From IMG/VR virus record IMGVR_UViG_3300017757_000001: DNA of 64,000 bases, one strand, 5' to 3'. This stretch comes from a virus. The notes under the pieces are model-generated. The model saw only the letters and a list, made by a program, of their open reading frames with translations. It was not told where the DNA came from and did no database searches. Of the stretch, positions 1 through 64,000 are shown one piece after another. A program made the position numbers and the translations under genes. Positions within the stretch are counted from its first letter, which is position 1; every line of letters begins with the position of its first letter.

Positions 1-3000
1 TGAAGGTGATACTACTCCATGAGGTGTTGAACCTGTTTCTGGAGTAACTGCTAATTGTGTATGTGAATTAATTGAAGCTGGTACTACCCTACTACGTTCT
101 AATAAATGTTGTTTTATTACTATTCCTGTTGTAATACTTGAACGTGCAGGAACATAATTTTTAATTGCTTTAAATAATGAATTATCAAAGTATTTTATTA
201 ATCTAAGATAATCATATGGATTTCCTTGAGTATATTTTTCAAAATATATATTAGCTGTTCGTCTTAATGCTGGATAGTAATCTGGTGCATTTATTCCATA
301 ATATAAATTTCTTGGATCTGCTATTGCGTCAGCTATAACTCCAAATCCATATGTTTGTATAATATCATCATCTACTTCATCTTGAGGTGAAAATGCTACT
401 TCTATTCTATTAATATCTTCAGTATAGCTTCTACTTATTTGATAATCTTGCTGTATACTAGTTTCTCTCATTAAAACATTACCATAATATTCTCCATCAT
501 CAATTTGGATCTTATTAGTAATTCTATTTCTTACCCCCATTGCAGGTTGATCTAATAAATAAGTTTCAACATTAGTTTCACTAAATGTTCTTTTTGAATT
601 ATTACCATAATATACTACATAATAATCACTGGATGTATTATTTGTAGATGTACCACTACTACCTGATACAAATGATGATGTTGTTAAAAATGCTGCTTCA
701 GGAGCTACAGCAGGGTGTACTGATGTTAAAGGTTCTACATATGAAGTACTTATTGATGAAGTAAAGAAATGTTCTAATTCATTACCTAATGGTGCTCTAA
801 AATTAACCATTCCAAATGAACTATGGGATCCTGTTATTTCTGTTCCTTCAATTGATTCAGGATTCATTGTAAAGTCATGGAATCTTGGTTCATTTAAAGT
901 GAATGGTGAAACTTCTGTCCCCAACCCAAAACGATAATATCTTAATTCTTGAAGTGATCCTGAAAATATTTTTCCTGGGGCTGTAAATGTTTTAGAACCT
1001 GAAACTGCTGAAGGATTTCCTATACGAGTTCCATTTTGAAGTCCTCCTATATATAAACCAGAAGCTGAACCTGATTCATTCCATCCCATATCCCATGCAG
1101 GCATATAATAATTTAAATTTCCTGGATATGATGCACTTGTAACTAATACAGTTGAACCTGTAAATCCTACTGCATTTCCATCAAATCCATCATATATTTT
1201 ATTAGCTGCAGCTAATGTATAATAAAATTTACCACCCGCCATAGTACCTTCAAGTTTAAACTTTACAGGTGATGTAATTGTTGTCCCCTCATTTGACCCC
1301 AATCCATCTAAAATATTTAATATATTTGAACTAATTGTTACAGGTGGTTGTATTGGGGTTTGGTTTGTAAGTAAAACTACGACTACAACTGGGGTTCCAT
1401 ATGCTTGTAATTTTAATGGACCTCCTCCAATTGCAGCTGCTGAATTAATAGCTGCTGCAAGATTATTATGTTTAGTTAATCTGGAAGTCATATCACTAAG
1501 CCAAACATATTGATTTGTTGTGCCAGATATTAAATCTCCATTTGTTAATCCTGAAGCTGTGTCTGTTGCACAAATGTATGCTACATTTCCTTGATCATCT
1601 TCTATTTTAATAGCTTCTGATGTACCTGGAGCTAATAATCCATACCCTGCAGAATTACTAAAAATAAATTGAAGTGAAGGAGTATTATAATCATCTTTTG
1701 GACGTGTATGTCCATTTTCTGGGTTATAATATGTTCTTTGTAAGATAACACTCCACCAACCTTCATCAAAATATGGTAAATAAATTGGATCTGATTCTAC
1801 TACTTCATAACCTGAATCTGATCCTGTTCCAAGTGAAGATGAAACAGCAAATGTTAATTCAGCCCAAAGTCTATAATCACTATCTGATGATCCAGAATAT
1901 GATCCTGATGTTGAACCTGTATAATTTAAATTAATTGAAAAATCAGTTAATCCAGAATAGGGAGAATTTAATACTCCTCCTGTTTCTAATTCTCCTGCAT
2001 CATGAATTTTAGCTACTAGTGATTGAGAATAAAATTCTCCAGCTTGAGATGATGAAGGATATCCTGTTGTTTTAAATCTAAAAGCTAATCCATTTGGACA
2101 TCCCCACTGATCAAAATTATTTGTTTTATCTAAAACATTTGATTGCAGTTGAGTCCATGGAACTACTATAGATGAACTAGCTACATTTTGATTAGCTATA
2201 GGTTTATAAGCATAACTATATCTTTTATACCACAAATCATAATCATCTGAATTATCTTTATTTTTTCCACCAAATTCATTTATTCTTAATATAGTACTAG
2301 GTATACCCCATATATTAATTAATTCTCTTAATCCTGCTATTGTACCTTTTTTCTTAACTAAATAAGACATATTATGGAATAATCTTTTGAAGATTTCCTT
2401 ACTTACTCTATCTATAGCATAAGGCCAACCTGGGGATTCTATAGACTCTACATAATCATCCCATGAATAATCATCTTGCCAATAATTAATAATTTCTCCT
2501 TTATTAATAGCAATATAATTAGTAATTAATTCACTACCTGTTGGAGGAACATATACCCCATTATCTTCTCCTGTTAATCCAATAAAATTATCTTGGTCAT
2601 TGTAATTATTTCCAAAACCATCATATCCTAAAGCAGCTATAGCATCATCTGCTAACTGTAGAGGAATTCCTTGATCTAATTGATTTGTAGTATTGTATCT
2701 TTCAGATAATGCTTTTGTATATAACCATAATTCATCAAAATGCTGACCTGTCATATTAACAAAATCTAAATAATTTTCATTTTGTTGGTTATCTCTTATG
2801 AATTCAGGTACAGTATAATATAACCAGTTTGGATTACTTTCATCAAAGAAAGAAGCTGATAAATAAACTCCACCATAAACTGAACTTGTATTTTCAGTAC
2901 TTCCTAACCATTCAGAAGCTGATACACTATTAGTTGGATATAAATCATAAGGGTAAGAATATGATGATGAATTTATTCCTATTTTAGGATAAGAAAGTGA

Positions 3001-4443
3001 TGATGTATTATAATATAAAAAATATTCATATCCATCAAAGTTTGTTATTATATTTTCTACTTTATTATCTAATGTAGATATACTTTGTGAATTTAATGTT
3101 TGATTTGGTATTACAGCAGCATAACCGCTACCTGCAGTGGTAGCATTTATTGAAGTAACAGTATTACCAGATACAATTATAGACAAAAAAGCACCTGATC
3201 CTTGTCCTGTATTTGAAGGACTTATTCCAATATAACTTCCATTAGTTGCCGTTGAAGTTTGTTGGGTTATTGAATTTGCTAAATTACCAAATGTTCCTGC
3301 ACCCCCAGTATTTTGAGCATATATTAAACCTCCATTTGCGTTATGATTATCTATATCACTTTGTTGTAAAGTAATTATAACATCATTATCTCCACCAATT
3401 ATATTTTTTGAAATTGTTAATTTATCTCCAGTTACACCTGATAAAGTTTTAATATCTGATTGGTATGATAATATTGTTGTCAACTTTTCTGCAAAATTTC
3501 TAACTCGTGCTTGGGCAGATGAGAAATTTACAAACTCCCCAAAATTATTATAAGAATAATCGGGTTGTAAATAAACTCCTTTTCTATTTAAAACAGCTTG
3601 AAGTTGAAATTCAGATGCAGTTGATGGAGAAGTAATTAAATCATTTTTAGATTTTAATTCTGTTGAATTATTTATATAATTACTTAATTTTACATTAGTA
3701 TTTGGACCCTGTATATAATCAACATCATCTAAAATAATATCATCAATAACAAAATTTACTTTATATGCTTGAGACTCAGCTACTTTTGTTGCAACATAAA
3801 GTGTATCCTTTAAAGAATATTGAGATGGTAACCCATCATATAATTTAATTAAAACTGAATATTGTTCTTCTGATGTATCTAAATCACAATTAACACATAT
3901 ATGATATTCATTTTGCCCAAATGTAATATAAAATTCATCAAAATACTCTGAATTGTCTAAAGTACTTCTAAGAATATCATAAGATTGTTGTAATTCTTGA
4001 TTAGAAATAAAATTAGATTTTAACCTTAACTCAGATCTGTCTGATGATATTTCTGATATATAAAATAATTTATTATATGAACTATTTAATTCTAAATTAA
4101 TAAAATTATATAAAGCATATATTGTATTGTTTTGGTATCCTGCTTTATAAACATCTTGTACAGGAGTAATAGTTAATTGATTAGTACTTGTTAATGTAGA
4201 ATTGTCTGTATTAACATTATCATTTATACCCCATTCATTAAATTCATAATTAGAGGTTAATACATTATAATTTTCATCATAAACATAAAATTCAACTGTA
4301 TTTATTCCAGGTTCAAAAGAAGATGAGAAATCAAAACTTGGGATTATGTTTTGATCTGATAACTCAAACCCTTCACCATATAATAACTGTGGAGTTACTT
4401 GTTGTACAGATGAAGATATAATATTTTTATTATCAAACTGCAT
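1..4443 (-). CDS. Large baseplate/tail structural protein (gp7/P2 gpI-like wedge), runs off the left edge
   Basis: ATG at 4443-4441 (MQFDNKNIISS...), open frame to position 1 by manual translation; contains KKKGTIAGLRELINIWG (P2 gpI/gp7-like KGT motif) and YTVPEFIRDN..YLDFVNMTGQHFD; next to gp6/gp25; absent from the ORF track because it has no stop in the window. Confidence 0.75.
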   Translation of the reverse strand, partial: MQFDNKNIISSSVQQVTPQLLYGEGFELSDQNIIPSFDFSSSFEPGINTVEFYVYDENYNVLTSNYEFNEWGINDNVNTDNSTLTSTNQLTITPVQDVYKAGYQNNTIYALYNFINLELNSSYNKLFYISEISSDRSELRLKSNFISNQELQQSYDILRSTLDNSEYFDEFYITFGQNEYHICVNCDLDTSEEQYSVLIKLYDGLPSQYSLKDTLYVATKVAESQAYKVNFVIDDIILDDVDYIQGPNTNVKLSNYINNSTELKSKNDLITSPSTASEFQLQAVLNRKGVYLQPDYSYNNFGEFVNFSSAQARVRNFAEKLTTILSYQSDIKTLSGVTGDKLTISKNIIGGDNDVIITLQQSDIDNHNANGGLIYAQNTGGAGTFGNLANSITQQTSTATNGSYIGISPSNTGQGSGAFLSIIVSGNTVTSINATTAGSGYAAVIPNQTLNSQSISTLDNKVENIITNFDGYEYFLYYNTSSLSYPKIGINSSSYSYPYDLYPTNSVSASEWLGSTENTSSVYGGVYLSASFFDESNPNWLYYTVPEFIRDNQQNENYLDFVNMTGQHFDELWLYTKALSERYNTTNQLDQGIPLQLADDAIAALGYDGFGNNYNDQDNFIGLTGEDNGVYVPPTGSELITNYIAINKGEIINYWQDDYSWDDYVESIESPGWPYAIDRVSKEIFKRLFHNMSYLVKKKGTIAGLRELINIWGIPSTILRINEFGGKNKDNSDDYDLWYKRYSYAYKPIANQNVASSSIVVPWTQLQSNVLDKTNNFDQWGCPNGLAFRFKTTGYPSSSQAGEFYSQSLVAKIHDAGELETGGVLNSPYSGLTDFSINLNYTGSTSGSYSGSSDSDYRLWAELTFAVSSSLGTGSDSGYEVVESDPIYLPYFDEGWWSVILQRTYYNPENGHTRPKDDYNTPSLQFIFSNSAGYGLLAPGTSEAIKIEDDQGNVAYICATDTASGLTNGDLISGTTNQYVWLSDMTSRLTKHNNLAAAINSAAAIGGGPLKLQAYGTPVVVVVLLTNQTPIQPPVTISSNILNILDGLGSNEGTTITSPVKFKLEGTMAGGKFYYTLAAANKIYDGFDGNAVGFTGSTVLVTSASYPGNLNYYMPAWDMGWNESGSASGLYIGGLQNGTRIGNPSAVSGSKTFTAPGKIFSGSLQELRYYRFGLGTEVSPFTLNEPRFHDFTMNPESIEGTEITGSHSSFGMVNFRAPLGNELEHFFTSSISTSYVEPLTSVHPAVAPEAAFLTTSSFVSGSSGTSTNNTSSDYYVVYYGNNSKRTFSETNVETYLLDQPAMGVRNRITNKIQIDDGEYYGNVLMRETSIQQDYQISRSYTEDINRIEVAFSPQDEVDDDIIQTYGFGVIADAIADPRNLYYGINAPDYYPALRRTANIYFEKYTQGNPYDYLRLIKYFDNSLFKAIKNYVPARSSITTGIVIKQHLLERSRVVPASINSHTQLAVTPETGSTPHGVVSPS

Positions 4444-4444
4444 A

Positions 4445-4840
4445 TTAAGAATTATTTGCTATTTCTCTTTGTACTTGTACTTGTGCTTCTCTAATTTCTC
4501 TAGAGTTTGTCATTATATTTGCCATATCTGTTCTCAATGTTAAATTTTCTTCTCTTAATTCAGCAATTTCATCAAGTAAAGCTTGTACTTCAATATTATT
4601 TGCTAAAAAATCTACATATTCACCACTTTCAGCAGCTAAAAATTGGTGAGAATTAACATCACCTTGTTTAGGAATTTCATAAAATAACTTGTTGTATAAA
4701 TTAAAAAAATCTTCTACAGTAGCCAAATTTAGATCAAAAAATTGTAAATCAGATTTATCTAATAATTGATTAAATCCTGTGTCTACAGTTTCATTAAATT
4801 TATTTTTATCAAATACTTGTCTATTTAAAATTATATTCAT
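4445..4840 (-). CDS. Hypothetical virion-associated protein with C-terminal coiled coil
   Basis: ORF track; coupled within the baseplate operon. Confidence 0.6.
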   Translation of the reverse strand: MNIILNRQVFDKNKFNETVDTGFNQLLDKSDLQFFDLNLATVEDFFNLYNKLFYEIPKQGDVNSHQFLAAESGEYVDFLANNIEVQALLDEIAELREENLTLRTDMANIMTNSREIREAQVQVQREIANNS

Positions 4841-4842
4841 AA

Positions 4843-6258
4843 TTATCCATTTACTACTTTAAATCTCATATCTTCATCAAATACTTGTGTTACTCCTCCA
4901 ATTACAGTTTTTATTAAAATTGTATAATCTCTTTCAGGTTCTAAACCATTCATGTATACTGTAAAATAACTACTTTCACTATCAGCACTTATTTTAGTAT
5001 ATGTGCTGTCAAAGTCTATAATCATTTCATTAGTTTCACTATCTTTAATAGCATATAATGATGTATCTTCAGGTAAAAAATAATTTACTCCAAATTGAGA
5101 TGCTGTTTGAAATACTCTAATTGGATATTGAGGCATAGCGGCTACTCTAAAATCAACAATACTTTGAGAGTAATATACTTGTTGATTGTTATATATAGAC
5201 ATTAATGCTTGATTATTTTTTAATACAGTATTAGTACTAGACCCTGTTGAAAAATAATAATTATCCCATTTCATTTCTAATTGTGGGGGATATATAGTAT
5301 TTGTATCTATTGAAAAAAATCTAAATGTAGCTTGTGTATTTATATCATTTAAAAATTCCTGACTTCCTGATTGTTTTACAATAAAACCTTCATTTTTCTG
5401 ACCAATAAGTGGATCTTTGTAATAATCTAATTGTTCTACAATTGAAGGTTTAACACTAACATTTAAATCAATAGGATTAGCATAAGTATAATCTTGTTTA
5501 AAATTATAAATTGTTCCATTTGAAGTAGCATAATACCATGCTGCTCCTCCTTCTTGCCCAGATACCCATGATGCTGTTACATAAGGAGAACCTACTGCAA
5601 ATCCGGATGTCTGCCATTTTGTAGAACCTGAAAATGTATTCCAAGTCCAACTTGCACCATTTTGAGTTTGAGGAGAATTATAATATTTTCCTGTACCCAT
5701 ATCCCAACTTTGTGATATAGGATATACTTCTAAAGCTGCATCTTGACTTAGTCCACTTACTACTGCTGCAAATAATCTAAAATTACTATCAAAATCTAAA
5801 TTTTTAGTTATTACATTTAATGATACTTGGGATGAACTTACTCCTAAAGCTCCTGGTTTTATAGTATTTCCACTATCACTATAACTTGATCCTGCTTGGG
5901 TAACAAAGATTGATGTAATCGCACCCGTTCCATTTATTATTACTGTAGCTAAACCATCTTGACCCTTACCACTTGATTCAATAGGTACATTAGTATATGT
6001 TCCTGGTGTACCATCGCTAATATTTGGAGAAAAAGTTATAAAAGAACCTACTAATAAGCCTGTTCCTTTTATTATATAATTACTCCAAACATCATTTATT
6101 TCCTTATCTGAAAATTTTACAATAGATCTAGCCACTTGTCCCGTACCATCAGCTACATAAGTTGAACAGTCTAGTATTTCATCTATACCAGTATTCATAC
6201 TCTTAGATATAGAATATAATGTTGTGTCTTTTTCGGGAAATAATTTATATATGGCCAT
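4843..6258 (-). CDS. Virion structural protein, DNRLRE-like beta-sandwich domain
   Basis: KDTTLYS...ARSIVKF...VYPISQSWDMGTG...FFSIDT..YPPQLEMKW pattern; baseplate context. Confidence 0.55.
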   Translation of the reverse strand: MAIYKLFPEKDTTLYSISKSMNTGIDEILDCSTYVADGTGQVARSIVKFSDKEINDVWSNYIIKGTGLLVGSFITFSPNISDGTPGTYTNVPIESSGKGQDGLATVIINGTGAITSIFVTQAGSSYSDSGNTIKPGALGVSSSQVSLNVITKNLDFDSNFRLFAAVVSGLSQDAALEVYPISQSWDMGTGKYYNSPQTQNGASWTWNTFSGSTKWQTSGFAVGSPYVTASWVSGQEGGAAWYYATSNGTIYNFKQDYTYANPIDLNVSVKPSIVEQLDYYKDPLIGQKNEGFIVKQSGSQEFLNDINTQATFRFFSIDTNTIYPPQLEMKWDNYYFSTGSSTNTVLKNNQALMSIYNNQQVYYSQSIVDFRVAAMPQYPIRVFQTASQFGVNYFLPEDTSLYAIKDSETNEMIIDFDSTYTKISADSESSYFTVYMNGLEPERDYTILIKTVIGGVTQVFDEDMRFKVVNG

Positions 6259-6269
6259 TTTTTATTTTT

Positions 6270-8132
6270 TTATAATGCTACTACTCTACCTTTTATATCT
6301 GATGTAGGATTTTTTAATTCAAAAATCATTGGATCAATAGATGGGTAAATAACTTCATCTATAGTAGCACTTTCTACATCATAAGCGTATTTACTATATC
6401 CTAAATTTTCACCAGTTAAATTATTAACTGTTACATTTTTAACAGTTTGAACTCCTTCTACCTTATCTAATAAAATATATAAATCTTTCATTATAATAGG
6501 TTCATTTATCTGCCATTTATCAATATGGAAATACTCTGATAGAGCATCTATACATGCTGTTAGTACTTTATTATTATTATAATTTGGTAAAACAATTATA
6601 TTAAATAATACTTCTATATTAATAATAAAAGCATTTTTAATTTTAATTGAATCATTTATCATTCTATATTGTGAAAGATAAGTCATCAAATTTCTTTTTA
6701 AAGCTTTTGATGCTGTTCTTAACTTATTGTTTATATCTTTAGTTAAAACATACATATCTAATATTGTTGGTATTTCTCCAGGTTGATATTCTGCTATTTT
6801 AACAGGTTGAGTATATGCTTTAGCTATTGAACCTAAATTAGAAGGCATAGACGTTGCTCTAATTAAATAATCTTGTTCAGTTACTGTTCTTAATTGATTT
6901 TGAAAATTACCTACTGCATTTTGTCTTAATTCTTCAATAGTATCTCCATCAGAACCCCCATCAGCAGCTAAAGAGTTATTAGTAGCTAATGAATTAAATA
7001 TTTTATCAGCTAATGCTCCATTTGATAAATTTTTATTTAAAAATACTACATTTGTATCATCTACTATAGTTAATACATTAGAATTAACATTAGCATCTAC
7101 TCCACCTCCTGTTAGATACCTTATTGTTAAAGTAGTATCAGTAGGAACTATTCCGTAAGTATCAGTAAACACAAAATTAAGAGGAGAAAATGCTGTTGTT
7201 AGTTTATTTTTTTCAAATGGTAAACCTAAACCTACATTATCTGGATTAGGAACAATTTCTTCATCAGTTGTCTTTTGAGTACCTGCTCCAAATTGTAATT
7301 CTAAAGAACCAGAATCTAAAAATCTAGTTGCAAATCTTCTTTGAACTTGTTTTAATCTTAATAAATAAGGAACTTCAGTATCATCTGAATAATTTGGATC
7401 ATTAAATGATGTATTTCTAATGGTGTCAAACACACTTTCTTGTGCTAAATTAGGTACTTCATACCATTCATTTATATCAGAATCATATACATCTAATATT
7501 CCTATAATATCAGCAGCATTAATAGTTCTAGTAACAAACTTATCAGGTGTTGTAAAAGTTAAATTTTGTATATTAATTTTAGCTGATATAGCTTTTCTTG
7601 TCTTTTTTAATAAATAATAAGTAGGGGTTTGATTTGCTATTTGATATACTGTTACTTCTGTAGGATCCATAGAACTTGAAGAAGAAAAATCAATTACATC
7701 TTCTACTAAAAATTGCATACTATCATCTTCATTAGATGTAACTTGTGTATTTTCAGGAATTAATAAGCAATAATCATAATCTGGTACTACTATACTACCA
7801 CTTAATTTTGCTGGTACTTGTTGGTAAAAATCAATATCAACATGAGCTGCTGTTGTAACTTTAGGAACATACCCCAACATATAAGATATATGAAACAAAT
7901 TTTCTTGTTGTCTGGCATATTGTATAAATGTTTCTTGGATTTGATTATCCATATAGAAAGATAAAACATCTCCTACATAAGAAGCCATTTCCATAAATAA
8001 CATACCTGTTGAAGTATCTGTAAAATCATTATAAGTATCAGGAAAGTATGTTTTTGAATATTGGATTAAAGAACTTCTAAAAGTTCCAAAATCTCTATTT
8101 AGATATCTTATATCTCTATTTATATTAGCCAT
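6270..8132 (-). CDS. Baseplate wedge subunit (T4 gp6-like)
   Basis: RDF..FRSSLIQY..TYFP, LFMEMASYVGDVLSFY, LQFGAG, GGSDGDTIEELR..RTVTEQDY motifs. Confidence 0.9.
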   Translation of the reverse strand: MANINRDIRYLNRDFGTFRSSLIQYSKTYFPDTYNDFTDTSTGMLFMEMASYVGDVLSFYMDNQIQETFIQYARQQENLFHISYMLGYVPKVTTAAHVDIDFYQQVPAKLSGSIVVPDYDYCLLIPENTQVTSNEDDSMQFLVEDVIDFSSSSSMDPTEVTVYQIANQTPTYYLLKKTRKAISAKINIQNLTFTTPDKFVTRTINAADIIGILDVYDSDINEWYEVPNLAQESVFDTIRNTSFNDPNYSDDTEVPYLLRLKQVQRRFATRFLDSGSLELQFGAGTQKTTDEEIVPNPDNVGLGLPFEKNKLTTAFSPLNFVFTDTYGIVPTDTTLTIRYLTGGGVDANVNSNVLTIVDDTNVVFLNKNLSNGALADKIFNSLATNNSLAADGGSDGDTIEELRQNAVGNFQNQLRTVTEQDYLIRATSMPSNLGSIAKAYTQPVKIAEYQPGEIPTILDMYVLTKDINNKLRTASKALKRNLMTYLSQYRMINDSIKIKNAFIINIEVLFNIIVLPNYNNNKVLTACIDALSEYFHIDKWQINEPIIMKDLYILLDKVEGVQTVKNVTVNNLTGENLGYSKYAYDVESATIDEVIYPSIDPMIFELKNPTSDIKGRVVAL

Positions 8133-8548
8133 TATTGTAATGATATATTTAACTCATCTTCTATTCCAAAATTTTGTATTTGATATATTAAGTTAAACTG
8201 AATTACATTTCTATCAGTTTGACCATTTTCTTTATCAAATTTTATTTCTTTTACTTGAACAGTTGGAAAGTATGTGTTAATACCTTCTTGAATTATTGTT
8301 ATTAATTGATCTTCAGTTATTTCATCTATTTGTTGAAAAAATAATGTTCTTAGATTTCCACCAAAGTTAGGATTAAAAACTCGCTCACCTTTATTAGTTA
8401 AAATAAAGTTTAATAGATTTGCTTGAATTTGCTTCCTAGTTGTGTAAGTTGGTACAAACACAGCATTCCCATCTAAAGGAAAACCAAAACCAATGGCTTT
8501 TCTTTTTTGAGAGTCTAAAGGATATCTATTATTAATTATTTGAGCCAT
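8132..8548 (-). CDS. Baseplate wedge subunit (gp25/GPW family)
   Basis: NLLNFILTNKGERVFNPNFGGNLRTLFF gp25 signature. Confidence 0.9.
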   Translation of the reverse strand: MAQIINNRYPLDSQKRKAIGFGFPLDGNAVFVPTYTTRKQIQANLLNFILTNKGERVFNPNFGGNLRTLFFQQIDEITEDQLITIIQEGINTYFPTVQVKEIKFDKENGQTDRNVIQFNLIYQIQNFGIEDELNISLQ

Positions 8549-8910
8549 TATTTTTTATTCATTAATCCCATTATTTGATTCATGTCAACTTCACCTGCAG
8601 GTAATTGACCATTTGCTGTATCCATTGCTGGGTTTGGTCTAAAAGATTGTGCTTGTGAAGAATTAAATGCTCCACCTTGAGATGTTTCTCCTAAAATATT
8701 TTTATATGCTAATCTTTTTTCTGCTTCTGTCATTTGTGGTTGTGAAACATTTGGAGATGATATATTTTCTTCTATCTTTACATTTTGTGATGGAGAAGAT
8801 GTAATTATATTAGGAGATTTAACAGCCTCCAGTAAAATATCCTTTAATTCTTCTTGAATTGCTTCTTTTACTGATTCTTTAATTAATTTTTTTAATGCTG
8901 ATGTCTTCAT
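8548..8910 (-). CDS. Hypothetical late protein, possible head-internal protein
   Basis: N-terminal LKKLIKESVKEAIQEE; late-promoter motif directly upstream. Confidence 0.55.
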   Translation of the reverse strand: MKTSALKKLIKESVKEAIQEELKDILLEAVKSPNIITSSPSQNVKIEENISSPNVSQPQMTEAEKRLAYKNILGETSQGGAFNSSQAQSFRPNPAMDTANGQLPAGEVDMNQIMGLMNKK

Positions 8911-8916
8911 TTTATT

Positions 8917-8925
8917 TATAAATAT
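8917..8925 (-). promoter_or_regulatory. Putative late promoter ATAT(T/G)TATA (representative copy)
   Basis: Same 9-mer 5-105 nt upstream of starts at 12203, 16806, 19735, 27639, 33933, 36766, 37619, 41075, 52483; variants at 15533, 19368, 28206, 59005. Confidence 0.6.
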
Positions 8926-8944
8926 TAAATTATTTAACTTTTTA

Positions 8945-10621
8945 TTAACTTGTAGTCATTTCTCTTGATACAAAATTCCACTTATAATAAAAATTATTCC
9001 AATTATAAGTATCTTGTACAGGAAGTCCATTTTCATTTACTGTATTGTTTACTTTTGATTCAGATATAGATCCTGTTGTATTAAAAGGTTCTAAATTAGG
9101 AGTATAAATATCCCAACTCTGACTTGGTGGATTCCATTGATAATAATATGGTGTGTTTATGGATGATGTAGGAGATAATTTGTTAGAAGCATAGTTTATT
9201 CTAACTTGTTTTAAATTATCTATACCTGTTGTACCAAATGGAGAATACTGCATTAATTCTTCTGTATCCAACATAATAGGATCAATTTGAACTTCTGCTC
9301 GTGATTCTAAAGAAGCACTTATATCTGATGTTATTAAAAATTCTCCTGTTCTTTTTTCTATTAATGAAAAATCTTTTGGATAACCATAATAAGATCTATG
9401 ACCTTTCCATTCTGCTCCTGTTATTGCTCTAGTATCTCCATTAACTTTAGTATAATAAACAGTACCACCATCAAATGATGTATCTTCATACATCCAATAT
9501 TGTCCTTGTAATGTTCCTCTACTACCAGCTGCTGTAGTAATTGAAGATGAAGCTGCCAATTCAGTATCTACTGTAACAGCTCTAGCTGCAGGAAGTAAAT
9601 CTATTACAAAAAATAATTCTTCAACTAATACTTTAGTAGAAGAAGAATAAGAATATCCTCCACTTATGTTATATACAGTTTGTTCAAAATTATTTTTTAA
9701 ACCTTGACCAGATATCACAATACTTTCTTCATTTCTTACTCCTTTTGTTCTTCTTGAAGGAAATGAAAATTCATTTTCTGGGTCACTTTCTATAGTTATT
9801 TTAAACCCTTTATAATATAGGGGATTATCAGAATTAGGATTTAATCTATCTAATAAATCAGCATCTTCTATTTGGTTAATACTAATATCATTAAAATCTC
9901 CTACTTCAGTTAATGCAAAATTAATATCACTAAAATATTTATCTTTTACATTTGATTCTGTTGTTTCTTCCCACCATTCAAACCCAGATGTAGATGGATT
10001 ATGGTTTAAATTTCCACCCCCACCTTCAGATCCTGATCCTGCTAAAGACCCATAATATAAACCTTCATATGTAACATTATCTCCAAAAGAATAATCTACA
10101 ATATCAGACCATTCTTGACTATCTTCTAAAAACTGTTCATTAATACACATAGTAAATAATCCATCTACTTCTGATAGTCTTGATAATACATTTTTAACTT
10201 GGTCATTAATAATTTTTACAGATTCAGGTATTACTCCTACTATTCCTTTTCCTTTTTTTATTAATTCCCCAAGCATATCTAATGAATCAGCAAATATTGT
10301 AATTATATTAACTGGAATACCTACACCAGGAGGAACTGATGTTGGTAAGGGGATTGCTTTAATTACTTTTACAGCTGCACTTAAACCTTTTAATAATTTA
10401 CTTGTTGAAGTACCTACTTTTTCTAATGTAGTTAATGTTGCTGATAGTGCTTGTAACCCATTACTAATTTGATTTTTCTTTTGGATTAAAGCTAATAATT
10501 CAGGTTTAGGAGGGCATGCCTCTTCAAATTTTGCAATAAGGTCATCAATAGCTACATCAAACTTAGTTGTTGCTTTTGCGGAACGTAGTACTGAACTTAA
10601 TATAATTTTGTCTAAACCCAT
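8945..10621 (-). CDS. Hypothetical structural protein with a CBM5/12-like motif
   Basis: Helical N-terminus; EWSDIVDYSFGDNVTYEGLYY resembles W-x5-Y-xx-GD-x-V-x-Y-x-G. Confidence 0.5.
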   Translation of the reverse strand: MGLDKIILSSVLRSAKATTKFDVAIDDLIAKFEEACPPKPELLALIQKKNQISNGLQALSATLTTLEKVGTSTSKLLKGLSAAVKVIKAIPLPTSVPPGVGIPVNIITIFADSLDMLGELIKKGKGIVGVIPESVKIINDQVKNVLSRLSEVDGLFTMCINEQFLEDSQEWSDIVDYSFGDNVTYEGLYYGSLAGSGSEGGGGNLNHNPSTSGFEWWEETTESNVKDKYFSDINFALTEVGDFNDISINQIEDADLLDRLNPNSDNPLYYKGFKITIESDPENEFSFPSRRTKGVRNEESIVISGQGLKNNFEQTVYNISGGYSYSSSTKVLVEELFFVIDLLPAARAVTVDTELAASSSITTAAGSRGTLQGQYWMYEDTSFDGGTVYYTKVNGDTRAITGAEWKGHRSYYGYPKDFSLIEKRTGEFLITSDISASLESRAEVQIDPIMLDTEELMQYSPFGTTGIDNLKQVRINYASNKLSPTSSINTPYYYQWNPPSQSWDIYTPNLEPFNTTGSISESKVNNTVNENGLPVQDTYNWNNFYYKWNFVSREMTTS

Positions 10622-11853
10622 TATTTATCTACAATTGCTGTTTTTGATTTATATCTTTCTATTTTATTTAACATAGTATTAGCTGCTGATTGTAATTGTA
10701 CAGCAGCTGCAGGAACAGCTGGATTTGGAACCCCCGGTGCAGGTGTTCCTATTGGTGTTTGTAATGCTAAACTTGTTGTTATTATTTTTGCTACTAATTT
10801 TTGGAAATCTCTTAAAAATTCTTTTCCTAAAATTACTGGTTCTTTACCATTTTTATCTCCTAACATAATTTTATCAGAGGATATTATTGTTTCTTTAGTA
10901 TCAATATTAATACTATTTATCGAATTTAAATTTATTGATTCTTTTGAACTAAATAAAATAGAATCTGTTTTTGAATTAAATAATAATCTTCCTGAATTTA
11001 AAATTATTTGATTACCATTATATACATTTGTTCCTATAGGTTGAGTACTATATGAATCATAATCTTTACTTGCTACTTCTATAGGTAAATCTTGTGTTGA
11101 AGTTAAATATATACTTGATTTATCTTCATTTATATTTTCTAATATAGGAATCCATGGATCTTGATCTTCTTCAGTTTGTCCATTTCTTATTATAGTAAGA
11201 GGATCACCATTTTCCCCTGAATCAGACCATGGGTTTGGTATATTTGCTTCTTTTACAGTTGAACCAAATCTTATACTTTGACCCCATCTTCCCTCATGAA
11301 ATATATCTCCCTCATAAGGTTGTAAATTTCTAATATCTAAACGTTCTTCAAATGTATCCCCTAAATCTATTTCAGTTCCTCCATCTGTTACTCTTCTAAC
11401 AGCTCCAGCTTCAGTTTGTTGATAATCAGATTGTTGAGCTGCTGGTAATTCTTCACCATTAATTGGATCTGGTATTGCATTGTGGTGGGTACTTCCCCAA
11501 ATATTAATAGGTTGAAAATAATAATAACTTGTAGAACTTACATTTGATTGAACATTAGAACTAGGTAAAGCTATAATATATACTACTTCATTTTCTAATG
11601 GAAAATTTTTGTTACTAGGAAATAATGGTCTTGCAAAGTTATCAGTTGAAAAATTTCCAGGATTAGGCGCTCCTAGTCGTGTATAAAATATACATCCTAT
11701 AGATGCCCACTCACCAAAATCTTTAAAAACTTGTGGTTCAGTTTTATCATCTAAAACACAATATCTTACCCTACCAGCAAATACTCCTTTACCTGAGGAT
11801 TTTTGGTTTGATTTTGAATTTGCTGAACTTAAACCTGTAGCTCTTCTAGCCAT
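10621..11853 (-). CDS. Baseplate hub/central spike protein (gp5-like)
   Basis: ARPLFP...FPLENEVV OB-fold-like segment, QPYEGDIFHEGRWGQSIRFGS, beta-helix-like IILNSGRLLFNSK, EPVILG. Confidence 0.65.
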   Translation of the reverse strand: MARRATGLSSANSKSNQKSSGKGVFAGRVRYCVLDDKTEPQVFKDFGEWASIGCIFYTRLGAPNPGNFSTDNFARPLFPSNKNFPLENEVVYIIALPSSNVQSNVSSTSYYYFQPINIWGSTHHNAIPDPINGEELPAAQQSDYQQTEAGAVRRVTDGGTEIDLGDTFEERLDIRNLQPYEGDIFHEGRWGQSIRFGSTVKEANIPNPWSDSGENGDPLTIIRNGQTEEDQDPWIPILENINEDKSSIYLTSTQDLPIEVASKDYDSYSTQPIGTNVYNGNQIILNSGRLLFNSKTDSILFSSKESINLNSINSINIDTKETIISSDKIMLGDKNGKEPVILGKEFLRDFQKLVAKIITTSLALQTPIGTPAPGVPNPAVPAAAVQLQSAANTMLNKIERYKSKTAIVDK

Positions 11854-12194
11854 TACTCTTCTTTATTATTTTGTAATTTTTCCATTTCTTCAAGAAGTTG
11901 ATTTTTTTCTTCATCACTAATTCCAAACCCACCATCTTCATCTACATTTTGAAGAGCACGTTGAACTATTGTTGCCATTTTAATAAGTTGTTCATCATTT
12001 TTGACACCAATTTCCATATACTCCTTAATAAGAGGTACAATAAGTGTTGCATCTCCTATTTCTTGAACTAATGGTTTTAATTCTGAAATTAAAGTAGTAA
12101 CTTGGTTTTGTTTTGTTTTTTGATTAGTGTAGATTTCTTCAAGTATATCCGAAAATTTTTTCTTACCAAAAACTATTGAATCTAATTGTCCCAT
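11853..12194 (-). CDS. Conserved hypothetical phage protein
   Basis: ORF track; late-promoter motif upstream. Confidence 0.6.
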   Translation of the reverse strand: MGQLDSIVFGKKKFSDILEEIYTNQKTKQNQVTTLISELKPLVQEIGDATLIVPLIKEYMEIGVKNDEQLIKMATIVQRALQNVDEDGGFGISDEEKNQLLEEMEKLQNNKEE

Positions 12195-12233
12195 ATTTTA
12201 TTTATAAATATACATAAATAAAAAGACTAGGAT

Positions 12234-13049
12234 TTACTTTTTAGGAAAATAACCATATTCTAAATAAAACATATATTTTTCTTTAAAAATACCATGTAAT
12301 ACATTAGCTATTTTTGTAATTTTAGGAGTTTTTACATCAACCATTTCACGAATGTAAATATATAATGCTTTTTTATTAAAAACATCTATATTTTGTCTTT
12401 TTCTAAATAATTCTAAGATACAATCTGCTATTTTAGCATCATATTCTTTAGGAAATAATTCAAATATATTATCTGTTACATATTCAACATATTCATCTAT
12501 AAATATTGATAATTTATCTTCATATTTATAACCTTGCATTGCTAAATCATCACCCTCAAATTCCTCAGCTTTAAATTTATTAATTCCTTCTTCCATTTTA
12601 GAAGATCTAATAAAATTAGGATCATCTGAATCTTGGTTTCCATAATTATTAATATCTGTTACTTGAACATTATTAATTTTTTTAGTATAATTTTTTTGAT
12701 TATAAACTATTAACCATCTTTTTACTATGGTACCAAAATAAGAATAAGCTTTAGCTCCATTTTCTGGGTTAAATAGATGAATTTTTGATAAAAGAAATAC
12801 CATAATTTCATGTTGTAAATCTTCTAAATTTTCAACTCCATCTGTATAATAAAATTTAAATGTATGAATTATATTTTGAGTCAATTTATAAAAGGCATAA
12901 TGGACTTCTTTTTGGTATATATCACTACGTTGCTCAGCCTCTAATTTTGGATCAAGGTTATTATATCTAACAATAGCTGCCTCAGTATCTTTTGTAAAAT
13001 AGTTTCTTTTTTGCCTTTTTTTCTTGGCATTTCTAATAACCGAATCCAT
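12234..13049 (-). CDS. Late-transcription sigma factor (T4 gp55-like)
   Basis: NYFT.....AI, KLTQNIIHTFKFY, DLQHEIM.FL, FNPENG.KAYSYFGTIVKR region-2-like motifs of gp55. Confidence 0.7.
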   Translation of the reverse strand: MDSVIRNAKKKRQKRNYFTKDTEAAIVRYNNLDPKLEAEQRSDIYQKEVHYAFYKLTQNIIHTFKFYYTDGVENLEDLQHEIMVFLLSKIHLFNPENGAKAYSYFGTIVKRWLIVYNQKNYTKKINNVQVTDINNYGNQDSDDPNFIRSSKMEEGINKFKAEEFEGDDLAMQGYKYEDKLSIFIDEYVEYVTDNIFELFPKEYDAKIADCILELFRKRQNIDVFNKKALYIYIREMVDVKTPKITKIANVLHGIFKEKYMFYLEYGYFPKK

Positions 13050-13327
13050 TATTTTATATTTTTAATATTAAACTCATTTAATATATCTTGTATGTTTTTA
13101 ATGGTTTTAAAGAAATGTCCTACCTCATCATCCCCCTCAAAAGAACCTTTAATGTCTACTTTTTTAATTTTTTCATTTGAAATTTCTATTATTCTTGATA
13201 TTCTATCTAAATATTGGAGATATCCTACTACAATATCTTCTTGTCTTTCATTTTTTCTTAATAGATTAATAGTCGTAAATCCTAAGACTACGACTATTAT
13301 TGATAGTATTATTATTGTAATTATCAT
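13049..13327 (-). CDS. Small membrane-anchored protein
   Basis: N-terminal TM helix; GSFEGDDEVG.FF motif. Confidence 0.6.
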   Translation of the reverse strand: MIITIIILSIIVVVLGFTTINLLRKNERQEDIVVGYLQYLDRISRIIEISNEKIKKVDIKGSFEGDDEVGHFFKTIKNIQDILNEFNIKNIK

Positions 13328-14115
13328 AAATTATCTAACATATTTTTTAATCCTTGACTTTTAATATTTCCTAAAGCTTTAGATTTTGTTGAAGTACTTT
13401 TATTAGTACTTTTTGAATTTGACCCCAATGTAAAATTCTTTTTACTGGTATCCAAGTTATCTTTAGAAAACTTAGGTAACCATTCTTTTTCAAATTCAAT
13501 TCTAGCTGCCATCATATCAGCTTGATGTAATATAAATGTTAATGATGTTCTTGGTTTTTGTTCAGGCATCCATCCTTTTAAATATTTATCATTTGCTGAA
13601 TCATATAATCCATCATGAGTTTGAATTGCTACCATTTCATTAAAAGTATATTTAATATCATATTGCTGTAATAACCACAATCCTCTATCAGGAACAGATG
13701 CAAAAGGAACTTTATTATTAAACATATAATCTTCTCCTAACTTATCTCTTCTCCATTTATCTGTCTGGGGAATATATGAGTCTTGTTCTTCATCTCCCAT
13801 TTTACCTAAATCATGGTTAATTGCTGAAAATACTAATTCTTCTTTTGTAAATGTAGACATATCACATCCTTCAGATTTCCAAAGATCAGATTGTTTAAGA
13901 GCACAACGAACTACTCTATTAACATGATCAATGTATCCTCCTGGAAATGCATTATGATACTCTTTTTTATGAGCAGCAGGCATTAATATAAGACGATCTT
14001 CAAATTTTTTATAAAATGTAAGTAATTTTTCTTTTCTATCCCCTGAGATGTGTTCTTCAATGTTAGTTAAGAACATTTCCCAATTTGCTTGGATTATATC
14101 TGCGGTTAATTTCAT
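13324..14115 (-). CDS. HD-domain phosphohydrolase (YhaM-like)
   Basis: HNAFPGGYIDH, INHDLGKMG, HDG, LHQADMMAA. Confidence 0.8.
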   Translation of the reverse strand: MKLTADIIQANWEMFLTNIEEHISGDRKEKLLTFYKKFEDRLILMPAAHKKEYHNAFPGGYIDHVNRVVRCALKQSDLWKSEGCDMSTFTKEELVFSAINHDLGKMGDEEQDSYIPQTDKWRRDKLGEDYMFNNKVPFASVPDRGLWLLQQYDIKYTFNEMVAIQTHDGLYDSANDKYLKGWMPEQKPRTSLTFILHQADMMAARIEFEKEWLPKFSKDNLDTSKKNFTLGSNSKSTNKSTSTKSKALGNIKSQGLKNMLDNL

Positions 14116-14133
14116 AACTTTTATTTTAAATTT

Positions 14134-14328
14134 TTAAACGTGTCTAAACACTTCATCATCTTTTTCTAACATATTTTTGATGTATGCTAATGTTTCTTCT
14201 GCGTTTTTTATTCCATCCTGGAATTGTTGTGCTGTTCCTTGTCCTTTTGTAAGAAAAGTTAGTTGTTTAAGTTGACCTTCTAATTTTCGAACTTTTTGGT
14301 CAAGTAACTGTTTATTGCGTATTGCCAT
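14134..14328 (-). CDS. Hypothetical protein
   Basis: ORF track; own promoter and purine-rich leader. Confidence 0.55.
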   Translation of the reverse strand: MAIRNKQLLDQKVRKLEGQLKQLTFLTKGQGTAQQFQDGIKNAEETLAYIKNMLEKDDEVFRHV

Positions 14329-14353
14329 TGTGTGTTATTTAATTAATATTAAT

Positions 14354-14428
14354 GTTATTTCCCCTTATCCCCTTATATCTTAATCCCTTATTCCTCATTT
14401 CTCTTTATTTCCTTAACCCTGTATTTCC
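14354..14428 (-). repeat. Array of AAGG/GAGG/GGA purine motifs in a 5' leader
   Basis: Minus strand AGGGTTAAGGAAATAAAGAGAAATGAGGAATAAGGGATTAAGATATAAGGGGATAAGGGGAAATAAC. Confidence 0.6.
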
Positions 14429-14464
14429 AAGATACCAAAGAAAAATGGTGTAACCAAATTAAGT

Positions 14465-14923
14465 TTAAAATTTTTTTGAGATTTCTAGAATTTTATTGAG
14501 TTGAGCACATTTTTCATACTCTTCAGTTTCAATAAAGAATGAAATACCTAATTCTAGAGAGGTTTGAAGATATTCATCAGTATAATATTGTATAGCATCA
14601 ATATGTTCATCGATATTTATATCAATATTTTTTATATATGACCATGCTTTATTGTATGTAATGTGTTCACCAGCTTCTTTCACATCTTGTATGTCAAATT
14701 CACCGTTCATTTTACTAAACATTTGTAGTACTTTCTTATTAAAATTAATATGATTTAATACTAATTTTTTATACATTCCTATAAAGTAAACAGGTGAGTC
14801 TTTTATATCTAATAAAGCAGCATTATCGTATTGTGATACATCACTATCATCATGGTTAGATGGAAAAAGTGGAAATATGTTTTCTATATTTATCATACAT
14901 TTATACATATCCCCAACTTCCAT
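14465..14923 (-). CDS. Hypothetical protein with C-terminal UVR-like motif
   Basis: FIETEEYEKCAQLNKIL. Confidence 0.6.
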   Translation of the reverse strand: MEVGDMYKCMINIENIFPLFPSNHDDSDVSQYDNAALLDIKDSPVYFIGMYKKLVLNHINFNKKVLQMFSKMNGEFDIQDVKEAGEHITYNKAWSYIKNIDINIDEHIDAIQYYTDEYLQTSLELGISFFIETEEYEKCAQLNKILEISKKF

Positions 14924-14936
14924 ATTTTAACCTTTT

Positions 14937-15128
14937 TTAATGTTTTTTATCTTTATTGTATTGTTTAATTACTTTTTCATATGCATAAGACCATTTATCT
15001 CTAACTTCTTTATATTTATGTTTGTCTTGACTTCTCATTTTTTTTAATTGAGCATCAAATTCATTTTTTAACCCTTTAGATTCAATAGATTCTGTGATTT
15101 CATAAAAAAGATCTTCATACATTCCCAT
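14937..15128 (-). CDS. Hypothetical protein
   Basis: ORF track. Confidence 0.55.
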   Translation of the reverse strand: MGMYEDLFYEITESIESKGLKNEFDAQLKKMRSQDKHKYKEVRDKWSYAYEKVIKQYNKDKKH

Positions 15129-15505
15129 CAGTAAATATTTTTAGTGGTGCTACTTTGTTCTGCTTTTTTTATTAATTCTAACATAGTTTTAAATTCTGTT
15201 GAATTTCTCCAACTATTTAAATACTTTTTAGTTGATTCTTCAACATTTAAATCACCAGATGTAATTTTATTTGATAAATTAATTTGAGATTCACTTATTT
15301 CTGTTTTTAAATTATAAAGCTTTTTATTATAATTATGTTCAAATTTATCAAACTTTTGATTTACTTTATTGTGATCTAATTTATTGGCATTTTTTAATAA
15401 TTCAACATTATATTCTAAATTATTAATAGTTTTAATATTTTTTCTAATAATATTTCCTAATAGAGCTATTATTAATAATGATGCAGATGATAAGATTATT
15501 CCCAT
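15128..15505 (-). CDS. Membrane-anchored coiled-coil protein
   Basis: N-terminal hydrophobic helix followed by coiled coil. Confidence 0.55.
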   Translation of the reverse strand: MGIILSSASLLIIALLGNIIRKNIKTINNLEYNVELLKNANKLDHNKVNQKFDKFEHNYNKKLYNLKTEISESQINLSNKITSGDLNVEESTKKYLNSWRNSTEFKTMLELIKKAEQSSTTKNIY

Positions 15506-15559
15506 AGTTAGTGTTTTATTTGTAATGTATAAAATAAATATGGGTAATCCAAGTTATGT

Positions 15560-16765
15560 TTATCTTAAAATAGTAAGATGTCCTGATTTTTGGTAAATTT
15601 CTGGGGAGTTAAATTTTCTAGCATAAAAACTGTAAACATAAACTCCATCTACTACATAGGAGGGACCTCCTTGCATACTACCATCCCAATAAGGATATGA
15701 GCCATAATCATCACCATAACCCTCAAAAACTAAACCACCCCATCTATTATAGATCTTAAACTCTACATCAACCCAGCAATTTAAATCAAGGATAATTTGC
15801 CAAATATCATTAAACCCATCATTATTTGGTGTTAATACATTAGGTATAAAAATACTCCAAGGCCAACATTCATCTATTATTAATTCATTACAAGGTAAAT
15901 TAGTATCACAATCTACTTCAATAATTTGAGTAATAGTATCTGTTAAAAAAACATATTCTAAAACTTCAATCTCTAAAGTATCTGCGATATATTCAACGAC
16001 AGTGTCTATTTCATATATATTGACATACTCTATGAGTGTATCGGTTATATACACGTATTCTTGCATTATAATGGTATCTATTTGCGTTTGAATAATAGTA
16101 TCTGGTGGAAGTTCTATATATAAAGTATCTGTAATATATTCTACAATTGTATCAGGTTCACATTCATTATAACAAACTGCTATTCTATTATCATCTATAT
16201 TAATATCAGGGTATGTCTGTGTCTGATTAAAACTATTACCAACAGTCCATCCGTTATCTGGAAAATCATCATAACCTGCAGTTTGAGAAAGATTAATCTG
16301 CCATATTACTACTTCCCAACAATACCCTTCAATAGGAGTAGCTAAAATACACTCCCAACTAAATGGTGGATTTATTTCAATAGTTGCAGTTGTACCAGTT
16401 TCCCAACCACCCCAATTTGTAGAAACTGCAAAACTCCAACCAGGATGGAAGGTTGCTGAAGTACAATCTGTATTTTCTCCTAAATCTTGTCCAGTTATTT
16501 CATCTACATAATGAATGCCAAAAACAAGGCTGGTTATATTTTCATTATTATTTACAGAACTAGATCCATTATCATCACAACTATTACCATCCCACTGTGT
16601 GTACTCATTACAGCCGCAGCTTTCAGCATTAATAAATTCAACTACAAATGAGTGAGTATCATCTGTTGTAGCAGGTGGTGTTTGACTTACAAGTTCTAAG
16701 TTACACGTTTGGGAATATGTAGTGTAAGACATAGTGGTTATTAAAACCAAAAATAATTTTTTCAT
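15560..16765 (-). CDS. Secreted protein with T9SS type B sorting (gliding-motility-associated, CHU_C) C-terminal domain
   Basis: Sec signal MKKLFLVLITTMSYTTYSQ; Cys-rich domain; DT-rich linker; CTD IFIPNVLTPNNDGFNDIW...FKIYNRWGGLVF...WDG...DGVYVY...GHLTILR. Confidence 0.85.
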   Translation of the reverse strand: MKKLFLVLITTMSYTTYSQTCNLELVSQTPPATTDDTHSFVVEFINAESCGCNEYTQWDGNSCDDNGSSSVNNNENITSLVFGIHYVDEITGQDLGENTDCTSATFHPGWSFAVSTNWGGWETGTTATIEINPPFSWECILATPIEGYCWEVVIWQINLSQTAGYDDFPDNGWTVGNSFNQTQTYPDINIDDNRIAVCYNECEPDTIVEYITDTLYIELPPDTIIQTQIDTIIMQEYVYITDTLIEYVNIYEIDTVVEYIADTLEIEVLEYVFLTDTITQIIEVDCDTNLPCNELIIDECWPWSIFIPNVLTPNNDGFNDIWQIILDLNCWVDVEFKIYNRWGGLVFEGYGDDYGSYPYWDGSMQGGPSYVVDGVYVYSFYARKFNSPEIYQKSGHLTILR

Positions 16766-16817
16766 TAAGGGGAAGTAAGGGGGGAGGGAATAACGTTTTA
16801 TCCCTTATACATATGGG

Positions 16818-16894
16818 TAGGCAAGAAGAGACTTGAACTCTCATGTAACCAATTACTCTTTCTACAAGGTATAAGCTTGAGGAGATACATGCCT
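16818..16894 (-). tRNA. Atypical D-armless tRNA-like RNA, anticodon UAU (Ile)
   Basis: Acceptor AGGCATG/CTTGCCT-A; T arm GAGAG-TTCAAGT-CTCTT; anticodon arm CAAG-CTTATAC-CTTG; only 8 nt in place of the D arm; long variable region with a GTAAT/GTTAC hairpin; 6 nt downstream of tRNA-Arg. Confidence 0.6.
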
Positions 16895-16900
16895 ATGTAG

Positions 16901-16974
16901 TGAACCAGACAGGATTCGAACCTGTGACCGTTAGCTTAGAAGGCTAATGCTCTATCCAACTGAGCTACTGGTCC
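16901..16974 (-). tRNA. tRNA-Arg (UCU)
   Basis: GGACCAGTAGCTCAGTTGGATAGAGCA-TTAGC-CTTCTAA-GCTAA...GGTTCGAATCC..CTGGTTCA; canonical cloverleaf, no encoded CCA. Confidence 0.95.
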
Positions 16975-16994
16975 ATGTATTTATTTATGAAGGG

Positions 16995-17080
16995 TACTCG
17001 GGGTGGGACTCGAACCCACACTCGCTATTCAGCAAATCAGATTTTAAGTCTGACGTGTCTACCAATTCCACCACCCGAGC
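16995..17080 (-). tRNA. tRNA-Leu (UAA)
   Basis: GCTCGGGTGGTGGAATTGGTAGACACG-TCAGA-CTTAAAA-TCTGA, long variable arm, GGTTCGAGTCC; no encoded CCA. Confidence 0.95.
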
Positions 17081-17090
17081 ATTCGAGGAT

Positions 17091-17279
17091 TTACTTATTT
17101 AATTTTTCTACTTTTTCTTGTAGTTCTTCTATAGCTTTGTCAATTTTGGGTATTTCAACAGTAACATCTACAGAATGGGGGTTAGCAGGGTGAAAACTCC
17201 AATATTCATCTCTTATTTTTGATAATTGGATAATTTCATTAATTAATTCTACTTTTGGATCTTTTTTTGTATTTGACAT
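17091..17279 (-). CDS. Hypothetical protein
   Basis: ORF track; AAAGTT-ATG start context. Confidence 0.55.
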   Translation of the reverse strand: MSNTKKDPKVELINEIIQLSKIRDEYWSFHPANPHSVDVTVEIPKIDKAIEELQEKVEKLNK

Positions 17280-17288
17280 AACTTTATT

Positions 17289-17486
17289 TTAACAATCCCA
17301 ATCTTCTGCTGCTATTTGTAGTGCAAGCAGAGGAGAGGAATTTGGATTATTTTTCATTTCTTTTAAAGCTGTATATACTACTTCAAGTGTAAGCCCAAAT
17401 TTTCCAACTCTTTCTAAAATTGAAAGGACTTCTAGCATTTCTTTAGTATTAACTTTTTCTAAAAAATCTTTACGAATTTGATTCAT
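17289..17486 (-). CDS. Hypothetical protein
   Basis: ORF track. Confidence 0.55.
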   Translation of the reverse strand: MNQIRKDFLEKVNTKEMLEVLSILERVGKFGLTLEVVYTALKEMKNNPNSSPLLALQIAAEDWDC

Positions 17487-17745
17487 CTTTTACTTCATTA
17501 GGAGTTGGTATATAAGCTTCTTCACTTTGAGGTGCTAATTCAATTTCTTGTTTAGTTTGAAATATATCACTATATTCAATTCCTTGTGGAAACGCTGTAG
17601 CAATTATTTCTCCTCCAAGTTTCATATATTGTTTAATGATATGGTTATTACATTTTTGCCTATGTTTATATTCTTCATAGGTTTCATTTTCATTTCTAGA
17701 TGGACTTAAATCCAAATTTCTAAATACACTTTCTCTTTCTGTCAT
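17470..17745 (-). CDS. Hypothetical protein
   Basis: ORF track; promoter directly upstream. Confidence 0.55.
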   Translation of the reverse strand: MTERESVFRNLDLSPSRNENETYEEYKHRQKCNNHIIKQYMKLGGEIIATAFPQGIEYSDIFQTKQEIELAPQSEEAYIPTPNEVKDESNS

Positions 17746-17757
17746 AACTTTTTTTGT

Positions 17758-17793
17758 TTATAATATACGAATGATTTTTTACTTATCCTAATT
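17758..17793 (-). promoter_or_regulatory. Bacteroidota-type promoter (short class)
   Basis: TTAGG-N15-TTCGTATATTATA; near-identical copy at 28822-28856. Confidence 0.6.
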
Positions 17794-18524
17794 TATTTAA
17801 TAATAACTTTAATTTTATCTTCAACTATTTCATTTTCTCCCATATCGGTATTAAAAACAGTTTGAATAAATATGTTTATAGTATCTCCAACCATCTCATC
17901 ATCAACAAATATATTTTGAGTTGGTTGATATGTGTTTTTTGAGTATGTACCTAATAGAGTAGTAGCATATGGACACTCCACGCAAAAATATCTAGGTATT
18001 TGATATCCAACAACATTAAACGGTGGATGAAGATCAATCATATCTATTAAAGTAATATCATAATTACCAACAGCTATAGGATTATTAAGAGTATTATCAT
18101 TAAACCACCCTAAATAAGAATACATTGGGGTTTGAAATGTTAAACTATCTAATACAACCCAATAATCAGAATCAAATCTAGCTTCAATTAAAGGAACATT
18201 ATTAATTTCATATTCTTCATTTAACGGAGTTAAATAACCTGATATTTGAAAATAATTTAGATTATCCCACTCAACTTCATAGAAATTATCTATATTAGGT
18301 ACTAGTAATTGATTTTTATAAATAACTTCATAAGAAGTTTCACAATCACCCATACATGGAGTTAGATCAATATTTTCTTTAGTACATGATGATAGTAATA
18401 TTAGAATAATCCACATTCCTCTTCCACTTTTTATCATACATTCCATACGAATTTTTTCAATTTTAGCCCAATAGGCATTCCATTTTTTAATTCTTAAAGT
18501 AATTTTTTTAAATAAATTTTTCAT
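17793..18524 (-). CDS. Putative lipoprotein
   Basis: IILILLSS-C-TKEN lipobox; true start may be downstream of the annotated ATG. Confidence 0.6.
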   Translation of the reverse strand: MKNLFKKITLRIKKWNAYWAKIEKIRMECMIKSGRGMWIILILLSSCTKENIDLTPCMGDCETSYEVIYKNQLLVPNIDNFYEVEWDNLNYFQISGYLTPLNEEYEINNVPLIEARFDSDYWVVLDSLTFQTPMYSYLGWFNDNTLNNPIAVGNYDITLIDMIDLHPPFNVVGYQIPRYFCVECPYATTLLGTYSKNTYQPTQNIFVDDEMVGDTINIFIQTVFNTDMGENEIVEDKIKVIIK

Positions 18525-18525
18525 A

Positions 18526-18867
18526 TTATGAAATTTTAATTAGTAAACCTGGTGAAGCATTAATCATACTTTTTGAACCATCTAAAGCCATTATCTTAAT
18601 ATTTTTATTATTAATTTTTTGAATTAAGAATTGAGCATTAGGATCAACTTTTTTATGATTAACCTTAACTGTATCTCCAACTTTAAAATCTTCCCTTGTT
18701 GATTTTGGAGTAGCTTCTCCAACTCTAGCTATCATTTTTGCTCTTAATTCATTAGAATCAAATCTAATTGTACCTAATGAAATTGTAACACCATAATCTT
18801 TTTCTAATTGTGCTACTGCTTTTTCGAAATCACCTCTAAATGTTTGAACTTTTTGTTTATTTAACAT
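18526..18867 (-). CDS. Hypothetical early protein with C-terminal SH3/KOW-like barrel
   Basis: FKVGDTVKV...IQKINNKNIKI. Confidence 0.55.
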   Translation of the reverse strand: MLNKQKVQTFRGDFEKAVAQLEKDYGVTISLGTIRFDSNELRAKMIARVGEATPKSTREDFKVGDTVKVNHKKVDPNAQFLIQKINNKNIKIMALDGSKSMINASPGLLIKIS

Positions 18868-18906
18868 AACCTTTATTTTAATTTTAAATGCTTGGCTTCA
18901 TGCCTC

Positions 18907-18965
18907 ATTTACCCTGTAAATATACGAACGCTTCCTCGCTTCTCCAAATTTTTCCGCGCAAGTCT
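18907..18965 (-). promoter_or_regulatory. Long-class phage promoter AGACTT-N11-TTTGG-N15-TTCGTATATTTAC
   Basis: One of nine aligned copies with fixed spacing; matches Bacteroidota -33 TTTG / -7 TAnnTTTG. Confidence 0.8.
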
Positions 18966-19140
18966 AACGCCTATTTTTAAAGTGAAGTTCTTGTCTTAAA
19001 TATTCTAATTCACGCTTTGCTTCGCCTACTTGACCACTATCAAGATATTCTTGAATTACGGTTATTTTATTATAAATTTCATCAACTTTAACGTAATTTT
19101 CACTTATAATTTCTTTTAATCTTTGTTTAAATTTACTCAT
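18964..19140 (-). CDS. Small hypothetical protein (58 aa, MSKFKQRLKEIISE...)
   Basis: Manual translation; overlaps the bS21 stop; below the ORF-track size cutoff. Confidence 0.55.
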   Translation of the reverse strand: MSKFKQRLKEIISENYVKVDEIYNKITVIQEYLDSGQVGEAKRELEYLRQELHFKNRR

Positions 19141-19321
19141 CGTTTTTTAATTTTTGAATGTATTTAGCTTTATCAATAACATTTCTTCTTTTTGAAGAAG
19201 GCTTTTCGTAAAATTTATTAGATCTAAGTTCTTTCAACAATCCAATTTTTTTTATCTTTTTTTTATAGCGTTTTAAAGCCCTATCAATTTTTTCATTTTT
19301 TCCAAGTTTTATTATAATCAT
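19133..19321 (-). CDS. rpsU: Ribosomal protein bS21
   Basis: MIIIKLGKNEKIDRALKRYKKK...ELR...FYEKPS..RR...KAKYIQ; start moved to the second Met (19321). Confidence 0.9.
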   Translation of the reverse strand: MIIIKLGKNEKIDRALKRYKKKIKKIGLLKELRSNKFYEKPSSKRRNVIDKAKYIQKLKNDE

Positions 19322-19385
19322 AAGCGTCTCTCTAAAAGGTTTTCTCTTCCACATATTAGTATACAGAAATACATATATACTACCA

Positions 19386-19721
19386 TTATGGCGTAATTGT
19401 TAAAGTATAATGTCCAGTTCCTTGGAGTTGTGCATTAGGTGATGGAATTGCTTGGGATGGAGTGAATATAAATGATTGATCGCCAGTTCCATCAACAAAA
19501 ACACTAATTCTATTGTCGTTTTGAACTAATGAGGAAGTAAATGCAGTTGTACTAATTGTACCCTTTAATGGTTTTCCAGAAATGGTAAAGTAACTACCAC
19601 CCGCTGATGATGACACTTCCGTATTACTAAAAAGGAATGTATAAGCTGTTCCTGCATTCATCGTAGTTGAAGTAGGTGATCCTTTACCCCATAAAGATCC
19701 TGAATTTATTGTTTGAGCCAT
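19386..19721 (-). CDS. Small Ser/Thr/Gly-rich beta protein, probably virion-associated
   Basis: Composition; late-promoter motif at 19735-19743. Confidence 0.5.
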   Translation of the reverse strand: MAQTINSGSLWGKGSPTSTTMNAGTAYTFLFSNTEVSSSAGGSYFTISGKPLKGTISTTAFTSSLVQNDNRISVFVDGTGDQSFIFTPSQAIPSPNAQLQGTGHYTLTITP

Positions 19722-19733
19722 AGTTATATTTTA

Positions 19734-20171
19734 TTATACATATGACGTTTTGTGGGTTCCATTTATAATATTTGAAGAACTCAATCCACCATATCTTGGA
19801 ACATATATGATATTTTCAATATACTCCGATCCAATTATTTCTTTTTCTTTATAATCATCCCCAATTACCATAAATTTTGGAAGTTGAACTTCAATTAAGT
19901 TCCTCAACATATCATCACTATGAAAAGCGTAAACTTCATCAATGTATTTTATAGCACGTAGAAATTCCATTCTATCCTTTAGCTTATTTACTGGCCTACC
20001 TACTCCTTTTGCTTCTCTTATTCTCTCATCCGTATCTACTCCAACTACTATCTTCCATGAAAAGGGAGGTAACTCATCATTTGCTAATTCATGTGCTCTT
20101 TCGAATAATTTGATGTGCCCCATGTGGAGCACATCAAAAGTTCCATTTAACCAAATTACATTATTGTGCAT
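19734..20171 (-). CDS. Cytidylyltransferase-like nucleotidyltransferase (HldE/RfaE domain II-like)
   Basis: NGTFDVLHMGH (HxGH), GVDTDERIREAKGVGRPVN, GDDY, SSSNII. Confidence 0.85.
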   Translation of the reverse strand: MHNNVIWLNGTFDVLHMGHIKLFERAHELANDELPPFSWKIVVGVDTDERIREAKGVGRPVNKLKDRMEFLRAIKYIDEVYAFHSDDMLRNLIEVQLPKFMVIGDDYKEKEIIGSEYIENIIYVPRYGGLSSSNIINGTHKTSYV

Positions 20172-20976
20172 ACTCTAAAGCTACATTAAATAGCTCTTTA
20201 TTAATTTTCATATCTTGTTTGAAATTTTTAATCTCACGAGCTTTTCTTGCTTTACCCGCTGAACGGTAATCGAAGTCTCCTGTAATTAATTTTTCTTGAA
20301 CTACATTAAATACACTCCAAAGATCGCTTCCTGCGTCTTCTTTTCTAACTGGATTGATAAATGCATCCAAATCAATTTGAATTCTATTCATCTCTGGCTT
20401 TGTAAACCTTGTTAGCAATGCATCTTTGGCAAATTGAAGAATTCTTTCTTGCTCCATTTCTGTAGCTTTCATTCGATTCATAGATTCAACTGTCAATGGT
20501 AGCTTTTCAACCATATCCTTAATCATATCTTGAAGATCTTCAAATGAATAACCCATATGACGCATTTTAACATCTTCAAATTGCTGATCTGCAATTACAA
20601 GACCATTTGAGCAAATCAACCTATACAAACCTGCTTGGAATGTAAAAGCATTTTTACCATCATGAGAGTTAGTCATTAGGATTTGTGGAAATACTGTATC
20701 ACCATCTTCTCCATTAATAACAACATCATCATTTCTAAACACCAATAAGTGCTTCTGAAAGCCCTTAGTTGAAATTTTACGAGCTTTTACCTCTTTCGCC
20801 TCAATTGGCTTCCAACCTAATACTTCCATATCATCAATTACTCTTTCTGTAGGAATGTGAGTGTAATGTTTAGAAACCTCATTACTAGGCTTTTCTGCGA
20901 ATACTGACGGCGCTACGCTTAAAATATTCCCTTTTGTTAAATACTTTGCTGATTGCAAATCTTCTGAATTCATCAT
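20161..20976 (-). CDS. DUF932/DUF945 family protein
   Basis: APSVFAE..S..YTHIPT, KHLLVFR, NSHDG, GLYRLICSNGLV, DLWSVFNVVQE. Confidence 0.85.
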   Translation of the reverse strand: MMNSEDLQSAKYLTKGNILSVAPSVFAEKPSNEVSKHYTHIPTERVIDDMEVLGWKPIEAKEVKARKISTKGFQKHLLVFRNDDVVINGEDGDTVFPQILMTNSHDGKNAFTFQAGLYRLICSNGLVIADQQFEDVKMRHMGYSFEDLQDMIKDMVEKLPLTVESMNRMKATEMEQERILQFAKDALLTRFTKPEMNRIQIDLDAFINPVRKEDAGSDLWSVFNVVQEKLITGDFDYRSAGKARKAREIKNFKQDMKINKELFNVALEYAQ

Positions 20977-21013
20977 AACTTTTATTTGTTTTTTGTGATT
21001 ATTAATTATCCTT

Positions 21014-21072
21014 ATTTACCCTGTAAATATACGAACGCTTTCTCGGGTATCCAAGCACTTTACCGGAAGTCT
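21014..21072 (-). promoter_or_regulatory. Long-class phage promoter
   Basis: AGACTT-N11-CTTGG-N15-TTCGTATATTTAC-AGG-GTAAAT. Confidence 0.8.
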
Positions 21073-21183
21073 TCAAGAAGTTGTTTATATCTGTATATAA
21101 TTTGTCGATAGTGAAAGATCGTAGTACTCTACGATTTGCGAATTTGCAATTTTTACAACGCTTATGCTATATGGTTTTTGGCC

Positions 21184-21267
21184 TTAAATTGCTAAAGCAA
21201 AAACAACAATCATTATTGTAATATAGATAATTGGTGTTACGTCTACTGATTTTCTTTCCATGATCAT
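21184..21267 (-). CDS. 27-aa hydrophobic peptide MIMERKSVDVTPIIYITIMIVVFALAI
   Basis: Manual translation; single TM segment. Confidence 0.45.
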   Translation of the reverse strand: MIMERKSVDVTPIIYITIMIVVFALAI

Positions 21268-21269
21268 AT

Positions 21270-21690
21270 ATATTTTACTATTATGTTAATCTAATGCCCT
21301 TAATATGAAGCAGTTATGAATCTGTTATGCCCTAGATATAAGTATATACTCATCGATCCTTTATTTTTATACTCGATATATGAAAACCGCTACACCCTTG
21401 GTCCCACATACCCACCATATATGGACATCAGCGCGCGGTGGTTATTACATACATACGCCGGCGGTACGCCGCACAACTACTACTATACTATATTACTATT
21501 ACCACCCATACTACTTAATATGTAAGTATAAGGTATGGCATGCACAACATATTATTATATATAAGGTACTTACGATTTACATCATTGGTATAATAGATTG
21601 TATAGGTAGGTACCCAGTATGGGGGTTATGCGACCCATACTAGGTGTAACTACCGCCGGCTAAGGAACCGACATCGTAAATGTATCATTC
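21270..21690. other. Non-coding island with GC-rich inverted repeats (candidate ncRNA, origin or terminus)
   Basis: No minus-strand ORF; GCCGGCGGTA (21457-21466) / TACCGCCGGC (21651-21660) inverted repeat; AGTATGGG/CCCATACT hairpin. Confidence 0.5.
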
Positions 21691-21692
21691 GA

Positions 21693-22484
21693 TTACGCCA
21701 TATTCAACGGCTCATCATGCAACCATGACACCTTATTATGTGTATCTAAATTAAAATATAATTTATTACCATTTCCACCACGACGATTCTTACTGAAATG
21801 AAAATAACGTCCCATCTCATCGAATTTCAAATGCCCCATCGCTGTTGTCATGTGCTTAATCTTATTCGATCCAACAAATGTACCTCCTTTAGTAACTTGT
21901 TGAATTATCAAAAACGTACTATTAATATTAGCATCGTTATTTGCTTGATTATGTTCATCTAGTAATTGTAGAATACGGTTGGTGTTTGACTTACCTGTAC
22001 CACCAAAATAATCAACATAATTATCTGATATCTCAGCAAGTGAATCAATTAACACACAATCATATCCTTCCTTCAATGCTGTTCTTAAAACAACATCAGG
22101 ATTGGTATCTGAATAATCACCCATAAATAGAATATCTAGGGCACCAAACTTTGGGAATCTACGAACATAACCAACCATGTCGATAGCATTCATCTCACCT
22201 GAAATAAACAAACATTTCTTACCTGCTTGATTCAAATCAGCTAATATGTCTAGCAACACAGTAGTCTTACCAACACCTGGATCACCTGTTATTACAACAT
22301 TTGTTCCTGGCATAACACCTTTATCTGAACTAAAGAATTGATCAACTTTCGTTTTAGTTCTCATTGGTGTAAATAATTTATCATTAAATGTCAAATCATC
22401 CATTTTCACGGTTTTAACATTCAATTTCATCTGTGGCGTCTCAACTGTTTTTCTTGGACGACCTCTTTTTACTTCATTTTGCAT
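21693..22484 (-). CDS. RadA/Sms-like RecA-family ATPase with N-terminal AT-hook-like motif
   Basis: GDPGVGKTT Walker A, LFISGE, VLIDS Walker B, QVTKGGTFVGS..IKHM, SKNR; KRGRPRK at the N-terminus. Confidence 0.8.
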   Translation of the reverse strand: MQNEVKRGRPRKTVETPQMKLNVKTVKMDDLTFNDKLFTPMRTKTKVDQFFSSDKGVMPGTNVVITGDPGVGKTTVLLDILADLNQAGKKCLFISGEMNAIDMVGYVRRFPKFGALDILFMGDYSDTNPDVVLRTALKEGYDCVLIDSLAEISDNYVDYFGGTGKSNTNRILQLLDEHNQANNDANINSTFLIIQQVTKGGTFVGSNKIKHMTTAMGHLKFDEMGRYFHFSKNRRGGNGNKLYFNLDTHNKVSWLHDEPLNMA

Positions 22485-22536
22485 AACCTTTATTTTTAAT
22501 TTATAACCTTTTTAATTCCGTTAATGGCCTTAACTC

Positions 22537-22595
22537 ATTAACATGGTAAATATACGAACGGAATCTCGCTTCTCCAAGCTATTCCGCAATTACCT
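22537..22595 (-). promoter_or_regulatory. Long-class phage promoter (degenerate upstream box)
   Basis: CTTGG-AGAAGCGAGATTCCG-TTCGTATATTTAC. Confidence 0.75.
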
Positions 22596-22874
22596 TTAAA
22601 ATGTTGCTGGATGTCCTTCAAATGCTAATTGATCCTCAACGCTAGCATTCATGTATTTGGAACGTTGCTTAAAATAATGTAAGAATAAATCACTGTTGGT
22701 GAAATATCGATCGATACGTTCTGTCCATGTTGATAATCCCCATTTAGGAGACATATATGTTCCAGTTAATATTTTTTGTCCGTTGTCGGGATCGGTAGCG
22801 ACGGTGATCGTTACTCCAGGTACTAACTTATCAACTTCAACTTGTGTTTCTTTAACTAATTTTCCTAAATTCAT
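22596..22874 (-). CDS. Hypothetical early protein
   Basis: ORF track; AAAGGTT-ATG start context. Confidence 0.6.
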   Translation of the reverse strand: MNLGKLVKETQVEVDKLVPGVTITVATDPDNGQKILTGTYMSPKWGLSTWTERIDRYFTNSDLFLHYFKQRSKYMNASVEDQLAFEGHPATF

Positions 22875-22905
22875 AACCTTTATTTATTTATTTGACCTTA
22901 ACCTC

Positions 22906-22963
22906 AATAACACGTAAATATACGAACACTCCCTCGCTTCTCCACGCATCTCCGCGGAAGTCG
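22906..22963 (-). promoter_or_regulatory. Long-class phage promoter
   Basis: CGACTT-N11-CGTGG-N15-TTCGTATATTTAC. Confidence 0.75.
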
Positions 22964-23160
22964 TTGTGAACAGTTGTGAATAATTGTGAAATCGTGTGGT
23001 TCACGTATATACTTCGTTACCTACACTATAGTTTGGATGCGCTAGGGGGAGGGGTTAATGCGGGATTGATTTTAGGTCACATAGCAACATAGTAGATTTG
23101 TCACATACTATACTACTTTTCATTAACCCGTGTCACATTTTATGTTAGGTGGTCACACTT
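22964..23160. repeat. Converging TGTGA/TCACA repeat arrays
   Basis: TTGTGAA x3 at 10-bp period (22964, 22974, 22984); GTCACA x4 at about 23076, 23100, 23132, 23152. Confidence 0.6.
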
Positions 23161-23391
23161 GCATTGAATATTATTATCATTCAAATAAGCATTAAGTGTT
23201 TTCAATTGTTTGAATGTAATTGATCCAACCATTAACGTATCCTTCCACTCCATTAAACAATATCTGTCAGGAGCTAATTGAAGAACTTTCCACGTCGACT
23301 CAATCACCGTCACTTTCCCCATCGCTGGATTATTAATATTCATTGCTGTCATCTCCCCCATCTTCATCTCTACTAGGTTCAGGTCTTTCAT
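23140..23391 (-). CDS. Hypothetical protein
   Basis: ORF track; start probably 23343 to avoid the overlap. Confidence 0.45.
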   Translation of the reverse strand: MKDLNLVEMKMGEMTAMNINNPAMGKVTVIESTWKVLQLAPDRYCLMEWKDTLMVGSITFKQLKTLNAYLNDNNIQCKCDHLT

Positions 23392-23800
23392 CTACGAAAT
23401 CTTCATAAATGTCATCATCATCTAAATAGTTATTTACTGCTTTTTGTAAATCCCCATACTCATAACCTTCAATTATTTTTTCTCTACCTTCATCAATGCT
23501 ATGCTTAACATTTCCATTATCATCAATTGTAGTAACTTCACCCTCATCATTTAAATCATTTTCCATTTTAATTTTATCTTCAATCTCCACAGTTGGTGTA
23601 CTCCATTTTTCAATCATTTCATCTGTAGGATTATCAGTCATATAAGCAATTTTACTCTCAAATTCTAATCTTCCCACACCATGCATCTTCATCACCATAT
23701 CAAAATTAAGATCTAATGCCTTATATTTCTCTTGGAAATTATCTACAAATTCAATATATAATTCATTGAATTTATCTTGTGTCATTACTTCTTTAGGCAT
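23333..23800 (-). CDS. Acidic hypothetical protein
   Basis: ORF track; strongly D/E-rich. Confidence 0.55.
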   Translation of the reverse strand: MPKEVMTQDKFNELYIEFVDNFQEKYKALDLNFDMVMKMHGVGRLEFESKIAYMTDNPTDEMIEKWSTPTVEIEDKIKMENDLNDEGEVTTIDDNGNVKHSIDEGREKIIEGYEYGDLQKAVNNYLDDDDIYEDFVDERPEPSRDEDGGDDSNEY

Positions 23801-23801
23801 A

Positions 23802-23957
23802 TTAGTTAGTAATTGTAAGGTTAAGTATAGTTAATCTAAATGATCGTTTTGAACCATCAAAACTAAATTCAAATATAGTTAATGATCCAATTCTCACTTC
23901 TAATGCAATTTTGTCTGTTTGCTTGGCATTTGAAGCCCAGTCGTTAATAAATTTCAT
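23802..23957 (-). CDS. Small hypothetical protein (51 aa, MKFINDWASNAKQ...)
   Basis: Manual translation; fills the intergenic gap. Confidence 0.5.
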   Translation of the reverse strand: MKFINDWASNAKQTDKIALEVRIGSLTIFEFSFDGSKRSFRLTILNLTITN

Positions 23958-23984
23958 ATTTAATTGTTTTATTGTGTTATTATA

Positions 23985-24476
23985 TTAATATCCCCATTTC
24001 CTCAATTTATTCATTGATTCTATGTTATAGCCTTTTAATTTAGCTACATGAAAATACAAATCTTCAGTTGTTCCACCAAATTCATTTGTAATTTCCTTTA
24101 ATTTATCCTTTTTCATTTTAAATGATTTAGATAAATTACTTATTAGACTATCCATTCTGTCATTTTCATCTTTCATACCGTCTTCATACAATTTATTATA
24201 GCGTTTTCTTGCTCTAATTTCTATATCACTGTATAATTTATCTTCTAATGGATTCCTACCCTGGTATTCATTAATAAATTCCTCTTGCTCATCTTTCATC
24301 CATTCTAATTCCCATCTAGCTTGATCAAAGAAAGGTGAATACTCAAAATCACCATTTCTTATCTTATCAAGTAAATTAGCTTTATAAGGTAATGATTTGT
24401 GAGTCCTAAAACGTCTCCACCAATAAAAGGGTAGTGCTCGTCTACCACTTGGTTTTTTAGGCGCGCGCGCACTCAT
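23985..24476 (-). CDS. Hypothetical protein
   Basis: ORF track; FYWWRRF, KIRNGDFEYS. Confidence 0.6.
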   Translation of the reverse strand: MSARAPKKPSGRRALPFYWWRRFRTHKSLPYKANLLDKIRNGDFEYSPFFDQARWELEWMKDEQEEFINEYQGRNPLEDKLYSDIEIRARKRYNKLYEDGMKDENDRMDSLISNLSKSFKMKKDKLKEITNEFGGTTEDLYFHVAKLKGYNIESMNKLRKWGY

Positions 24477-24952
24477 AATCCAAGATATTTTTTATATTTT
24501 TCACTCATTTTATCAAAATAACTTGTTTTCATTATCTTTTTATGTGCTTGATTAATTTCTTTTTGATTATTAATTAATACCATAAAGCAAGGAGCTAATG
24601 ATCTAGCATTAAATCCATCTACTTCTAAATCATCTTTAGGGTTTATACATAAAGCTTTGTGGTTTATGTAAGCATTCTTTAATAATTCTTTATTTAAAAA
24701 ATGTTGATAACGTTTAGTATCTGTATTAGGCATTTCAACATCATTTATAAAAATTGCATTATCTTTTCCAGATTCATAAAACTTTTCCATACAAGTTATG
24801 AAATCATTGCCTTCTCCCATATAATCTATGTAAAGATTATCACCTTCACGTTCTTTTTTAGCAAAAGGACAAGTAGGCATGCCATTATACTCATCCCTTG
24901 GTACTTCTAACACATATTTAATATAATTTAATACTTCTTCTTTTTTATCCAT
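24473..24952 (-). CDS. Hypothetical protein, DUF1415-like
   Basis: MPTCPFAK motif; start moved to MDKKEE. Confidence 0.5.
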   Translation of the reverse strand: MDKKEEVLNYIKYVLEVPRDEYNGMPTCPFAKKEREGDNLYIDYMGEGNDFITCMEKFYESGKDNAIFINDVEMPNTDTKRYQHFLNKELLKNAYINHKALCINPKDDLEVDGFNARSLAPCFMVLINNQKEINQAHKKIMKTSYFDKMSEKYKKYLGL

Positions 24953-25127
24953 TGATCCAACGTTTATAAAAATAAAGTTCAATAGGTGATAACCCATCAT
25001 ACCAATTTTCAAATTCCCCACCAGTTACTTTTTGTGCTTTTAGTTTAAATTCCTCAAACCACTTATCTAATATATTTCTATCACCAAGTTTATCCATCCA
25101 ATCCCATTCTCTTCCTGAATTAATCAT
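24945..25127 (-). CDS. Hypothetical protein
   Basis: ORF track; coupled to neighbours. Confidence 0.5.
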   Translation of the reverse strand: MINSGREWDWMDKLGDRNILDKWFEEFKLKAQKVTGGEFENWYDGLSPIELYFYKRWING

Positions 25128-25129
25128 AA

Positions 25130-25651
25130 TTATTTTATGTTTATATATTTTTTCCCACCTCTAATGTATATTTCACCTACTGGGATTTCATTTAATTCTC
25201 TACCTTTTAAATCATATATTATATTATTGTACCATCTAACTCCATCCTCTTCAATTACAAACCCAGGAAGACCTGTAGAAACATTTCTGGCTATTACAAC
25301 CCATCCAAACTGATTGAAATCATATACTAATGAATCACAATGTTGACATACTATTGTCGTTGAGTCTAATGTGTATATGTAAGCATCATAACATAATTTA
25401 ACGGTATCTGTCATATTTAGTAATGGAAATGAAAATGGATTATTACCCTGTGGTATATAACATGCTACTGAATTACATGCTGTCCAATTCCAATCAATTG
25501 CTCCTACCATATTACCAATTCCTCCTGAACTTGGAGTTATAGTTAATATTGTATTAGGAAATATTGAGTATGACAGAGAGTCACACCAATTAACTTGTGC
25601 TTGTGTTTGTAGTCCAAGCGAAACTAATACAGCTAAAATTAGCTTTTTCAT
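25130..25651 (-). CDS. Secreted protein with a short T9SS type A-like C-terminal domain
   Basis: Signal MKKLILAVLVSLGLQTQAQ; Cys-containing beta domain; C-terminus IIYDLKGREL...GEIYIRGGKKYINIK. Confidence 0.65.
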   Translation of the reverse strand: MKKLILAVLVSLGLQTQAQVNWCDSLSYSIFPNTILTITPSSGGIGNMVGAIDWNWTACNSVACYIPQGNNPFSFPLLNMTDTVKLCYDAYIYTLDSTTIVCQHCDSLVYDFNQFGWVVIARNVSTGLPGFVIEEDGVRWYNNIIYDLKGRELNEIPVGEIYIRGGKKYINIK

Positions 25652-25662
25652 TGTTTTTGTTT

Positions 25663-25893
25663 TTAATTAATATTTTTTTTATAATCTATAAAAAATCCAA
25701 CAGCTACTAAGATATTTAAACCTAAACTAGCTATTATTTCGTGTATATCTTGATAAACATTTAAAGATAAATGAACATGACCTACAACCCAAAAAGGAAT
25801 AGCCATTTGTTGGCTATACCAAATTAATCCAAACTCTAAAAACTTTTTTATTTTTTTAACTCCTCCCATTAACAACCTTCCAAATACTATCAA
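25663..25893 (-). CDS. Small membrane protein
   Basis: Hydrophobic; IPFWVVGHVHLS. Confidence 0.5.
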   Translation of the reverse strand: MIVFGRLLMGGVKKIKKFLEFGLIWYSQQMAIPFWVVGHVHLSLNVYQDIHEIIASLGLNILVAVGFFIDYKKNIN

Positions 25894-26047
25894 AACCTAT
25901 ATTACGCTTTACTTCAATTTCTCTCTTAAATTTTTCATTTTCTTCTTTTAGATTTTTCATTTCTTTCTTTAATTTATAAAGTTTAAAACCCAAATATCCT
26001 ATTGAAATTTTTATGAGAAATAATGAAATAATCGCGTAAATTGCCAT
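25856..26047 (-). CDS. Small membrane-anchored protein
   Basis: TM helix plus coiled coil. Confidence 0.5.
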   Translation of the reverse strand: MAIYAIISLFLIKISIGYLGFKLYKLKKEMKNLKEENEKFKREIEVKRNIGFDSIWKVVNGRS

Positions 26048-26173
26048 GTTTAAATGTGTATAACTGCGTTAAAAGCCATAATCATATATCCCATTCATCC
26101 GGGGCTTTCATTATTATATGATCGCTAACAAACTTCTTCCATCTTTTGAGGAATTTATTATAAATACGACGAA

Positions 26174-26356
26174 TCATGAAGTAATCATTGTAATAACTAA
26201 ACAAATTACAAATGCTACAAAACAAATTCCAATTGCTTTCAAAGAAAACTCTTCAGTTCTTCGTTTTCTATCACTATCGTAGTAAGGATGTTTGATTTGA
26301 CTTTCATCTTTCCAACCCCATTTTTCTCTATTATATCTTCTACCTGAATTTCCCAT
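26174..26356 (-). CDS. Small protein with C-terminal TM helix
   Basis: ORF track. Confidence 0.5.
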   Translation of the reverse strand: MGNSGRRYNREKWGWKDESQIKHPYYDSDRKRRTEEFSLKAIGICFVAFVICLVITMITS

Positions 26357-26375
26357 TTATTTATTTTTTTATTTA

Positions 26376-26756
26376 TTATCTTGCTGGTTTAGCATTAGCT
26401 TGATCTATTATATTACCCATTTCTTTTACATAAGGAACATTTTTCCCATCAGGTGCTAGAGTAGATTTAGCATTTATTTGATTATTTGCAGAAAAGAAAA
26501 TCCATTCAGCTACTTCATCTGCTGAACACCAACCTTTTACAAAATCATCTCCAAAATGATGTTTATGTCCATTTGAATCAGTAATCATAATTTCAGCTGT
26601 AAGTGTTTCTTCTTGAGTTTCAACTCTATTAGAACAGTAATTGGCAAATCCCCATTGAATAGAAATTTCATTACCATTTTTAAATTTCATAAAAATACCA
26701 GCAGGTACTTTAGTGTTATCTCCTATACTTTTAGTATGTGTGCAACATTTTATCAT
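26376..26756 (-). CDS. Hypothetical protein
   Basis: FKNGNEISIQWG..NYCS motif; promoter at 26783-26815. Confidence 0.6.
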   Translation of the reverse strand: MIKCCTHTKSIGDNTKVPAGIFMKFKNGNEISIQWGFANYCSNRVETQEETLTAEIMITDSNGHKHHFGDDFVKGWCSADEVAEWIFFSANNQINAKSTLAPDGKNVPYVKEMGNIIDQANAKPAR

Positions 26757-26822
26757 AACTGTTTTTATTTAATTATTTGACCATAATATACGAACTATCT
26801 ATGCGTTATCCAAATTAAACAC

Positions 26823-26856
26823 AAAAAAGGCGCTGATTTCTCAGCGCCTCTCTTTT
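26823..26856 (-). terminator. Rho-independent terminator, possibly bidirectional
   Basis: AGGCGCTGA-4nt-TCAGCGCCT 9-bp stem with a U6 tract on the minus strand and a T-rich run on the plus strand. Confidence 0.85.
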
Positions 26857-26874
26857 ACATTCTTATAAAGAAAC

Positions 26875-27111
26875 TTATTTCTTATCCGTAAAGAAAGAAA
26901 CTACAAGGATCAATACAATTAATCCAACAAACCCTCCTTCACCAATAGCGGTTACTAAGCTTGTTAAATTTGCAATGACATCCATACCAAAGATAGTTCC
27001 CCCAGTAAGTACTTGCCATAAGATAGTCAATGGCAAAACAGCCATTAATAAACTACCTAATCCTGTTAAAAACCCTTTTACGGTGTTAAATACATTTTCC
27101 ATTTTTATCAA
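26875..27111 (-). CDS. Small integral membrane protein
   Basis: Two hydrophobic segments. Confidence 0.6.
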   Translation of the reverse strand: MIKMENVFNTVKGFLTGLGSLLMAVLPLTILWQVLTGGTIFGMDVIANLTSLVTAIGEGGFVGLIVLILVVSFFTDKK

Positions 27112-27121
27112 TTTTTAGTTA

Positions 27122-27535
27122 TTAAAATTTTAGACCTACTCCTAACATCATGTTAGTCGTCTTTTCTCCTGAATTGTAAACTACTTTAGGATCAACAAAT
27201 ACATTCTTGTGGAATGTAAACATTTTACCTAAACCAATGTTCATCGCATCAGTACTCAAACCATCAGTTGCTACATAAGCAAAATATCCTTTGTAAAAAT
27301 ATCTTGCATGAAAGTCAACCTCCATGTCTGCAGATGAATCAGCTTGAGCAACAGAACAACCTATCATTAGGTCATCAGTTACAGCATATCCAACTGTTGG
27401 GCTAATAGACCACTCAGTCCAAGCCACGTTAGCAATATCGCCAGTACCTACGTACCAGTCTCCTTTGGCATTTTGTGCCATAGCTCCAGCTGTTAAAAAC
27501 AGACCTAAAGCTAGTGTTAAAATCATTTTTTTCAT
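27122..27535 (-). CDS. Outer-membrane beta-barrel protein (small, OmpA/porin-like)
   Basis: Signal ...AGAMAQ; AKGDWYVG, SPTVGYAVTDDLMIG, FHARYF, alternating beta strands, C-terminal GVGLKF (BamA-type Phe). Confidence 0.8.
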   Translation of the reverse strand: MKKMILTLALGLFLTAGAMAQNAKGDWYVGTGDIANVAWTEWSISPTVGYAVTDDLMIGCSVAQADSSADMEVDFHARYFYKGYFAYVATDGLSTDAMNIGLGKMFTFHKNVFVDPKVVYNSGEKTTNMMLGVGLKF

Positions 27536-27759
27536 TTTTTTGATTTTGGTTAATAATTAATTTTATACTTTTGGGAAAAACGTAGAGGCCTCTACTATTT
27601 GTTTTAAAAACGAATCACCATTTTCTCGTGGTGTGCAGTATACATATACGCTTTTTTCCAAAAACATAGGGTAAACATACGATGATTAAATCTGCTATCC
27701 ACACTATACTGAAAGAACTTCATAGTTGTGAATAATTCGTTGTTCACTACGCAATTATC

Positions 27760-27975
27760 CTACAATTCATTTGGATCATCTAAATCCTTCATTCTCTTTA
27801 ATTTATTACGTGTTTTAGTGCGTTCACGCTCAATTTTATCATCTGGTATGTCATTCACAATATGACCACAATTTAAACACTTATAAATTGAAGTTTTCAT
27901 ACAAAACGTTATATCAGGCGAACCACAAGCCAAGCAAAAGGGTTCTTCGGGAATTTCATCAATTTTAATTTTCAT
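27760..27975 (-). CDS. Zn-ribbon protein
   Basis: CLACGS...CLNCGH. Confidence 0.65.
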   Translation of the reverse strand: MKIKIDEIPEEPFCLACGSPDITFCMKTSIYKCLNCGHIVNDIPDDKIERERTKTRNKLKRMKDLDDPNEL

Positions 27976-28201
27976 CTTCTACAATAATTGCATCTTCAAT
28001 TGTTTCACAAAATAGAAATTCGCTTTGGGTTCTCAAAACATGATCACATCCTAACCAATCCCTATAAGCTTTAACTAACTCCATATTTAATTTATTTGAT
28101 TTAGGTTGGCTAAAGTGGTGGGTTGGCATTTCTCTTTTAACAATGTATGCCTTTTCTTCGGTTCCATAGTTTACATATTTTATATAATGCACTCCAATCA
28201 T
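27965..28201 (-). CDS. Hypothetical protein
   Basis: ORF track. Confidence 0.55.
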   Translation of the reverse strand: MIGVHYIKYVNYGTEEKAYIVKREMPTHHFSQPKSNKLNMELVKAYRDWLGCDHVLRTQSEFLFCETIEDAIIVEDEN

Positions 28202-28254
28202 TGTATATACGTATTAAATTGTTGATGTGTGTTGTAAAGAGCTCTGTTTTTTAT

Positions 28255-28602
28255 TTATTTCCATAATACTTGAACACCTACTAAAATAAAACATAATACT
28301 AAACTAGCTATTGTTTTATTTGTTAAACCCTCTCCCATTATTTGAGACGCTAAAATAGCAAATATTAACATTCCGATAGAAAATCCAATAAATCTTCCGG
28401 GCCATATCAACCCTCCAAATGCTAGATAAGCATATTTTGTTCCATAAATGAATAAATATGAAATTGGTATACCACATAGTATTACAAACCAATTATTTTT
28501 TACAAACCAATTACTAAAAAATTGCCCGTTTAATTGAAACCAAGTTAATATGTGAGCAGCTAGGAAAAATCCTAACCCTAACAATAAGTTTTTTAAATCC
28601 AT
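28255..28602 (-). CDS. Four-TM small membrane protein (DMT/SMR-like)
   Basis: Four hydrophobic helices; GEGLTNK. Confidence 0.55.
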   Translation of the reverse strand: MDLKNLLLGLGFFLAAHILTWFQLNGQFFSNWFVKNNWFVILCGIPISYLFIYGTKYAYLAFGGLIWPGRFIGFSIGMLIFAILASQIMGEGLTNKTIASLVLCFILVGVQVLWK

Positions 28603-28808
28603 TATTTTTTGTTATTAAAATTTTTAAATAAGATACCACTTAATACGTTTAATCCTATAGCTTGCCAAAATCCAATAACATATATTCCATCAATTGCTCC
28701 TACTAAGCAAGTGTTCCATAAAAATTGTAGTGGAAATCCTAATAATATACATGCAAACATGAATACTACTACTAATGTTAAATAATCTTTTAAATCGAAA
28801 TTACCCAT
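28602..28808 (-). CDS. Small membrane protein
   Basis: LWN...IGFWQAIGL..LSGILFK. Confidence 0.55.
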   Translation of the reverse strand: MGNFDLKDYLTLVVVFMFACILLGFPLQFLWNTCLVGAIDGIYVIGFWQAIGLNVLSGILFKNFNNKK

Positions 28809-28861
28809 AACTGTTTTTGTTTATAATATACAACCTATATTTTACTTATCCTAATTATATT

Positions 28862-29100
28862 ATTACCTCCAACCACCGAGGTTTTGACGACATGACCTCT
28901 TTTTACCGTTTGCTAGAGTGCCTTATTAGGCAGCCATCGCTAATTCAACTTGTTCGCCAGTTGTTACGTTGACCTTCCTTTTACCCTTATCACCCTGTCA
29001 AATCCGATCACCCCCATGCTTTAAATATTTTTTAGTGGAGGTGGAGGGAATCGAACCCTCGTCCAAAAGTGTAGCTAATAAAAGTACTAGCGGTCATTTA
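28862..29100 (-). ncRNA. ssrA: Circularly permuted (two-piece) tmRNA
   Basis: Acceptor piece ...GGACGAGGGTTCGATTCCCTCCACCTCCA (ends 29036) lies upstream of the 5' piece GGGGGTGATCGGATTTGAC (starts 29015); G3.U70 pair; tag GEQVELAMAA** at 28958-28923; outer ends approximate. Confidence 0.9.
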
Positions 29101-29106
29101 TAATTA

Positions 29107-29514
29107 TTAATATTTTTCTGCTTCTAATACCTCTTCATCAGATGGCTCATAATCATCCATATCACCAAATTCATTTCTATAGAACTCATCTTCTTCAGCT
29201 TGTTTAGCAGCTATTTCTTCATCTTTAGCTAAATCATCTTTCCAAGCAATTGGAGCTAGTAATCCACCATTTTCAATTACAGACCATATTCTTTCTTTCC
29301 ATAAATTCATATGAACACCTTCTACAGTACATTCAAAACCTAATTTTTCAGTAAGTTTAGCTACTTTATCTAAAAATGCTGCTGTTAGCATATCAAATTC
29401 ACCTTTTATAGGGAAGTTTTTACCATACTCATCTGTTCCATTTGTATTATTTTCATACATTTCTTTAATATCTAACCAATCTGAGGTTAATATTGATTTT
29501 TTTGCTTTCGCCAT
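29107..29514 (-). CDS. Hypothetical protein with acidic C-terminus
   Basis: ORF track. Confidence 0.55.
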   Translation of the reverse strand: MAKAKKSILTSDWLDIKEMYENNTNGTDEYGKNFPIKGEFDMLTAAFLDKVAKLTEKLGFECTVEGVHMNLWKERIWSVIENGGLLAPIAWKDDLAKDEEIAAKQAEEDEFYRNEFGDMDDYEPSDEEVLEAEKY

Positions 29515-29534
29515 AACTTTTATTTTTTTAATTA

Positions 29535-29774
29535 TTAAAATGGGAGTTCATCCCTTTCTTTTTTACTAATAGGTTCTGAATGGTCATCTATTTTTCTATA
29601 ACTTAAAGATGCAAATGGTTGTTCACCTAATTCTAATACACCAACTCCCCCACCATACTTTTTATCTATTTCTCTCCTTAATTTATGTGCTTGTTTTCTA
29701 GCCATATAATCATTATCAGCATAGATATACATTTCCAATTGTACTACATATCTGTTTTTATCTCTACTCATCAT
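29535..29774 (-). CDS. Hypothetical protein
   Basis: ORF track; ends in DELPF, like an SSB-type tail. Confidence 0.55.
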   Translation of the reverse strand: MMSRDKNRYVVQLEMYIYADNDYMARKQAHKLRREIDKKYGGGVGVLELGEQPFASLSYRKIDDHSEPISKKERDELPF

Positions 29775-29994
29775 CTACTGTTATAAATTCTCTATCTGTA
29801 TCAATTTTATCAAGCATTTCAATTGCTTCTTCCATCATTTCTTTCATTTCAACTACCATATTCTCTAATTCTGCTTCTCTAACACAATTATTAATTTCAT
29901 ATTTGTAATGATCTAATTCTTCAATTTTTTCAACTACTTCTTTCAATTCTGGGACACAATCCCAACCATCTTCTATTGTTTTTATTTCACTCAT
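29764..29994 (-). CDS. Acidic hypothetical protein
   Basis: ORF track. Confidence 0.55.
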   Translation of the reverse strand: MSEIKTIEDGWDCVPELKEVVEKIEELDHYKYEINNCVREAELENMVVEMKEMMEEAIEMLDKIDTDREFITVDDE

Positions 29995-30100
29995 AACTTT
30001 TTATTTAATTTTTCATTAATATATTCTGCTATAGCTGAGCCTAATACTGCAACACAGATAATAGCATAAATTCCTAATACTACTTGATACATTTCCATAA

Positions 30101-30337
30101 TTATATGCTTTCGTTATACCACTCATTATCTAACTCTTTTGAACAACCTACTTCAATTTCATCTTTAGCAAAACCACAATAAATCAATCCAGATCCTAAC
30201 ATAACTAATAGGATAAAAAATCCCATTTCATTCAGTGGATCTGCAAAATTGATATAATTTAGAATTTCTCCTGTTCCAGTGATGTAAGCAAGATATAAAC
30301 TGAAAATACCACTAATAATATACAATACATTTTTCAT
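30101..30337 (-). CDS. Small membrane protein
   Basis: Two TM segments. Confidence 0.55.
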   Translation of the reverse strand: MKNVLYIISGIFSLYLAYITGTGEILNYINFADPLNEMGFFILLVMLGSGLIYCGFAKDEIEVGCSKELDNEWYNESI

Positions 30338-30361
30338 TTTTTTTATTTTTTAATTTATAAT

Positions 30362-30547
30362 TTACGAATTAGTTCTTGAATAAGCTCCATTATATTGATA
30401 CATTATCCCTAATGTTGGATGCTTAATATTATTACCATATTCAACCATATCTACTAATTTTTTAGACATTGCTTGAACTTTTAATGCTGTAATAAACACT
30501 ACTTCATTTATTACTTTTGAATTTGATGGATTTAAATTTACTTTCAT
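30362..30547 (-). CDS. Hypothetical early protein
   Basis: ORF track; downstream of a promoter. Confidence 0.5.
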   Translation of the reverse strand: MKVNLNPSNSKVINEVVFITALKVQAMSKKLVDMVEYGNNIKHPTLGIMYQYNGAYSRTNS

Positions 30548-30592
30548 ATAACCTTTATTTTAATTTAATTTTGTTTTCCGGCTTCGCGCCTT

Positions 30593-30650
30593 ATTTACCC
30601 GTAAATATACGAAAGATATCTGGCTTCTCCAAATATCTTCGCATAAGTCT
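30593..30650 (-). promoter_or_regulatory. Long-class phage promoter
   Basis: AGACTT-N11-TTTGG-N15-TTCGTATATTTAC-GG-GTAAAT. Confidence 0.8.
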
Positions 30651-30655
30651 TTAAT

Positions 30656-31177
30656 TTATTTTTCATTAATTTGAAATGCACTTTCAATTACTCTTCGATA
30701 ACCATTGAATCTTTTATCACCATTATCAATTAACACACCATCCTTAACACATAATGCATGTTTTTCAACTAATACAATAAATGTACCTTTTGTGAATTTT
30801 TGCATAAATGCTTTAACAGTATAAGCAACTGGTTTGTGCTTATATTTTCTATTGATTAATTTACCACCATTTTTGGGACAATCACCAATATGTTTAATTG
30901 TGAATTGATTTGAAGTTAATTCATTAAATAATGATAATTGAGCTCCTGTTTCAATTGGAAATTCAACATCCGTAATTCCCTTTAATGTGGAATTCATCAT
31001 TTTGGTTCCTTTTCTTGGTTTTCTATTTAATGCATCTGCACACCATTTGTGAGCAACATTATAACCAATTTCGAATGCATTTGCTACTGCTCTAACTGCA
31101 CAATCATTTTTTTCACCTTGTGCTAAAATTGAACCACTAACTGCATAACCATTTGTAAATACTTTTGAATCTAACAT
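30656..31177 (-). CDS. Putative papain/C39-like cysteine peptidase fold protein
   Basis: NDCAVRAVA ... HALCVKDGVLID (Cys-His-Asp arrangement). Confidence 0.55.
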   Translation of the reverse strand: MLDSKVFTNGYAVSGSILAQGEKNDCAVRAVANAFEIGYNVAHKWCADALNRKPRKGTKMMNSTLKGITDVEFPIETGAQLSLFNELTSNQFTIKHIGDCPKNGGKLINRKYKHKPVAYTVKAFMQKFTKGTFIVLVEKHALCVKDGVLIDNGDKRFNGYRRVIESAFQINEK

Positions 31178-31223
31178 AACCTTTATTTATTTTTAATTAA
31201 TATTTGTGCTTTTTTGGCACCTC

Positions 31224-31282
31224 ATTTACAGGGTAAATATACGAACTAGAATTCGCTTCTCCAAATATCTTCGCGAGAGTCT
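31224..31282 (-). promoter_or_regulatory. Long-class phage promoter
   Basis: AGACTC-N11-TTTGG-N15-TTCGTATATTTAC-CCT-GTAAAT. Confidence 0.8.
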
Positions 31283-31750
31283 TTAAAAGCCCCCATGATC
31301 TGCATCACTAAATTTAATTAATTTATTAAAACAATTCATATTCAACATTTTATTTCGTTTCTTATCACCCATTTGATCCATTAATTTAATACGCATATGA
31401 TTGCGTACTATATCATGAATAACATACACATCACCACCTAGATCGTTAATTAAGTCTTCATTATCCAATACAATTTGAGCTGATACTTTTTCATGGCCAT
31501 AATGTGTAATATGTCCCTTTATAGGATGAGTTCCAGCAGTAACATCTTTACCAATATCATGAAATATAGCTGCTAGTAATAAATCAATATCATCAAATTT
31601 CTCTAACCTACTAAATACTACACTAGTATGAGTTAAAACATCACCCTCAGGATGAAAATCTCTCCTTTGGTCAAAATTACTAAGGTTTAAAATTCTTAAT
31701 CTTAAATCCTTAGGAAACTTACTAATTATTTTTAAAAATCTTTTATTCAT
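31283..31750 (-). CDS. HD-domain phosphatase, homologous to the C-terminal domain of multifunctional CCA enzymes
   Basis: Q..DFHPEGDVLTHT, AAIFHDIGK, HYGHE, HM, AD; start MNKRF overlaps the upstream stop (TAATG). Confidence 0.8.
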   Translation of the reverse strand: MNKRFLKIISKFPKDLRLRILNLSNFDQRRDFHPEGDVLTHTSVVFSRLEKFDDIDLLLAAIFHDIGKDVTAGTHPIKGHITHYGHEKVSAQIVLDNEDLINDLGGDVYVIHDIVRNHMRIKLMDQMGDKKRNKMLNMNCFNKLIKFSDADHGGF

Positions 31751-32469
31751 TAGTGTTTTGTTGTGGGCATTAACCACATTCCATCTTTAAATATTACTTC
31801 CATCAAACCAGGAACTGTATCTATTGTTCTTAATGATCTTATAGTATCATGTTTCATCATTTTACTAACTTCTTCTCTTATTCTTTCTTGTGAAACTACT
31901 TCTTCTAATTTATCTAATAAATCAAGTTGCTTCATTGCATCACTTAATTCTTTACATATTTTAAAATCTTTAGTAACACTAAATCTTAAGGCTCTTAGTA
32001 ATCTTAAAGGATCATCCATTAAAGTAACCATTGGATCTAATGGAGTTCTTAATATTTTATCTTCTAAATCTTTTAATCCCCCAAATAGATCAACTAATTG
32101 ACCATCTTCAGTTTTACATAAAGCATTTACAGTAAAATCTCTTCTTACCATATCATCTTCAAATGAACCTAACTCTAATATTGGCTTTCTAGTTCCAGGG
32201 ATAACACCTATTTCCTTTCTAGCCATTACAAAATCAGCAACTAAACCTTCATGTTGGTGTCCTTTAGGAAACATAGCTCTAACAGTAAAACAATCTTTAG
32301 TTTTAAGAAATATTTTAAAACCTTCTTGTTTAAGAAAATCTAACATCTTCTCCCAACCTTCATCTACTGATAAAGTAAAATCATCTAGTTCAACAGTAAA
32401 ATCTATATCTTTTGTGTGGAGTCCTAACAACTCATCCCTAACACACCCACCTACTTCAAATAGTTTCAT
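31750..32469 (-). CDS. cca: tRNA nucleotidyltransferase (CCA-adding enzyme, class II head/neck)
   Basis: VGGCVRDELLG..KDIDF, RRDFTVNA, DLFGGLKDL, DDPLRLLRALRF, ERIREE. Confidence 0.9.
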   Translation of the reverse strand: MKLFEVGGCVRDELLGLHTKDIDFTVELDDFTLSVDEGWEKMLDFLKQEGFKIFLKTKDCFTVRAMFPKGHQHEGLVADFVMARKEIGVIPGTRKPILELGSFEDDMVRRDFTVNALCKTEDGQLVDLFGGLKDLEDKILRTPLDPMVTLMDDPLRLLRALRFSVTKDFKICKELSDAMKQLDLLDKLEEVVSQERIREEVSKMMKHDTIRSLRTIDTVPGLMEVIFKDGMWLMPTTKH

Positions 32470-32487
32470 AACCTTTATTTTTTCATT

Positions 32488-32546
32488 ATTTACGGGGTAA
32501 ATATACGAAGGCTCCCTTGGGGAGCCAAATATTTTCGCATAAGTCT
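32488..32546 (-). promoter_or_regulatory. Long-class promoter with a GGCTCCC/GGGAGCC hairpin spacer
   Basis: AGACTT-N11-TTTGGCTCCCCAAGGGAGCC-TTCGTATATTTAC-CCC-GTAAAT. Confidence 0.8.
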
Positions 32547-32555
32547 TTTTGGGGT

Positions 32556-33251
32556 TTACAGAGAATTTCTTAAATAACCAACTACATATGAAATTAAATC
32601 TTCTTTAGCTGGTTCAATATCTGTGATTTCAGTTGAAGGACCTTTACTCCATTTTTCAAATTCATAATGAATATTATCTAAATGATCATCTAAATCCATC
32701 AATTCAACATATCCACCATGTGTTAAGGATATTTCATTTAATTCTTTTTCATTAGGGTTATCTTTAGCTATCCCAGATAATTCTTCTGCTCCTTTAATAG
32801 CTTGATCTAAACCATCAAAAACATCATCACTTCCAACTACTTCATAAAAATCATCTTTTATTTCTTTGATTTTCCTAATAAAAAGTTTAATGTCATCTGG
32901 ATTACCCTTAGCCCAAACACCTTCTTTTAATGGCTCACTAAAATAATCATCTGCTCTTGTTTCTAAATCTTCAACTTCTTCATCTGACATTTTTCCTTTC
33001 ATGAATACTTTATCCATGTCAATTGTTTTTGGATTTCGAGATAACTGAGTTTCATCATACTCTGCTGTCCTACCATTAGGAAATGCAACAGTATAAGCCA
33101 TTAAATTAGACCCAAACATTCTCCTCATATCAAGGACTTTTAATACCTCTTTGTCTGTAGAATTTCCTCTAAGTATTACTTCATCATCTATTGCAAATAC
33201 CTCAGTTAATTTTCCTTCAGTTAGATATTTTTTTAAATTAAATTTGTCCAT
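32556..33251 (-). CDS. Acidic protein, putative head-internal protein
   Basis: MDKFNLKKYLTEGKLTE start; repeated L-x-E motifs. Confidence 0.55.
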   Translation of the reverse strand: MDKFNLKKYLTEGKLTEVFAIDDEVILRGNSTDKEVLKVLDMRRMFGSNLMAYTVAFPNGRTAEYDETQLSRNPKTIDMDKVFMKGKMSDEEVEDLETRADDYFSEPLKEGVWAKGNPDDIKLFIRKIKEIKDDFYEVVGSDDVFDGLDQAIKGAEELSGIAKDNPNEKELNEISLTHGGYVELMDLDDHLDNIHYEFEKWSKGPSTEITDIEPAKEDLISYVVGYLRNSL

Positions 33252-33262
33252 TTTTATAATTT

Positions 33263-33916
33263 TTAAGAATCCATTCTATCTGCAACATAATTGCTGTAGT
33301 CTTCTAAGTAATCATCCATATCAAATTCAAGATAAGCTTCTACTCTTCCAGCTTTTATATCTCTTTCAAGTGATTCCATATAGGCATCTAACCCATAATT
33401 AACTTCTCCATCACCACCTTCTTCAGCACTAATATAATTTCTAATAGCATCTAAGTCTATATTTTCTTTAACTATATTACCTTCAGAAAGGAATTTTTGC
33501 CATTTTACTTCGTAACTTTCATCCATTGTTTTGTGTTCTTTTACATTCCATAAATCTAATAATCTTTCATATGATGTTCTAATACCCTCATGTCTTAAAG
33601 TATTCCACATTCTCCCATCCCAAAAATGAATCCACATTGCACCACCCTCATCAGCAGCTTCAGCAAATTCCATTGCTAGATCATCTAAATTACCTTTAGT
33701 TATTATTTCAGCTCCACCATCATTATAATAATCAACCTCACCATCATACACCGCTCTAATTGATGACTTATTAACTAAATCTTGTGCCAAATTATCAGCG
33801 TTGAAGTTTTTATTTAATTCATCTTGTAGATCTGCACCACCATCAAAATGATTATATACAGTTTTAACCATTCCATTTGGAAGATCTACTACTGCTATTT
33901 GTGCTCTTGTGCTCAT
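33263..33916 (-). CDS. Conserved phage hypothetical protein
   Basis: MSTRAQI...VKTVYNHFDG N-terminal domain; late-promoter motif upstream. Confidence 0.55.
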   Translation of the reverse strand: MSTRAQIAVVDLPNGMVKTVYNHFDGGADLQDELNKNFNADNLAQDLVNKSSIRAVYDGEVDYYNDGGAEIITKGNLDDLAMEFAEAADEGGAMWIHFWDGRMWNTLRHEGIRTSYERLLDLWNVKEHKTMDESYEVKWQKFLSEGNIVKENIDLDAIRNYISAEEGGDGEVNYGLDAYMESLERDIKAGRVEAYLEFDMDDYLEDYSNYVADRMDS

Positions 33917-33951
33917 TGTTTTGTTATTTAGTTATACATATTGCCCCTTCA

Positions 33952-34362
33952 TCAGAGATCATATTTTTCTTGATATTGTTTTACAAAACTATTACCAACA
34001 CCAATTTCTAATATTATAGCATTATCAGGAACCCCTGGTAGTTTTGGTTTGGATAGAATATAATCTATATTTTCATTCCTCCAAACTTTCATTTTAGTTC
34101 TAGCATTTGAACGATTTGATGATTTAAATACCATCACAACAGGCATTTTGTTATATGCTTTACCTTTTTCAGCTTTAACTTTTTGGGGTTTAAATCCTTT
34201 AGGATAAGATATTTCTGTTTTATATGGGCCATTAGCAAATTTATCTAAATCATAATACCATGTATGAGTTTCACCCAATTCTGGTTTAGAAGGATATTGA
34301 TGAAATACTTGAGTGTACTTCCTTTTTACTTCTACTTGTTCTGATGGTCTACCTCTACTCAT
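33952..34362 (-). CDS. Basic hypothetical protein
   Basis: ORF track; RGRP at the N-terminus. Confidence 0.55.
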   Translation of the reverse strand: MSRGRPSEQVEVKRKYTQVFHQYPSKPELGETHTWYYDLDKFANGPYKTEISYPKGFKPQKVKAEKGKAYNKMPVVMVFKSSNRSNARTKMKVWRNENIDYILSKPKLPGVPDNAIILEIGVGNSFVKQYQEKYDL

Positions 34363-34586
34363 TATCTATACAATGTAATATAATCACCAAAATATTTATC
34401 AAATACTGAAATTAAATGTTCATAATCACCTTCCATCATTTGATTTTGAATATCTTTTCCATTTAGCCCTAATTGTTTAGCATAATGTTTAGCATAACCT
34501 AATAATGCAAATGCATTTCCATCAGGTCCTGTTAAATCAATCTCAATTGGAGATTTCTTTTTAAGTTTAATATCTTTTATAGCCAT
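34362..34586 (-). CDS. Conserved phage hypothetical protein
   Basis: LTGPDGNAFALLG...GDYEHL motif. Confidence 0.6.
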   Translation of the reverse strand: MAIKDIKLKKKSPIEIDLTGPDGNAFALLGYAKHYAKQLGLNGKDIQNQMMEGDYEHLISVFDKYFGDYITLYR

Positions 34587-34589
34587 AAT

Positions 34590-34796
34590 TTATTTATTTT
34601 TATTTAATTTATTTCTTATTTCCTCAAAAAGAGGTAGTAATTCATCTTCAAAACCACAGGTCCAATTTTCTACATTTTCATTATTTATTTTCTCTTCAAA
34701 CATATTTAATTCTTCCTCGGTTGCATCAAAATAATTTAGTAAAATTCCTTGAACATAAAATTTACTTTCTTTTATTAGTATCGGACTTATTGCCAT
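34590..34796 (-). CDS. Hypothetical protein
   Basis: ORF track. Confidence 0.5.
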   Translation of the reverse strand: MAISPILIKESKFYVQGILLNYFDATEEELNMFEEKINNENVENWTCGFEDELLPLFEEIRNKLNKNK

Positions 34797-35053
34797 ATTT
34801 TTATATTTTTATAGTTAATTTTACCTATTGATCTCTTACCTAACATATCAAATGTATATAATGTAACACAGGTAGGACCCCATTTAGTAACATTCATTCC
34901 TCTGAATTCAGCATTAATTGCATTTGCCTCTTTATTTACCTCAAATACTTTTGGATTCATTCCATACTCACCATCATCACCTTTACAATAAGAAGTAATA
35001 CCTTTAATTGTAAATTTTATATTACCTTTCTGCAACTGTTTTTTAATATTCAT
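34787..35053 (-). CDS. Hypothetical early protein
   Basis: Start moved to MNIKK because the annotated ATG lies within the promoter. Confidence 0.55.
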   Translation of the reverse strand: MNIKKQLQKGNIKFTIKGITSYCKGDDGEYGMNPKVFEVNKEANAINAEFRGMNVTKWGPTCVTLYTFDMLGKRSIGKINYKNIKIWQ

Positions 35054-35078
35054 ATAACCTTTATTTGTTTTTAACCTC

Positions 35079-35136
35079 ATTTATACATAAATATACGAAG
35101 GCTCCCTCAGGGAGCCAAATTTTTATGCATAAGTCT
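35079..35136 (-). promoter_or_regulatory. Long-class promoter with a GGCTCCC/GGGAGCC hairpin spacer
   Basis: AGACTT-N11-TTTGGCTCCCTGAGGGAGCC-TTCGTATATTTAT-GT-ATAAAT. Confidence 0.8.
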
Positions 35137-35145
35137 TCAACTAAT

Positions 35146-35454
35146 TTAATGTTTTCTATGGAATATGGGTATAGTAATTGATATTGTTATTCCACCTAAT
35201 ACTGTAGCTAATAAATCTTTATTATCAAATTCTTCATCAATTACTTCTTTTGCAATTCCAGCTGCACTTGACAAAACAATTCCACCCAATATAGCTTGTT
35301 TTTTATTGTGGGTTCTTTGCCAAATCATATCATATCCTAATGCCCCAAAAACTGTACCTGCTGTAAAATGTATTTGTTTATCTTTTTCATTTATTGATTG
35401 GGGAAACATAGTAGATGATATTAAAAATACTATAATCAATAAAATTCTATCCAT
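35146..35454 (-). CDS. YfiM/DUF2279-like small membrane protein
   Basis: DKQIHFTAG...GIAKEVID...DLLATVLG. Confidence 0.65.
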   Translation of the reverse strand: MDRILLIIVFLISSTMFPQSINEKDKQIHFTAGTVFGALGYDMIWQRTHNKKQAILGGIVLSSAAGIAKEVIDEEFDNKDLLATVLGGITISITIPIFHRKH

Positions 35455-35456
35455 AT

Positions 35457-36158
35457 TTAACGTGGTCTTTTAGTTGATCTATTAGTTGATCTATTAGTTG
35501 ATCTATTGTTATTAATTGGTTTACTATTGTTTATAATGGGTTTACTATTATTGTATGTGGGTCTATTATTACGTATAGGTTTATTATTCCACACAGGTTT
35601 AGTATTATTAATTACTGGTTTAGTATTATTAATTACTGGTTTATTTACTATTATAGGTTTATCATTATTAGGTTTTGGATTATTGTATACAATTCTATTA
35701 TTATTTCTTTTATTAATTTTTATATTATTGCTAATATTGCTTCTTCTACTATAATTATATACTACATTATAACTTTGGTTGTTAAATGGTCCTTGGTACC
35801 AACTATTATATGGTCTCATATACCAATCCCAATAATTCCAAGGAGTATAATAAGAATAAAAATTACCATAATAAAAATCAAAATCTAACCATAATGGTCT
35901 AGTATTCCAAAATCCATAATTATGTCCATAAATAAATCTTGGTCTAAGTGGCTTAAATTCTAAACGAATTGTAGAATAATTTAAAGTTGTAAATGAAGTA
36001 GTTCCATCTTCAATTTCATCAACATAAACTACATCAGTATCACAGCATTTATCTATTTGATGCATTGTACCACAACCCACAAAGGTCATACTAAATATAA
36101 GTGATAATAATACTATAATTGTTCTTAATACTTTTTGTTTAAAATTTATTTCATTCAT
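35457..36158 (-). CDS. Putative lipoprotein with aromatic-rich core and Asn/Arg low-complexity tail
   Basis: TFVG-C lipobox; NNTKPVI and NRST tandem repeats. Confidence 0.6.
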   Translation of the reverse strand: MNEINFKQKVLRTIIVLLSLIFSMTFVGCGTMHQIDKCCDTDVVYVDEIEDGTTSFTTLNYSTIRLEFKPLRPRFIYGHNYGFWNTRPLWLDFDFYYGNFYSYYTPWNYWDWYMRPYNSWYQGPFNNQSYNVVYNYSRRSNISNNIKINKRNNNRIVYNNPKPNNDKPIIVNKPVINNTKPVINNTKPVWNNKPIRNNRPTYNNSKPIINNSKPINNNRSTNRSTNRSTKRPR

Positions 36159-36161
36159 AAT

Positions 36162-36728
36162 TTAAATGACTCCCGCCATAATTTTAGTTAATTCTTTTCC
36201 ACCTATTGTTCTAGTGTACCAACCATCACCATCCTTTTTTCCATCTGGATGCCTTCCATGCCATTTTAATGGTTTATTATTTCCTAATACTGCTCTGACT
36301 ATTCGTTCATCATCTATAGTAGGTACTCCTCCATACCCTACTAATGAATCAAAAGCTGTACCACTTACTTCTACATAATTACCAGGTGTTTTTAATAATT
36401 GTGTTTTTTTAGTTAGTAAATTTTTGATATTTGGTCTTTCCCCATCATGACCCATTCCTGTATGTTTAACTCCATATGGTCCTTGCTTACCAAAGAATAC
36501 AACATCAATTTCAGGATCCTCATCAATATCTGCTACTTGCCAATATGCTAAACTACTTTGATTTATATCATCAGATGATTTAAATTTAACATGACCCCCT
36601 ATACTAGCATAAGCATTTTGTATTAAATCAAATAATACTTCCTTTTCTTGATTTTTCTCAGTAGAAGTTGGTTCTACATACTTTCCTTTAGGGAAATCCT
36701 CCACTAAAATATCTATTAATTTTTTCAT
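36162..36728 (-). CDS. Hypothetical late protein
   Basis: MKKLIDILVE start; late-promoter motif at 36766-36774. Confidence 0.55.
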   Translation of the reverse strand: MKKLIDILVEDFPKGKYVEPTSTEKNQEKEVLFDLIQNAYASIGGHVKFKSSDDINQSSLAYWQVADIDEDPEIDVVFFGKQGPYGVKHTGMGHDGERPNIKNLLTKKTQLLKTPGNYVEVSGTAFDSLVGYGGVPTIDDERIVRAVLGNNKPLKWHGRHPDGKKDGDGWYTRTIGGKELTKIMAGVI

Positions 36729-36732
36729 AATG

Positions 36733-37221
36733 TTATTGAGTTAGTAAAAAATGATCTACTCCGTCTATAAATATCGGAAGAGGTACTCTATGCGCCATTT
36801 CATTTTCAATACTAACTGATAAACCATCAAAATTTTCTAATTCTTTTAATGTTTTACTTGGATCAATTACTTTATCATTTTTTCCTAAAATAACTAAACC
36901 TTCTAATTTTTCTTTACCTGATTTAGCTCCTTCAATCTCAATAGATCTACTATGTAATGCAGGATTAAATGCTAATACTTTTGTTTTTACATGGGTTGCT
37001 AATAGCATTGCAAAATATCCTCCCATACTAGAACCTATAATTAAATCTGGTTCTTCTCTTTGTACATAATCCAACCAATCTTCAAATACTTTTGGATCAT
37101 TATAATCCATTGCTGGTGCGTCTACAAAATCAACTTCATAACTAAGAAATTGGACTTTTTCACCACCTGGTGCACTTTCTAATCCGTGGAAATACAAAAC
37201 ATTTTTATATTTATTTGTCAT
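36733..37221 (-). CDS. YqiA/UPF0227 alpha/beta hydrolase (esterase)
   Basis: YFHGLES, IGSSMGG, FNPAL, D..I, H. Confidence 0.85.
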   Translation of the reverse strand: MTNKYKNVLYFHGLESAPGGEKVQFLSYEVDFVDAPAMDYNDPKVFEDWLDYVQREEPDLIIGSSMGGYFAMLLATHVKTKVLAFNPALHSRSIEIEGAKSGKEKLEGLVILGKNDKVIDPSKTLKELENFDGLSVSIENEMAHRVPLPIFIDGVDHFLLTQ

Positions 37222-37239
37222 AACCTGTTTATTCTCATT

Positions 37240-37298
37240 ATTTACGGGGTAAATATACGAAGGCTCCCTTGGGGAGCCAAATATTTTTGCATAAGTCT
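37240..37298 (-). promoter_or_regulatory. Long-class promoter with a GGCTCCC/GGGAGCC hairpin spacer
   Basis: Near-identical to 32488-32546. Confidence 0.8.
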
Positions 37299-37517
37299 TT
37301 AACTACCCTTTTTAATCAGTAATTGATGTTCTTTTTCAAGTTGAAGATCTACTGATAAGAATATGCACATTTTATGAAGAGCACTAGGGTTATATAATGC
37401 TAACTGGATTAAACTTTCATCATCAAACTCATTAAAGATTTGAGTAAATGAAGGAAAATATGTATCTAATTTATCTTTTGAATATCCCATATACTTTGGC
37501 ACCATTGTGAGTAACAC
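37299..37517 (-). CDS. Hypothetical protein
   Basis: ORF track; start probably MGYSK. Confidence 0.45.
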   Translation of the reverse strand: MLLTMVPKYMGYSKDKLDTYFPSFTQIFNEFDDESLIQLALYNPSALHKMCIFLSVDLQLEKEHQLLIKKGS

Positions 37518-37611
37518 ACATTAATTTTTTTTCTACTTTTTCAGTTTCTGATTTTGGTTTTACAGTCTGATATTTAGGGTTTTTACTGTTTAATTTTCTT
37601 TTTTTAGGCAT
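37471..37611 (-). CDS. Small basic protein (46 aa, MPKKRKLNSKNPKY...)
   Basis: Manual translation; late-promoter motif at 37619-37627. Confidence 0.5.
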   Translation of the reverse strand: MPKKRKLNSKNPKYQTVKPKSETEKVEKKLMCVTHNGAKVYGIFKR

Positions 37612-37626
37612 TTTTATTTATACATA

Positions 37627-38169
37627 TCAACTTGATAGATAATCCTCAACTTTTGTCCAGTAATAAGATGTTGCTTCTTTATCCATACCTCTTGGTCCTC
37701 CATTCCAACATCTTGCAATTTCTTCAGCTGTAGTTAATCCATAATGCTTACAATAAACTTCAAACATTTGAATTGATTTATTTCTTAACCATCTATCATC
37801 ATATGAAAATTTATATGTTTTACCTTGTCTTTTTAATATTCTGTTTACATCATCCACCATAGTTTTTCTTATTTGTAAACATCCAACAGCATCTTCACTA
37901 GCTGCATATGCTGAGTCATCATTACTACTTTCTACAAAAATAATAGCTGATAGTAAGTTAGTTGAATTTGAGATATTATAATCCCAAATTTCAGCTTCTA
38001 ATTCTAAAGTATCTATTTCTAATTTTAAACTATCAATAGTATTATTTAAACTATCTATTACTTCTAATTCTTGGTGTAGCGTTTCTATTTGATCTTCATA
38101 ATCTAATATGTAACATAATGATATAAATGCAAATAATATTGTTGTTATATATGGAAAATAATATCTCAT
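37627..38169 (-). CDS. Membrane-anchored lysozyme-like muramidase (i-type/SLT-like)
   Basis: TM + coiled coil, then AIIFVESS (catalytic Glu), GCLQI, ARCWNGGPRG, YW.KV. Confidence 0.75.
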   Translation of the reverse strand: MRYYFPYITTILFAFISLCYILDYEDQIETLHQELEVIDSLNNTIDSLKLEIDTLELEAEIWDYNISNSTNLLSAIIFVESSNDDSAYAASEDAVGCLQIRKTMVDDVNRILKRQGKTYKFSYDDRWLRNKSIQMFEVYCKHYGLTTAEEIARCWNGGPRGMDKEATSYYWTKVEDYLSS

Positions 38170-38471
38170 AATTTTTTGTTTTTTAGTTTATCAATTAATA
38201 TTTTTACTTCAGCACATTTTTCATATAATTCATGCTTAAGTAAAGTATCTAAATTTTCTTCTAATGTATGTAAAAATAATTTTTTATCTACAGTTAAATC
38301 ATAAATTTGATCTTCTTCCTCAATAGCTATAGATACTACATGAATATGTTTTTTCTTACTATTAAAGTTTTTTTGAATTACCTCAATTATAGCTAGTGAT
38401 AAATCTTTATTTTTACTAGCAACAAATTTATCAAACTCCTCTCTTGTACTAAAATTAAATTCTTTTACCAT
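38166..38471 (-). CDS. Hypothetical protein with UVR-like motif
   Basis: HELYEKCAEVKILI. Confidence 0.6.
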   Translation of the reverse strand: MVKEFNFSTREEFDKFVASKNKDLSLAIIEVIQKNFNSKKKHIHVVSIAIEEEDQIYDLTVDKKLFLHTLEENLDTLLKHELYEKCAEVKILIDKLKNKKL

Positions 38472-38472
38472 T

Positions 38473-38685
38473 TTATAAATCTTTTAAAAAATCTCCTTTA
38501 ATATTATACTTCTTTAATTTTTCTTTTTTCTCATCACCTTTTAAAATTTTGTTAGCTAATTTTTCAAGATGTTTTTCTTTTATTTTATCATAATCATTTA
38601 CTATTTGATTATGTTTATTTCTTTTAATATTTCTTGTTTTTTTAGCCATATTATTTATATGATATGTAATCTTCTTCTGGTTCAT
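38473..38685 (-). CDS. Small basic protein
   Basis: ORF track; start probably MAKK. Confidence 0.5.
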   Translation of the reverse strand: MNQKKITYHINNMAKKTRNIKRNKHNQIVNDYDKIKEKHLEKLANKILKGDEKKEKLKKYNIKGDFLKDL

Positions 38686-39271
38686 CTCCTAATCCTAATT
38701 CTTCTAATCTTTGTCTAGTATAATCATCCATTTCCCATTTAGTTTCACTTTGATTAACAGGTACATGATCTTCCATCCCTTTAATTTGTTTATCTGAAAA
38801 TATATTTCCTACAGTTAAAAAATAATGATTATAACATAATAATTCTATATTTTCAATTCTATAATTTTTTTTATTTCCGTCTTTAAAATGAAGAAGTAAA
38901 GGTATTTTATAATCTGATACTCTACGTTCATGAAATTTACAAACAGCACATTCTTCAAGTAAATGACCCTCAGTTATTAATCTATATTTTATTTTATCAG
39001 GTGAAAATGATGATACATCAACTCTACCTTCAATAATATCTAATAAAGCAGGTTCTTTACCTTTACCTCTTAAAAATTTAGGTATACCTTTCCCAGATTG
39101 GTTTTTATGTTGTTCAAATAAATTATCATGGGTATCACTTTCATATAATTTTGCCCATTTTTTATAGTGTTGATAAGAACAATTTAAATACCTAGCAGCT
39201 GCTCTATTAGATAGAGTTTTAGACATAGCTGCTACTATTAATTCTTTATTTAATGGTTTTGGTTTTGGCAT
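38651..39271 (-). CDS. HTH plus HNH-like endonuclease
   Basis: NRAAARYLNCSY (HTH); CAVC...LLLHFKDGNKKNYRIENIELLCYNH (HNH-like). Confidence 0.7.
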   Translation of the reverse strand: MPKPKPLNKELIVAAMSKTLSNRAAARYLNCSYQHYKKWAKLYESDTHDNLFEQHKNQSGKGIPKFLRGKGKEPALLDIIEGRVDVSSFSPDKIKYRLITEGHLLEECAVCKFHERRVSDYKIPLLLHFKDGNKKNYRIENIELLCYNHYFLTVGNIFSDKQIKGMEDHVPVNQSETKWEMDDYTRQRLEELGLGDEPEEDYISYK

Positions 39272-39525
39272 TAATCATCTTGAGGTTTATCCCATTTAGT
39301 TTTTTTCTTCATATTTTCATCTACTACTTTTGCCTGTTCGGGAGTCATGATTTGAATATCATTCCATGTATGATCACCTGTCCCATTGATTGTGGATATT
39401 GCTGTGTATGCCCCTGTTGTTGAACAATTAACACAAACATGATAACCAAATTTAGTTAGCCTTAATTCAGGCATTAATTCCCCACACTTTTTGCAAGGAA
39501 TCATTTTTAAATTATTTCTATTCAT
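39271..39525 (-). CDS. DksA/TraR-type C4 zinc-finger protein
   Basis: CKKCGELMPELRL...CVNC. Confidence 0.65.
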   Translation of the reverse strand: MNRNNLKMIPCKKCGELMPELRLTKFGYHVCVNCSTTGAYTAISTINGTGDHTWNDIQIMTPEQAKVVDENMKKKTKWDKPQDD

Positions 39526-39592
39526 AACTATAATTATACGTAACTATTGAAATATTTCCGCTAATATACGAAATACAAATGATATATCCAAA

Positions 39593-39982
39593 TTATTTCG
39601 TAGGATAACGATATTTTATATAAGACCACAAATCATCAGGTGTAGTAATAATATATTGTTTACCATCTTCATCTTCTAATGGAATAACAGTACCATCTGG
39701 ATTGAATCTATCATAGATGTACCATAAAATAGTATCAGCTGCTTGTTCCCCATATACAAATTTTAATAAATTTTCAATTACAATCCATAAAGGATCTGTA
39801 ACTTTATTACAATCTATCCCTCCAGTTTCTATTAATTCATTTTCAATTTTATTAGATTCTTCTAACTTCTTAATAAATAAACAAAATACACTTTTTTCTG
39901 TAACTTGTATATTATCTTTTATATTTACTTCTGATCCTAGTATTTTTTTAAATAATCCTTTAATGTCATTAAATTCTTTCAT
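39593..39982 (-). CDS. Hypothetical protein
   Basis: ORF track. Confidence 0.6.
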   Translation of the reverse strand: MKEFNDIKGLFKKILGSEVNIKDNIQVTEKSVFCLFIKKLEESNKIENELIETGGIDCNKVTDPLWIVIENLLKFVYGEQAADTILWYIYDRFNPDGTVIPLEDEDGKQYIITTPDDLWSYIKYRYPTK

Positions 39983-39999
39983 TTTATTTATTTTTAATA

Positions 40000-40557
40000 T
40001 TATCTTTTAAACCCATAAAAATATAAATCGTGGGGTCCTTCATTACTAACCCAATATTGACTAATCATACTATCATTAAATCCTGGAATTGATTTAAAAT
40101 TCTCAGCTGTTAAATTTTTATAGTAATCTTGAAAAATATCATATTCAAAATCTTCAGGATGAGAACCTTGAATAGATGCTAAAGGATCTGATTTGCGAGT
40201 GCCATGTTCAGAACGACCTATTGAAGCACAAGTAAAAATTAATAATCCCTTAGGTTTTAAATTATGGATCATATTCATTATAGTCTTTTCATAAAAGGGA
40301 TCGTGTTCAAAACACTCACAGCTTATAGCAGTGTCAAATAATTGACTAGACTTAAATTTATGACCTTTGCTTACAATATCAACATTGGGACCACTACTAA
40401 CATCTACACCTGTATGATCACAATTTTTAAAATGGCATCTTATAGTTGGTTGGTTAGATATAGTTCTAGATCCTATTTCTAGTACTCGGGCATTGTTAAA
40501 ATACTCAGGATATTGTTGTTTTTTTTCATAAACAAAATGTAACACTTCGTGATGCAT
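40000..40557 (-). CDS. Class I SAM-dependent methyltransferase
   Basis: VLEIGS, TGVD..GPNVD, FDTAISCECFEHDP, LKPKG. Confidence 0.85.
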   Translation of the reverse strand: MHHEVLHFVYEKKQQYPEYFNNARVLEIGSRTISNQPTIRCHFKNCDHTGVDVSSGPNVDIVSKGHKFKSSQLFDTAISCECFEHDPFYEKTIMNMIHNLKPKGLLIFTCASIGRSEHGTRKSDPLASIQGSHPEDFEYDIFQDYYKNLTAENFKSIPGFNDSMISQYWVSNEGPHDLYFYGFKR

Positions 40558-40558
40558 A

Positions 40559-40720
40559 TTATTTGATTTTTTCTACGTTAAATAACTTATTAAATTGATC
40601 TAATGTCAATCTTTTAATTTTACTAAAAACATTTGTAGCTTCATTTTCATTATTAGCTTGACATTTATTTATAGCTTCTTTACTCTTACTCCTTTTGGGA
40701 TACATTTTAAATAAATTCAT
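40559..40720 (-). CDS. Small hypothetical protein (53 aa)
   Basis: Manual translation; fills the gap with overlapping start/stop. Confidence 0.5.
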   Translation of the reverse strand: MNLFKMYPKRSKSKEAINKCQANNENEATNVFSKIKRLTLDQFNKLFNVEKIK

Positions 40721-41070
40721 ATTTTTTTAATTAATTTTTTTATTATAATACACTTTTCATATTCTTCATATTCAACATAATGTTGAATAATTTTATTGAG
40801 AACTTTTTCAAAATTTTCTCTTTTTAATTCTACAATAATAGATAAATTTAATATGTTAAATAATTCAACTTTTTGTAGGTTATCTTTTATTGCTTTTTTA
40901 ATAGTTTTATAACTATCATTAATAATAAAACTAACAAAATCATCAGACCTAGAAAGTGAGATTAATTCTTCTTTAGTATTATAAGCAATTTCTAATGTAG
41001 TAACCTCTCTTTTAACAACTTTTTTCTCTTCTATATCTTTTTCCATAATATGAGGTTTTAAAGGGTTCAT
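40717..41070 (-). CDS. Hypothetical protein with UVR-like motif
   Basis: YEEYEKCIIIKKL. Confidence 0.6.
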   Translation of the reverse strand: MNPLKPHIMEKDIEEKKVVKREVTTLEIAYNTKEELISLSRSDDFVSFIINDSYKTIKKAIKDNLQKVELFNILNLSIIVELKRENFEKVLNKIIQHYVEYEEYEKCIIIKKLIKKI

Positions 41071-41082
41071 CGATTATAAATA

Positions 41083-41961
41083 TTAAATGCTCTCATATTC
41101 AATTGAAGTATTTCCTAAACCCCAATCTTTTGTATTTTGTGTATCTGTAAAATTTTCTACCCATTTATAAACATCATTATATGCTTTAGAATCACCCTTA
41201 AAATCGCCTTTATTATCTAAATCAGCTACTCTAGTTCCATCATCTTTAGTGTAATAAGCCCCATGTTCCATATGATAAAGTGGAGGATTATATAATACTT
41301 TTAAATCGCACCCGTTTAATACCGATTTTTTCTGAATATTAGTATCTACATAACATTGGTATATCATATTTTCTTCAAATCCTTTTATTTTATTCCAAAC
41401 ATCTTTATGTGCTATTTGAAAGTCTCCACAGCAGTTAATTAAACTATAATTATCATTTGCTGTAACTTTAGCAGGGAAGTGTCTTTCAGGAATATTTGAT
41501 AGTGATTGTCTTAGTTCTTTGATATTATGACCATGTTTATACACTAAATCTTTTGGTGCTTCTCTTCTAGATATAGTATAAAATGTATTTTTATCTAAAG
41601 TTTTAATTAGATTTAATAATTCTTCTCTAGTGGGGGGAATTATATCAATATTAGTAGAAACAACCCAATCACATTCACTTCTTTTAATTCCTATATTTCT
41701 ACTTAATCCTTCATTACATTGTTGAGCTGTTGGCTCAGGGATTAATATTTTTGTAACTTCAGGTGGTATTATATAATGTTTTATTTTTCCTGTCTTAGAT
41801 AATTTATCTTCTATTTCCCATAAAAAAGATCCTTCAGGAGAATTCCAATCAATATAATTTACTTCATCAAAAGTTTCTAATGATGATTTAAAATGAATTA
41901 TACCTCTTTCAAAGTCTTTATATCCATCATTTCTATTTACTACTACTACTCCTACTTTCAT
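41083..41961 (-). CDS. GT-A fold glycosyltransferase
   Basis: RND.Y, IDWNS, RNIGIKR, STNID, CGDFQ, YHMEH. Confidence 0.7.
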   Translation of the reverse strand: MKVGVVVVNRNDGYKDFERGIIHFKSSLETFDEVNYIDWNSPEGSFLWEIEDKLSKTGKIKHYIIPPEVTKILIPEPTAQQCNEGLSRNIGIKRSECDWVVSTNIDIIPPTREELLNLIKTLDKNTFYTISRREAPKDLVYKHGHNIKELRQSLSNIPERHFPAKVTANDNYSLINCCGDFQIAHKDVWNKIKGFEENMIYQCYVDTNIQKKSVLNGCDLKVLYNPPLYHMEHGAYYTKDDGTRVADLDNKGDFKGDSKAYNDVYKWVENFTDTQNTKDWGLGNTSIEYESI

Positions 41962-42820
41962 AATATTTAATTGTATTTTTTAAACCATTTTCTAAAGTGG
42001 TAAATTTATAATCTTTTAGATGAGTATTAATTAGTTTTTTATTAGGAGCCCCTACAAAAGCATTTGTGTCCCATTCAATTTTATTATAATCATATCCTAT
42101 AATATCACAAATGGTTTGAGCATAGTGGTTTAAAGTATATTCATTTCCTGAAGATAAATTAAATATATCAGGTGCATCTGGGTTATTTATACAAGACATA
42201 ATAATGTTTATAGCATCATCTATATAAATTAATTCTCGAGTTTGAGTTCCATCACCCCATAAAACGACTCTTTCACCTCCATTTTTAGCTGTATGGATTT
42301 TTCTGATTAGGTCAAATATAAAATGTTTATCATCTAAATTATAATTAGGACCATAAAGTACTGATGGAATCAAGTAATTAGAGGACATTAAATATTCTTT
42401 TTTTAATGCTTTTAAACCTACTAATAAATTACGTTTAGCATTACCATATACTTCATAACCTTCTTCTACTTCACCTTTTAAATAATTTTCTTCAGTTTTA
42501 ATTACATCTTTATTATAACCACAAGATGAACCAAAAGTAACCATATGAGCTCTTTGTTGGTATTGAGCCCAATAAGCCAACATATCAGCATTAATGCTAG
42601 AATTTACTATCCATTGTTCTCCTGGGTGTTCTTGACAATAACCTCCTGCTGCTGTTTTAACAGCCAAATGAATTACTACATCAATGGAATTTCTTTCTAA
42701 TTCCCACATAGATGTAAAATTACTTGATGTGATTTCTATAACATCATGATTTTCACTTTTTAATTTTTTTACTAATGGTTTTCCCACAAATCCACTAGCA
42801 CCTGTGACTAATATTCTCAT
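41933..42820 (-). CDS. NAD-dependent epimerase/reductase (GDP-L-fucose synthase-like)
   Basis: GASGFVG, YGNAK, LYGP, WGDGTQTRELIYIDD. Confidence 0.8.
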   Translation of the reverse strand: MRILVTGASGFVGKPLVKKLKSENHDVIEITSSNFTSMWELERNSIDVVIHLAVKTAAGGYCQEHPGEQWIVNSSINADMLAYWAQYQQRAHMVTFGSSCGYNKDVIKTEENYLKGEVEEGYEVYGNAKRNLLVGLKALKKEYLMSSNYLIPSVLYGPNYNLDDKHFIFDLIRKIHTAKNGGERVVLWGDGTQTRELIYIDDAINIIMSCINNPDAPDIFNLSSGNEYTLNHYAQTICDIIGYDYNKIEWDTNAFVGAPNKKLINTHLKDYKFTTLENGLKNTIKYYESRSSSSK

Positions 42821-42821
42821 A

Positions 42822-43766
42822 TTATAAATTTGTATATTTTTTATTATTATCTGTTATAATCATTTGAAAGGATTCTGATAGTTCATTAATACCTTTAGTA
42901 ATAGTATAATCTGGAGACCAACCAGTTTTTTCTAATTTTTCATTAGATACAATATAATCTCTATTATCAAAGTCAGATGAAAATTCATTTTCGATAATTA
43001 CTAAATCTGGGAATTGTAGTTTTATAGCTTCTGCTAATTCTCTTTTATTAAGGTTAGCATCTGATAGACCAACATTATATACTTCCCCATTCATTGATTC
43101 ATAATTTTCAATGCAATGTAAAAATGTTTTTGCTATATCGCGTACGTGTATGTAATTTCTTTTAAATTGCGATTGAAACAATACTAAACACCCATCAGTC
43201 ATAGTTTTATATACAAAATCATTAACTAATAAATCTGTACGCATTCTTGGTGATGAACCAAATACTGTTGCTAATCTTAAACAAATACCATTCCCCCAAT
43301 CCATAATATATTCTTCTGCTTGACATTTTGTTTTAGCATAGTGAGATAAAGGATTAAATGGTGATTCTTCGGTAATTATATCTTTTGAACTACCATATTG
43401 ACTATTTGTATTAGGCATTATTAACTTTTGCCAAGGTTTTAAATTATCTACAATAGTTTGGATTTGCCCATAATTAATATTTGTTGCTAATTCTTTATTT
43501 GCATCACAAGCTGGTGCTCCCACAATTGCTGCTAAAGGAATTATTATATCATGACGTTCAACTAAATGTTGTAAAAAATGATAATCAGTAATATCACCCT
43601 TAATAAAATTAAAATTATCATAATGACATAAATGTAGTAATGATGTTTGTTTGTACATTAAATTGTCAACAACAGTTACTTGATAACATTTATTAACTAA
43701 TACTTCTGCTAGGACAGAACCTAAATAACCAGCTCCCCCTGTAATTAAAACTCTTTTTTTATTCAT
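42822..43766 (-). CDS. NAD-dependent epimerase/dehydratase
   Basis: GGAGYLG, LAAIVGAPAC, YAKTK, RLATVFG. Confidence 0.85.
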   Translation of the reverse strand: MNKKRVLITGGAGYLGSVLAEVLVNKCYQVTVVDNLMYKQTSLLHLCHYDNFNFIKGDITDYHFLQHLVERHDIIIPLAAIVGAPACDANKELATNINYGQIQTIVDNLKPWQKLIMPNTNSQYGSSKDIITEESPFNPLSHYAKTKCQAEEYIMDWGNGICLRLATVFGSSPRMRTDLLVNDFVYKTMTDGCLVLFQSQFKRNYIHVRDIAKTFLHCIENYESMNGEVYNVGLSDANLNKRELAEAIKLQFPDLVIIENEFSSDFDNRDYIVSNEKLEKTGWSPDYTITKGINELSESFQMIITDNNKKYTNL

Positions 43767-44275
43767 AGTAAATCTGCATTTTTATCCCTTGAAGATAATA
43801 TAGGATTATTAATAGGCCAAGGTATGTTAATTTTTGGATCATTCCATTTTACTGTAAATTGTTCTTTTACACCACCATATAAAGTAGATTGTTTATAACT
43901 AAAAACACCATAATCACTCATTACTAGGTGACCATTAGCAAATCCTGGAGGTACTAAAATTTGATTTCTGTTTTTATCATTTATTGTAAATAGTTCCCAT
44001 TCAAGATAAGTTTGACTTTCAGGTCTCATATCAACAACTGCTTGTAATAATGCACCGTAAACACACTGTACTAATTTCCAAGTTTTAAAATCACCATGTA
44101 AACCTCTTAATGTGTGTTTTGATGATGTACTAATGTCATCTTGTTTAAATTGATCACAATTAAAAACTTTATAATTTTCTATATTCCAAGTTTCAACATA
44201 CTCCCCCCTATAGTCATAAAATATATCTGGTTGGATTATTGGTAGTCCTAATTTTTTACTATGTTCGTATTTCAT
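43763..44275 (-). CDS. rmlC: dTDP-4-dehydrorhamnose 3,5-epimerase (RmlC family)
   Basis: DYRG..VE, TLRGLH, VDMRPES, VPPGFANG, WNDP..I.WP; start moved to MKYEH. Confidence 0.85.
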   Translation of the reverse strand: MKYEHSKKLGLPIIQPDIFYDYRGEYVETWNIENYKVFNCDQFKQDDISTSSKHTLRGLHGDFKTWKLVQCVYGALLQAVVDMRPESQTYLEWELFTINDKNRNQILVPPGFANGHLVMSDYGVFSYKQSTLYGGVKEQFTVKWNDPKINIPWPINNPILSSRDKNADLL

Positions 44276-45033
44276 AATTCTTTTATATTTATTTTTGCAG
44301 TTCCTTTTTTCTGTACTATTTGTGTTGAGCATTTATTTGCAAATTTTATTGCACTTTCTATAGAATCGGTTTCTAAATAAGAATGTACTAATCCAGCTAA
44401 AAATGTGTCACCTGCTCCACTTGTATCTCTAACATCAACTTCCTCAACAGGATATTTAATTCCCTGATATTGTGCTCCTTTACTTCCTAATGTTGTAATT
44501 ATCTTTTTAGCAAATTCATCTTCATTATCATGTAAAAAACCAATACTTTGATCTAATTCTATTTCGTTAATTTTGATAAATTTAATATTATGAGCCCACC
44601 CATCAATTTCCTTTTTAGTATCTAAAAATGTTATAGGATGATGTTGAGCTATATAGTCAATTTGGTGCCATTCTAAAAATCCTTTATCATAATCACTCAT
44701 TACAATAGCATCATAATTATCCCAATCAATATTTTCTAATGTTTTTTGTTCAATTGGGAAAATATCATTTTCACCTTCATCAATTCTAACAAACATATGA
44801 TTTGTTCTATTATCAACATATCTTGTTTTTTTAATTTGGTTTGCATTTGATATTAGATCAACCTCTATATCTAATGCTCTTAAATTATCTGCAACATTAC
44901 CTGCCATACCTTCAGTCGAAACATATGATTCAGGTTTTAAAATGGGTACTGGTGCATCTGGGCAAAATCTATTTGTTGTGCAGTAAATGTACTCATCTAT
45001 ACAACTATCTCCTATTACTAATACTTTCATCAT
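44272..45033 (-). CDS. PfkB-family sugar kinase (HldE/RfaE domain I-like)
   Basis: VIGD..ID.Y, CPDAPVP, GMAGNVA.N, SDYDKG, DTSGAGDTF. Confidence 0.85.
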   Translation of the reverse strand: MMKVLVIGDSCIDEYIYCTTNRFCPDAPVPILKPESYVSTEGMAGNVADNLRALDIEVDLISNANQIKKTRYVDNRTNHMFVRIDEGENDIFPIEQKTLENIDWDNYDAIVMSDYDKGFLEWHQIDYIAQHHPITFLDTKKEIDGWAHNIKFIKINEIELDQSIGFLHDNEDEFAKKIITTLGSKGAQYQGIKYPVEEVDVRDTSGAGDTFLAGLVHSYLETDSIESAIKFANKCSTQIVQKKGTAKINIKEL

Positions 45034-45926
45034 AGTTTATTTACTTTAATTATATCATCCAACAATTCTTCTAATCTATCAAAATAAAATCCATTTTCTT
45101 GAACTGCTTTATAATTATTTTCTATTGCTTCTATTCTACTATAATAATCATTTTCATCTAAATTATTTAAAATTTCCAATAATTGGTCTTCATCTTGAAA
45201 TCTAATAATACCTTTTTCATCATAACCCCATTCAGATATATTTTCAGCACCATAATATATAGGTAAAGTTTTGGTAGCAAAACAATCTAAAATCTTATCT
45301 GCAAAATAATTATTTTCTTTTTTACTTTCAATAGCTACATGAAACATAGTATTTCTATCCCATACTTCTTTTTTACCTTCACCTTCAATAGGATTACCAT
45401 ACTTTGTAATTTTTTCTTCAAAATAACCTGGTCTTTGTCCTCTAGGATCAAAATCTTTTAGTGTTTTATACCATTTATGAGGTATAGTAATTTTATCATC
45501 TAATGCTAATACTCTTTGTCTTAATTTATGACCTTCAAGTATCTCTAATACACCACTTAAAAATGTTACTTCAAAATTTCTATTATTAATATCTTTATTT
45601 TCCCAACTTTCAATATATGGTCTATCTAAATTTGTTTCTCCATGAACAAATAATAAACCATTTTCACAATGTTGTTGAATTAATTCCCATTGGGATAATA
45701 TAAGACTAAAATGTTGTTTAATTGATATTGTATAATTACATAAATTAAAGATTTCATTAGGTTCATTTAGAATAATAATATTAACTGGATTAATGCTTAA
45801 TTCTTCTTGAGTAGCAGGCCAATCACAAAATAATGTAATAGGTTTATCTTTATATTTTTCACAGTTTACATCTATGAAAAATTCCATTCTTTCTTTTGCT
45901 ATTGAGTTTTTAGTAAATATTTTCAT
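45030..45926 (-). CDS. GT10-like (fucosyltransferase) glycosyltransferase
   Basis: FHVAIES...YFADKILDCF...LPIYYG. Confidence 0.7.
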   Translation of the reverse strand: MKIFTKNSIAKERMEFFIDVNCEKYKDKPITLFCDWPATQEELSINPVNIIILNEPNEIFNLCNYTISIKQHFSLILSQWELIQQHCENGLLFVHGETNLDRPYIESWENKDINNRNFEVTFLSGVLEILEGHKLRQRVLALDDKITIPHKWYKTLKDFDPRGQRPGYFEEKITKYGNPIEGEGKKEVWDRNTMFHVAIESKKENNYFADKILDCFATKTLPIYYGAENISEWGYDEKGIIRFQDEDQLLEILNNLDENDYYSRIEAIENNYKAVQENGFYFDRLEELLDDIIKVNKL

Positions 45927-47173
45927 TTAGGTACTTTTGTTATTTCACACACTGGGAAAGGAGTTATAAATGATACACCTTTATTATTAATAATGTCTTT
46001 ATTCTTTTTTAATATTTCTTTTTCAAAATTATGGGATAATAATAAATAACTATCTGGTAATTCATTTTCATCTTCTTTAAATACTGGTATATGAGAACCT
46101 GGTGCGTAAGTTCCTATTTTATATGGGTTTACTTCTACAATCTTTTCAATCCATGAACTATCAATTCCCATATAATTTAATAATGTATTACCTTTAACAG
46201 GAGCTCCATATCCCCACACTTTTTTACCTAGTATAAATTTAGAAAATAATAATCTTCTTAATTCAAATTTAATCTTACCAATACTTGCAGCAAACTGTCT
46301 AAATGAATTTAAATTATATTTCTTATCTCTTTTCTTTAATACTTTTGTTCTTTCTGTAATTTTACATTTATTTTTTCTGAATTTACATATTATACTACCA
46401 CTATGAATTTCATCAAAATAAGTATCTTCTAAATGAAGATTATACTTTTTTAATAATGTAGTTAAACTTTTTAAGGTATAATAACATAAATGTTCATGGT
46501 ATATAGTATCAAAATTTAAATTATCAACCATAGCCCCCACATACATGCATTGTGCCACAAATACTCCATCATCTTTTAAACAATAATTAATTCCATTAAT
46601 TACACTGTCTAATTCTTCTAAATGAAAAAATACACCAGATGCATTTATTAATTTAATACTATTGGGTTCTAGTTCATCTTTTACACTTGCTTCATTAAAA
46701 AATTCATTTATAGTATCAATATTTTTCTCTTCAGATAATTTACAGATATTAGTTGCTGATTCAAAATTAATAAGTTTTTTAAACCCTAATTTTTTATATT
46801 GTTCTAATTGTGACCCATCATTACCCCCAATATCTAATATAATATCATTTTCTTTATCTAAATTATAATCATTACTATTTTCTACTGCTAATTTATAAAA
46901 ATGATCAATTAATGTTCTAGTTGTTCCTGATATATAAGAATGATCTAAAAACATTGTTTCTTTTGGTACAAAATAACTTAATTGAAGTAATCCTGGTTTG
47001 TTACAATAAACTAATTGTAAAGGGTATGTAGGTTCTTTTCCACATTCGTTCTTTTTTAAAAAACCATTAGCCCAAGGTTGTTTACCTAAATCCAAAATAA
47101 CTTCATAATCTGTTGTTAATTTGTTTTCACCTAATGAAAATATTTCTTTATTTTTTACCATGATATTTCCCAA
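45923..47173 (-). CDS. NDP-sugar C-methyltransferase
   Basis: LDLGKQPWAN.F, LDIGGNDG, FDTIYHEH, YGAPVKGNTLLNY, PGSHIP. Confidence 0.85.
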   Translation of the reverse strand: MGNIMVKNKEIFSLGENKLTTDYEVILDLGKQPWANGFLKKNECGKEPTYPLQLVYCNKPGLLQLSYFVPKETMFLDHSYISGTTRTLIDHFYKLAVENSNDYNLDKENDIILDIGGNDGSQLEQYKKLGFKKLINFESATNICKLSEEKNIDTINEFFNEASVKDELEPNSIKLINASGVFFHLEELDSVINGINYCLKDDGVFVAQCMYVGAMVDNLNFDTIYHEHLCYYTLKSLTTLLKKYNLHLEDTYFDEIHSGSIICKFRKNKCKITERTKVLKKRDKKYNLNSFRQFAASIGKIKFELRRLLFSKFILGKKVWGYGAPVKGNTLLNYMGIDSSWIEKIVEVNPYKIGTYAPGSHIPVFKEDENELPDSYLLLSHNFEKEILKKNKDIINNKGVSFITPFPVCEITKVPK

Positions 47174-47550
47174 TCTTTAAATTCAGCTGCTATACAATCG
47201 ATTTTATAATCTTTTCTACCATCACTGTGTTTTTGTATTTTATTTTTTGCAGTATTTCTAATACCATTTAACCCATGGGTTAACCCTAAATTACCATCAC
47301 CTGTTCCAGCGCGATATTTAGTTTCATTATGCCATATATGTAAGTTCATTTGAGATAATACTATTATTGCCCTTACATCTTCTCCAGTTAATTGGATTTT
47401 ATCTTCTTTTAGTATTTCTTCTATATCATGAGTTATTTCAGCTATTTCTTTAGCATATTCTTTTTTATGGTCAGTAATGAATACTTCTTTTAATTGAACA
47501 ATTGATAAACGATCTACTAATTCAGATAATGTAGGTAAGTATTTTCTCAT
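47155..47550 (-). CDS. Hypothetical protein of the glycosylation cluster
   Basis: SELVDRLSI..LK, N..IW..E. Confidence 0.6.
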   Translation of the reverse strand: MRKYLPTLSELVDRLSIVQLKEVFITDHKKEYAKEIAEITHDIEEILKEDKIQLTGEDVRAIIVLSQMNLHIWHNETKYRAGTGDGNLGLTHGLNGIRNTAKNKIQKHSDGRKDYKIDCIAAEFKDWEISW

Positions 47551-48176
47551 AATGTGTTGTAATAATTATTTTGTTTTTCTTGTTTTTCTATTGTTTTAGG
47601 ATGATATAAGCACCATTCTTCTTCAGCTGGTAATTCTGCTACATAGTCATATCCATCTAATATTTCATGTACTTTATTTTTCCACTTGATTTTACTATTG
47701 TTTTTGTAAATTCTCCATTGATAGTCTGGGAAATTAATCCATCCTTTATCGTTGATTTGCCATCTCCATTTTTGGATATGTTCAGATGTTAAACCTTCAA
47801 CTGTATTGATTCTTGGTACTCTAAATATATCTACCTCTGAGTTATTATCTAATAATGTTGGTAAAGATTGAAGAAAATAGTCTGACATGGTTTCATCAGC
47901 ATCAATTTGGAATATATAATCACCAGTACAATAATTAGTTAATTTGTTTTTCCAATCAGCAAAATGTCCTTCAAACTTATCTTTATACCAACTAAATTCA
48001 CCATTTATTGATTTAGCTCTTAGGAATTGTTCAATTGTTTTACTACCATTTTTAGAATCATATAAAACTACAATATTATCTTCATTTCTTTTATGTTCTA
48101 AAAGATATGGTATGAGTTTTTGAATTTCTACAACTTCATTACATACGGTAATTGCATAACTTATCTTCATTTTCAT
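47547..48176 (-). CDS. GT2 glycosyltransferase
   Basis: AITVCNE, GDYIFQIDADE, PDYQWR, VHE. Confidence 0.85.
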   Translation of the reverse strand: MKMKISYAITVCNEVVEIQKLIPYLLEHKRNEDNIVVLYDSKNGSKTIEQFLRAKSINGEFSWYKDKFEGHFADWKNKLTNYCTGDYIFQIDADETMSDYFLQSLPTLLDNNSEVDIFRVPRINTVEGLTSEHIQKWRWQINDKGWINFPDYQWRIYKNNSKIKWKNKVHEILDGYDYVAELPAEEEWCLYHPKTIEKQEKQNNYYNTL

Positions 48177-49020
48177 CTAATTTATTGACATAATATAATA
48201 ACCTATCTTTAGGTTTCCAACCTAAAAGATCAATTGCTTCTTCATTTTCACAAAGAGTAGCTCTAAAATTTCCGGGCTGATTATCAATATAAGATATCCC
48301 ACAATTAAATGTATTTTGGAACATACTTGCTAATTCATTTATTGAATAGTTTATCCCAGTTCCTAATTCCCAAGCATCTTCATGTTCAATATATTTTGTA
48401 GCTACTTTATATAAACCATCTACAATATCTTTTACATGAGTAAAATCTCTTCTCTGTTCACCATCACCTACGATTTCAATATCTGCTCCTCTATTAATTC
48501 TAGATCTCCAAATTCCAATTACATTCCCATTTTCTTCATCTAAACTTTCACCAGGACCATATACATTATAAAATCTACAAATTTCAACATTTAAATTAAA
48601 TGATTCTTTATATAATTTACATACACCCTCACCTAAGTATTTATACGCAGAATACGGTGAAGTTGATGGATTATGATGTTTAGATGATGAACCAGCATAT
48701 ATTAATTTAGCTCCAATATTATACGCAAATTTACATACAGCTTCTGTGCCTTTAACATTAACTCTAAATGTTTCTGATGGGTTTTTAAATGAAGGTTGTA
48801 CCCTAGATTGAGCGGCTAAATGAAATATTAATTCATAATCTTGATGAATAGTATCTATTTGCTCAATATCATCTGTAAAATACTCTACAGTTGGTAAATG
48901 ATTTTCTTTAGTGCCAGTTGAATAATTATCTATTGAATGGACATTATGACCTTCTTTAACTAATCTTTCAATTAAATTAACTCCAATAAATCCTGCTCCA
49001 CCTGTAACTAATATTTTCAT
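48139..49020 (-). CDS. NAD-dependent epimerase (GalE-like)
   Basis: GGAGFIG, HLAA, YSAYK, RFYNVYGP, GDGEQRRDF. Confidence 0.85.
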   Translation of the reverse strand: MKILVTGGAGFIGVNLIERLVKEGHNVHSIDNYSTGTKENHLPTVEYFTDDIEQIDTIHQDYELIFHLAAQSRVQPSFKNPSETFRVNVKGTEAVCKFAYNIGAKLIYAGSSSKHHNPSTSPYSAYKYLGEGVCKLYKESFNLNVEICRFYNVYGPGESLDEENGNVIGIWRSRINRGADIEIVGDGEQRRDFTHVKDIVDGLYKVATKYIEHEDAWELGTGINYSINELASMFQNTFNCGISYIDNQPGNFRATLCENEEAIDLLGWKPKDRLLYYVNKLDENEDKLCNYRM

Positions 49021-49494
49021 TTATTTTTCATTTGATGGTAGAGCGCCTATGTGAGATAAAGCATCCATATAATCTTTTTCTTTATAACTTTTAACATTTT
49101 TCATATCCATCCTCCACTTATAAAATTCTCCTGGTTTGTTTGGGATTGGGAATTTTTCTTTTTCTTCTTCCTTAACAGATATTGCTTTTACAGCTCCCCA
49201 AGACCAATCATCTTTATTTTTACCATTAGCAAATACCATTCCTTTATCATGAATATTTACAGTTGAAGGCATCCAAACCAAACCGTTTTCATCTTCAACC
49301 ATTAATGCTTTATATAAATTAGGTAGGGTTTCCATTTGTTCTTCAAAAAATGGCTCACCAACTTTCATTAATGAGTTAGTAGTAAAACCACAACCATAAC
49401 ACATATAAATTTTGATTTTATCATTTACTTCTTGTACGTAACAAGCGTCACTCCCACACCTACTACAAAATGTTAAACTATCATTTTTAGACAT
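49021..49494 (-). CDS. Zn-ribbon hypothetical protein
   Basis: CSRCGS...CYGCG. Confidence 0.6.
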   Translation of the reverse strand: MSKNDSLTFCSRCGSDACYVQEVNDKIKIYMCYGCGFTTNSLMKVGEPFFEEQMETLPNLYKALMVEDENGLVWMPSTVNIHDKGMVFANGKNKDDWSWGAVKAISVKEEEKEKFPIPNKPGEFYKWRMDMKNVKSYKEKDYMDALSHIGALPSNEK

Positions 49495-50809
49495 TTACTT
49501 TTGATTTTTTATATTTTTTAGGTAATTTAATTTTTTTAACTCCATTTAAATTTAAATCCATTTTTTTAGGTAAATTGGGAATATTTTCATTAAAAAATAT
49601 ATCAATTTGTTTTTTCATACCTTTAAAATTAAATTTAGATCTACTTATAAATCCTTGTCTCTTACCTTTTACCAACCATGATTTATAATTTTTAACAACA
49701 TCTTGCATAGCTTGGCTAACATGAGCATGATCAGGAGCAAACCAAGAACTTTCAGGAATTAACATATCTTTTATCACTGATGATGGATCTAATTTATCTA
49801 ATTTTCCTCCTACTAATACTGTATGTTCTTTATTTAAAAAATCTAACTGCCCCGACCAAGCACTAGCTATAATTGGTTTATTTGTTAAGCTAAATTCTAA
49901 TAAAGGTCTTCCAAATCCTTCACCTCTTGTAAGAGAAATAAAACATTTTACTTTTGGGTGATTATATAATTCATTTACATCTGTATTACTTAAATCTCCA
50001 TGTAAAAGATATATTTTTGGTAATTTAGTAGCATTAGGTATTGATTCTTTTATAATATTAATCCTATTAAGAACTTCCCTTCTATCAGTATAACTTGCTG
50101 CTGCTGTTGTTGTTTTTAAAATTAATGCCGGTGGATTATTTTTATTTTTCCAAACTTCATAAAAAGCTTTTACTAATAATCCCATATTTTTTCTATCATG
50201 TCCTAATCCACCTTGCATCCAATGTCCAACACTTAAAAATGCAAATTTTTCAGGGATTGAGTTAATAGATTCTAAAAGATTTTTATTTAAGAATTCTTTT
50301 TCAGGTAAAACCTTATATAAGTCTACATCAGCTCCTTCAAATATAACTTTAATAGGTTTTTCTAATTTAAGTGGTTTATTACTACCATCAGGCATATTAG
50401 CTTGATATTGAGTTGTTTCTAATACATTTTTAGAATGTTCAGAAGAAGTAACTATAATATCCATTCTATTCATTCCTTCAATCCATTGAGGAGCACAAGC
50501 TGTAGTTTCAATACCTGCTGTTAAACCTATATTATATTTTCCAACAGATTGAAATTCATTAGGTACAGTTGACATACACCAAATATCTGGTTGTTCTGTT
50601 AAAGGGCCTTGATGAATATATTTATTTAAAAATCCCCACTTTTCTTCATGGTCTTTTATAAAATTAAATGGAGTATTTCCCCATCTTTGTGGAATAATTT
50701 TAACATCATATCTATCTAATTCTATTACTGCTTTTATAAAATCTCTAGCTCTTGCTCCATAACCCGAGTAGGTGTCTATTGGACAACTTATTGCAAATGT
50801 ATTTTTCAT
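49487..50809 (-). CDS. GT4 (GT-B) glycosyltransferase
   Basis: SGYG, RKN...LVKAF, RGEGFGRPLLE, SGQLDF. Confidence 0.85.
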   Translation of the reverse strand: MKNTFAISCPIDTYSGYGARARDFIKAVIELDRYDVKIIPQRWGNTPFNFIKDHEEKWGFLNKYIHQGPLTEQPDIWCMSTVPNEFQSVGKYNIGLTAGIETTACAPQWIEGMNRMDIIVTSSEHSKNVLETTQYQANMPDGSNKPLKLEKPIKVIFEGADVDLYKVLPEKEFLNKNLLESINSIPEKFAFLSVGHWMQGGLGHDRKNMGLLVKAFYEVWKNKNNPPALILKTTTAAASYTDRREVLNRINIIKESIPNATKLPKIYLLHGDLSNTDVNELYNHPKVKCFISLTRGEGFGRPLLEFSLTNKPIIASAWSGQLDFLNKEHTVLVGGKLDKLDPSSVIKDMLIPESSWFAPDHAHVSQAMQDVVKNYKSWLVKGKRQGFISRSKFNFKGMKKQIDIFFNENIPNLPKKMDLNLNGVKKIKLPKKYKKSKVNV

Positions 50810-52246
50810 CTAATAAATTAATTTATGTTTTAAAACTCTTTTTTCAAAATCTGTATCAGCTAAGAATTCAAATTGTTCTCTAGGTTCCCAAGTACTAAAT
50901 AATTCATCAACTCCATCGATAATTCTTTTTCCCATTTGCTTTGAGGTAAACCCAGCTTCTTCACTTTCAGCCCATTTTTTTCCAGCTAATCCTTTTTGTT
51001 TTCTTTCTTCTTTGGATAAATTATATAACTCCATAATTTTATCTGCAGCATCCTCAAAAGAACAATGATCTTCAAATATATAAGGTGTTGGAAGTGATCC
51101 AACCATTGTTCTTACAGAAGGATATACAGGTAATACCCACTCACCATGTTCTTTGTAAGTACCCCTATGATTTGAAGGTACATCATTATTATTAACATAC
51201 CATTTTCCATTTTCATCAACAAAACGCATTTGGTCTTGCATTCCACCAGTTACATTAGCTATAATAGGAGTTCCTGATAGTAAACTTTCAGTTAATGCTA
51301 ATCCCCACCCTTCAGCATTTGATAGTAATATAGTACCATCTACTGAATTATATAAAAAATTCATATGTTCAATTGGGTATTTTTGCTCACTAATGATGAT
51401 ATTATTATCTATTCCTTCGTAACCATCTAAATATTCTAAAATAGCATGAAGATCTGTTCCAGCATTGTCTCTAGAATTACAATGTAATACTAATCTACAT
51501 TTATTAGCTTCTTCAGGTGTTAATTTACTACAAAATAATTTCCATGCTAATATAGTATTAGGAATTTGTTTTCTTCTAATATTTCTAGAATTAAATAATA
51601 TTGAAAAATCAACTTCTTCTTTATTGTAAAGATGTTTTCTAAATTCTCCTAATTCAATATCATTTTCATCTAATGCTTTAAAATAATCATTATTTAAACC
51701 ATGAGGGATATATTTAAATATTTTATTTTTCCCTTCTTTTCCTAATACTACTTTATTAATATGGTTAGTTTGTTTAGAAATTCCAAATAAAGCATCACAA
51801 GATTGATAAAATTCTTTATTATATTCAGGTGCAGGATAATCATCCCAAATGTTTAGGTATATTATAGGAATATGTTTTCTAATTTCATTCTCCATATCAA
51901 ATACCCATTTAAAATATCTAGGATCAGTAATTAAAAATATTGCATCTATTTGTTCCCTAGCCATTACTTGTCTTAAAACATCAGGATTCCCATAACCATC
52001 TACAGGATACAAAATAACCGAAGCATCTTCTACTCCTGATTGTTTTGCCGTATCTGCTGATATGTCTTGGATTTTGCCTTTTTCAGGATGCTCTATAGAA
52101 CCTGCTAATTGAACCCAATTATAATGATGACAAGTATTAAGTATTGTTTCTCTACCTACTTGTGCTACACCAGAATGTGTTCTGATATCATCTGTTAATA
52201 AAAGTATTTTTTTCCTTTTATCTTTTTTAATGTAACCTTCTTTCAT
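50810..52246 (-). CDS. GT4 (GT-B) glycosyltransferase
   Basis: SGVA, IPHG, RNIRRKQ, EGWGLALTE, TGGMQD. Confidence 0.85.
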   Translation of the reverse strand: MKEGYIKKDKRKKILLLTDDIRTHSGVAQVGRETILNTCHHYNWVQLAGSIEHPEKGKIQDISADTAKQSGVEDASVILYPVDGYGNPDVLRQVMAREQIDAIFLITDPRYFKWVFDMENEIRKHIPIIYLNIWDDYPAPEYNKEFYQSCDALFGISKQTNHINKVVLGKEGKNKIFKYIPHGLNNDYFKALDENDIELGEFRKHLYNKEEVDFSILFNSRNIRRKQIPNTILAWKLFCSKLTPEEANKCRLVLHCNSRDNAGTDLHAILEYLDGYEGIDNNIIISEQKYPIEHMNFLYNSVDGTILLSNAEGWGLALTESLLSGTPIIANVTGGMQDQMRFVDENGKWYVNNNDVPSNHRGTYKEHGEWVLPVYPSVRTMVGSLPTPYIFEDHCSFEDAADKIMELYNLSKEERKQKGLAGKKWAESEEAGFTSKQMGKRIIDGVDELFSTWEPREQFEFLADTDFEKRVLKHKLIY

Positions 52247-52253
52247 ATTAATT

Positions 52254-52454
52254 TTAATCGTTAAATTTTAAGTCTGTGTGTGAATTAATTTTTTTTCTAA
52301 AATCTTCATCTGTTAAATATAGATGTAGAGATCTATCAGCTAGTTTTTGGAATGAAAATTTTCTTCTTACACATTCAATTTTAAATTCATCAAATAAATT
52401 ACTTTTTACTTTAACACTTGTTAGTGTCATTTCTTTTTTGTCAGTTGTTGCCAT
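52254..52454 (-). CDS. Ribbon-helix-helix DNA-binding protein
   Basis: LTSVKV beta strand followed by two helices. Confidence 0.6.
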   Translation of the reverse strand: MATTDKKEMTLTSVKVKSNLFDEFKIECVRRKFSFQKLADRSLHLYLTDEDFRKKINSHTDLKFND

Positions 52455-52498
52455 AATCTTTATTATTTATATTATATTTGTCTATACATATATGTAGA

Positions 52499-53452
52499 TT
52501 ATAAATTTTTACCAACTGCGCTACATAATTTACTATCTTCTTTAAATGGGCAAAATGTGCAATTCCATTTACTTGGCTTGGGAATAAATGTACGATCTTT
52601 GTAGGTACCATCCAAACTAAAAACATCTTTAATAAAAGTCTCTAATAATTTAGACGCTTTATTTAATTTAGTTTTACCCGATGCTGGTGTAAATTGTTGT
52701 ATTCTACTCATTGGGTATTCTGTATCTTCCCAAATTTTTCTTTTTACTATAAAAAACTCAATATCAATATCTTCAATTGGAATATTATATTGTTGACTAA
52801 AGAATTTTTTGTATAAAACTAATTGGAATTGTTTTATTTCATCTTTTTTAGCCCATTTATTCCACCCTTTGGTTGATGTTTTTATATCAATTATAGTAAA
52901 TTTATTTAAGGTTTCATTATATAGCACTACATCTAAATAGCCCATGTATTTAACACGCTGTAAATACGGATTAGGCGCCAATATAATAGGTATCTCACAC
53001 CCAACTAAATATGTTCCTTTTTTACTAAAATATCTACCTCTTTTTTTCTTAAAAAATTTTAAAATGTTAATTCCATCTTCATAAAATTCTCTTATTTCTT
53101 CTGGAGTACTAAAATGGACATTTTTATTCTTTTTATAGGATTCAGCATAAGATTTTCTTAAATTTTCTTCAAAATATTCTTCTATATTTATTCTGTCGGC
53201 TTCAGCTGCACTTTTATCATACATTATATCTAAATAATGTTGAAGAGTTTCATGGATAGCTGTACCAAAAGTCATATGAATACTTTGTTCACTAACTTTA
53301 TGCCCTTCTCTATAATTTAATGACCATTTTTTGGGACATTGAGAGTACATTGATAGTTGTGAAAAAGAAATATTCTTTTCAAATGAAAAATCAAGAGGTT
53401 GAGGGGGATTATTAATAATCTCCTTAACTATTTTAGGAATTTTTCTAGCCAC
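52499..53452 (-). CDS. PD-(D/E)XK nuclease, RecB/AddB/Cas4-like with Fe-S cysteines
   Basis: SFSQL..YSQCP, FGTAIHE, GYLDV, IIDIKT, QL.LY, CTFCPF...C. Confidence 0.85.
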   Translation of the reverse strand: MARKIPKIVKEIINNPPQPLDFSFEKNISFSQLSMYSQCPKKWSLNYREGHKVSEQSIHMTFGTAIHETLQHYLDIMYDKSAAEADRINIEEYFEENLRKSYAESYKKNKNVHFSTPEEIREFYEDGINILKFFKKKRGRYFSKKGTYLVGCEIPIILAPNPYLQRVKYMGYLDVVLYNETLNKFTIIDIKTSTKGWNKWAKKDEIKQFQLVLYKKFFSQQYNIPIEDIDIEFFIVKRKIWEDTEYPMSRIQQFTPASGKTKLNKASKLLETFIKDVFSLDGTYKDRTFIPKPSKWNCTFCPFKEDSKLCSAVGKNL

Positions 53453-53876
53453 CCCTTTTCCACTTATTACGTCCTACTAACATACCAATTATTCCGTAAT
53501 TAGCTACATCTAAGAATGTATCTTCCATGCTTTCTCCTTTAACGTAATTTCTACCATTTACTATAAGATTTTTTAACCTAGATATTTTATCAGTTAACCT
53601 AATAGCTAACCCTGTAAGTGAGAAGTTTTTATCTTTTTTATCATTTAATATATCACCTCCTAAAGCAATATTATTTAATCCATAATCCATATGTTTACGA
53701 GCAAACATTTCGTACATTTCTTTTTGGATAGTTTTAAATTCTTCAGATAGTTCTGCATATTCTAGTTCAAATTCCTCAACTACTGGATCTGGTAGTGGTC
53801 TCATTCCCATATTTTTAGAGTTCATTATATCTCTATCACTCATATCTTCTTTGTACTTTTTAATTGAATCTCCCAT
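53445..53876 (-). CDS. DUF1599 / nucleotide-modification-associated domain protein
   Basis: RKHMDYG, IRLTDKISRLKNL, ESMEDTFLDVANYGII. Confidence 0.8.
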   Translation of the reverse strand: MGDSIKKYKEDMSDRDIMNSKNMGMRPLPDPVVEEFELEYAELSEEFKTIQKEMYEMFARKHMDYGLNNIALGGDILNDKKDKNFSLTGLAIRLTDKISRLKNLIVNGRNYVKGESMEDTFLDVANYGIIGMLVGRNKWKRGG

Positions 53877-54100
53877 TAAATAACCGGATTTTCGGGTTTA
53901 AAATATTTATCTAACGTTGATAATCTATCATCAGCATCCACTAATTTATTCAATGCTTCTTCTGCATTTTTATAAAAATCTTCAGTTGAATGATCACCTA
54001 TTCCTGCTGGGTGTTCTGATAGCAAGTTTAAAGTTAATAATGCTTTAGCTTTATCAGCTTCTGCTGAATTATTTAACATATTAAATAGTTCTAATTTCAT
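53876..54100 (-). CDS. Conserved phage hypothetical protein
   Basis: PAGIGDHS motif. Confidence 0.6.
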   Translation of the reverse strand: MKLELFNMLNNSAEADKAKALLTLNLLSEHPAGIGDHSTEDFYKNAEEALNKLVDADDRLSTLDKYFKPENPVI

Positions 54101-54540
54101 TTTAATTTTGATGTTTTAATTAATTTTTTTCTCTCTTTATCTTCTATCCCCATACTTAAAAGAATAGTATTTATTCCTTCTTTACCTAATATTGGAATAT
54201 AATTAAAAGCTTCATTAGTTCCCACCTCAAAATATCTAGATACAAAATTTGTTAAATCCTTATAATCTATTTTATTTTGATTTTTAATATATTTATTCCA
54301 TACTTTCTTTTTAGGTATTAATTGTCGGTAAATAGTGTAGATTTCCTTTTTATTTTGGGGATTAATATTTTGTACATAATTAACAATATCTAAATATTTA
54401 AAGTTCATACTTAAAAATCTATGAACCATATAAGAATTCCAATTATCCCAAGATTTATCCGAAAATGAATCAGGAGATGTTTTTTGGATGGTTATTTCAT
54501 TTAACCATCCAAAAACATTTTTAATCTCTTTTTCTACCAT
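54097..54540 (-). CDS. Clamp loader small subunit (T4 gp62-like)
   Basis: YMVHRFLSM..., IPKKKVWNKYIK; near gp44. Confidence 0.7.
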   Translation of the reverse strand: MVEKEIKNVFGWLNEITIQKTSPDSFSDKSWDNWNSYMVHRFLSMNFKYLDIVNYVQNINPQNKKEIYTIYRQLIPKKKVWNKYIKNQNKIDYKDLTNFVSRYFEVGTNEAFNYIPILGKEGINTILLSMGIEDKERKKLIKTSKLK

Positions 54541-54800
54541 TATTCTCCTCCAGCCATGTGATCTTTAAATTCATCTCTTAACTCTAAAGGAATTGTACTT
54601 TCTAGTATTTTACCTGAAGTTGGATCCCAAAATACTGGGATTGGCATAACTGCATCTTCTTCAGCTCCTACTACAAATTTTGATACTTTACGTAATAATA
54701 CTCCTTGTTACCAAATTTTACCTCCATCAGGTGTATCAATAGCTGATGTATTGTTTAAATCAATATTTGGTCTTTGCTGTGTTGGGTTTGTTCCTTCCAT
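54540..54800 (-). pseudogene. 86-codon ORF interrupted by an in-frame TAA at codon 31
   Basis: MEGTNPTQQRPNIDLNNTSAIDTPDGGKIW*QGVLLRKVSKFVVGAEEDAVMPIPVFWDP...; TAA at 54710-54708; terminal TAA overlaps the next ATG. Confidence 0.6.
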
Positions 54801-54807
54801 TTTTAAT

Positions 54808-54963
54808 TTATTTGTGATTTCTTTTAAATTCAGTTGATAATTGTTTTACTTTTGTGGCAGCTGATCTACATCTTTGTTTGGCAGCTCCTGTTGTTTTTTC
54901 TACTTCTGCTTCAATAAGAACTACTTGTTCTTTGATAGCATCTAAAATTTCAATACTTGTCAT
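54808..54963 (-). CDS. Small basic protein resembling Bacteroidota histone H1-like Hc1
   Basis: MTSIEILDAIKEQVVLIEAEVEKTTGAAKQRCRSAATKVKQLSTEFKRNHK (manual translation). Confidence 0.5.
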   Translation of the reverse strand: MTSIEILDAIKEQVVLIEAEVEKTTGAAKQRCRSAATKVKQLSTEFKRNHK

Positions 54964-54975
54964 TTTTTAATTTTT

Positions 54976-55896
54976 TTAATTTAATTCTATTAATTTTGAT
55001 ATTAAAGCCATTGCATTAATTTCTTTATCAATTCTAAAATTAGATTGATAACTATATTCATTAATATGGATGGCTACCATTCCTTCATTATCAGGCGCAT
55101 ATTCTGATGCTTGGTCAAATAAAAATCTATATAAAGATTCAAAATCTTGAACATTAGCATCTGCTATTATTTGCCTAATATTTTTATATTTATTAAAACT
55201 ACTATCTTTAGTCTTTAATACTTTTACTATATCTTTATTATAATTAGATGATACTATTGATGTTGTATCTAAATTTAATTTATTATCAACAGTAGATACC
55301 TGAATTGTATTAAGCATTTTTCTAACATCTGGGTAGCTATTATCAATGATAGCTTTTAGATCATTTTCATTAGAGTTAATTTCTTCTCTTTTGATGATTT
55401 TATCTAAATGTTTAAGAATATCTAATTTATTTGGAGGTATTACTTTTAATGTTTGACATCGTGATTGTAAGGGATCAATAATACGCTCTATAAAATTACA
55501 AGTCATTATAAATCTAGTACTTCTAGAAAATGTTTCAATAACATTTCTTAATGATGCTTGTGCTTGGATTGTTAAAAAATCAGCTTCATCTAAAATTATT
55601 ACTTTTAGGGGTTTAAAAGACATTGTGCTTGCAAATCCCGTTACTTTAGCTCTAATAGTATCAATTCCTCTTTCATCTGATGCATTAATATATAGATGAT
55701 CACAATCTAAATTTTTAACTATTAATTTCGCTAATGTTGTCTTACCAGTACCTGCAGGACCATAAAATAATAAATTTTGTATATCATTTTGTCCTAAATA
55801 CTGTGATATAGTGTTTTTGATATTTTCATTTCCTACATAATTATCTATATTAGTAGGACGATATTTTTCGACTAATAAACTATTTTTCATAACCAT
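54976..55896 (-). CDS. Clamp loader large subunit (gp44/RFC-like AAA+)
   Basis: VEKYRP, GPAGTGKTT, NASDERGID, ILDEAD, SRC. Confidence 0.95.
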   Translation of the reverse strand: MVMKNSLLVEKYRPTNIDNYVGNENIKNTISQYLGQNDIQNLLFYGPAGTGKTTLAKLIVKNLDCDHLYINASDERGIDTIRAKVTGFASTMSFKPLKVIILDEADFLTIQAQASLRNVIETFSRSTRFIMTCNFIERIIDPLQSRCQTLKVIPPNKLDILKHLDKIIKREEINSNENDLKAIIDNSYPDVRKMLNTIQVSTVDNKLNLDTTSIVSSNYNKDIVKVLKTKDSSFNKYKNIRQIIADANVQDFESLYRFLFDQASEYAPDNEGMVAIHINEYSYQSNFRIDKEINAMALISKLIELN

Positions 55897-55926
55897 AATA
55901 TAATAACTTTTATTTGTTTCTCCAAC

Positions 55927-56199
55927 CTAAACTCCTTGTTTAAACTCACCATATAATGAATAAGTTTTAGGTGTTTCTTTTATAATTTCAACTTCACTTG
56001 TTTGAATTGCGTATAATTTACTACCAATTGGATCTAATCTATATTCACCTGAAAAATTAGTAAGGTGTAAATATGCTTCTAATACATCAGTAATTGATTC
56101 ATATACTACCTTTTTGGCATCACCAACTAAAGTCCACCTATCTCCAGGTGGTACTCTAGTAGCGATTAATTCATTATATTCTTCTAATTGTGTAGCCAT
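55927..56199 (-). CDS. Hypothetical protein
   Basis: ORF track. Confidence 0.6.
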   Translation of the reverse strand: MATQLEEYNELIATRVPPGDRWTLVGDAKKVVYESITDVLEAYLHLTNFSGEYRLDPIGSKLYAIQTSEVEIIKETPKTYSLYGEFKQGV

Positions 56200-56200
56200 A

Positions 56201-57835
56201 TTAATACATACCAGGCATTACTGCATCTGGTGTTGGATCTTTTTTATCTGGGTGAGGTACTACAACACATTCTGTTAAAAGTATAGTTCCTGCTACAGAT
56301 GCAGCATTTTCTAATGCGGTTCTTGTTACTTTTGATGGATCTATAATACCATCTTCTTTCATATCAACAACTTTACCTTTCTTAAGATTATATCCTGACC
56401 AGCAATCATTTCCAGATTCTACTAATTCATATCTTCCTAACATTTGAGCTTGAACTGAATCCCATCCAGCATTAATTAAAATTTGTTCAAATGGTTTACC
56501 ACATGCTTTATATACAATACCTGATCCAATACCTTCATCATGATCAATAGATTCACGTGCATATAATAATGCTGTACCTCCACCAGGAACAATACCTTCT
56601 TCTAATGCTGCTTTTGTTGCATTTAAAGCATCATCAACTCTATCTTTTGTTTCTTTCATAGCTGTTTCAGTATGACCACCAACATGAATAATTGAAACAC
56701 CTCCTACCATTTTAGCTAAACGATTTTGAAGTTGTTCTCTTTCAAATGGTGATTTTGCATTATCAGCTTGGGTTTGTAATTCTTCACATCTTTTTTCAAT
56801 TTCTGTTGTTCCACCTTTACCATCAATAATAGTTGTTTTATCTTTTGAAATAGTAACAGCACGTGCTTCACCAAACCAATCCCAAGAAAATTTATCTAAT
56901 TTCATTCCCTTGTTCTTATCATAAACTACACCTCCAGTTAAAGCTGCTATATCTTCCATTATTAATTTTCTTCTATCTCCAAAGTCAGGAGCTTTAATAG
57001 CAGCTACTTTAATAGTACCTCTACTTTTATTTACAATTAAAGTTGCTAGAGCTTCATTATCAATATCTTCAGCTATAATCAATAAAGATTTTCCTGTTTT
57101 TGAAACACCTTCTAAAATTGGCAATAATTCTTTCACTGTTGTAAATCTTGTATCAGCTATTAAAATATAAGGTTCATCTAATGTACAAGTCATAGTATTA
57201 TTATCAGTAACAAAGAAATGGGATTTATATCCTCTATCAATTTGCATTCCTTCTACTGTTTCTAAGTATGTGTCACCTGATTTAGATTCTTCAATATGAA
57301 CAACTCCATCTTTACCTACTTTTTCAATTGCAGTTGAAATTAATTTACCTACTTCTGGGTCATTATTAGCTGATATTGTAGCTACTTGTTCTAATTGATC
57401 TTCATTAGATATATCTTCAGAAATTTTATTTCTTAAAGAATCTACTACAGTTTTTACAGCACTATCAATACCTCTTTTTATTTCAACAGCATTAGCCCCA
57501 TTATCTAAATGTTGTAATCCTTCCTTTACCATAGCACGAGCTAATAAAGTTGATGTTGTTGTACCATCACCAGCTTTATCTGCAGTAGCTGTTGCGGCTG
57601 ATTTTACTAAAGCCGCACCTAATTCTTTGATATTACCATCTACATTTATATGTTTTGCTACTGATACCCCATCTTTAGTTGAAACGGGTTCTTGTCCTGG
57701 GTAGTGAATAACTACATTTCTACCATTTGGTCCTAGAGTTGATACTACTGCATCTGCTAAAGTATCAATACCTTCCATCATTTCTTTTCTTGCTGATGGT
57801 CCTAATTTTATTTGTTTTCTTAAGTCGTGTGCCAT
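56201..57835 (-). CDS. groL: Chaperonin GroEL
   Basis: TLGPNGRNV, KDGVSVA, GDGTTT, KAPDFGDRRK, GIVPGGG, GIIDP. Confidence 0.97.
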   Translation of the reverse strand: MAHDLRKQIKLGPSARKEMMEGIDTLADAVVSTLGPNGRNVVIHYPGQEPVSTKDGVSVAKHINVDGNIKELGAALVKSAATATADKAGDGTTTSTLLARAMVKEGLQHLDNGANAVEIKRGIDSAVKTVVDSLRNKISEDISNEDQLEQVATISANNDPEVGKLISTAIEKVGKDGVVHIEESKSGDTYLETVEGMQIDRGYKSHFFVTDNNTMTCTLDEPYILIADTRFTTVKELLPILEGVSKTGKSLLIIAEDIDNEALATLIVNKSRGTIKVAAIKAPDFGDRRKLIMEDIAALTGGVVYDKNKGMKLDKFSWDWFGEARAVTISKDKTTIIDGKGGTTEIEKRCEELQTQADNAKSPFEREQLQNRLAKMVGGVSIIHVGGHTETAMKETKDRVDDALNATKAALEEGIVPGGGTALLYARESIDHDEGIGSGIVYKACGKPFEQILINAGWDSVQAQMLGRYELVESGNDCWSGYNLKKGKVVDMKEDGIIDPSKVTRTALENAASVAGTILLTECVVVPHPDKKDPTPDAVMPGMY

Positions 57836-57838
57836 TTT

Positions 57839-58129
57839 TTATTTATTTAATTTTGCTAATATTTGATTTTCAGGTCCTACCCAATATTCTTCCCCTTCAT
57901 GATCTATTTTTGTAAATCCCATTGTAGGAACAATAACTTCATCTCCAACTTTTAGAATAGTTTCAACTAAAACTCCTTGATGGGTATGTTGCCCAGGTCC
58001 TACAGCTACTACAACTGCATTATGATTTTTTTCTTTACCTACATCAGGTACTACTATAGAACCATATTGTTCTTCTTCTCGTTCTATAGGTTTTACTATA
58101 ACTGCATTATAAATTGCTTCTAATTTCAT
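57839..58129 (-). CDS. groS: Co-chaperonin GroES
   Basis: VIVKP, GSIVVPD..KEK, VVAVGPG, KVGDEV, ILA. Confidence 0.95.
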   Translation of the reverse strand: MKLEAIYNAVIVKPIEREEEQYGSIVVPDVGKEKNHNAVVVAVGPGQHTHQGVLVETILKVGDEVIVPTMGFTKIDHEGEEYWVGPENQILAKLNK

Positions 58130-58132
58130 TGT

Positions 58133-58438
58133 TTATTTATTTATATTATCTTCGATTGATACTAATTTTGTAATTTTTTCTTGAATTTTACTCCACTCTT
58201 CAATATAAGATAGTACACTATTATATACTTTATCTGTTTCATTTAATTGAGCTTTCATAACTCTTTTTAATGCCGCTCCAAAATCAGAATAATGTCCTAC
58301 AGGTTTTTCATAATCTTTACCTTCACTACCTTTTTCTAAATATTTTGCTTGGGGAGTAATTACTTCATACACTGTGTAACAGTGTGCATCTTTTCCTATA
58401 TAAAAAGGTTCTAATGCAGGGTCTTTAATAATTGTCAT
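58133..58438 (-). CDS. Hypothetical protein
   Basis: ORF track; promoter at about 58458-58490. Confidence 0.6.
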   Translation of the reverse strand: MTIIKDPALEPFYIGKDAHCYTVYEVITPQAKYLEKGSEGKDYEKPVGHYSDFGAALKRVMKAQLNETDKVYNSVLSYIEEWSKIQEKITKLVSIEDNINK

Positions 58439-58508
58439 ATAACTTTTTTTTGTTTACGTAAATATACGTAAGATTAATAACTAAACCAACCTAAGGGCGC
58501 AATTTAGG

Positions 58509-58928
58509 TTAGTTGATTTTTAAAACTTTTGGCTTAGATTCTTCTGCAAATGGAACTGATACTATCAGTAAACCATCTCTAAAAGATGCTTTTGCCTTAC
58601 TTAATTGATATTTAGTACCTACTTTATACCCTAACTGGAATGAGCGTTTTGCTACTCCTTGATGGATATAATTTCGGTTCTGAACATCTGGGGATTTTTT
58701 CTTGTCATAATTAAAGCTGATTAAATCTCCTTCAAGTTTAATTTCAATTGCTTCTTTGGAAATACCAGTGCAAGCAACCTCAAAGGTTAAACCTAAATCA
58801 TCTTCAAAAATGTCTATTGGGTGTTGTTGTTTAGCTTCTATAGCTGGAACGAATTGTGTTTCCGTATCAAATAAATTTCGAAATAATAGATCAAACGGAT
58901 GTGATCTCTCTAAAAAATGTGTACTCAT
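58509..58928 (-). CDS. Small heat-shock protein (Hsp20/IbpA-like)
   Basis: HPIDIFE, EVACTG, YIHQGVAKRSF, A.FRDGLL.V; start probably MSTHF. Confidence 0.9.
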   Translation of the reverse strand: MSTHFLERSHPFDLLFRNLFDTETQFVPAIEAKQQHPIDIFEDDLGLTFEVACTGISKEAIEIKLEGDLISFNYDKKKSPDVQNRNYIHQGVAKRSFQLGYKVGTKYQLSKAKASFRDGLLIVSVPFAEESKPKVLKIN

Positions 58929-59014
58929 ATCACTTTGTTTTTGTGCTGTCATAAGATCAGCGATTAATAATTAAAATAAAATATGCGCCCTAAGGTCAAT
59001 TTATAATACATATA

Positions 59015-59950
59015 TTAAGATTTAGAAAATATTAAAGTTCCCATTCCTCTTTCTTGGTCAGGAATGGAGGGTTGTTTTATACTAAATCCTAATGCTAACA
59101 TTCTATCTATAATATTATGAATATTATTTTCTCCTTTACCATTAAAATGATATTCTAAATACATTCCTCTTAACTGTTTAAGGAATTTATCTGAGGATGA
59201 TTCTAAAAATTTGTATTCTTCTCCTTCAATATCACATTTAATATATGTTGGAGGTAACAAATTATAATCATTAATATATTTTTCTAAATTTATACATTTT
59301 ACTTTAATAGGAGTATAATTTTCTTTAAATTGAATACTATTACATACTGAATTATGCCAAGTGTAAAACGTAATATCTTTTTCTTTATCTGAAATTGCTT
59401 TTTCTATAATACTTACATTGTTATCCCATTTAAATGTTTCTTTCATATATGATACATTTTTAGGTGTAGGTTCAATAGCATATACTTGTTTTACATTTTG
59501 AGACACAGCCCACATAGTATATATTCCATAATTTGCTCCTAGATCATAAACTACATCATCTTTTCTTAAATTTGTATACTCTTCATTTCCATCCCACTTT
59601 TCATTATGGAATAACTCTGCAAACATTTCATAAGTTGATTCCCCTATATAAGTTTCAAATCTATAAGTTAAATCTAATTTTTTATATTGAAATTTTTTAG
59701 AAAAAACCATTTTACCATCATAATAAGCCTCCATTTCAAATCCTGATGGATGTGGGGATTTCCAATAATTTTCTGGTGCAAAATAAGCCACAGAAGATGC
59801 TCCATTAAAATGAGTATAAAAGTCTATACAACCTAAATTAGTATTTAAATCTCTACCCCTCCATTGAATTCTAATATTATCATTTCCATCATAATATTGC
59901 ATGAATTCATTGTTTTCTCTATTATAGGTTAATTTTAATTTTCCTTCCAT
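59015..59950 (-). CDS. FkbM-family methyltransferase
   Basis: VVYDLGANYG, YAIEP, IKCDIEGEE, EYH. Confidence 0.85.
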   Translation of the reverse strand: MEGKLKLTYNRENNEFMQYYDGNDNIRIQWRGRDLNTNLGCIDFYTHFNGASSVAYFAPENYWKSPHPSGFEMEAYYDGKMVFSKKFQYKKLDLTYRFETYIGESTYEMFAELFHNEKWDGNEEYTNLRKDDVVYDLGANYGIYTMWAVSQNVKQVYAIEPTPKNVSYMKETFKWDNNVSIIEKAISDKEKDITFYTWHNSVCNSIQFKENYTPIKVKCINLEKYINDYNLLPPTYIKCDIEGEEYKFLESSSDKFLKQLRGMYLEYHFNGKGENNIHNIIDRMLALGFSIKQPSIPDQERGMGTLIFSKS

Positions 59951-59952
59951 TA

Positions 59953-60687
59953 TTAAAATTCTGTTTCTGCTTTTCGTAACATATAATATTCACTATTAAT
60001 ATCTTCTGATTCAAATTTAAAACCAATTAAACCCATACTACTTAAAGTTAATTTACCACCACCCATATCTTTATTTGAATGTAATATAGTTTTAAACATA
60101 TCTGAATTAAAAGGTATTTTTAATCCTTCTTCTTTAATATTACCTAATATTTGATATGTTATTTTATTATTGTGTCCTGATTCATCTCCAAATACAAATT
60201 CACAAACATCTTCACCATCTAAATTTTTAGTTGTAGTAACTAACATATTATCTACTCCAGATAGTGCACTTTTAGCTTTTATTAAATTTTCAACATCATC
60301 TGGTGTTAAATCTAATTCTACAACCCATTCAGGTATATTAACTGTTCCTACCTTACCTATTAATAAATGATCAGATAAAGCATATGTTAAATTAAAATTT
60401 AAATCTGATAGTTTTAACTTAGTAAATACTTGGTTCGTTTTTTCTAATTCTAGTAATAAATCACCATTACATATACTTACTAAACTTGTTAATTTTTTAG
60501 TATCATATATAGCTAATTTACTATCTTCTAACGGAAAATTATTACATGAAACCTTACCAATAACTTCTCTTGTAGGAGACATAAAATCAACCTCTAATTT
60601 ATTATTTTCAATAATCCATTTTACAGATTCATTTGTGTTTAAGTAATACTTACTTATTATTGATTGTACTATTGTTTTATTTATCAT
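59953..60687 (-). CDS. Sliding clamp (T4 gp45-like)
   Basis: LAIYDT..L, FNSDMF, F......EYY; 244 aa; adjacent to the polymerase. Confidence 0.7.
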   Translation of the reverse strand: MINKTIVQSIISKYYLNTNESVKWIIENNKLEVDFMSPTREVIGKVSCNNFPLEDSKLAIYDTKKLTSLVSICNGDLLLELEKTNQVFTKLKLSDLNFNLTYALSDHLLIGKVGTVNIPEWVVELDLTPDDVENLIKAKSALSGVDNMLVTTTKNLDGEDVCEFVFGDESGHNNKITYQILGNIKEEGLKIPFNSDMFKTILHSNKDMGGGKLTLSSMGLIGFKFESEDINSEYYMLRKAETEF

Positions 60688-61616
60688 ATGTTAAAAAATA
60701 TTTGTTGGTATGGATTTAAATTTAAAGTCCACCCTAAATCATTATAAAAACCTTCTAATTTATTAAGCAAAATAGATTCGAATATTTTCTTTCTATCAGC
60801 ATATTGCTCGATGAATATACGAATTTTTTCTGGAATATCCCACTCTAGGAAAGCAATAGCATCAATTTGGTATGGGTTGGGTTTCATATAAATCCACTTA
60901 ATTTTACTACCTTGAGTTATATAATTATGTTTTTTATCTAGTCCCCAAAATCTAAGTAAATCATTATAAATGATTGAAGCTTTAACAGCTGCTGGTGCCC
61001 CTTTTCCTATTACAGAAAACATTTCTCCTGATCTTGCTTTACGTTCTGTATATTTATTTAATTTTTTAACAGCCTGAGGATTTCCTAATTTTTCAAGAGG
61101 AATAGTTCCATCTAATATTTGTTTTTTAAAGGATGATAATCTATCATCTATTTCAGTTTGTTTAGAACCTTTTAATACATCAACTAAAACATCATGGAAA
61201 AATTTACCTAAAATTGGTGGGAAATTAGCTTTTTTAAATTCTAAACCTTTAACATCTAATGATTCTTTTGTAATACCTTCTTGTTTAGTAATCCACTGTG
61301 CATATCTTCTTGTTGCCCTAAAGTAAGCAGCTCTAATTACACATTCAGTTTTCATCTCTAATCTATGTTTGCCTTTAGCATTAAAACAATTAATAGCTAA
61401 ATCATCATAAGAATCAGTAATAATATCCTGATATTTTAATGCGATTTCTTCTAATTTATCATCTTTTTCTTCACTAGGCATTTCATTAAATGTTGGGTAT
61501 AAATGTCTAAGTAAAGGTTCTGCGTGAATATAAATTGAATCTGTATCAGAGTAGGCTACATAATTTGTATCTTTTTCATCACAAATCCACCAAGGAGTAT
61601 CTTCTAAATGTTTCAT
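60684..61616 (-). CDS. Family B DNA polymerase, C-terminal subunit (motif C, thumb)
   Basis: YSDTDSIY, RRYA, VKGLEFKK. Confidence 0.9.
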   Translation of the reverse strand: MKHLEDTPWWICDEKDTNYVAYSDTDSIYIHAEPLLRHLYPTFNEMPSEEKDDKLEEIALKYQDIITDSYDDLAINCFNAKGKHRLEMKTECVIRAAYFRATRRYAQWITKQEGITKESLDVKGLEFKKANFPPILGKFFHDVLVDVLKGSKQTEIDDRLSSFKKQILDGTIPLEKLGNPQAVKKLNKYTERKARSGEMFSVIGKGAPAAVKASIIYNDLLRFWGLDKKHNYITQGSKIKWIYMKPNPYQIDAIAFLEWDIPEKIRIFIEQYADRKKIFESILLNKLEGFYNDLGWTLNLNPYQQIFFNI

Positions 61617-63295
61617 AATTCTATTCCTTCTTTTATTACTTTATTCATATGTCTATTAGCAGCTAATGCAGATTCCTGTATAATACGTTGTCCACTAAGT
61701 GTTATAGCTTCAGATAAAACAACATTACCATATCTGAAACTACCCAATGCTGTTGCGCCATATAGACTGTTTAATAAAATCTTCATAGTATACTGTTTCA
61801 TATGGTAAGCTCCTCCTAATTCTTTATTTCCTGATTGGAATGCTTTTTTCATTTCATTTTTATACAAAACTCTTTCATCAAACCATTTTTTCAATATAGT
61901 AGATAAAACTGATTCTTTTTCAGTATTAAATAATACCCCATTAGCCGAGACTGATAGATCATTTTGTTCTATCATATTAACTAATCTACCAGCATTAACT
62001 TTAGTTCTACTACGTTTATTATTTTCAACAATTAATTCATTATCTGGTGGCATAAGTTTTAAATCATTTAATCCTAAACGATTATTTCTATCATCAGCAT
62101 CAATAACTCTACCAATCATAGTTTCTTTACCAATATTAATAGTCATTATAATTGAGGGATATAGTGATGTTAAATCTTCATCAAACACATAATTATAAAT
62201 TCCAGCTTTAGGACAAAATAAATAACCTCCTGCATAACCTTTTTTAAACATTGGGTTTCTATCTTTAGCAGGAGGAACAATATCTTGACTTAATAAATAA
62301 GCTGAAATTGCTCCATCTTGTGTTTTAGTATTAGCATATACTTCACTATAATTGTGCTTTCCTTTATGGGCTAAATTTTTAGTTAATGCTAAATAATCTA
62401 ATTTTTCATCTAATTTTTTTAAAATTTCAACATCAACAAAATTATATTTTATAAATTTATGTATATCAGATTCAAATAAATCATCTAAATTACCTTCATA
62501 TTCAATTTTATTCATACCAACATACTTTTCTCCAATAGCATCTAATCTCATTGATGGTTCATCTGCCCAACTATATTTTTTATGTAAACGCATATAATCC
62601 AAAGATTCAACTCCACAAATCTGAACATATTGATCTTTAAACCATGGAGTTTCTCTTACATAACCTATAGGAGATAAATGTCGTGCAAAATCTTCACCTA
62701 ACACATTACACATTCTATAATAAAGGTAAGGAACATCAAAATAATCACTATTCCATCCTACTATAATGTCAGGATCTATATCTCTAAATTTTTCAAGAAA
62801 TTTAGCAAGTAATTCTTCTTCAGTTCTGCAAGGAATAATTTGTTTATTTCTAGCTTTAGTATGTTTTAATTGATTTTTTGAATCTAAAATAACAATTCCC
62901 CATTCATCTACTTGTTTATCATACCAAGCAATTGATGTTACTCTTTTAGGAGCTGATTTGATATATTCTTCAGTAAGGGCGTCACCCATTTCTGTCTCAA
63001 TATCAAAAAATAATTCTCTATGTGTAGTTGAAGGTGTATCATTAGTTCCATATTTTTCAACTAGAAATTTTTGGTAAGGAGGCATATCATGAAAATGAAG
63101 TTTGGTATTATCTGATTTCCAATTTGCTGTCTTCTTTAAAGGTTCACCATTCAAACCAGTATGTGTAGAGTCAGCTTCATGACATTCAATATAAGCCTTA
63201 TTAGTCCATTCTACTTTAGAATACCCACTATCTTCCCATAAGTGTACTAAAAAATTATTTCCTTTAAGGCGTCTTGCAAAAGCCTTTTTATACAT
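61613..63295 (-). CDS. Family B DNA polymerase, N-terminal subunit (exonuclease, motifs A and B)
   Basis: FDIET, GWNSDYFDVPY, YNFVDV, DLTSLYPSII, KILLNSLYG, ITLSGQ. Confidence 0.92.
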   Translation of the reverse strand: MYKKAFARRLKGNNFLVHLWEDSGYSKVEWTNKAYIECHEADSTHTGLNGEPLKKTANWKSDNTKLHFHDMPPYQKFLVEKYGTNDTPSTTHRELFFDIETEMGDALTEEYIKSAPKRVTSIAWYDKQVDEWGIVILDSKNQLKHTKARNKQIIPCRTEEELLAKFLEKFRDIDPDIIVGWNSDYFDVPYLYYRMCNVLGEDFARHLSPIGYVRETPWFKDQYVQICGVESLDYMRLHKKYSWADEPSMRLDAIGEKYVGMNKIEYEGNLDDLFESDIHKFIKYNFVDVEILKKLDEKLDYLALTKNLAHKGKHNYSEVYANTKTQDGAISAYLLSQDIVPPAKDRNPMFKKGYAGGYLFCPKAGIYNYVFDEDLTSLYPSIIMTINIGKETMIGRVIDADDRNNRLGLNDLKLMPPDNELIVENNKRSRTKVNAGRLVNMIEQNDLSVSANGVLFNTEKESVLSTILKKWFDERVLYKNEMKKAFQSGNKELGGAYHMKQYTMKILLNSLYGATALGSFRYGNVVLSEAITLSGQRIIQESALAANRHMNKVIKEGIEL

Positions 63296-63869
63296 TTCTT
63301 AATTCTTTATCTGTGAAGAATTGTTTCAAATCAGGTCTAAAGTAATTTACGGATTTCATTACTTTTCTGTCACGTGTTCTATAAACAACATAACGATCCC
63401 CAACTTGTTCCCAATGACAAGGTTCACCCTGTTCTTTAGCACGTTGAGTTACTGTTAATTCAGCCTCTGCTTCATCAACACAAGATTTAGACATATTAGA
63501 ATCTTGTACTTCTTTATATGCTTTCCAAATATGACCTTTTAAACCATGTAACATAGTTCCATTACCTAATGAAACATAAGCTATATCACATAGAGCATCT
63601 AGTACTTCTACAATATCACCTTTTTCACATGCTTCTTTATATTCTGCTAATTCTTCTTGAATAAAATCATAAACAAACATCCATTCATTTTTTGGTGGAA
63701 TTGTAGGGTGGTAATTATTAGGTTTACCAAATGTTTCATTAAATTCTTCTACTTCATTTACAAATGGTACATTCCAGTATTTACTACTTAGTTTAGCATC
63801 CATTGTTGATTCATTGTAAGCATCTACTTGCAAATCATCTTCTTCATTAAATTTTACTTTTTTACTCAT
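63288..63869 (-). CDS. MazG-like NTP pyrophosphohydrolase
   Basis: V.EFNETF, IQEELAEY, EVLDALCDIAYV, EVQDSNMSK, KVMK. Confidence 0.85.
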   Translation of the reverse strand: MSKKVKFNEEDDLQVDAYNESTMDAKLSSKYWNVPFVNEVEEFNETFGKPNNYHPTIPPKNEWMFVYDFIQEELAEYKEACEKGDIVEVLDALCDIAYVSLGNGTMLHGLKGHIWKAYKEVQDSNMSKSCVDEAEAELTVTQRAKEQGEPCHWEQVGDRYVVYRTRDRKVMKSVNYFRPDLKQFFTDKELRNV

Positions 63870-63880
63870 AACTATTAATT

Positions 63881-64000
63881 TTAAATATGGATTCCTCCGT
63901 TATTAATTTTTAAACTATCAAAAAATTCTTGTCTTGCATCATTTCCATTATGTCTAAATACTCCAGATGCTTTTGTTGTAACCATTGCAGCTCCTGAGTG
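63881..64000 (-). CDS. folE: GTP cyclohydrolase I, C-terminal fragment (runs off the right edge)
   Basis: HSGAAMVTTKASGVFRHNGNDARQEFF resembles the FolE C-terminus (..VTS..G.F.....R.EF); only 39 aa visible. Confidence 0.65.
   Translation of the reverse strand, partial: HSGAAMVTTKASGVFRHNGNDARQEFFDSLKINNGGIHI

What the first reader, a model, noticed from the sequence alone, without database searches (positions are those of the whole stretch)
16818..16894. D-armless tRNA-like RNA with a UAU anticodon at the end of the tRNA cluster
Seen: good acceptor stem (one U.U mismatch), perfect T arm with TTCAAGT loop, and a 7-nt loop CT-TAT-AC. Only TATCTCCT replaces the D arm, and a 22-nt variable region carries its own hairpin. 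CTCCT can extend the anticodon helix by pairing with AG..GAG. Known: D-armless tRNAs are typical of animal mitochondria, and bacteria normally read AUA with lysidine-modified CAU, not UAU. Inference: either a non-canonical AUA decoder (ATA is frequent in this AT-rich genome) or a tRNA mimic/decoy for anticodon nucleases or tRNA-sensing defences.
Basis: partly seen in the sequence, partly recalled or inferred. Interest (0 to 1): 0.78.

Follow-up and report, generated by a model that had tools for sequence, protein, structure and literature searches.

The report
Phage isoleucine tRNA with rewired core
The flagged 77 bases are very likely a working phage isoleucine tRNA for the AUA codon that has every standard tRNA part, but with half of its D-arm placed after the anticodon arm; hundreds of phages share this layout, tRNA finders miss it, and I found it in no paper.

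Summary
The element is real. It lies on the minus strand at 16894..16818, 6 nt after tRNA-Arg(UCU). ARAGORN and Rfam tRNA do not call it, and it is not D-armless. Nucleotides 9-20 (A9, the D-stem 5' strand and the D-loop with G18G19) lie after the anticodon arm instead of before it. The D-stem therefore closes around the anticodon arm.

Main evidence:
- It is 98-99% identical in relatives whose neighbouring protein is only 70-88% identical.
- All four helices covary, and so does the R15:Y48 tertiary pair. RNAalifold finds the same fold on its own.
- Moving the segment back in silico gives a canonical tRNA-Ile(UAU) in 70 of 70 variants.
- 213 distinct relatives in IMG/VR carry only Ile (UAU, GAU, CAU) or Arg anticodons.
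- Position 20 is A in 48/48 Arg types and U in 132/132 Ile types. All Ile types have discriminator A73.
- Relatives sit a median of 42.5 nt from ordinary tRNAs, always on the same strand.
- A sister phage has a canonical tRNA-Ile(UAU) in the equivalent cluster.
- ATA makes up 42% of this phage's Ile codons.

Expression and charging are untested. This scan has found the same family before on other DNA; I reached the reading independently. No paper found describes it.

The parts
16888..16894 (-). Acceptor stem, 5' strand (nt 1-7, AGGCAUG)
   Evidence: Pairs with 16819-16825. All 7 pairs covary in the family. The U.U at pair 6:67 becomes A-U in L012 and L013.
16886..16887 (-). U8 and A21 equivalents (junction UA)
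   Evidence: Invariant in 133/133 aligned family members. U8 can pair with A14 (16854), which is invariant U:A.
16882..16885 (-). D-stem 3' strand (U22 C23 U24 C25)
   Evidence: C23:G12, U24:A11 and C25:G10 pair with 16856-16858. Pair 24:11 is U-A in 41 and C-G in 29 variants. All three pairs show compensatory changes in variants with stems TACC/GGTT, TCGG/CCGT, TAGC/GCTT, TCGA/TCGT and TCCT/AGGT. U13.U22 occurs in 188/188.
16881..16881 (-). C26 equivalent
   Evidence: Invariant C in 188/188 family members.
16864..16880 (-). Anticodon arm (27-43). The loop is C32 U33 U34 A35 U36 A37 C38 and the anticodon UAU is at 16873-16871.
   Evidence: The stem is paired in 752/752 cells of a set retrieved without any pairing filter. 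4 stem pairs covary. The loop is identical to that of the canonical tRNA-Ile(UAU) of sister phage L007.
16860..16863 (-). 4-nt linker AGAA joining nt 43 to A9; this join is new in this layout
   Evidence: N-G-A-A is conserved: G33 and A35 are invariant and A34 is at least 90%. It has no counterpart in a cloverleaf.
16855..16859 (-). A9 plus the D-stem 5' strand (G10 A11 G12 U13), displaced to after the anticodon arm
   Evidence: Covaries with 16882-16884. RNAalifold predicts this helix independently.
16848..16854 (-). D-loop (A14 A15 U16 U17 G18 G19 U20)
   Evidence: A14, G18 and G19 are invariant. R15 covaries with Y48. Position 20 is U in 132/132 Ile-type and A in 48/48 Arg-type members.
16843..16847 (-). 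Variable-loop equivalent (UACAU, ending in Y48)
   Evidence: Y48 (16843) covaries with R15 (16853): A:U 61 and G:C 9 of 70.
16826..16842 (-). T arm (49-65), loop UUCAAGU
   Evidence: 4-5 of 5 pairs covary. T54, U55, C56 and A58 are invariant.
16819..16825 (-). Acceptor stem, 3' strand (66-72)
   Evidence: Covaries with 16888-16894.
16816..16818 (-). Discriminator A73 followed by CC (the final A of CCA is not encoded)
   Evidence: A73 occurs in 132/132 Ile-type members and C74 in 186/188. Conservation among close relatives stops after ACC.
16900..16974 (-). Neighbouring canonical tRNA-Arg(UCU)
   Evidence: ARAGORN; Rfam RF00005 73.8 bits.
16992..17081 (-). Neighbouring canonical tRNA-Leu(UAA)
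   Evidence: ARAGORN; Rfam RF00005 61.3 bits.

Best explanation
This is a functional elongator tRNA-Ile(UAU) gene of a large AT-rich marine phage whose host is probably a Bacteroidota bacterium. It is transcribed with the adjacent tRNA-Leu(UAA) and tRNA-Arg(UCU), cut out by the ordinary tRNA end-processing enzymes, completed to CCA, charged by host IleRS, and used to read the phage's abundant AUA codons.

Its core is permuted. The order is 1-8, then 21-43, then a 4-nt linker, then 9-20, then 44-76. The D-stem (10-12 with 23-25) therefore forms around the anticodon arm as one long hairpin. The D-loop is a single strand that leads directly into the variable loop and the T arm. Every nucleotide that builds the L-shape is kept (U8:A14, R15:Y48, G18G19 with U55 C56, A21), so the RNA should fold into a normal tRNA shape with different strand connectivity.

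Shown here: the conservation, the covariation, the family and its context. Inferred: the 3D fold, processing, aminoacylation and decoding.
For: (1) Purifying selection. The element is 98-99% identical in loci whose adjacent 401-aa protein is 70-88% identical, 93% where the protein is 64%, and 89% where it is 60%.

(2) Structure. On 70 distinct UAU-type variants with no indels, 7/7 acceptor pairs, 4/5 T-stem pairs, the D-stem pair 24:11 and R15:Y48 all covary. On 133 family members, 20 of 23 pairs covary, with a covariation score of 0.77 against 0.20 for shuffles and 0.15 or less for slid partners. RNAalifold independently predicts the acceptor, the D helix around the anticodon stem, the T arm and a 13-nt single strand.

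(3) All parts are present. Moving cols 36-47 back to after U8 makes ARAGORN call tRNA-Ile(tat) in 70/70 variants, against 0/70 for the native order.

(4) Family. 213 distinct members in IMG/VR carry only the anticodons TAT 87, GAT 56, CAT 8, TCT 36, CCT 16, ACG 5 and TCG 5. In a set retrieved without any pairing filter, the acceptor is 96.5% paired, the T stem 98% and the anticodon stem 100%.

(5) Synthetase identity positions track the anticodon. Position 20 is A in 48/48 Arg types (A20 is the known ArgRS determinant) and U in 132/132 Ile types. A73 occurs in 132/132 Ile types. CCA is encoded in 26/48 Arg types and 14/132 Ile types.

(6) Context. The nearest canonical tRNA is a median of 42.5 nt away and on the same strand in 190/190 cases. 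In this window the element starts 6 nt after tRNA-Arg.

(7) Role. Complete relatives (164 kb, CheckV 100%) have only tRNA-Leu, tRNA-Arg and this element, with no canonical tRNA-Ile. Sister phages L007-L011 have Leu(UAA), Arg(UCU), Lys(UUU) and a canonical Ile(UAU) with the same CUUAUAC loop. ATA is 42% of Ile codons, AGA 76% of Arg and TTA 74% of Leu in the window.

(8) The phage encodes a nucleotidyltransferase of the CCA-adding/poly(A) polymerase family at 31750-32469.
Against: Thermodynamics alone do not single out the fold: the model structure is -11.6 kcal/mol against an MFE of -12.6, and the z-score is 0.22. It is untested whether RNase P, IleRS, EF-Tu and the ribosome accept the altered connectivity, in which no strand runs 8-9-10 or 44-48 along the D-stem groove. 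An unmodified U34 would risk reading AUG. My family retrieval used D-stem-specific patterns, so the restriction to Ile and Arg anticodons may partly reflect how I searched. A D-stem-agnostic descriptor run on the fetched loci gave the same result.
Confidence: 0.8

Rival explanations
1. It is a tRNA mimic or decoy: a stable tRNA-shaped RNA that is not charged and instead soaks up host anticodon nucleases or other tRNA-sensing defences.
For: The core connectivity is non-standard and could block synthetases. Standard tRNA models reject it. The UAU-type anticodon stem-loop is strikingly uniform among marine relatives. Phage tRNAs are known, from general knowledge, to counter tRNA-cleaving defences.
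Against: A decoy for anticodon nucleases has no obvious need to keep A73 in all Ile types, A20 in all Arg types, or encoded CCA in many members. The anticodons are exactly those of codon-supplementing phage tRNAs (AUA, AGA/AGG, AUY). In this phage the element fills the slot held by a canonical tRNA-Ile(UAU) in sister phages.
Confidence: 0.1
2. The gene is rearranged but the RNA is not: the transcript is cut and re-ligated into a canonical cloverleaf, as happens for the circularly permuted tRNA genes of Cyanidioschyzon.
For: All canonical segments are present, and re-ordering them in silico gives a perfect tRNA. The window's phage also carries a permuted tmRNA gene.
Against: Restoring the order would need two cuts and two ligations inside the molecule. 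The acceptor strands are already in normal order. No bulge-helix-bulge motif is evident by inspection of the sequence (no dedicated search was run), and bacteria are not known to have the splicing endonuclease (general knowledge). The 4-nt linker NGAA and the direct joins 8-21 and 20-44 are conserved as if they were part of the mature RNA.
Confidence: 0.03
3. It is a decaying tRNA pseudogene or a chance tRNA-like sequence.
For: It is not called by ARAGORN in any mode or by Rfam tRNA. The MFE z-score is 0.22.
Against: It is more conserved than the neighbouring protein genes. There are compensatory changes in every helix. There are 213 distinct relatives, and 188 of them share exactly this register. 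The family model scores it at 89.2 bits.
Confidence: 0.01

Closest known systems
Canonical phage and bacterial elongator tRNA-Ile(UAU) (Rfam RF00005), e.g. L007:7824-7901 in a sister phage, L172:1436-1510 in Kehishuvirus tikkala, and the tRNA-Ile of phage T4 (the last from general knowledge)
   Same: The anticodon loop is the same (CUUAUAC in L007). It shares the 7-bp acceptor stem, A73, the T arm, U8, A14, R15:Y48, G18G19, overall length and placement in phage tRNA clusters with Leu(UAA) and Arg(UCU). The presumed role, reading AUA in AT-rich phage genes, is also the same.
   Different: The D-arm is not a local hairpin. Nucleotides 9-20 lie after the anticodon arm, joined to nt 43 by a 4-nt linker, and U8 runs straight into A21. 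RF00005 scores it below the family cut-off (27.3 bits against 29 in relatives; no hit in the window).
D-armless mitochondrial tRNAs (e.g. mammalian mt-tRNA-Ser(AGY), nematode mt-tRNAs)
   Same: In a plain secondary-structure drawing there is no D hairpin between the acceptor and anticodon arms, and the anticodon helix looks extended.
   Different: Those tRNAs have truly lost the D-stem and the D-loop/T-loop contacts (general knowledge). This RNA keeps a covarying D-stem, A14, R15:Y48 and G18G19, so nothing is missing.
Circularly permuted tRNA genes of Cyanidioschyzon merolae and other algae (Soma 2014, PMC3978253)
   Same: The order of tRNA gene segments differs from the mature cloverleaf order.
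   Different: There the 3' half precedes the 5' half, and the RNA is circularised and recut to give a standard tRNA. Here the ends are normal and only the inner domain 9-43 is permuted. The conserved joins suggest the RNA works as transcribed.
Non-circular permutations in self-cleaving ribozymes (Eckert and Weinberg 2023, PMC10085705)
   Same: It is a natural RNA whose conserved elements occur in a re-ordered sequence that should keep the same 3D arrangement.
   Different: That paper reports ribozymes and states that no non-circular permutations were previously known in natural RNAs; it reports none in tRNA.
allo-tRNAs with 8/4 or 9/3 acceptor/T branches (Mukai et al. 2017, PMC5389517)
   Same: They are non-standard tRNA architectures found by mining metagenomes and phages, and they are missed by standard tools.
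   Different: In allo-tRNAs only helix lengths change, while strand order stays cloverleaf. Here helix lengths are canonical and strand order changes.

Membership tests
Canonical tRNA (Rfam RF00005 cloverleaf) | 7-bp acceptor stem plus discriminator | tested here: met
   All 7 pairs covary, and A73 is present.
Canonical tRNA (Rfam RF00005 cloverleaf) | 5-bp T stem with a T54-U55-C56-R57-A58 loop | tested here: met
   The arm is GAGAG-UUCAAGU-CUCUU. 4-5 of 5 pairs covary, and T54, U55, C56 and A58 are invariant.
Canonical tRNA (Rfam RF00005 cloverleaf) | Anticodon arm with a 7-nt loop, U33 and purine 37 | tested here: met
   The loop is CUUAUAC on 4 Watson-Crick pairs plus U27.U43. The stem is paired in 752/752 family cells.
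Canonical tRNA (Rfam RF00005 cloverleaf) | D-arm as a local hairpin between nt 9 and 26 | tested here: not met
   The D-stem strands lie on either side of the anticodon arm. ARAGORN makes no call in bacterial, intron, mitochondrial or relaxed modes.
Canonical tRNA (Rfam RF00005 cloverleaf) | Score at or above the family gathering cut-off (29 bits) | tested here: not met
   There is no RF00005 match at E<=10 in the window and none at gathering. The relatives' copy scores 27.3 bits.
Canonical tRNA (Rfam RF00005 cloverleaf) | Core tertiary nucleotides U8, A14, R15:Y48, G18G19, A21 | tested here: met
   All are present and invariant, and 15:48 covaries (A:U 61, G:C 9). Whether the contacts actually form is inferred.
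Canonical tRNA (Rfam RF00005 cloverleaf) | Aminoacylation and decoding on the ribosome | not testable with these tools
   This needs tRNA-seq, acid-gel charging or in vitro IleRS assays.
Permuted-core phage tRNA family (Ile/Arg), as defined here by model R1 | Order 1-8, 21-43, NGAA linker, 9-20, 44-76, with the D helix enclosing the anticodon arm | tested here: met
   R1 scores the element at 89.2 bits, E 1.4e-21, against 26 bits or less for canonical tRNAs. The element is in the same register as 188 distinct relatives.
D-armless (mitochondrial-type) tRNA | Loss of the D-stem and of the D-loop nucleotides | tested here: not met
   The D-stem covaries and the D-loop motif A-R-Y-Y-G-G is present at 16854-16849.
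Circularly permuted tRNA gene (algal type) | The 3' half is encoded upstream of the 5' half, with the ends joined through a processed loop | tested here: not met
   The acceptor 5' and 3' strands are in normal order at the two ends of the element.
YrlA / Y-RNA-like tRNA mimic (RF02553) | Match to the family model | tested here: not met
   The only YrlA hit (27.2 bits against a cut-off of 69) spans the tRNA-Leu and tRNA-Arg genes at 16915-17044, not the element.

The most novel reading that the evidence does not exclude
This would be the first natural tRNA class with a non-circular permutation of its core, working in translation as transcribed. The rewiring would be adaptive: it would keep recognition by IleRS/ArgRS, EF-Tu and the ribosome while removing the features (a local D hairpin, and the 8-9 and 44-48 strands in the D-stem groove) that host tRNA-targeting nucleases or quality-control enzymes use. 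That would make these phage tRNAs resistant to tRNA-cleaving defences.
Probability: 0.25. Interest if true: 0.92.

Novelty: new variant of a known kind. Interest (0 to 1): 0.85.

Why it matters
The cloverleaf order of tRNA is among the most conserved designs in biology. A large natural family that builds the same parts in a different strand order has several consequences.
- It shows that the L-shape does not depend on cloverleaf connectivity.
- It offers a natural test of what RNase P, CCA-adding enzyme, class Ia synthetases, EF-Tu and the ribosome really require of the tRNA core.
- Phage tRNA repertoires for Ile and Arg are systematically under-counted. 211 of 213 members are missed by ARAGORN, and the copies in the GenBank phages Kehishuvirus tikkala and cr130_1 are unannotated.
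- It may provide ready-made unusual scaffolds for tRNA engineering.

For this phage it completes a coherent set: Leu(UAA), Arg(UCU) and Ile(UAU) match its three most skewed A-ending codons.

Tried and rejected
- ARAGORN in default, intron, mitochondrial and lowered-threshold modes made no call.
- Rfam at E<=10 and at gathering gave no family for the element.
- Single-sequence folding is uninformative: z 0.22, and the MFE differs from the model by 1 kcal/mol.
- A promoter/terminator scan of the region found nothing above chance.
- An exact 25-mer of the T arm plus acceptor gave no IMG/VR hit, because the window has a private U in the T stem.
- They do serve as an accidental negative control for the spacing.
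- A scan for members with A35 and a non-U36 (Val/Leu/Phe-type) found 2 stretches; neither is among the T-loop-filtered members tallied.
- The pattern was not found in 401 sampled Bacteroidota genomes, nor in the Aquimarina (L333) and uncultured Bacteroidales (L316) genomes searched separately. That means not found in those searched, not absent from cells.
- Seven completed literature searches found no description of this layout (one further attempt failed on a term-syntax error).
- PHROGs found nothing for the flanking small ORFs.

Full report
**Setting.** The window is 24-34% G+C in 2-kb steps (mostly 26-30%) and is packed with short minus-strand ORFs. No cellular genome is held for it. Its relatives are IMG/VR marine viral contigs of 160-178 kb. 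It encodes a type IX secretion CTD protein, ribosomal protein bS21, a CCA-adding/poly(A)-polymerase-family nucleotidyltransferase and a permuted tmRNA. It is therefore a large phage, probably of a marine Bacteroidota host.

**The observation.** Read on the minus strand, 16894..16818 begins 6 nt after the discriminator of tRNA-Arg(UCU), which itself follows tRNA-Leu(UAA). ARAGORN in any mode and Rfam tRNA do not call it. Its folding energy is no better than that of shuffled sequence. Taken alone, the sequence would be ambiguous.

**Relatives settle that it is real.** Loci were fetched through the two neighbouring proteins. The element is 98-99% identical in loci where the adjacent 401-aa protein is 70-88% identical, and 93% and 89% identical where the protein is 64% and 60%. 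Conservation stops just after A73-C-C. The few changes are compensatory:
- acceptor pair 3:70 changes from G-C to U-A;
- the U.U mismatch is repaired to A-U;
- the T stem changes from GAGAG/CUCUC to GUGGG/CCCAC.

**The fold.** A 17-mer of the anticodon arm retrieved more than 118 IMG/VR contigs, giving 70 distinct 79-nt variants with no indels. Pair counts on these show the following.
- All 7 acceptor pairs and 4 of 5 T-stem pairs covary.
- The middle pair of CUC:GAG, which brackets the anticodon arm, is U-A in 41 variants and C-G in 29, and is never broken.
- The purine in U-A-R-Y-Y-G-G covaries perfectly with the pyrimidine just before the T stem (A:U 61, G:C 9).

The last pair has the signature of the Levitt pair R15:Y48. 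It identifies the 'variable region' as A14 R15 Y16 Y17 G18 G19 U20 followed by a 5-nt variable loop.

The segment order is therefore 1-8, 21-26, the anticodon arm 27-43, a linker N-G-A-A, then A9 G10 R11 G12 U13 and the D-loop 14-20, then 44-48, the T arm and the acceptor 3' strand. This amounts to a circular permutation of the inner domain 9-43 inside an unpermuted acceptor/T frame. Nothing is missing. When nucleotides 9-20 are moved back in silico, ARAGORN calls a canonical tRNA-Ile(UAU) in 70 of 70 variants, against 0 of 70 in the native order. Control moves show that ARAGORN is tolerant of where exactly the segment is cut. The informative contrast is native order against restored order.

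**The wider family.** GenBank phages contain unannotated copies. Kehishuvirus tikkala, a crAss-like phage of Bacteroides cellulosilyticus, has one with anticodon GAU in a 90-nt 'gap' between tRNA-Trp and tRNA-Met. Phage cr130_1 has a UAU copy with a different, compensated anticodon stem.

Anticodon-agnostic 34-nt patterns retrieved 213 distinct members. Their anticodons are UAU 87, GAU 56, CAU 8, UCU 36, CCU 16, ACG 5 and UCG 5, that is, only Ile (or Ile2/Met for CAU) and Arg. In this set, chosen without any pairing filter, the acceptor is 96.5% paired, the T stem 98% and the anticodon stem 100%. A descriptor that ignores the D-stem sequence found further members with D stems TACC/GGTT, TCGG/CCGT, TAGC/GCTT, TCGA/TCGT and TCCT/AGGT. 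All three D pairs therefore show compensatory change.

On 133 aligned members, 20 of 23 pairs covary. That set was selected for pairing, so its percentage paired is circular; the compensatory changes and the unselected 15:48 pair are not. RNAalifold independently returns the same three-way junction. A covariance model of the family scores the window element at 89.2 bits and ordinary tRNAs at 26 bits or less.

**Evidence that these are working tRNAs and not mimics.**
- The nucleotide after G18G19 is A in 48/48 Arg-anticodon members; A20 is the classical ArgRS determinant (general knowledge). It is U in 132/132 Ile members.
- The discriminator is A in 132/132 Ile members.
- CCA is encoded in 26/48 Arg types and 14/132 Ile types.
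- Members sit in tRNA arrays. The nearest canonical tRNA is a median of 42.5 nt away and on the same strand in 190/190 cases, and ARAGORN overlaps only 2 of 213 members.
- The pattern was not found in 401 sampled Bacteroidota genomes.

**In this phage.** Complete relatives have only tRNA-Leu(UAA), tRNA-Arg(UCU) and this element, which RF00005 scores at 27.3 bits, below its cut-off. Sister phages L007-L011 carry Leu(UAA), Arg(UCU), Lys(UUU) and a canonical tRNA-Ile(UAU) with the identical CUUAUAC loop. The permuted gene thus fills the role that a normal tRNA-Ile(UAU) fills next door. In the window's ORFs, ATA is 42% of Ile codons, AGA 76% of Arg codons and TTA 74% of Leu codons. The three genes match the phage's three most skewed A-ending codons, as in the T4 tRNA set (general knowledge).

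**Mechanism.** These steps are inferred. The RNA is co-transcribed with the two upstream tRNAs. RNase P and 3' trimming should work because the acceptor/T minihelix is unchanged. The 3' end is completed to CCA by the host or phage nucleotidyltransferase. The D-stem stacks on the anticodon stem as usual, and the strand leaving U13 forms the D-loop, which docks on the T loop. The conserved purine linker (N-G-A-A, then A9) lies where nucleotides 9, 45 and 46 normally fill the D-stem groove and may replace those triples. Why the layout evolved is unknown. Common descent from one rearranged ancestor is plausible, followed by single-base anticodon switches (UAU to UCU, CAU to CCU), because the Ile and Arg types share nearly identical core sequences. 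Escape from tRNA-targeting defences is a speculative benefit.

**Rivals.**
- Decoy, about 0.1: it does not explain why identity positions track the anticodon.
- RNA-level re-ordering, about 0.03: it would need two cuts and two ligations, and the new joins are conserved.
- Pseudogene or chance, about 0.01: refuted.

**Novelty.** Seven completed full-text searches found no description of this layout. The 2023 paper on non-circular permutations states that none were known in natural RNAs before its ribozyme examples, and it reports none for tRNA. Notes from this scan show that other agents found the same family on other genomes and read it the same way. I consulted those notes only after reaching this reading, and they are not independent evidence.

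Noticed in passing
window 28835-29126 (-): A permuted (two-piece type) tmRNA gene in a phage. ARAGORN reports the tag peptide GEQVELAMAA, and Rfam RF04321 tmRNA_permuted scores 71.8 bits at 28926-29083. The same phage therefore carries both a permuted tmRNA and a permuted tRNA.
   Followed up: partly
window 31750-32469 (-): A 239-aa protein with the PolyA_pol head domain (PF01743, E 5e-19), the CCA-adding enzyme/poly(A) polymerase family. This is relevant because none of the three tRNA genes in the window encodes a full CCA.
   Followed up: partly
window 19133-19354 (-): A phage-encoded ribosomal protein bS21 (PF01165, E 5e-14).
   Followed up: no
window 15560-16765 (-): A 401-aa protein just downstream of the tRNA cluster ends in a CHU_C type IX secretion sorting domain (PF13585, E 2e-14). 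This points to a Bacteroidota host. Homologues occur in 34 IMG/VR loci.
   Followed up: partly
L172:1196-1272 (OQ198717.1 95577-95653, +) and L173:1182-1259 (NC_055901.1 about 68445-68522, -): Unannotated permuted tRNA-Ile genes in two GenBank crAss-like phages. Kehishuvirus tikkala has a GAU copy in a 'gap' between the annotated tRNA-Trp and tRNA-Met, and cr130_1 has a UAU copy. Model R1 scores them at 89.3 and 78.3 bits.
   Followed up: yes
L007-L011: 7425-7901 (+): Sister phages (401-aa protein 63% identical) carry a cluster of tRNA-Leu(UAA), Arg(UCU), Lys(UUU) and a canonical Ile(UAU), and have no permuted tRNA. The cluster lies downstream of the 401-aa gene, not upstream as in the window.
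   Followed up: partly
L211, L212, L221, L247, L280 (IMG/VR jumbo-phage contigs): Some phages carry two permuted tRNA-Ile(GAU) genes in tandem, 88 nt apart start to start.
   Followed up: no
window 20161-20976 (-): A DUF932-family protein (PF06067, E 6e-33).
   Followed up: no
Family-wide, position 74 (column 78 of the 79-column alignment A1): C74 is encoded in 186 of 188 members even though full CCA is encoded in only a minority. U13.U22 is a universal mismatch (188/188). Neither is explained.
   Followed up: no

What the first reader, a model, noticed from the sequence alone, without database searches (positions are those of the whole stretch)
28862..29100. Phage-encoded, circularly permuted two-piece tmRNA with a Bacteroidota-style tag and no pk1
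Seen: on the minus strand the 3' acceptor half (GGAC-GAGGG-TTCGATT-CCCTC-CACCTCC-A, ending 29036) precedes a 20-nt spacer and then the 5' half (GGGGGTGATCGGATTTGAC, 29015). The acceptor stem has the alanine G3.U70 pair. The tag reads GEQVELAMAA, with tandem TAA stops in a TGCC/GGCA hairpin. Inter-piece pairings are visible: AGGGTG/CACTTT, GTAAAAG/CTTTTAT, and GGTCA/TGACC just before the resume codon, where pk1 normally sits. CCA is not encoded (ACTA). Known: two-piece tmRNAs are described in alphaproteobacteria, some beta-proteobacteria and cyanobacteria, and some mitochondria; Bacteroidota tags start GE and end LAA. Inference: an independent, very compact (about 240 nt) permutation in a Bacteroidota phage, possibly evading host anti-tmRNA nucleases or redirecting tagged proteins.
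Basis: partly seen in the sequence, partly recalled or inferred. Interest (0 to 1): 0.88.

Follow-up and report, generated by a model that had tools for sequence, protein, structure and literature searches.

The report
Compact two-piece tmRNA of Bacteroidota phages
A large marine phage that most likely infects Bacteroidota carries a real, circularly permuted ribosome-rescue RNA (tmRNA) belonging to a large, undescribed marine family that lacks the usual first pseudoknot and copies the host's degradation tag.

Summary
ARAGORN and Rfam RF04321 (71.8 bits, cut-off 47) both call a permuted tmRNA at 28835-29126 (-).

It is not a one-off. It gave 86 distinct complete relatives.
- On their alignment, 93.9% of the proposed pairs form, against 38-49% for shifted controls. 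24 of 45 pairs change on both sides.
- The reading frame always starts at GGC and almost always ends in AMAA. Tags are either 10 or 35-37 residues long.
- Only 9-15 nt separate the last inter-piece helix from the resume codon, so pk1 is absent.

A Bacteroidota host is supported by a type IX secretion domain, by GroEL similarity and by host-like tags. None of 151 sampled Bacteroidota genomes has a permuted tmRNA above the cut-off. 38 of 41 have the standard form.

The tRNA-like domain is usually closest to Bacteroidota one-piece tmRNAs. An independent permutation is therefore likely but not proven.

Phage two-piece tmRNAs as such are already published. The cultured Maribacter phage Panino carries a related one that has not been recognised as permuted. 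Expression, processing and tagging are untested.

The parts
28835..29126 (-). Whole permuted tmRNA gene as called by ARAGORN (acceptor piece, spacer, coding piece)
   Evidence: tmRNA*, tag GEQVELAMAA**. (RF04321, 71.8 bits, over 28926-29083).
29036..29096 (-). Acceptor piece. It holds the 3' strands of P2c (29096-29092), P2b (29084-29077) and P2a (29071-29066), the T arm (29060-29044), the acceptor 3' strand (29043-29037) and the discriminator A (29036). CCA is not encoded.
   Evidence: T stem: 100% paired, 2 pairs with changes on both sides. Acceptor: 100% paired, one U-A/C-G switch. The 5' end is inferred from the start of the covarying helix P2c.
29016..29035 (-). 20-nt intervening spacer. 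It is inferred to be removed by RNase Z-type cleavage after the discriminator and by RNase P before G1.
   Evidence: It varies in length and sequence among relatives (alignment A1, columns 70-93). Processing is inferred, not shown.
28866..29015 (-). Coding piece. It holds the acceptor 5' strand (29015-29009), the D-loop analogue (29008-28997), the 5' strands of P2a (28996-28991), P2b (28985-28978) and P2c (28974-28970), an 11-nt linker (28969-28959), the tag frame, the stop hairpin, the pseudoknot and a G-rich tail (28877-28866).
28923..28958 (-). Tag reading frame: resume codon GGC (28958-28956), 10 codons, then TAA TAA (28928-28923).
   Evidence: The frame is kept in all relatives, with tags of 10 or 35-37 residues. 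A relative has an in-frame 26-codon insertion. In the short tags the third codon position varies most.
28919..28932 (-). Helix-5-like hairpin with the stop codons in its loop
   Evidence: helix 6: 93.9% paired, and all 4 pairs show a change on both sides in at least one relative.
28878..28909 (-). H-type pseudoknot after the tag. Stem 1 is 28909-28905 with 28891-28887. Stem 2 is 28899-28895 with 28882-28878. The loop between them is conserved.
   Evidence: helices 7-9. Stem 1 is 97% paired, and one pair occurs as U-G, C-G and U-A. Stem 2 shows G-C/A-U switches in all pairs; its paired percentage is lowered by MAFFT gap placement.
31283..32469 (-). Split CCA-adding enzyme: head domain ORF 31750-32469 and HD domain ORF 31283-31777. 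It could mature the CCA-less tmRNA and the two CCA-less phage tRNAs. It is an accessory, not a fixed partner.
   Evidence: PF01743 at 69 bits, PF01966, phrog_24229 at 208 bits. (the tRNAs lack CCA). (absent from four related viral records, two of which carry the tmRNA).

Best explanation
This is a functional phage gene for a two-piece tmRNA.

Inferred maturation. The primary transcript reads acceptor piece, spacer, coding piece. The host tRNA-maturation enzymes cut it: an RNase Z-type cleavage after the discriminator A, as for CCA-less tRNA genes, and RNase P before G1 of the coding piece. CCA is then added by the host enzyme or by the phage's own CCA-adding enzyme.

Structure (shown by covariation). 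The two RNAs stay together through the 7-bp acceptor stem and a three-part P2 helix.

Inferred action. Host alanyl-tRNA synthetase charges the RNA, recognising G3.U70. Host SmpB and EF-Tu deliver it to ribosomes stalled on broken mRNAs, which are presumably frequent in infected cells. Translation resumes at GGC, 9-15 nt after helix P2c. Helix P2c takes the place that pk1 normally occupies. The nascent protein receives a host-type degradation tag ending in AMAA.

Likely benefit. Ribosomes are freed and truncated proteins are recycled for phage production.

Likely origin. The gene most probably derives from a Bacteroidota one-piece ssrA through a separate permutation event.
For: Identity:
- ARAGORN tmRNA*.
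- RF04321 at 71.8 bits against a cut-off of 47.

Selection on structure (86 distinct relatives, alignment A1):
- 93.9% of cells are paired, against 38-49% when partners are slid.
- 24 of 45 pairs and 360 cells change on both sides; 0 of 500 shuffles reach this.
- P2c occurs in at least 8 fully complementary versions.
- An MFE fold of the window copy alone recovers the T arm, the acceptor stem, P2b and P2c.

Selection on coding:
- Every complete relative keeps an open frame from GGC. Nearly all end in AMAA.
- Two length classes occur, with an in-frame 26-codon indel.
- In short tags the third-position entropy is 6.2, against 3.5 and 2.5 for the first and second positions.

Host match:
- Bacteroidota tags and the GGC resume codon.
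- 3 of 4 host tmRNA genes lack an encoded CCA.
- CHU_C domain; GroEL.

Dependence on host SmpB:
- No SmpB in the window.
- None in a 170.8-kb viral record that carries the family.

Origin:
- 0 of 151 sampled Bacteroidota genomes have a permuted tmRNA over the cut-off. 38 of 41 have the standard form.
- 41 of 51 distinct phage tRNA-like domains are closest to Bacteroidota tmRNAs. Mean best identity is 77.5%, against 69.4% for beta and 62.5% for cyano.
- Alpha-type genes have a different, non-canonical T loop.
Against: - There is no expression, processing, aminoacylation or tagging data.
- In E. coli pk1 matters for tmRNA function (my own knowledge), so a pk1-less tmRNA might work poorly or differently.
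- The long tags evolve fast at the protein level (1475 synonymous against 4121 non-synonymous codon differences). Their role as degrons is therefore uncertain.
- Close protein-level relatives of this phage lack the gene at the syntenic place. A 100% complete 163.6-kb relative lacks it altogether. It is therefore dispensable.
- For origin, the window's own tRNA-like domain is as close to the beta type as to Bacteroidota, and about 70 nt of conserved RNA cannot resolve ancestry firmly.
Confidence: 0.78

Rival explanations
1. It is a functional two-piece tmRNA, but not an independent permutation. The gene would descend from the known beta-proteobacterial (or another known) two-piece lineage. It would have reached Bacteroidota phages by horizontal transfer, lost pk1, and adapted its tag and resume codon to the new host's proteases.
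For: - The best Rfam subtype model is beta_tmRNA (54 bits, E 1.5e-15).
- Other viral permuted tmRNAs with a Gly resume codon (L006, L007) pass the beta_tmRNA cut-off at 114 bits.
- 10 of 51 phage tRNA-like domains, the window's among them, are marginally closer to beta-type genes.
- A host switch of a phage carrying a two-piece tmRNA has been proposed before (PMC9004378).
Against: - 54 bits is well under the family cut-off of 84.
- Cellular two-piece genes score 118-174 bits on RF04321, against 55-72 for this family.
- Most family members share features with Bacteroidota genes and not with beta genes: the D-loop spacing, a U in place of the usual C before GAC in the D-loop analogue, P2a, the context of the resume codon, and tag codons down to nucleotide level.
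Confidence: 0.17
2. The RNA is a decoy or re-programmer rather than a rescue factor. It would compete with host tmRNA for SmpB and stalled ribosomes. The effect would be to blunt a host response or to attach a different peptide, especially in the forms with 35-37-residue tags.
For: - A tag-less phage tmRNA-like RNA (mycobacteriophage DS6A) is reported to inhibit endogenous tmRNA in E. coli (cited in PMC11915505).
- The family has no SmpB of its own, so it must compete for the host's.
- The long tags are far longer than host tags.
Against: - The short-tag forms, including the window's, closely copy the host degron.
- The frame, the stop hairpin and the alanine identity pair are all conserved, which a pure decoy would not need.
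Confidence: 0.04
3. It is not a working gene. It would be a remnant of a host ssrA fragment picked up at an integration site, a rearranged pseudogene, or an assembly artefact.
For: - Prophages often integrate into ssrA and carry fragments of it (PMC9004378, PMC11590407).
- ARAGORN gives false tmRNA calls next to tRNA clusters, for example a spurious 1141-nt call in L206.
Against: - Both halves, the tag and the downstream structure are complete.
- The same order is found in over 119 independent contigs.
- Compensatory changes occur in every helix.
- No integrase context was seen among the window ORFs that I scanned; most window ORFs were not scanned.
Confidence: 0.01

Closest known systems
Two-piece (circularly permuted) tmRNAs of Alphaproteobacteria, some Betaproteobacteria and marine cyanobacteria (Rfam RF01849, RF01850, RF01851, merged in RF04321)
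   Same: - The gene order is the same: acceptor piece, intervening sequence, coding piece.
- The two pieces are held by the acceptor stem and P2.
- pk3 and pk4 are lost, and the tag frame is kept.
- The family passes the RF04321 cut-off.
- Cyanobacterial genes also lack an encoded CCA.
   Different: - Known forms typically keep PK1 and PK2 (PMC3985003). Here pk1 is missing and P2c ends 9-15 nt before the resume codon.
- The family is below the cut-off of every subtype model.
- It scores 55-72 bits on RF04321, where cellular genes score 118-174.
- The resume codon is Gly (GGC), not Ala.
- The carrier is a phage of a phylum whose sampled cells have one-piece tmRNA.
Published phage-encoded two-piece tmRNAs (Methylophilales phage Melnitz, pelagimyophages, cyanophages; PMC9004378)
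   Same: They are marine phages of the large myovirus type that carry a permuted ssrA without SmpB. The same hypotheses about rescue of hijacked ribosomes and recycling of amino acids apply.
   Different: - Those genes group with the alpha, beta or cyano lineages of their (former) hosts, according to that paper's tree.
- This family has a Bacteroidota-like tRNA-like domain and tag.
- No glutamine riboswitch reached the Rfam gathering score in the window.
- No deposited phage in the August 2025 collection matches it beyond the T arm.
One-piece tmRNA of Bacteroidota (tags GENNYALAA, GEYTYAMAA, GNTQLAMAA)
   Same: - GGC resume codon with a similar upstream context.
- Tags that start with G and end in A-L/M-A-A.
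- U in place of the usual C before GAC in the D-loop analogue.
- The P2a sequence is identical in several members.
- CCA is often not encoded.
   Different: - The host genes are colinear and 350-400 nt long, and they match the full-length standard model RF00023, which includes pk1-pk4 (my own knowledge).
- The phage gene is permuted, totals about 200 nt when mature, and has one pseudoknot.
tmRNA gene of Maribacter phage Panino (PP540027, 27557-27889), with the metagenomic type L003/L004
   Same: - It comes from a cultured Flavobacteriia phage.
- ARAGORN calls it permuted, and RF04321 scores 63.9 bits.
- CTA follows the discriminator, and a Gly resume codon is preceded by ACT.
   Different: - It is a different subfamily, with a 16-residue tag that does not end in AMAA and other P2 and downstream elements.
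- The record and paper (PMC11590407) list it only as tmRNA and discuss it as a possible integration aid. They do not describe it as a two-piece form.
One-piece tmRNA of Cellulophaga phages phi38:1, phi40:1 and Calle (PMC8776804)
   Same: It is a tmRNA gene in phages of Flavobacteriia. It shares 37 nt of T arm and acceptor at 94.6% identity.
   Different: It has the standard gene order, is 360 nt long and has a 22-residue tag starting with Ala.

Membership tests
tmRNA, permuted / two-piece form (Rfam RF04321) | Score at or above the curated gathering threshold of the covariance model | tested here: met
   71.8 bits against 47. Relatives score 55-121 bits.
tmRNA, permuted / two-piece form (Rfam RF04321) | tRNA-like domain: 7-bp acceptor stem with G3.U70, a canonical T arm, and no anticodon arm | tested here: met
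   The acceptor and T stems are 100% paired in 86 sequences, and the G.U pair is invariant.
tmRNA, permuted / two-piece form (Rfam RF04321) | Circularly permuted gene order, with the 3' acceptor half upstream of the 5' half | tested here: met
   The same order is found in over 119 metagenome contigs.
tmRNA, permuted / two-piece form (Rfam RF04321) | Tag reading frame with a defined resume codon, a hydrophobic end (A-A) and an in-frame stop | tested here: met
tmRNA, permuted / two-piece form (Rfam RF04321) | Inter-piece helix P2 supported by covariation | tested here: met
   (P2a 95.5% and P2b 98.1% paired, 9 pairs changed on both sides). (P2c in at least 8 complementary versions).
tmRNA, permuted / two-piece form (Rfam RF04321) | pk1 between P2 and the resume codon (typical of known two-piece forms, PMC3985003) | tested here: not met
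   The pk1 hairpin of the models is deleted in the alignments. Only 9-15 nt separate P2c from GGC.
tmRNA, permuted / two-piece form (Rfam RF04321) | Pseudoknot (pk2) downstream of the tag and helix 5 | tested here: met
   helices 6-9. The covariation is real but weaker than in P2. Homology to pk2 is inferred from position only.
tmRNA, permuted / two-piece form (Rfam RF04321) | Processing into two RNAs, CCA addition, charging with alanine, SmpB-dependent tagging | not testable with these tools
beta_tmRNA (RF01850) | Score at or above the gathering threshold of 84 bits | tested here: not met
   54 bits.
alpha_tmRNA (RF01849) | Alpha-type tRNA-like domain with a reduced, non-canonical T loop | tested here: not met
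   The window has a canonical T loop. Alpha genes fetched here do not. Any alpha match scored below the 54-bit beta match, which was the best match kept for that clan.
Phage of Bacteroidota (host assignment) | Markers restricted to, or typical of, the phylum | tested here: met
   - CHU_C type IX secretion sorting domain, 54.2 bits against a cut-off of 27.
- GroEL is closest to Flavobacterium and Bacteroides phages.
- The tag and resume codon are host-like.
The assignment is indirect: there is no CRISPR spacer match and no isolate.

The most novel reading that the evidence does not exclude
This would be a fourth, independent invention of the two-piece tmRNA. It would have been made from a Flavobacteriia-type one-piece ssrA and be carried only by phages, across a large and abundant marine family. 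It would also be the first natural tag-encoding tmRNA architecture that does without pk1. A plain inter-piece helix sits about 11 nt before the resume codon instead, giving a minimal tmRNA of about 200 nt. One branch has expanded the tag to 35-37 residues, perhaps for a purpose other than simple degradation.
Probability: 0.5. Interest if true: 0.72.

Novelty: new variant of a known kind. Interest (0 to 1): 0.6.

Why it matters
Two-piece tmRNAs are the textbook example of a circularly permuted RNA gene, and three bacterial lineages plus mitochondria were thought to cover them.

This work adds a distinct, abundant family.
- It is borne by phages of a phylum whose sampled cells use the one-piece form.
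- It gives a natural experiment on what a tmRNA minimally needs: no pk1, a single pseudoknot, and about 200 nt in total.
- It provides more than 80 natural variants for studies of how the resume codon is selected.
- It shows that phages of Bacteroidota, major degraders of algal-bloom carbon, invest in ribosome rescue.
- Its tags could serve as a host-prediction marker for uncultured marine phages.

A practical point concerns annotation. ARAGORN misses or mis-reads the tag in part of the family, and GenBank records do not flag the permutation (for example phage Panino).

Tried and rejected
I did not pursue it by other means.
- One viral scan used a gap set one base too narrow and found nothing. 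That was my error, not a biological negative.
- The pattern scan of 185,579 species genomes gave 14 hits, none of them a tmRNA. I estimate about 8 hits would arise by chance. No cellular copy was found, but only exact pattern matches could be seen.
- Synteny: 11 viral loci encode relatives of the upstream ORF (29107-29514), and none has a tmRNA beside it. Of five whole records, one has the gene elsewhere.
- A fixed pairing of the tmRNA with the CCA-adding enzyme is rejected. The enzyme is absent from four related records.
- The GCUAG/CUAGC pairing between the acceptor-piece loop and the region after the stop hairpin is possible in the window. Its 3' partner is not conserved in A1, so I rejected it.
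- An all-against-all column-pair scan for further helices was swamped by substitutions shared within subfamilies. It is uninformative. No additional consecutive helix was evident, but the output was cut.
- A sigma-70-type promoter and intrinsic-terminator scan around the gene found nothing relevant. Bacteroidota promoters are not covered by that tool.
- Flavobacterium phage immuto and Bacteroides phage DAC16, the closest GroEL relatives, have no permuted tmRNA.
- One alphaproteobacterial genome (G204) was flagged as unpublished.

Full report
**1. The observation**

- A T arm and the 3' acceptor strand end at the discriminator A (29036).
- CTA stands in place of CCA.
- A 20-nt spacer follows.
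- The 5' acceptor strand starts at 29015. It pairs over 7 bp and includes G3.U70.

ARAGORN reports a permuted tmRNA at 28835-29126 (-) with the tag GEQVELAMAA and two stop codons. Rfam's tmRNA_permuted model (RF04321) matches 28926-29083 at 71.8 bits, against a gathering score of 47. Among the older subtype models the best is beta_tmRNA at 54 bits, below its cut-off of 84. In both alignments the hairpin that stands for pk1 is deleted.

**2. What carries it**

The window is 26-34% G+C. All genes examined lie on the minus strand. It encodes:
- a baseplate wedge protein, a family B DNA polymerase and GroEL;
- a split CCA-adding enzyme 2.2 kb upstream of the tmRNA;
- two tRNAs.

No deposited phage is similar at the DNA level, and no whole genome is held.

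Three things point to a Bacteroidota host.
- ORF 15560-16765 ends in a CHU_C type IX secretion sorting domain (54 bits, cut-off 27).
- GroEL is closest to that of Flavobacterium phage immuto (58%) and of Bacteroides phages (48%).
- The tag is host-like (see section 5).

**3. It is a family, not a singleton**

A pattern taken from the window found relatives in IMG/VR.

A broader pattern spanned the junction: T loop, acceptor strand, CTA, spacer, 5' half. From all loci I extracted 88 distinct complete genes. I aligned 86 of them (A1). L083 and L138 are nearly identical to the window.

No record in the phage collection of August 2025 matches any of three family members beyond the T arm.

**4. Structure**

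I wrote the structure from the window copy and counted it on the MAFFT alignment, which is blind to structure.
- 93.9% of cells form standard pairs, against 38-49% when the partners are slid by 1-3 columns.
- 24 of 45 pairs and 360 cells change on both sides. No shuffle out of 500 reaches these values.

- P2a is 95.5% paired.
- P2b is 98.1% paired.
- P2c occurs in at least eight fully complementary versions when read without the alignment.

The hairpin that presents the stop codons also covaries.

Its first stem is 97% paired and shows U-G, C-G and U-A at one position. Its second stem switches between G-C and A-U.

The distance from P2c to the resume codon is 9-15 nt, most often 11. That leaves no room for pk1. 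A review states that two-piece tmRNAs typically keep PK1 and PK2 (PMC3985003). A comparative study found pk1 in nearly all tmRNAs (PMC1168896).

A thermodynamic fold of the window copy alone recovers the T arm, the acceptor stem, P2b and P2c.

**5. The tag**

Every complete relative keeps an open frame from GGC. Nearly all end in AMAA.
- 44 distinct genes have 10-residue tags.
- 42 have 35-37 residues.

A relative of the window differs by an in-frame insertion of 26 codons. In the short tags the third codon position is the most variable. The long tags change quickly at the protein level but never lose the frame.

Standard tmRNAs fetched from Bacteroidota genomes carry GENNYALAA, GEYTYAMAA, GDRNFALAA, GESNYALAA, GNTQLAMAA and GNTQYAMAA. 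All have a Gly resume codon. One phage subfamily resembles GNTQLAMAA down to the codons. The 'Bacteroidota-style tag' is thus confirmed by test, not by memory.

**6. CCA and partners**

- Three of four host tmRNA genes lack an encoded CCA.
- Both phage tRNAs lack it too; one of them carries the same CTA.
- The marine cyanobacterial two-piece genes fetched here also lack it, so this trait is not unique.

The phage's CCA-adding enzyme fits the need. It is absent, however, from four related viral records, two of which carry the tmRNA.

SmpB is absent from the window and from a 170.8-kb viral record, estimated 80% complete, that carries the family. The RNA must therefore use host SmpB.

**7. Origin**

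- None of 151 sampled Bacteroidota genomes has a permuted tmRNA over the cut-off.
- 38 of 41 have the standard gene.

I fetched two-piece genes of Alphaproteobacteria, the beta group and cyanobacteria. I then compared the tRNA-like domain, about 70 nt.
- Alpha genes have a different T loop.
- Of 51 distinct phage domains, 41 are closest to Bacteroidota one-piece genes. Mean best identity is 77.5%, against 69.4% for beta and 62.5% for cyano.
- Ten, including the window's, are marginally closer to beta.

Several Bacteroidota genes share with most phage copies the D-loop spacing, a U in place of the usual C before GAC, the whole P2a helix and the T stem.

Together with the resume codon and the tag, this favours a separate permutation of a Bacteroidota-type gene. 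The region is short and functionally constrained, so I put this at roughly 60-65%.

**8. What was already known**

- Phage two-piece tmRNAs are published. A survey found 53 unique ones, 50 from marine or aquatic phages, and assigned them to the alpha, beta/gamma and cyano lineages (PMC9004378).
- The current tmRNA database lists 79 phage sequences (PMC11915505). The supplementary files held as text did not contain my search terms, so I could not see which phages these are.
- Flavobacterial phage papers mention tmRNA genes only in passing (PMC8776804, PMC11590407).

I found that the gene of Maribacter phage Panino is itself permuted (ARAGORN tmRNA*; RF04321 at 63.9 bits). It has CTA after the discriminator and a Gly resume codon. 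It is of the same kind as the metagenomic type L003/L004. That paper treats it as a possible integration aid.

In the papers I could search and read, permuted tmRNAs in Bacteroidota phages are thus deposited but not described as such.

**9. Mechanism and verdict**

Shown:
- a conserved, structured, permuted tmRNA gene with a protected tag frame;
- the absence of pk1;
- one downstream pseudoknot;
- a host-like tag;
- no SmpB in the DNA examined.

Inferred:
- processing by RNase Z-type and RNase P activities;
- CCA addition and alanylation;
- use of host SmpB and EF-Tu;
- rescue of ribosomes stalled in infected cells, with degradation of the tagged products;
- P2c acting in place of pk1.

Untested:
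- the 5' end of the acceptor piece. An A/T-rich motif abuts P2c in most subfamilies; it could be a promoter or a processing site;
- the purpose of the long tags.

The finding is real. It is a new variant of a known kind: of clear interest to tmRNA and marine-phage specialists, but not a new category.

Noticed in passing
L059, L174, L025 and about 40 other loci (tag frames listed): About half of the family encodes tags of 35-37 residues in place of 10. They share the same first four and last four residues. The middle part is conserved but fast-evolving and contains its own small hairpin. Such long tags are unusual for tmRNA, and their role is unknown.
   Followed up: partly
L251 (Maribacter phage Panino, PP540027) 27557-27889; also L003 333-516 and L004 468-651: This is a second type of permuted, CCA-less tmRNA with a Gly resume codon, found in a cultured Flavobacteriia phage and in viral contigs. 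The GenBank record says only 'transfer-messenger RNA SsrA'. ARAGORN misses the L003/L004 copies altogether.
   Followed up: partly
window 31283-32469 (-): The CCA-adding enzyme is split into two overlapping ORFs, the nucleotidyltransferase head and the HD domain. Both phage tRNAs (16900-17081) and the tmRNA lack an encoded CCA.
   Followed up: partly
window 15560-16765 (-): A phage-encoded protein carries a CHU_C type IX secretion sorting domain (PF13585, 54 bits). It is a useful host marker and odd cargo for a phage.
   Followed up: partly
window 16800-16900 (-): Directly downstream of tRNA-Arg lies a tRNA-like stretch with a T-arm-like hairpin. Neither ARAGORN nor Rfam calls it.
   Followed up: no
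about 12 nt upstream of helix P2c in most relatives (window 29097-29108): A conserved A/T-rich motif, a TATA-like run of about 10 nt, abuts the first base of the acceptor piece in most subfamilies. It is missing where the gene follows an ORF directly. It could be a phage promoter or an RNA processing signal.
   Followed up: partly
G488:C8:15518-15713 and G481:C11:308475-308704: Two cyanobacterial genomes hold a second, weaker permuted-tmRNA match (66-70 bits) besides their own gene. These may be prophage or phage-derived copies.
   Followed up: no
window 56201-57835 (-), 49487-52246 (-), 45923-47173 (-): The window also holds a phage GroEL, two adjacent glycosyltransferases and a C-methyltransferase. 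These are auxiliary genes typical of large phages.
   Followed up: no
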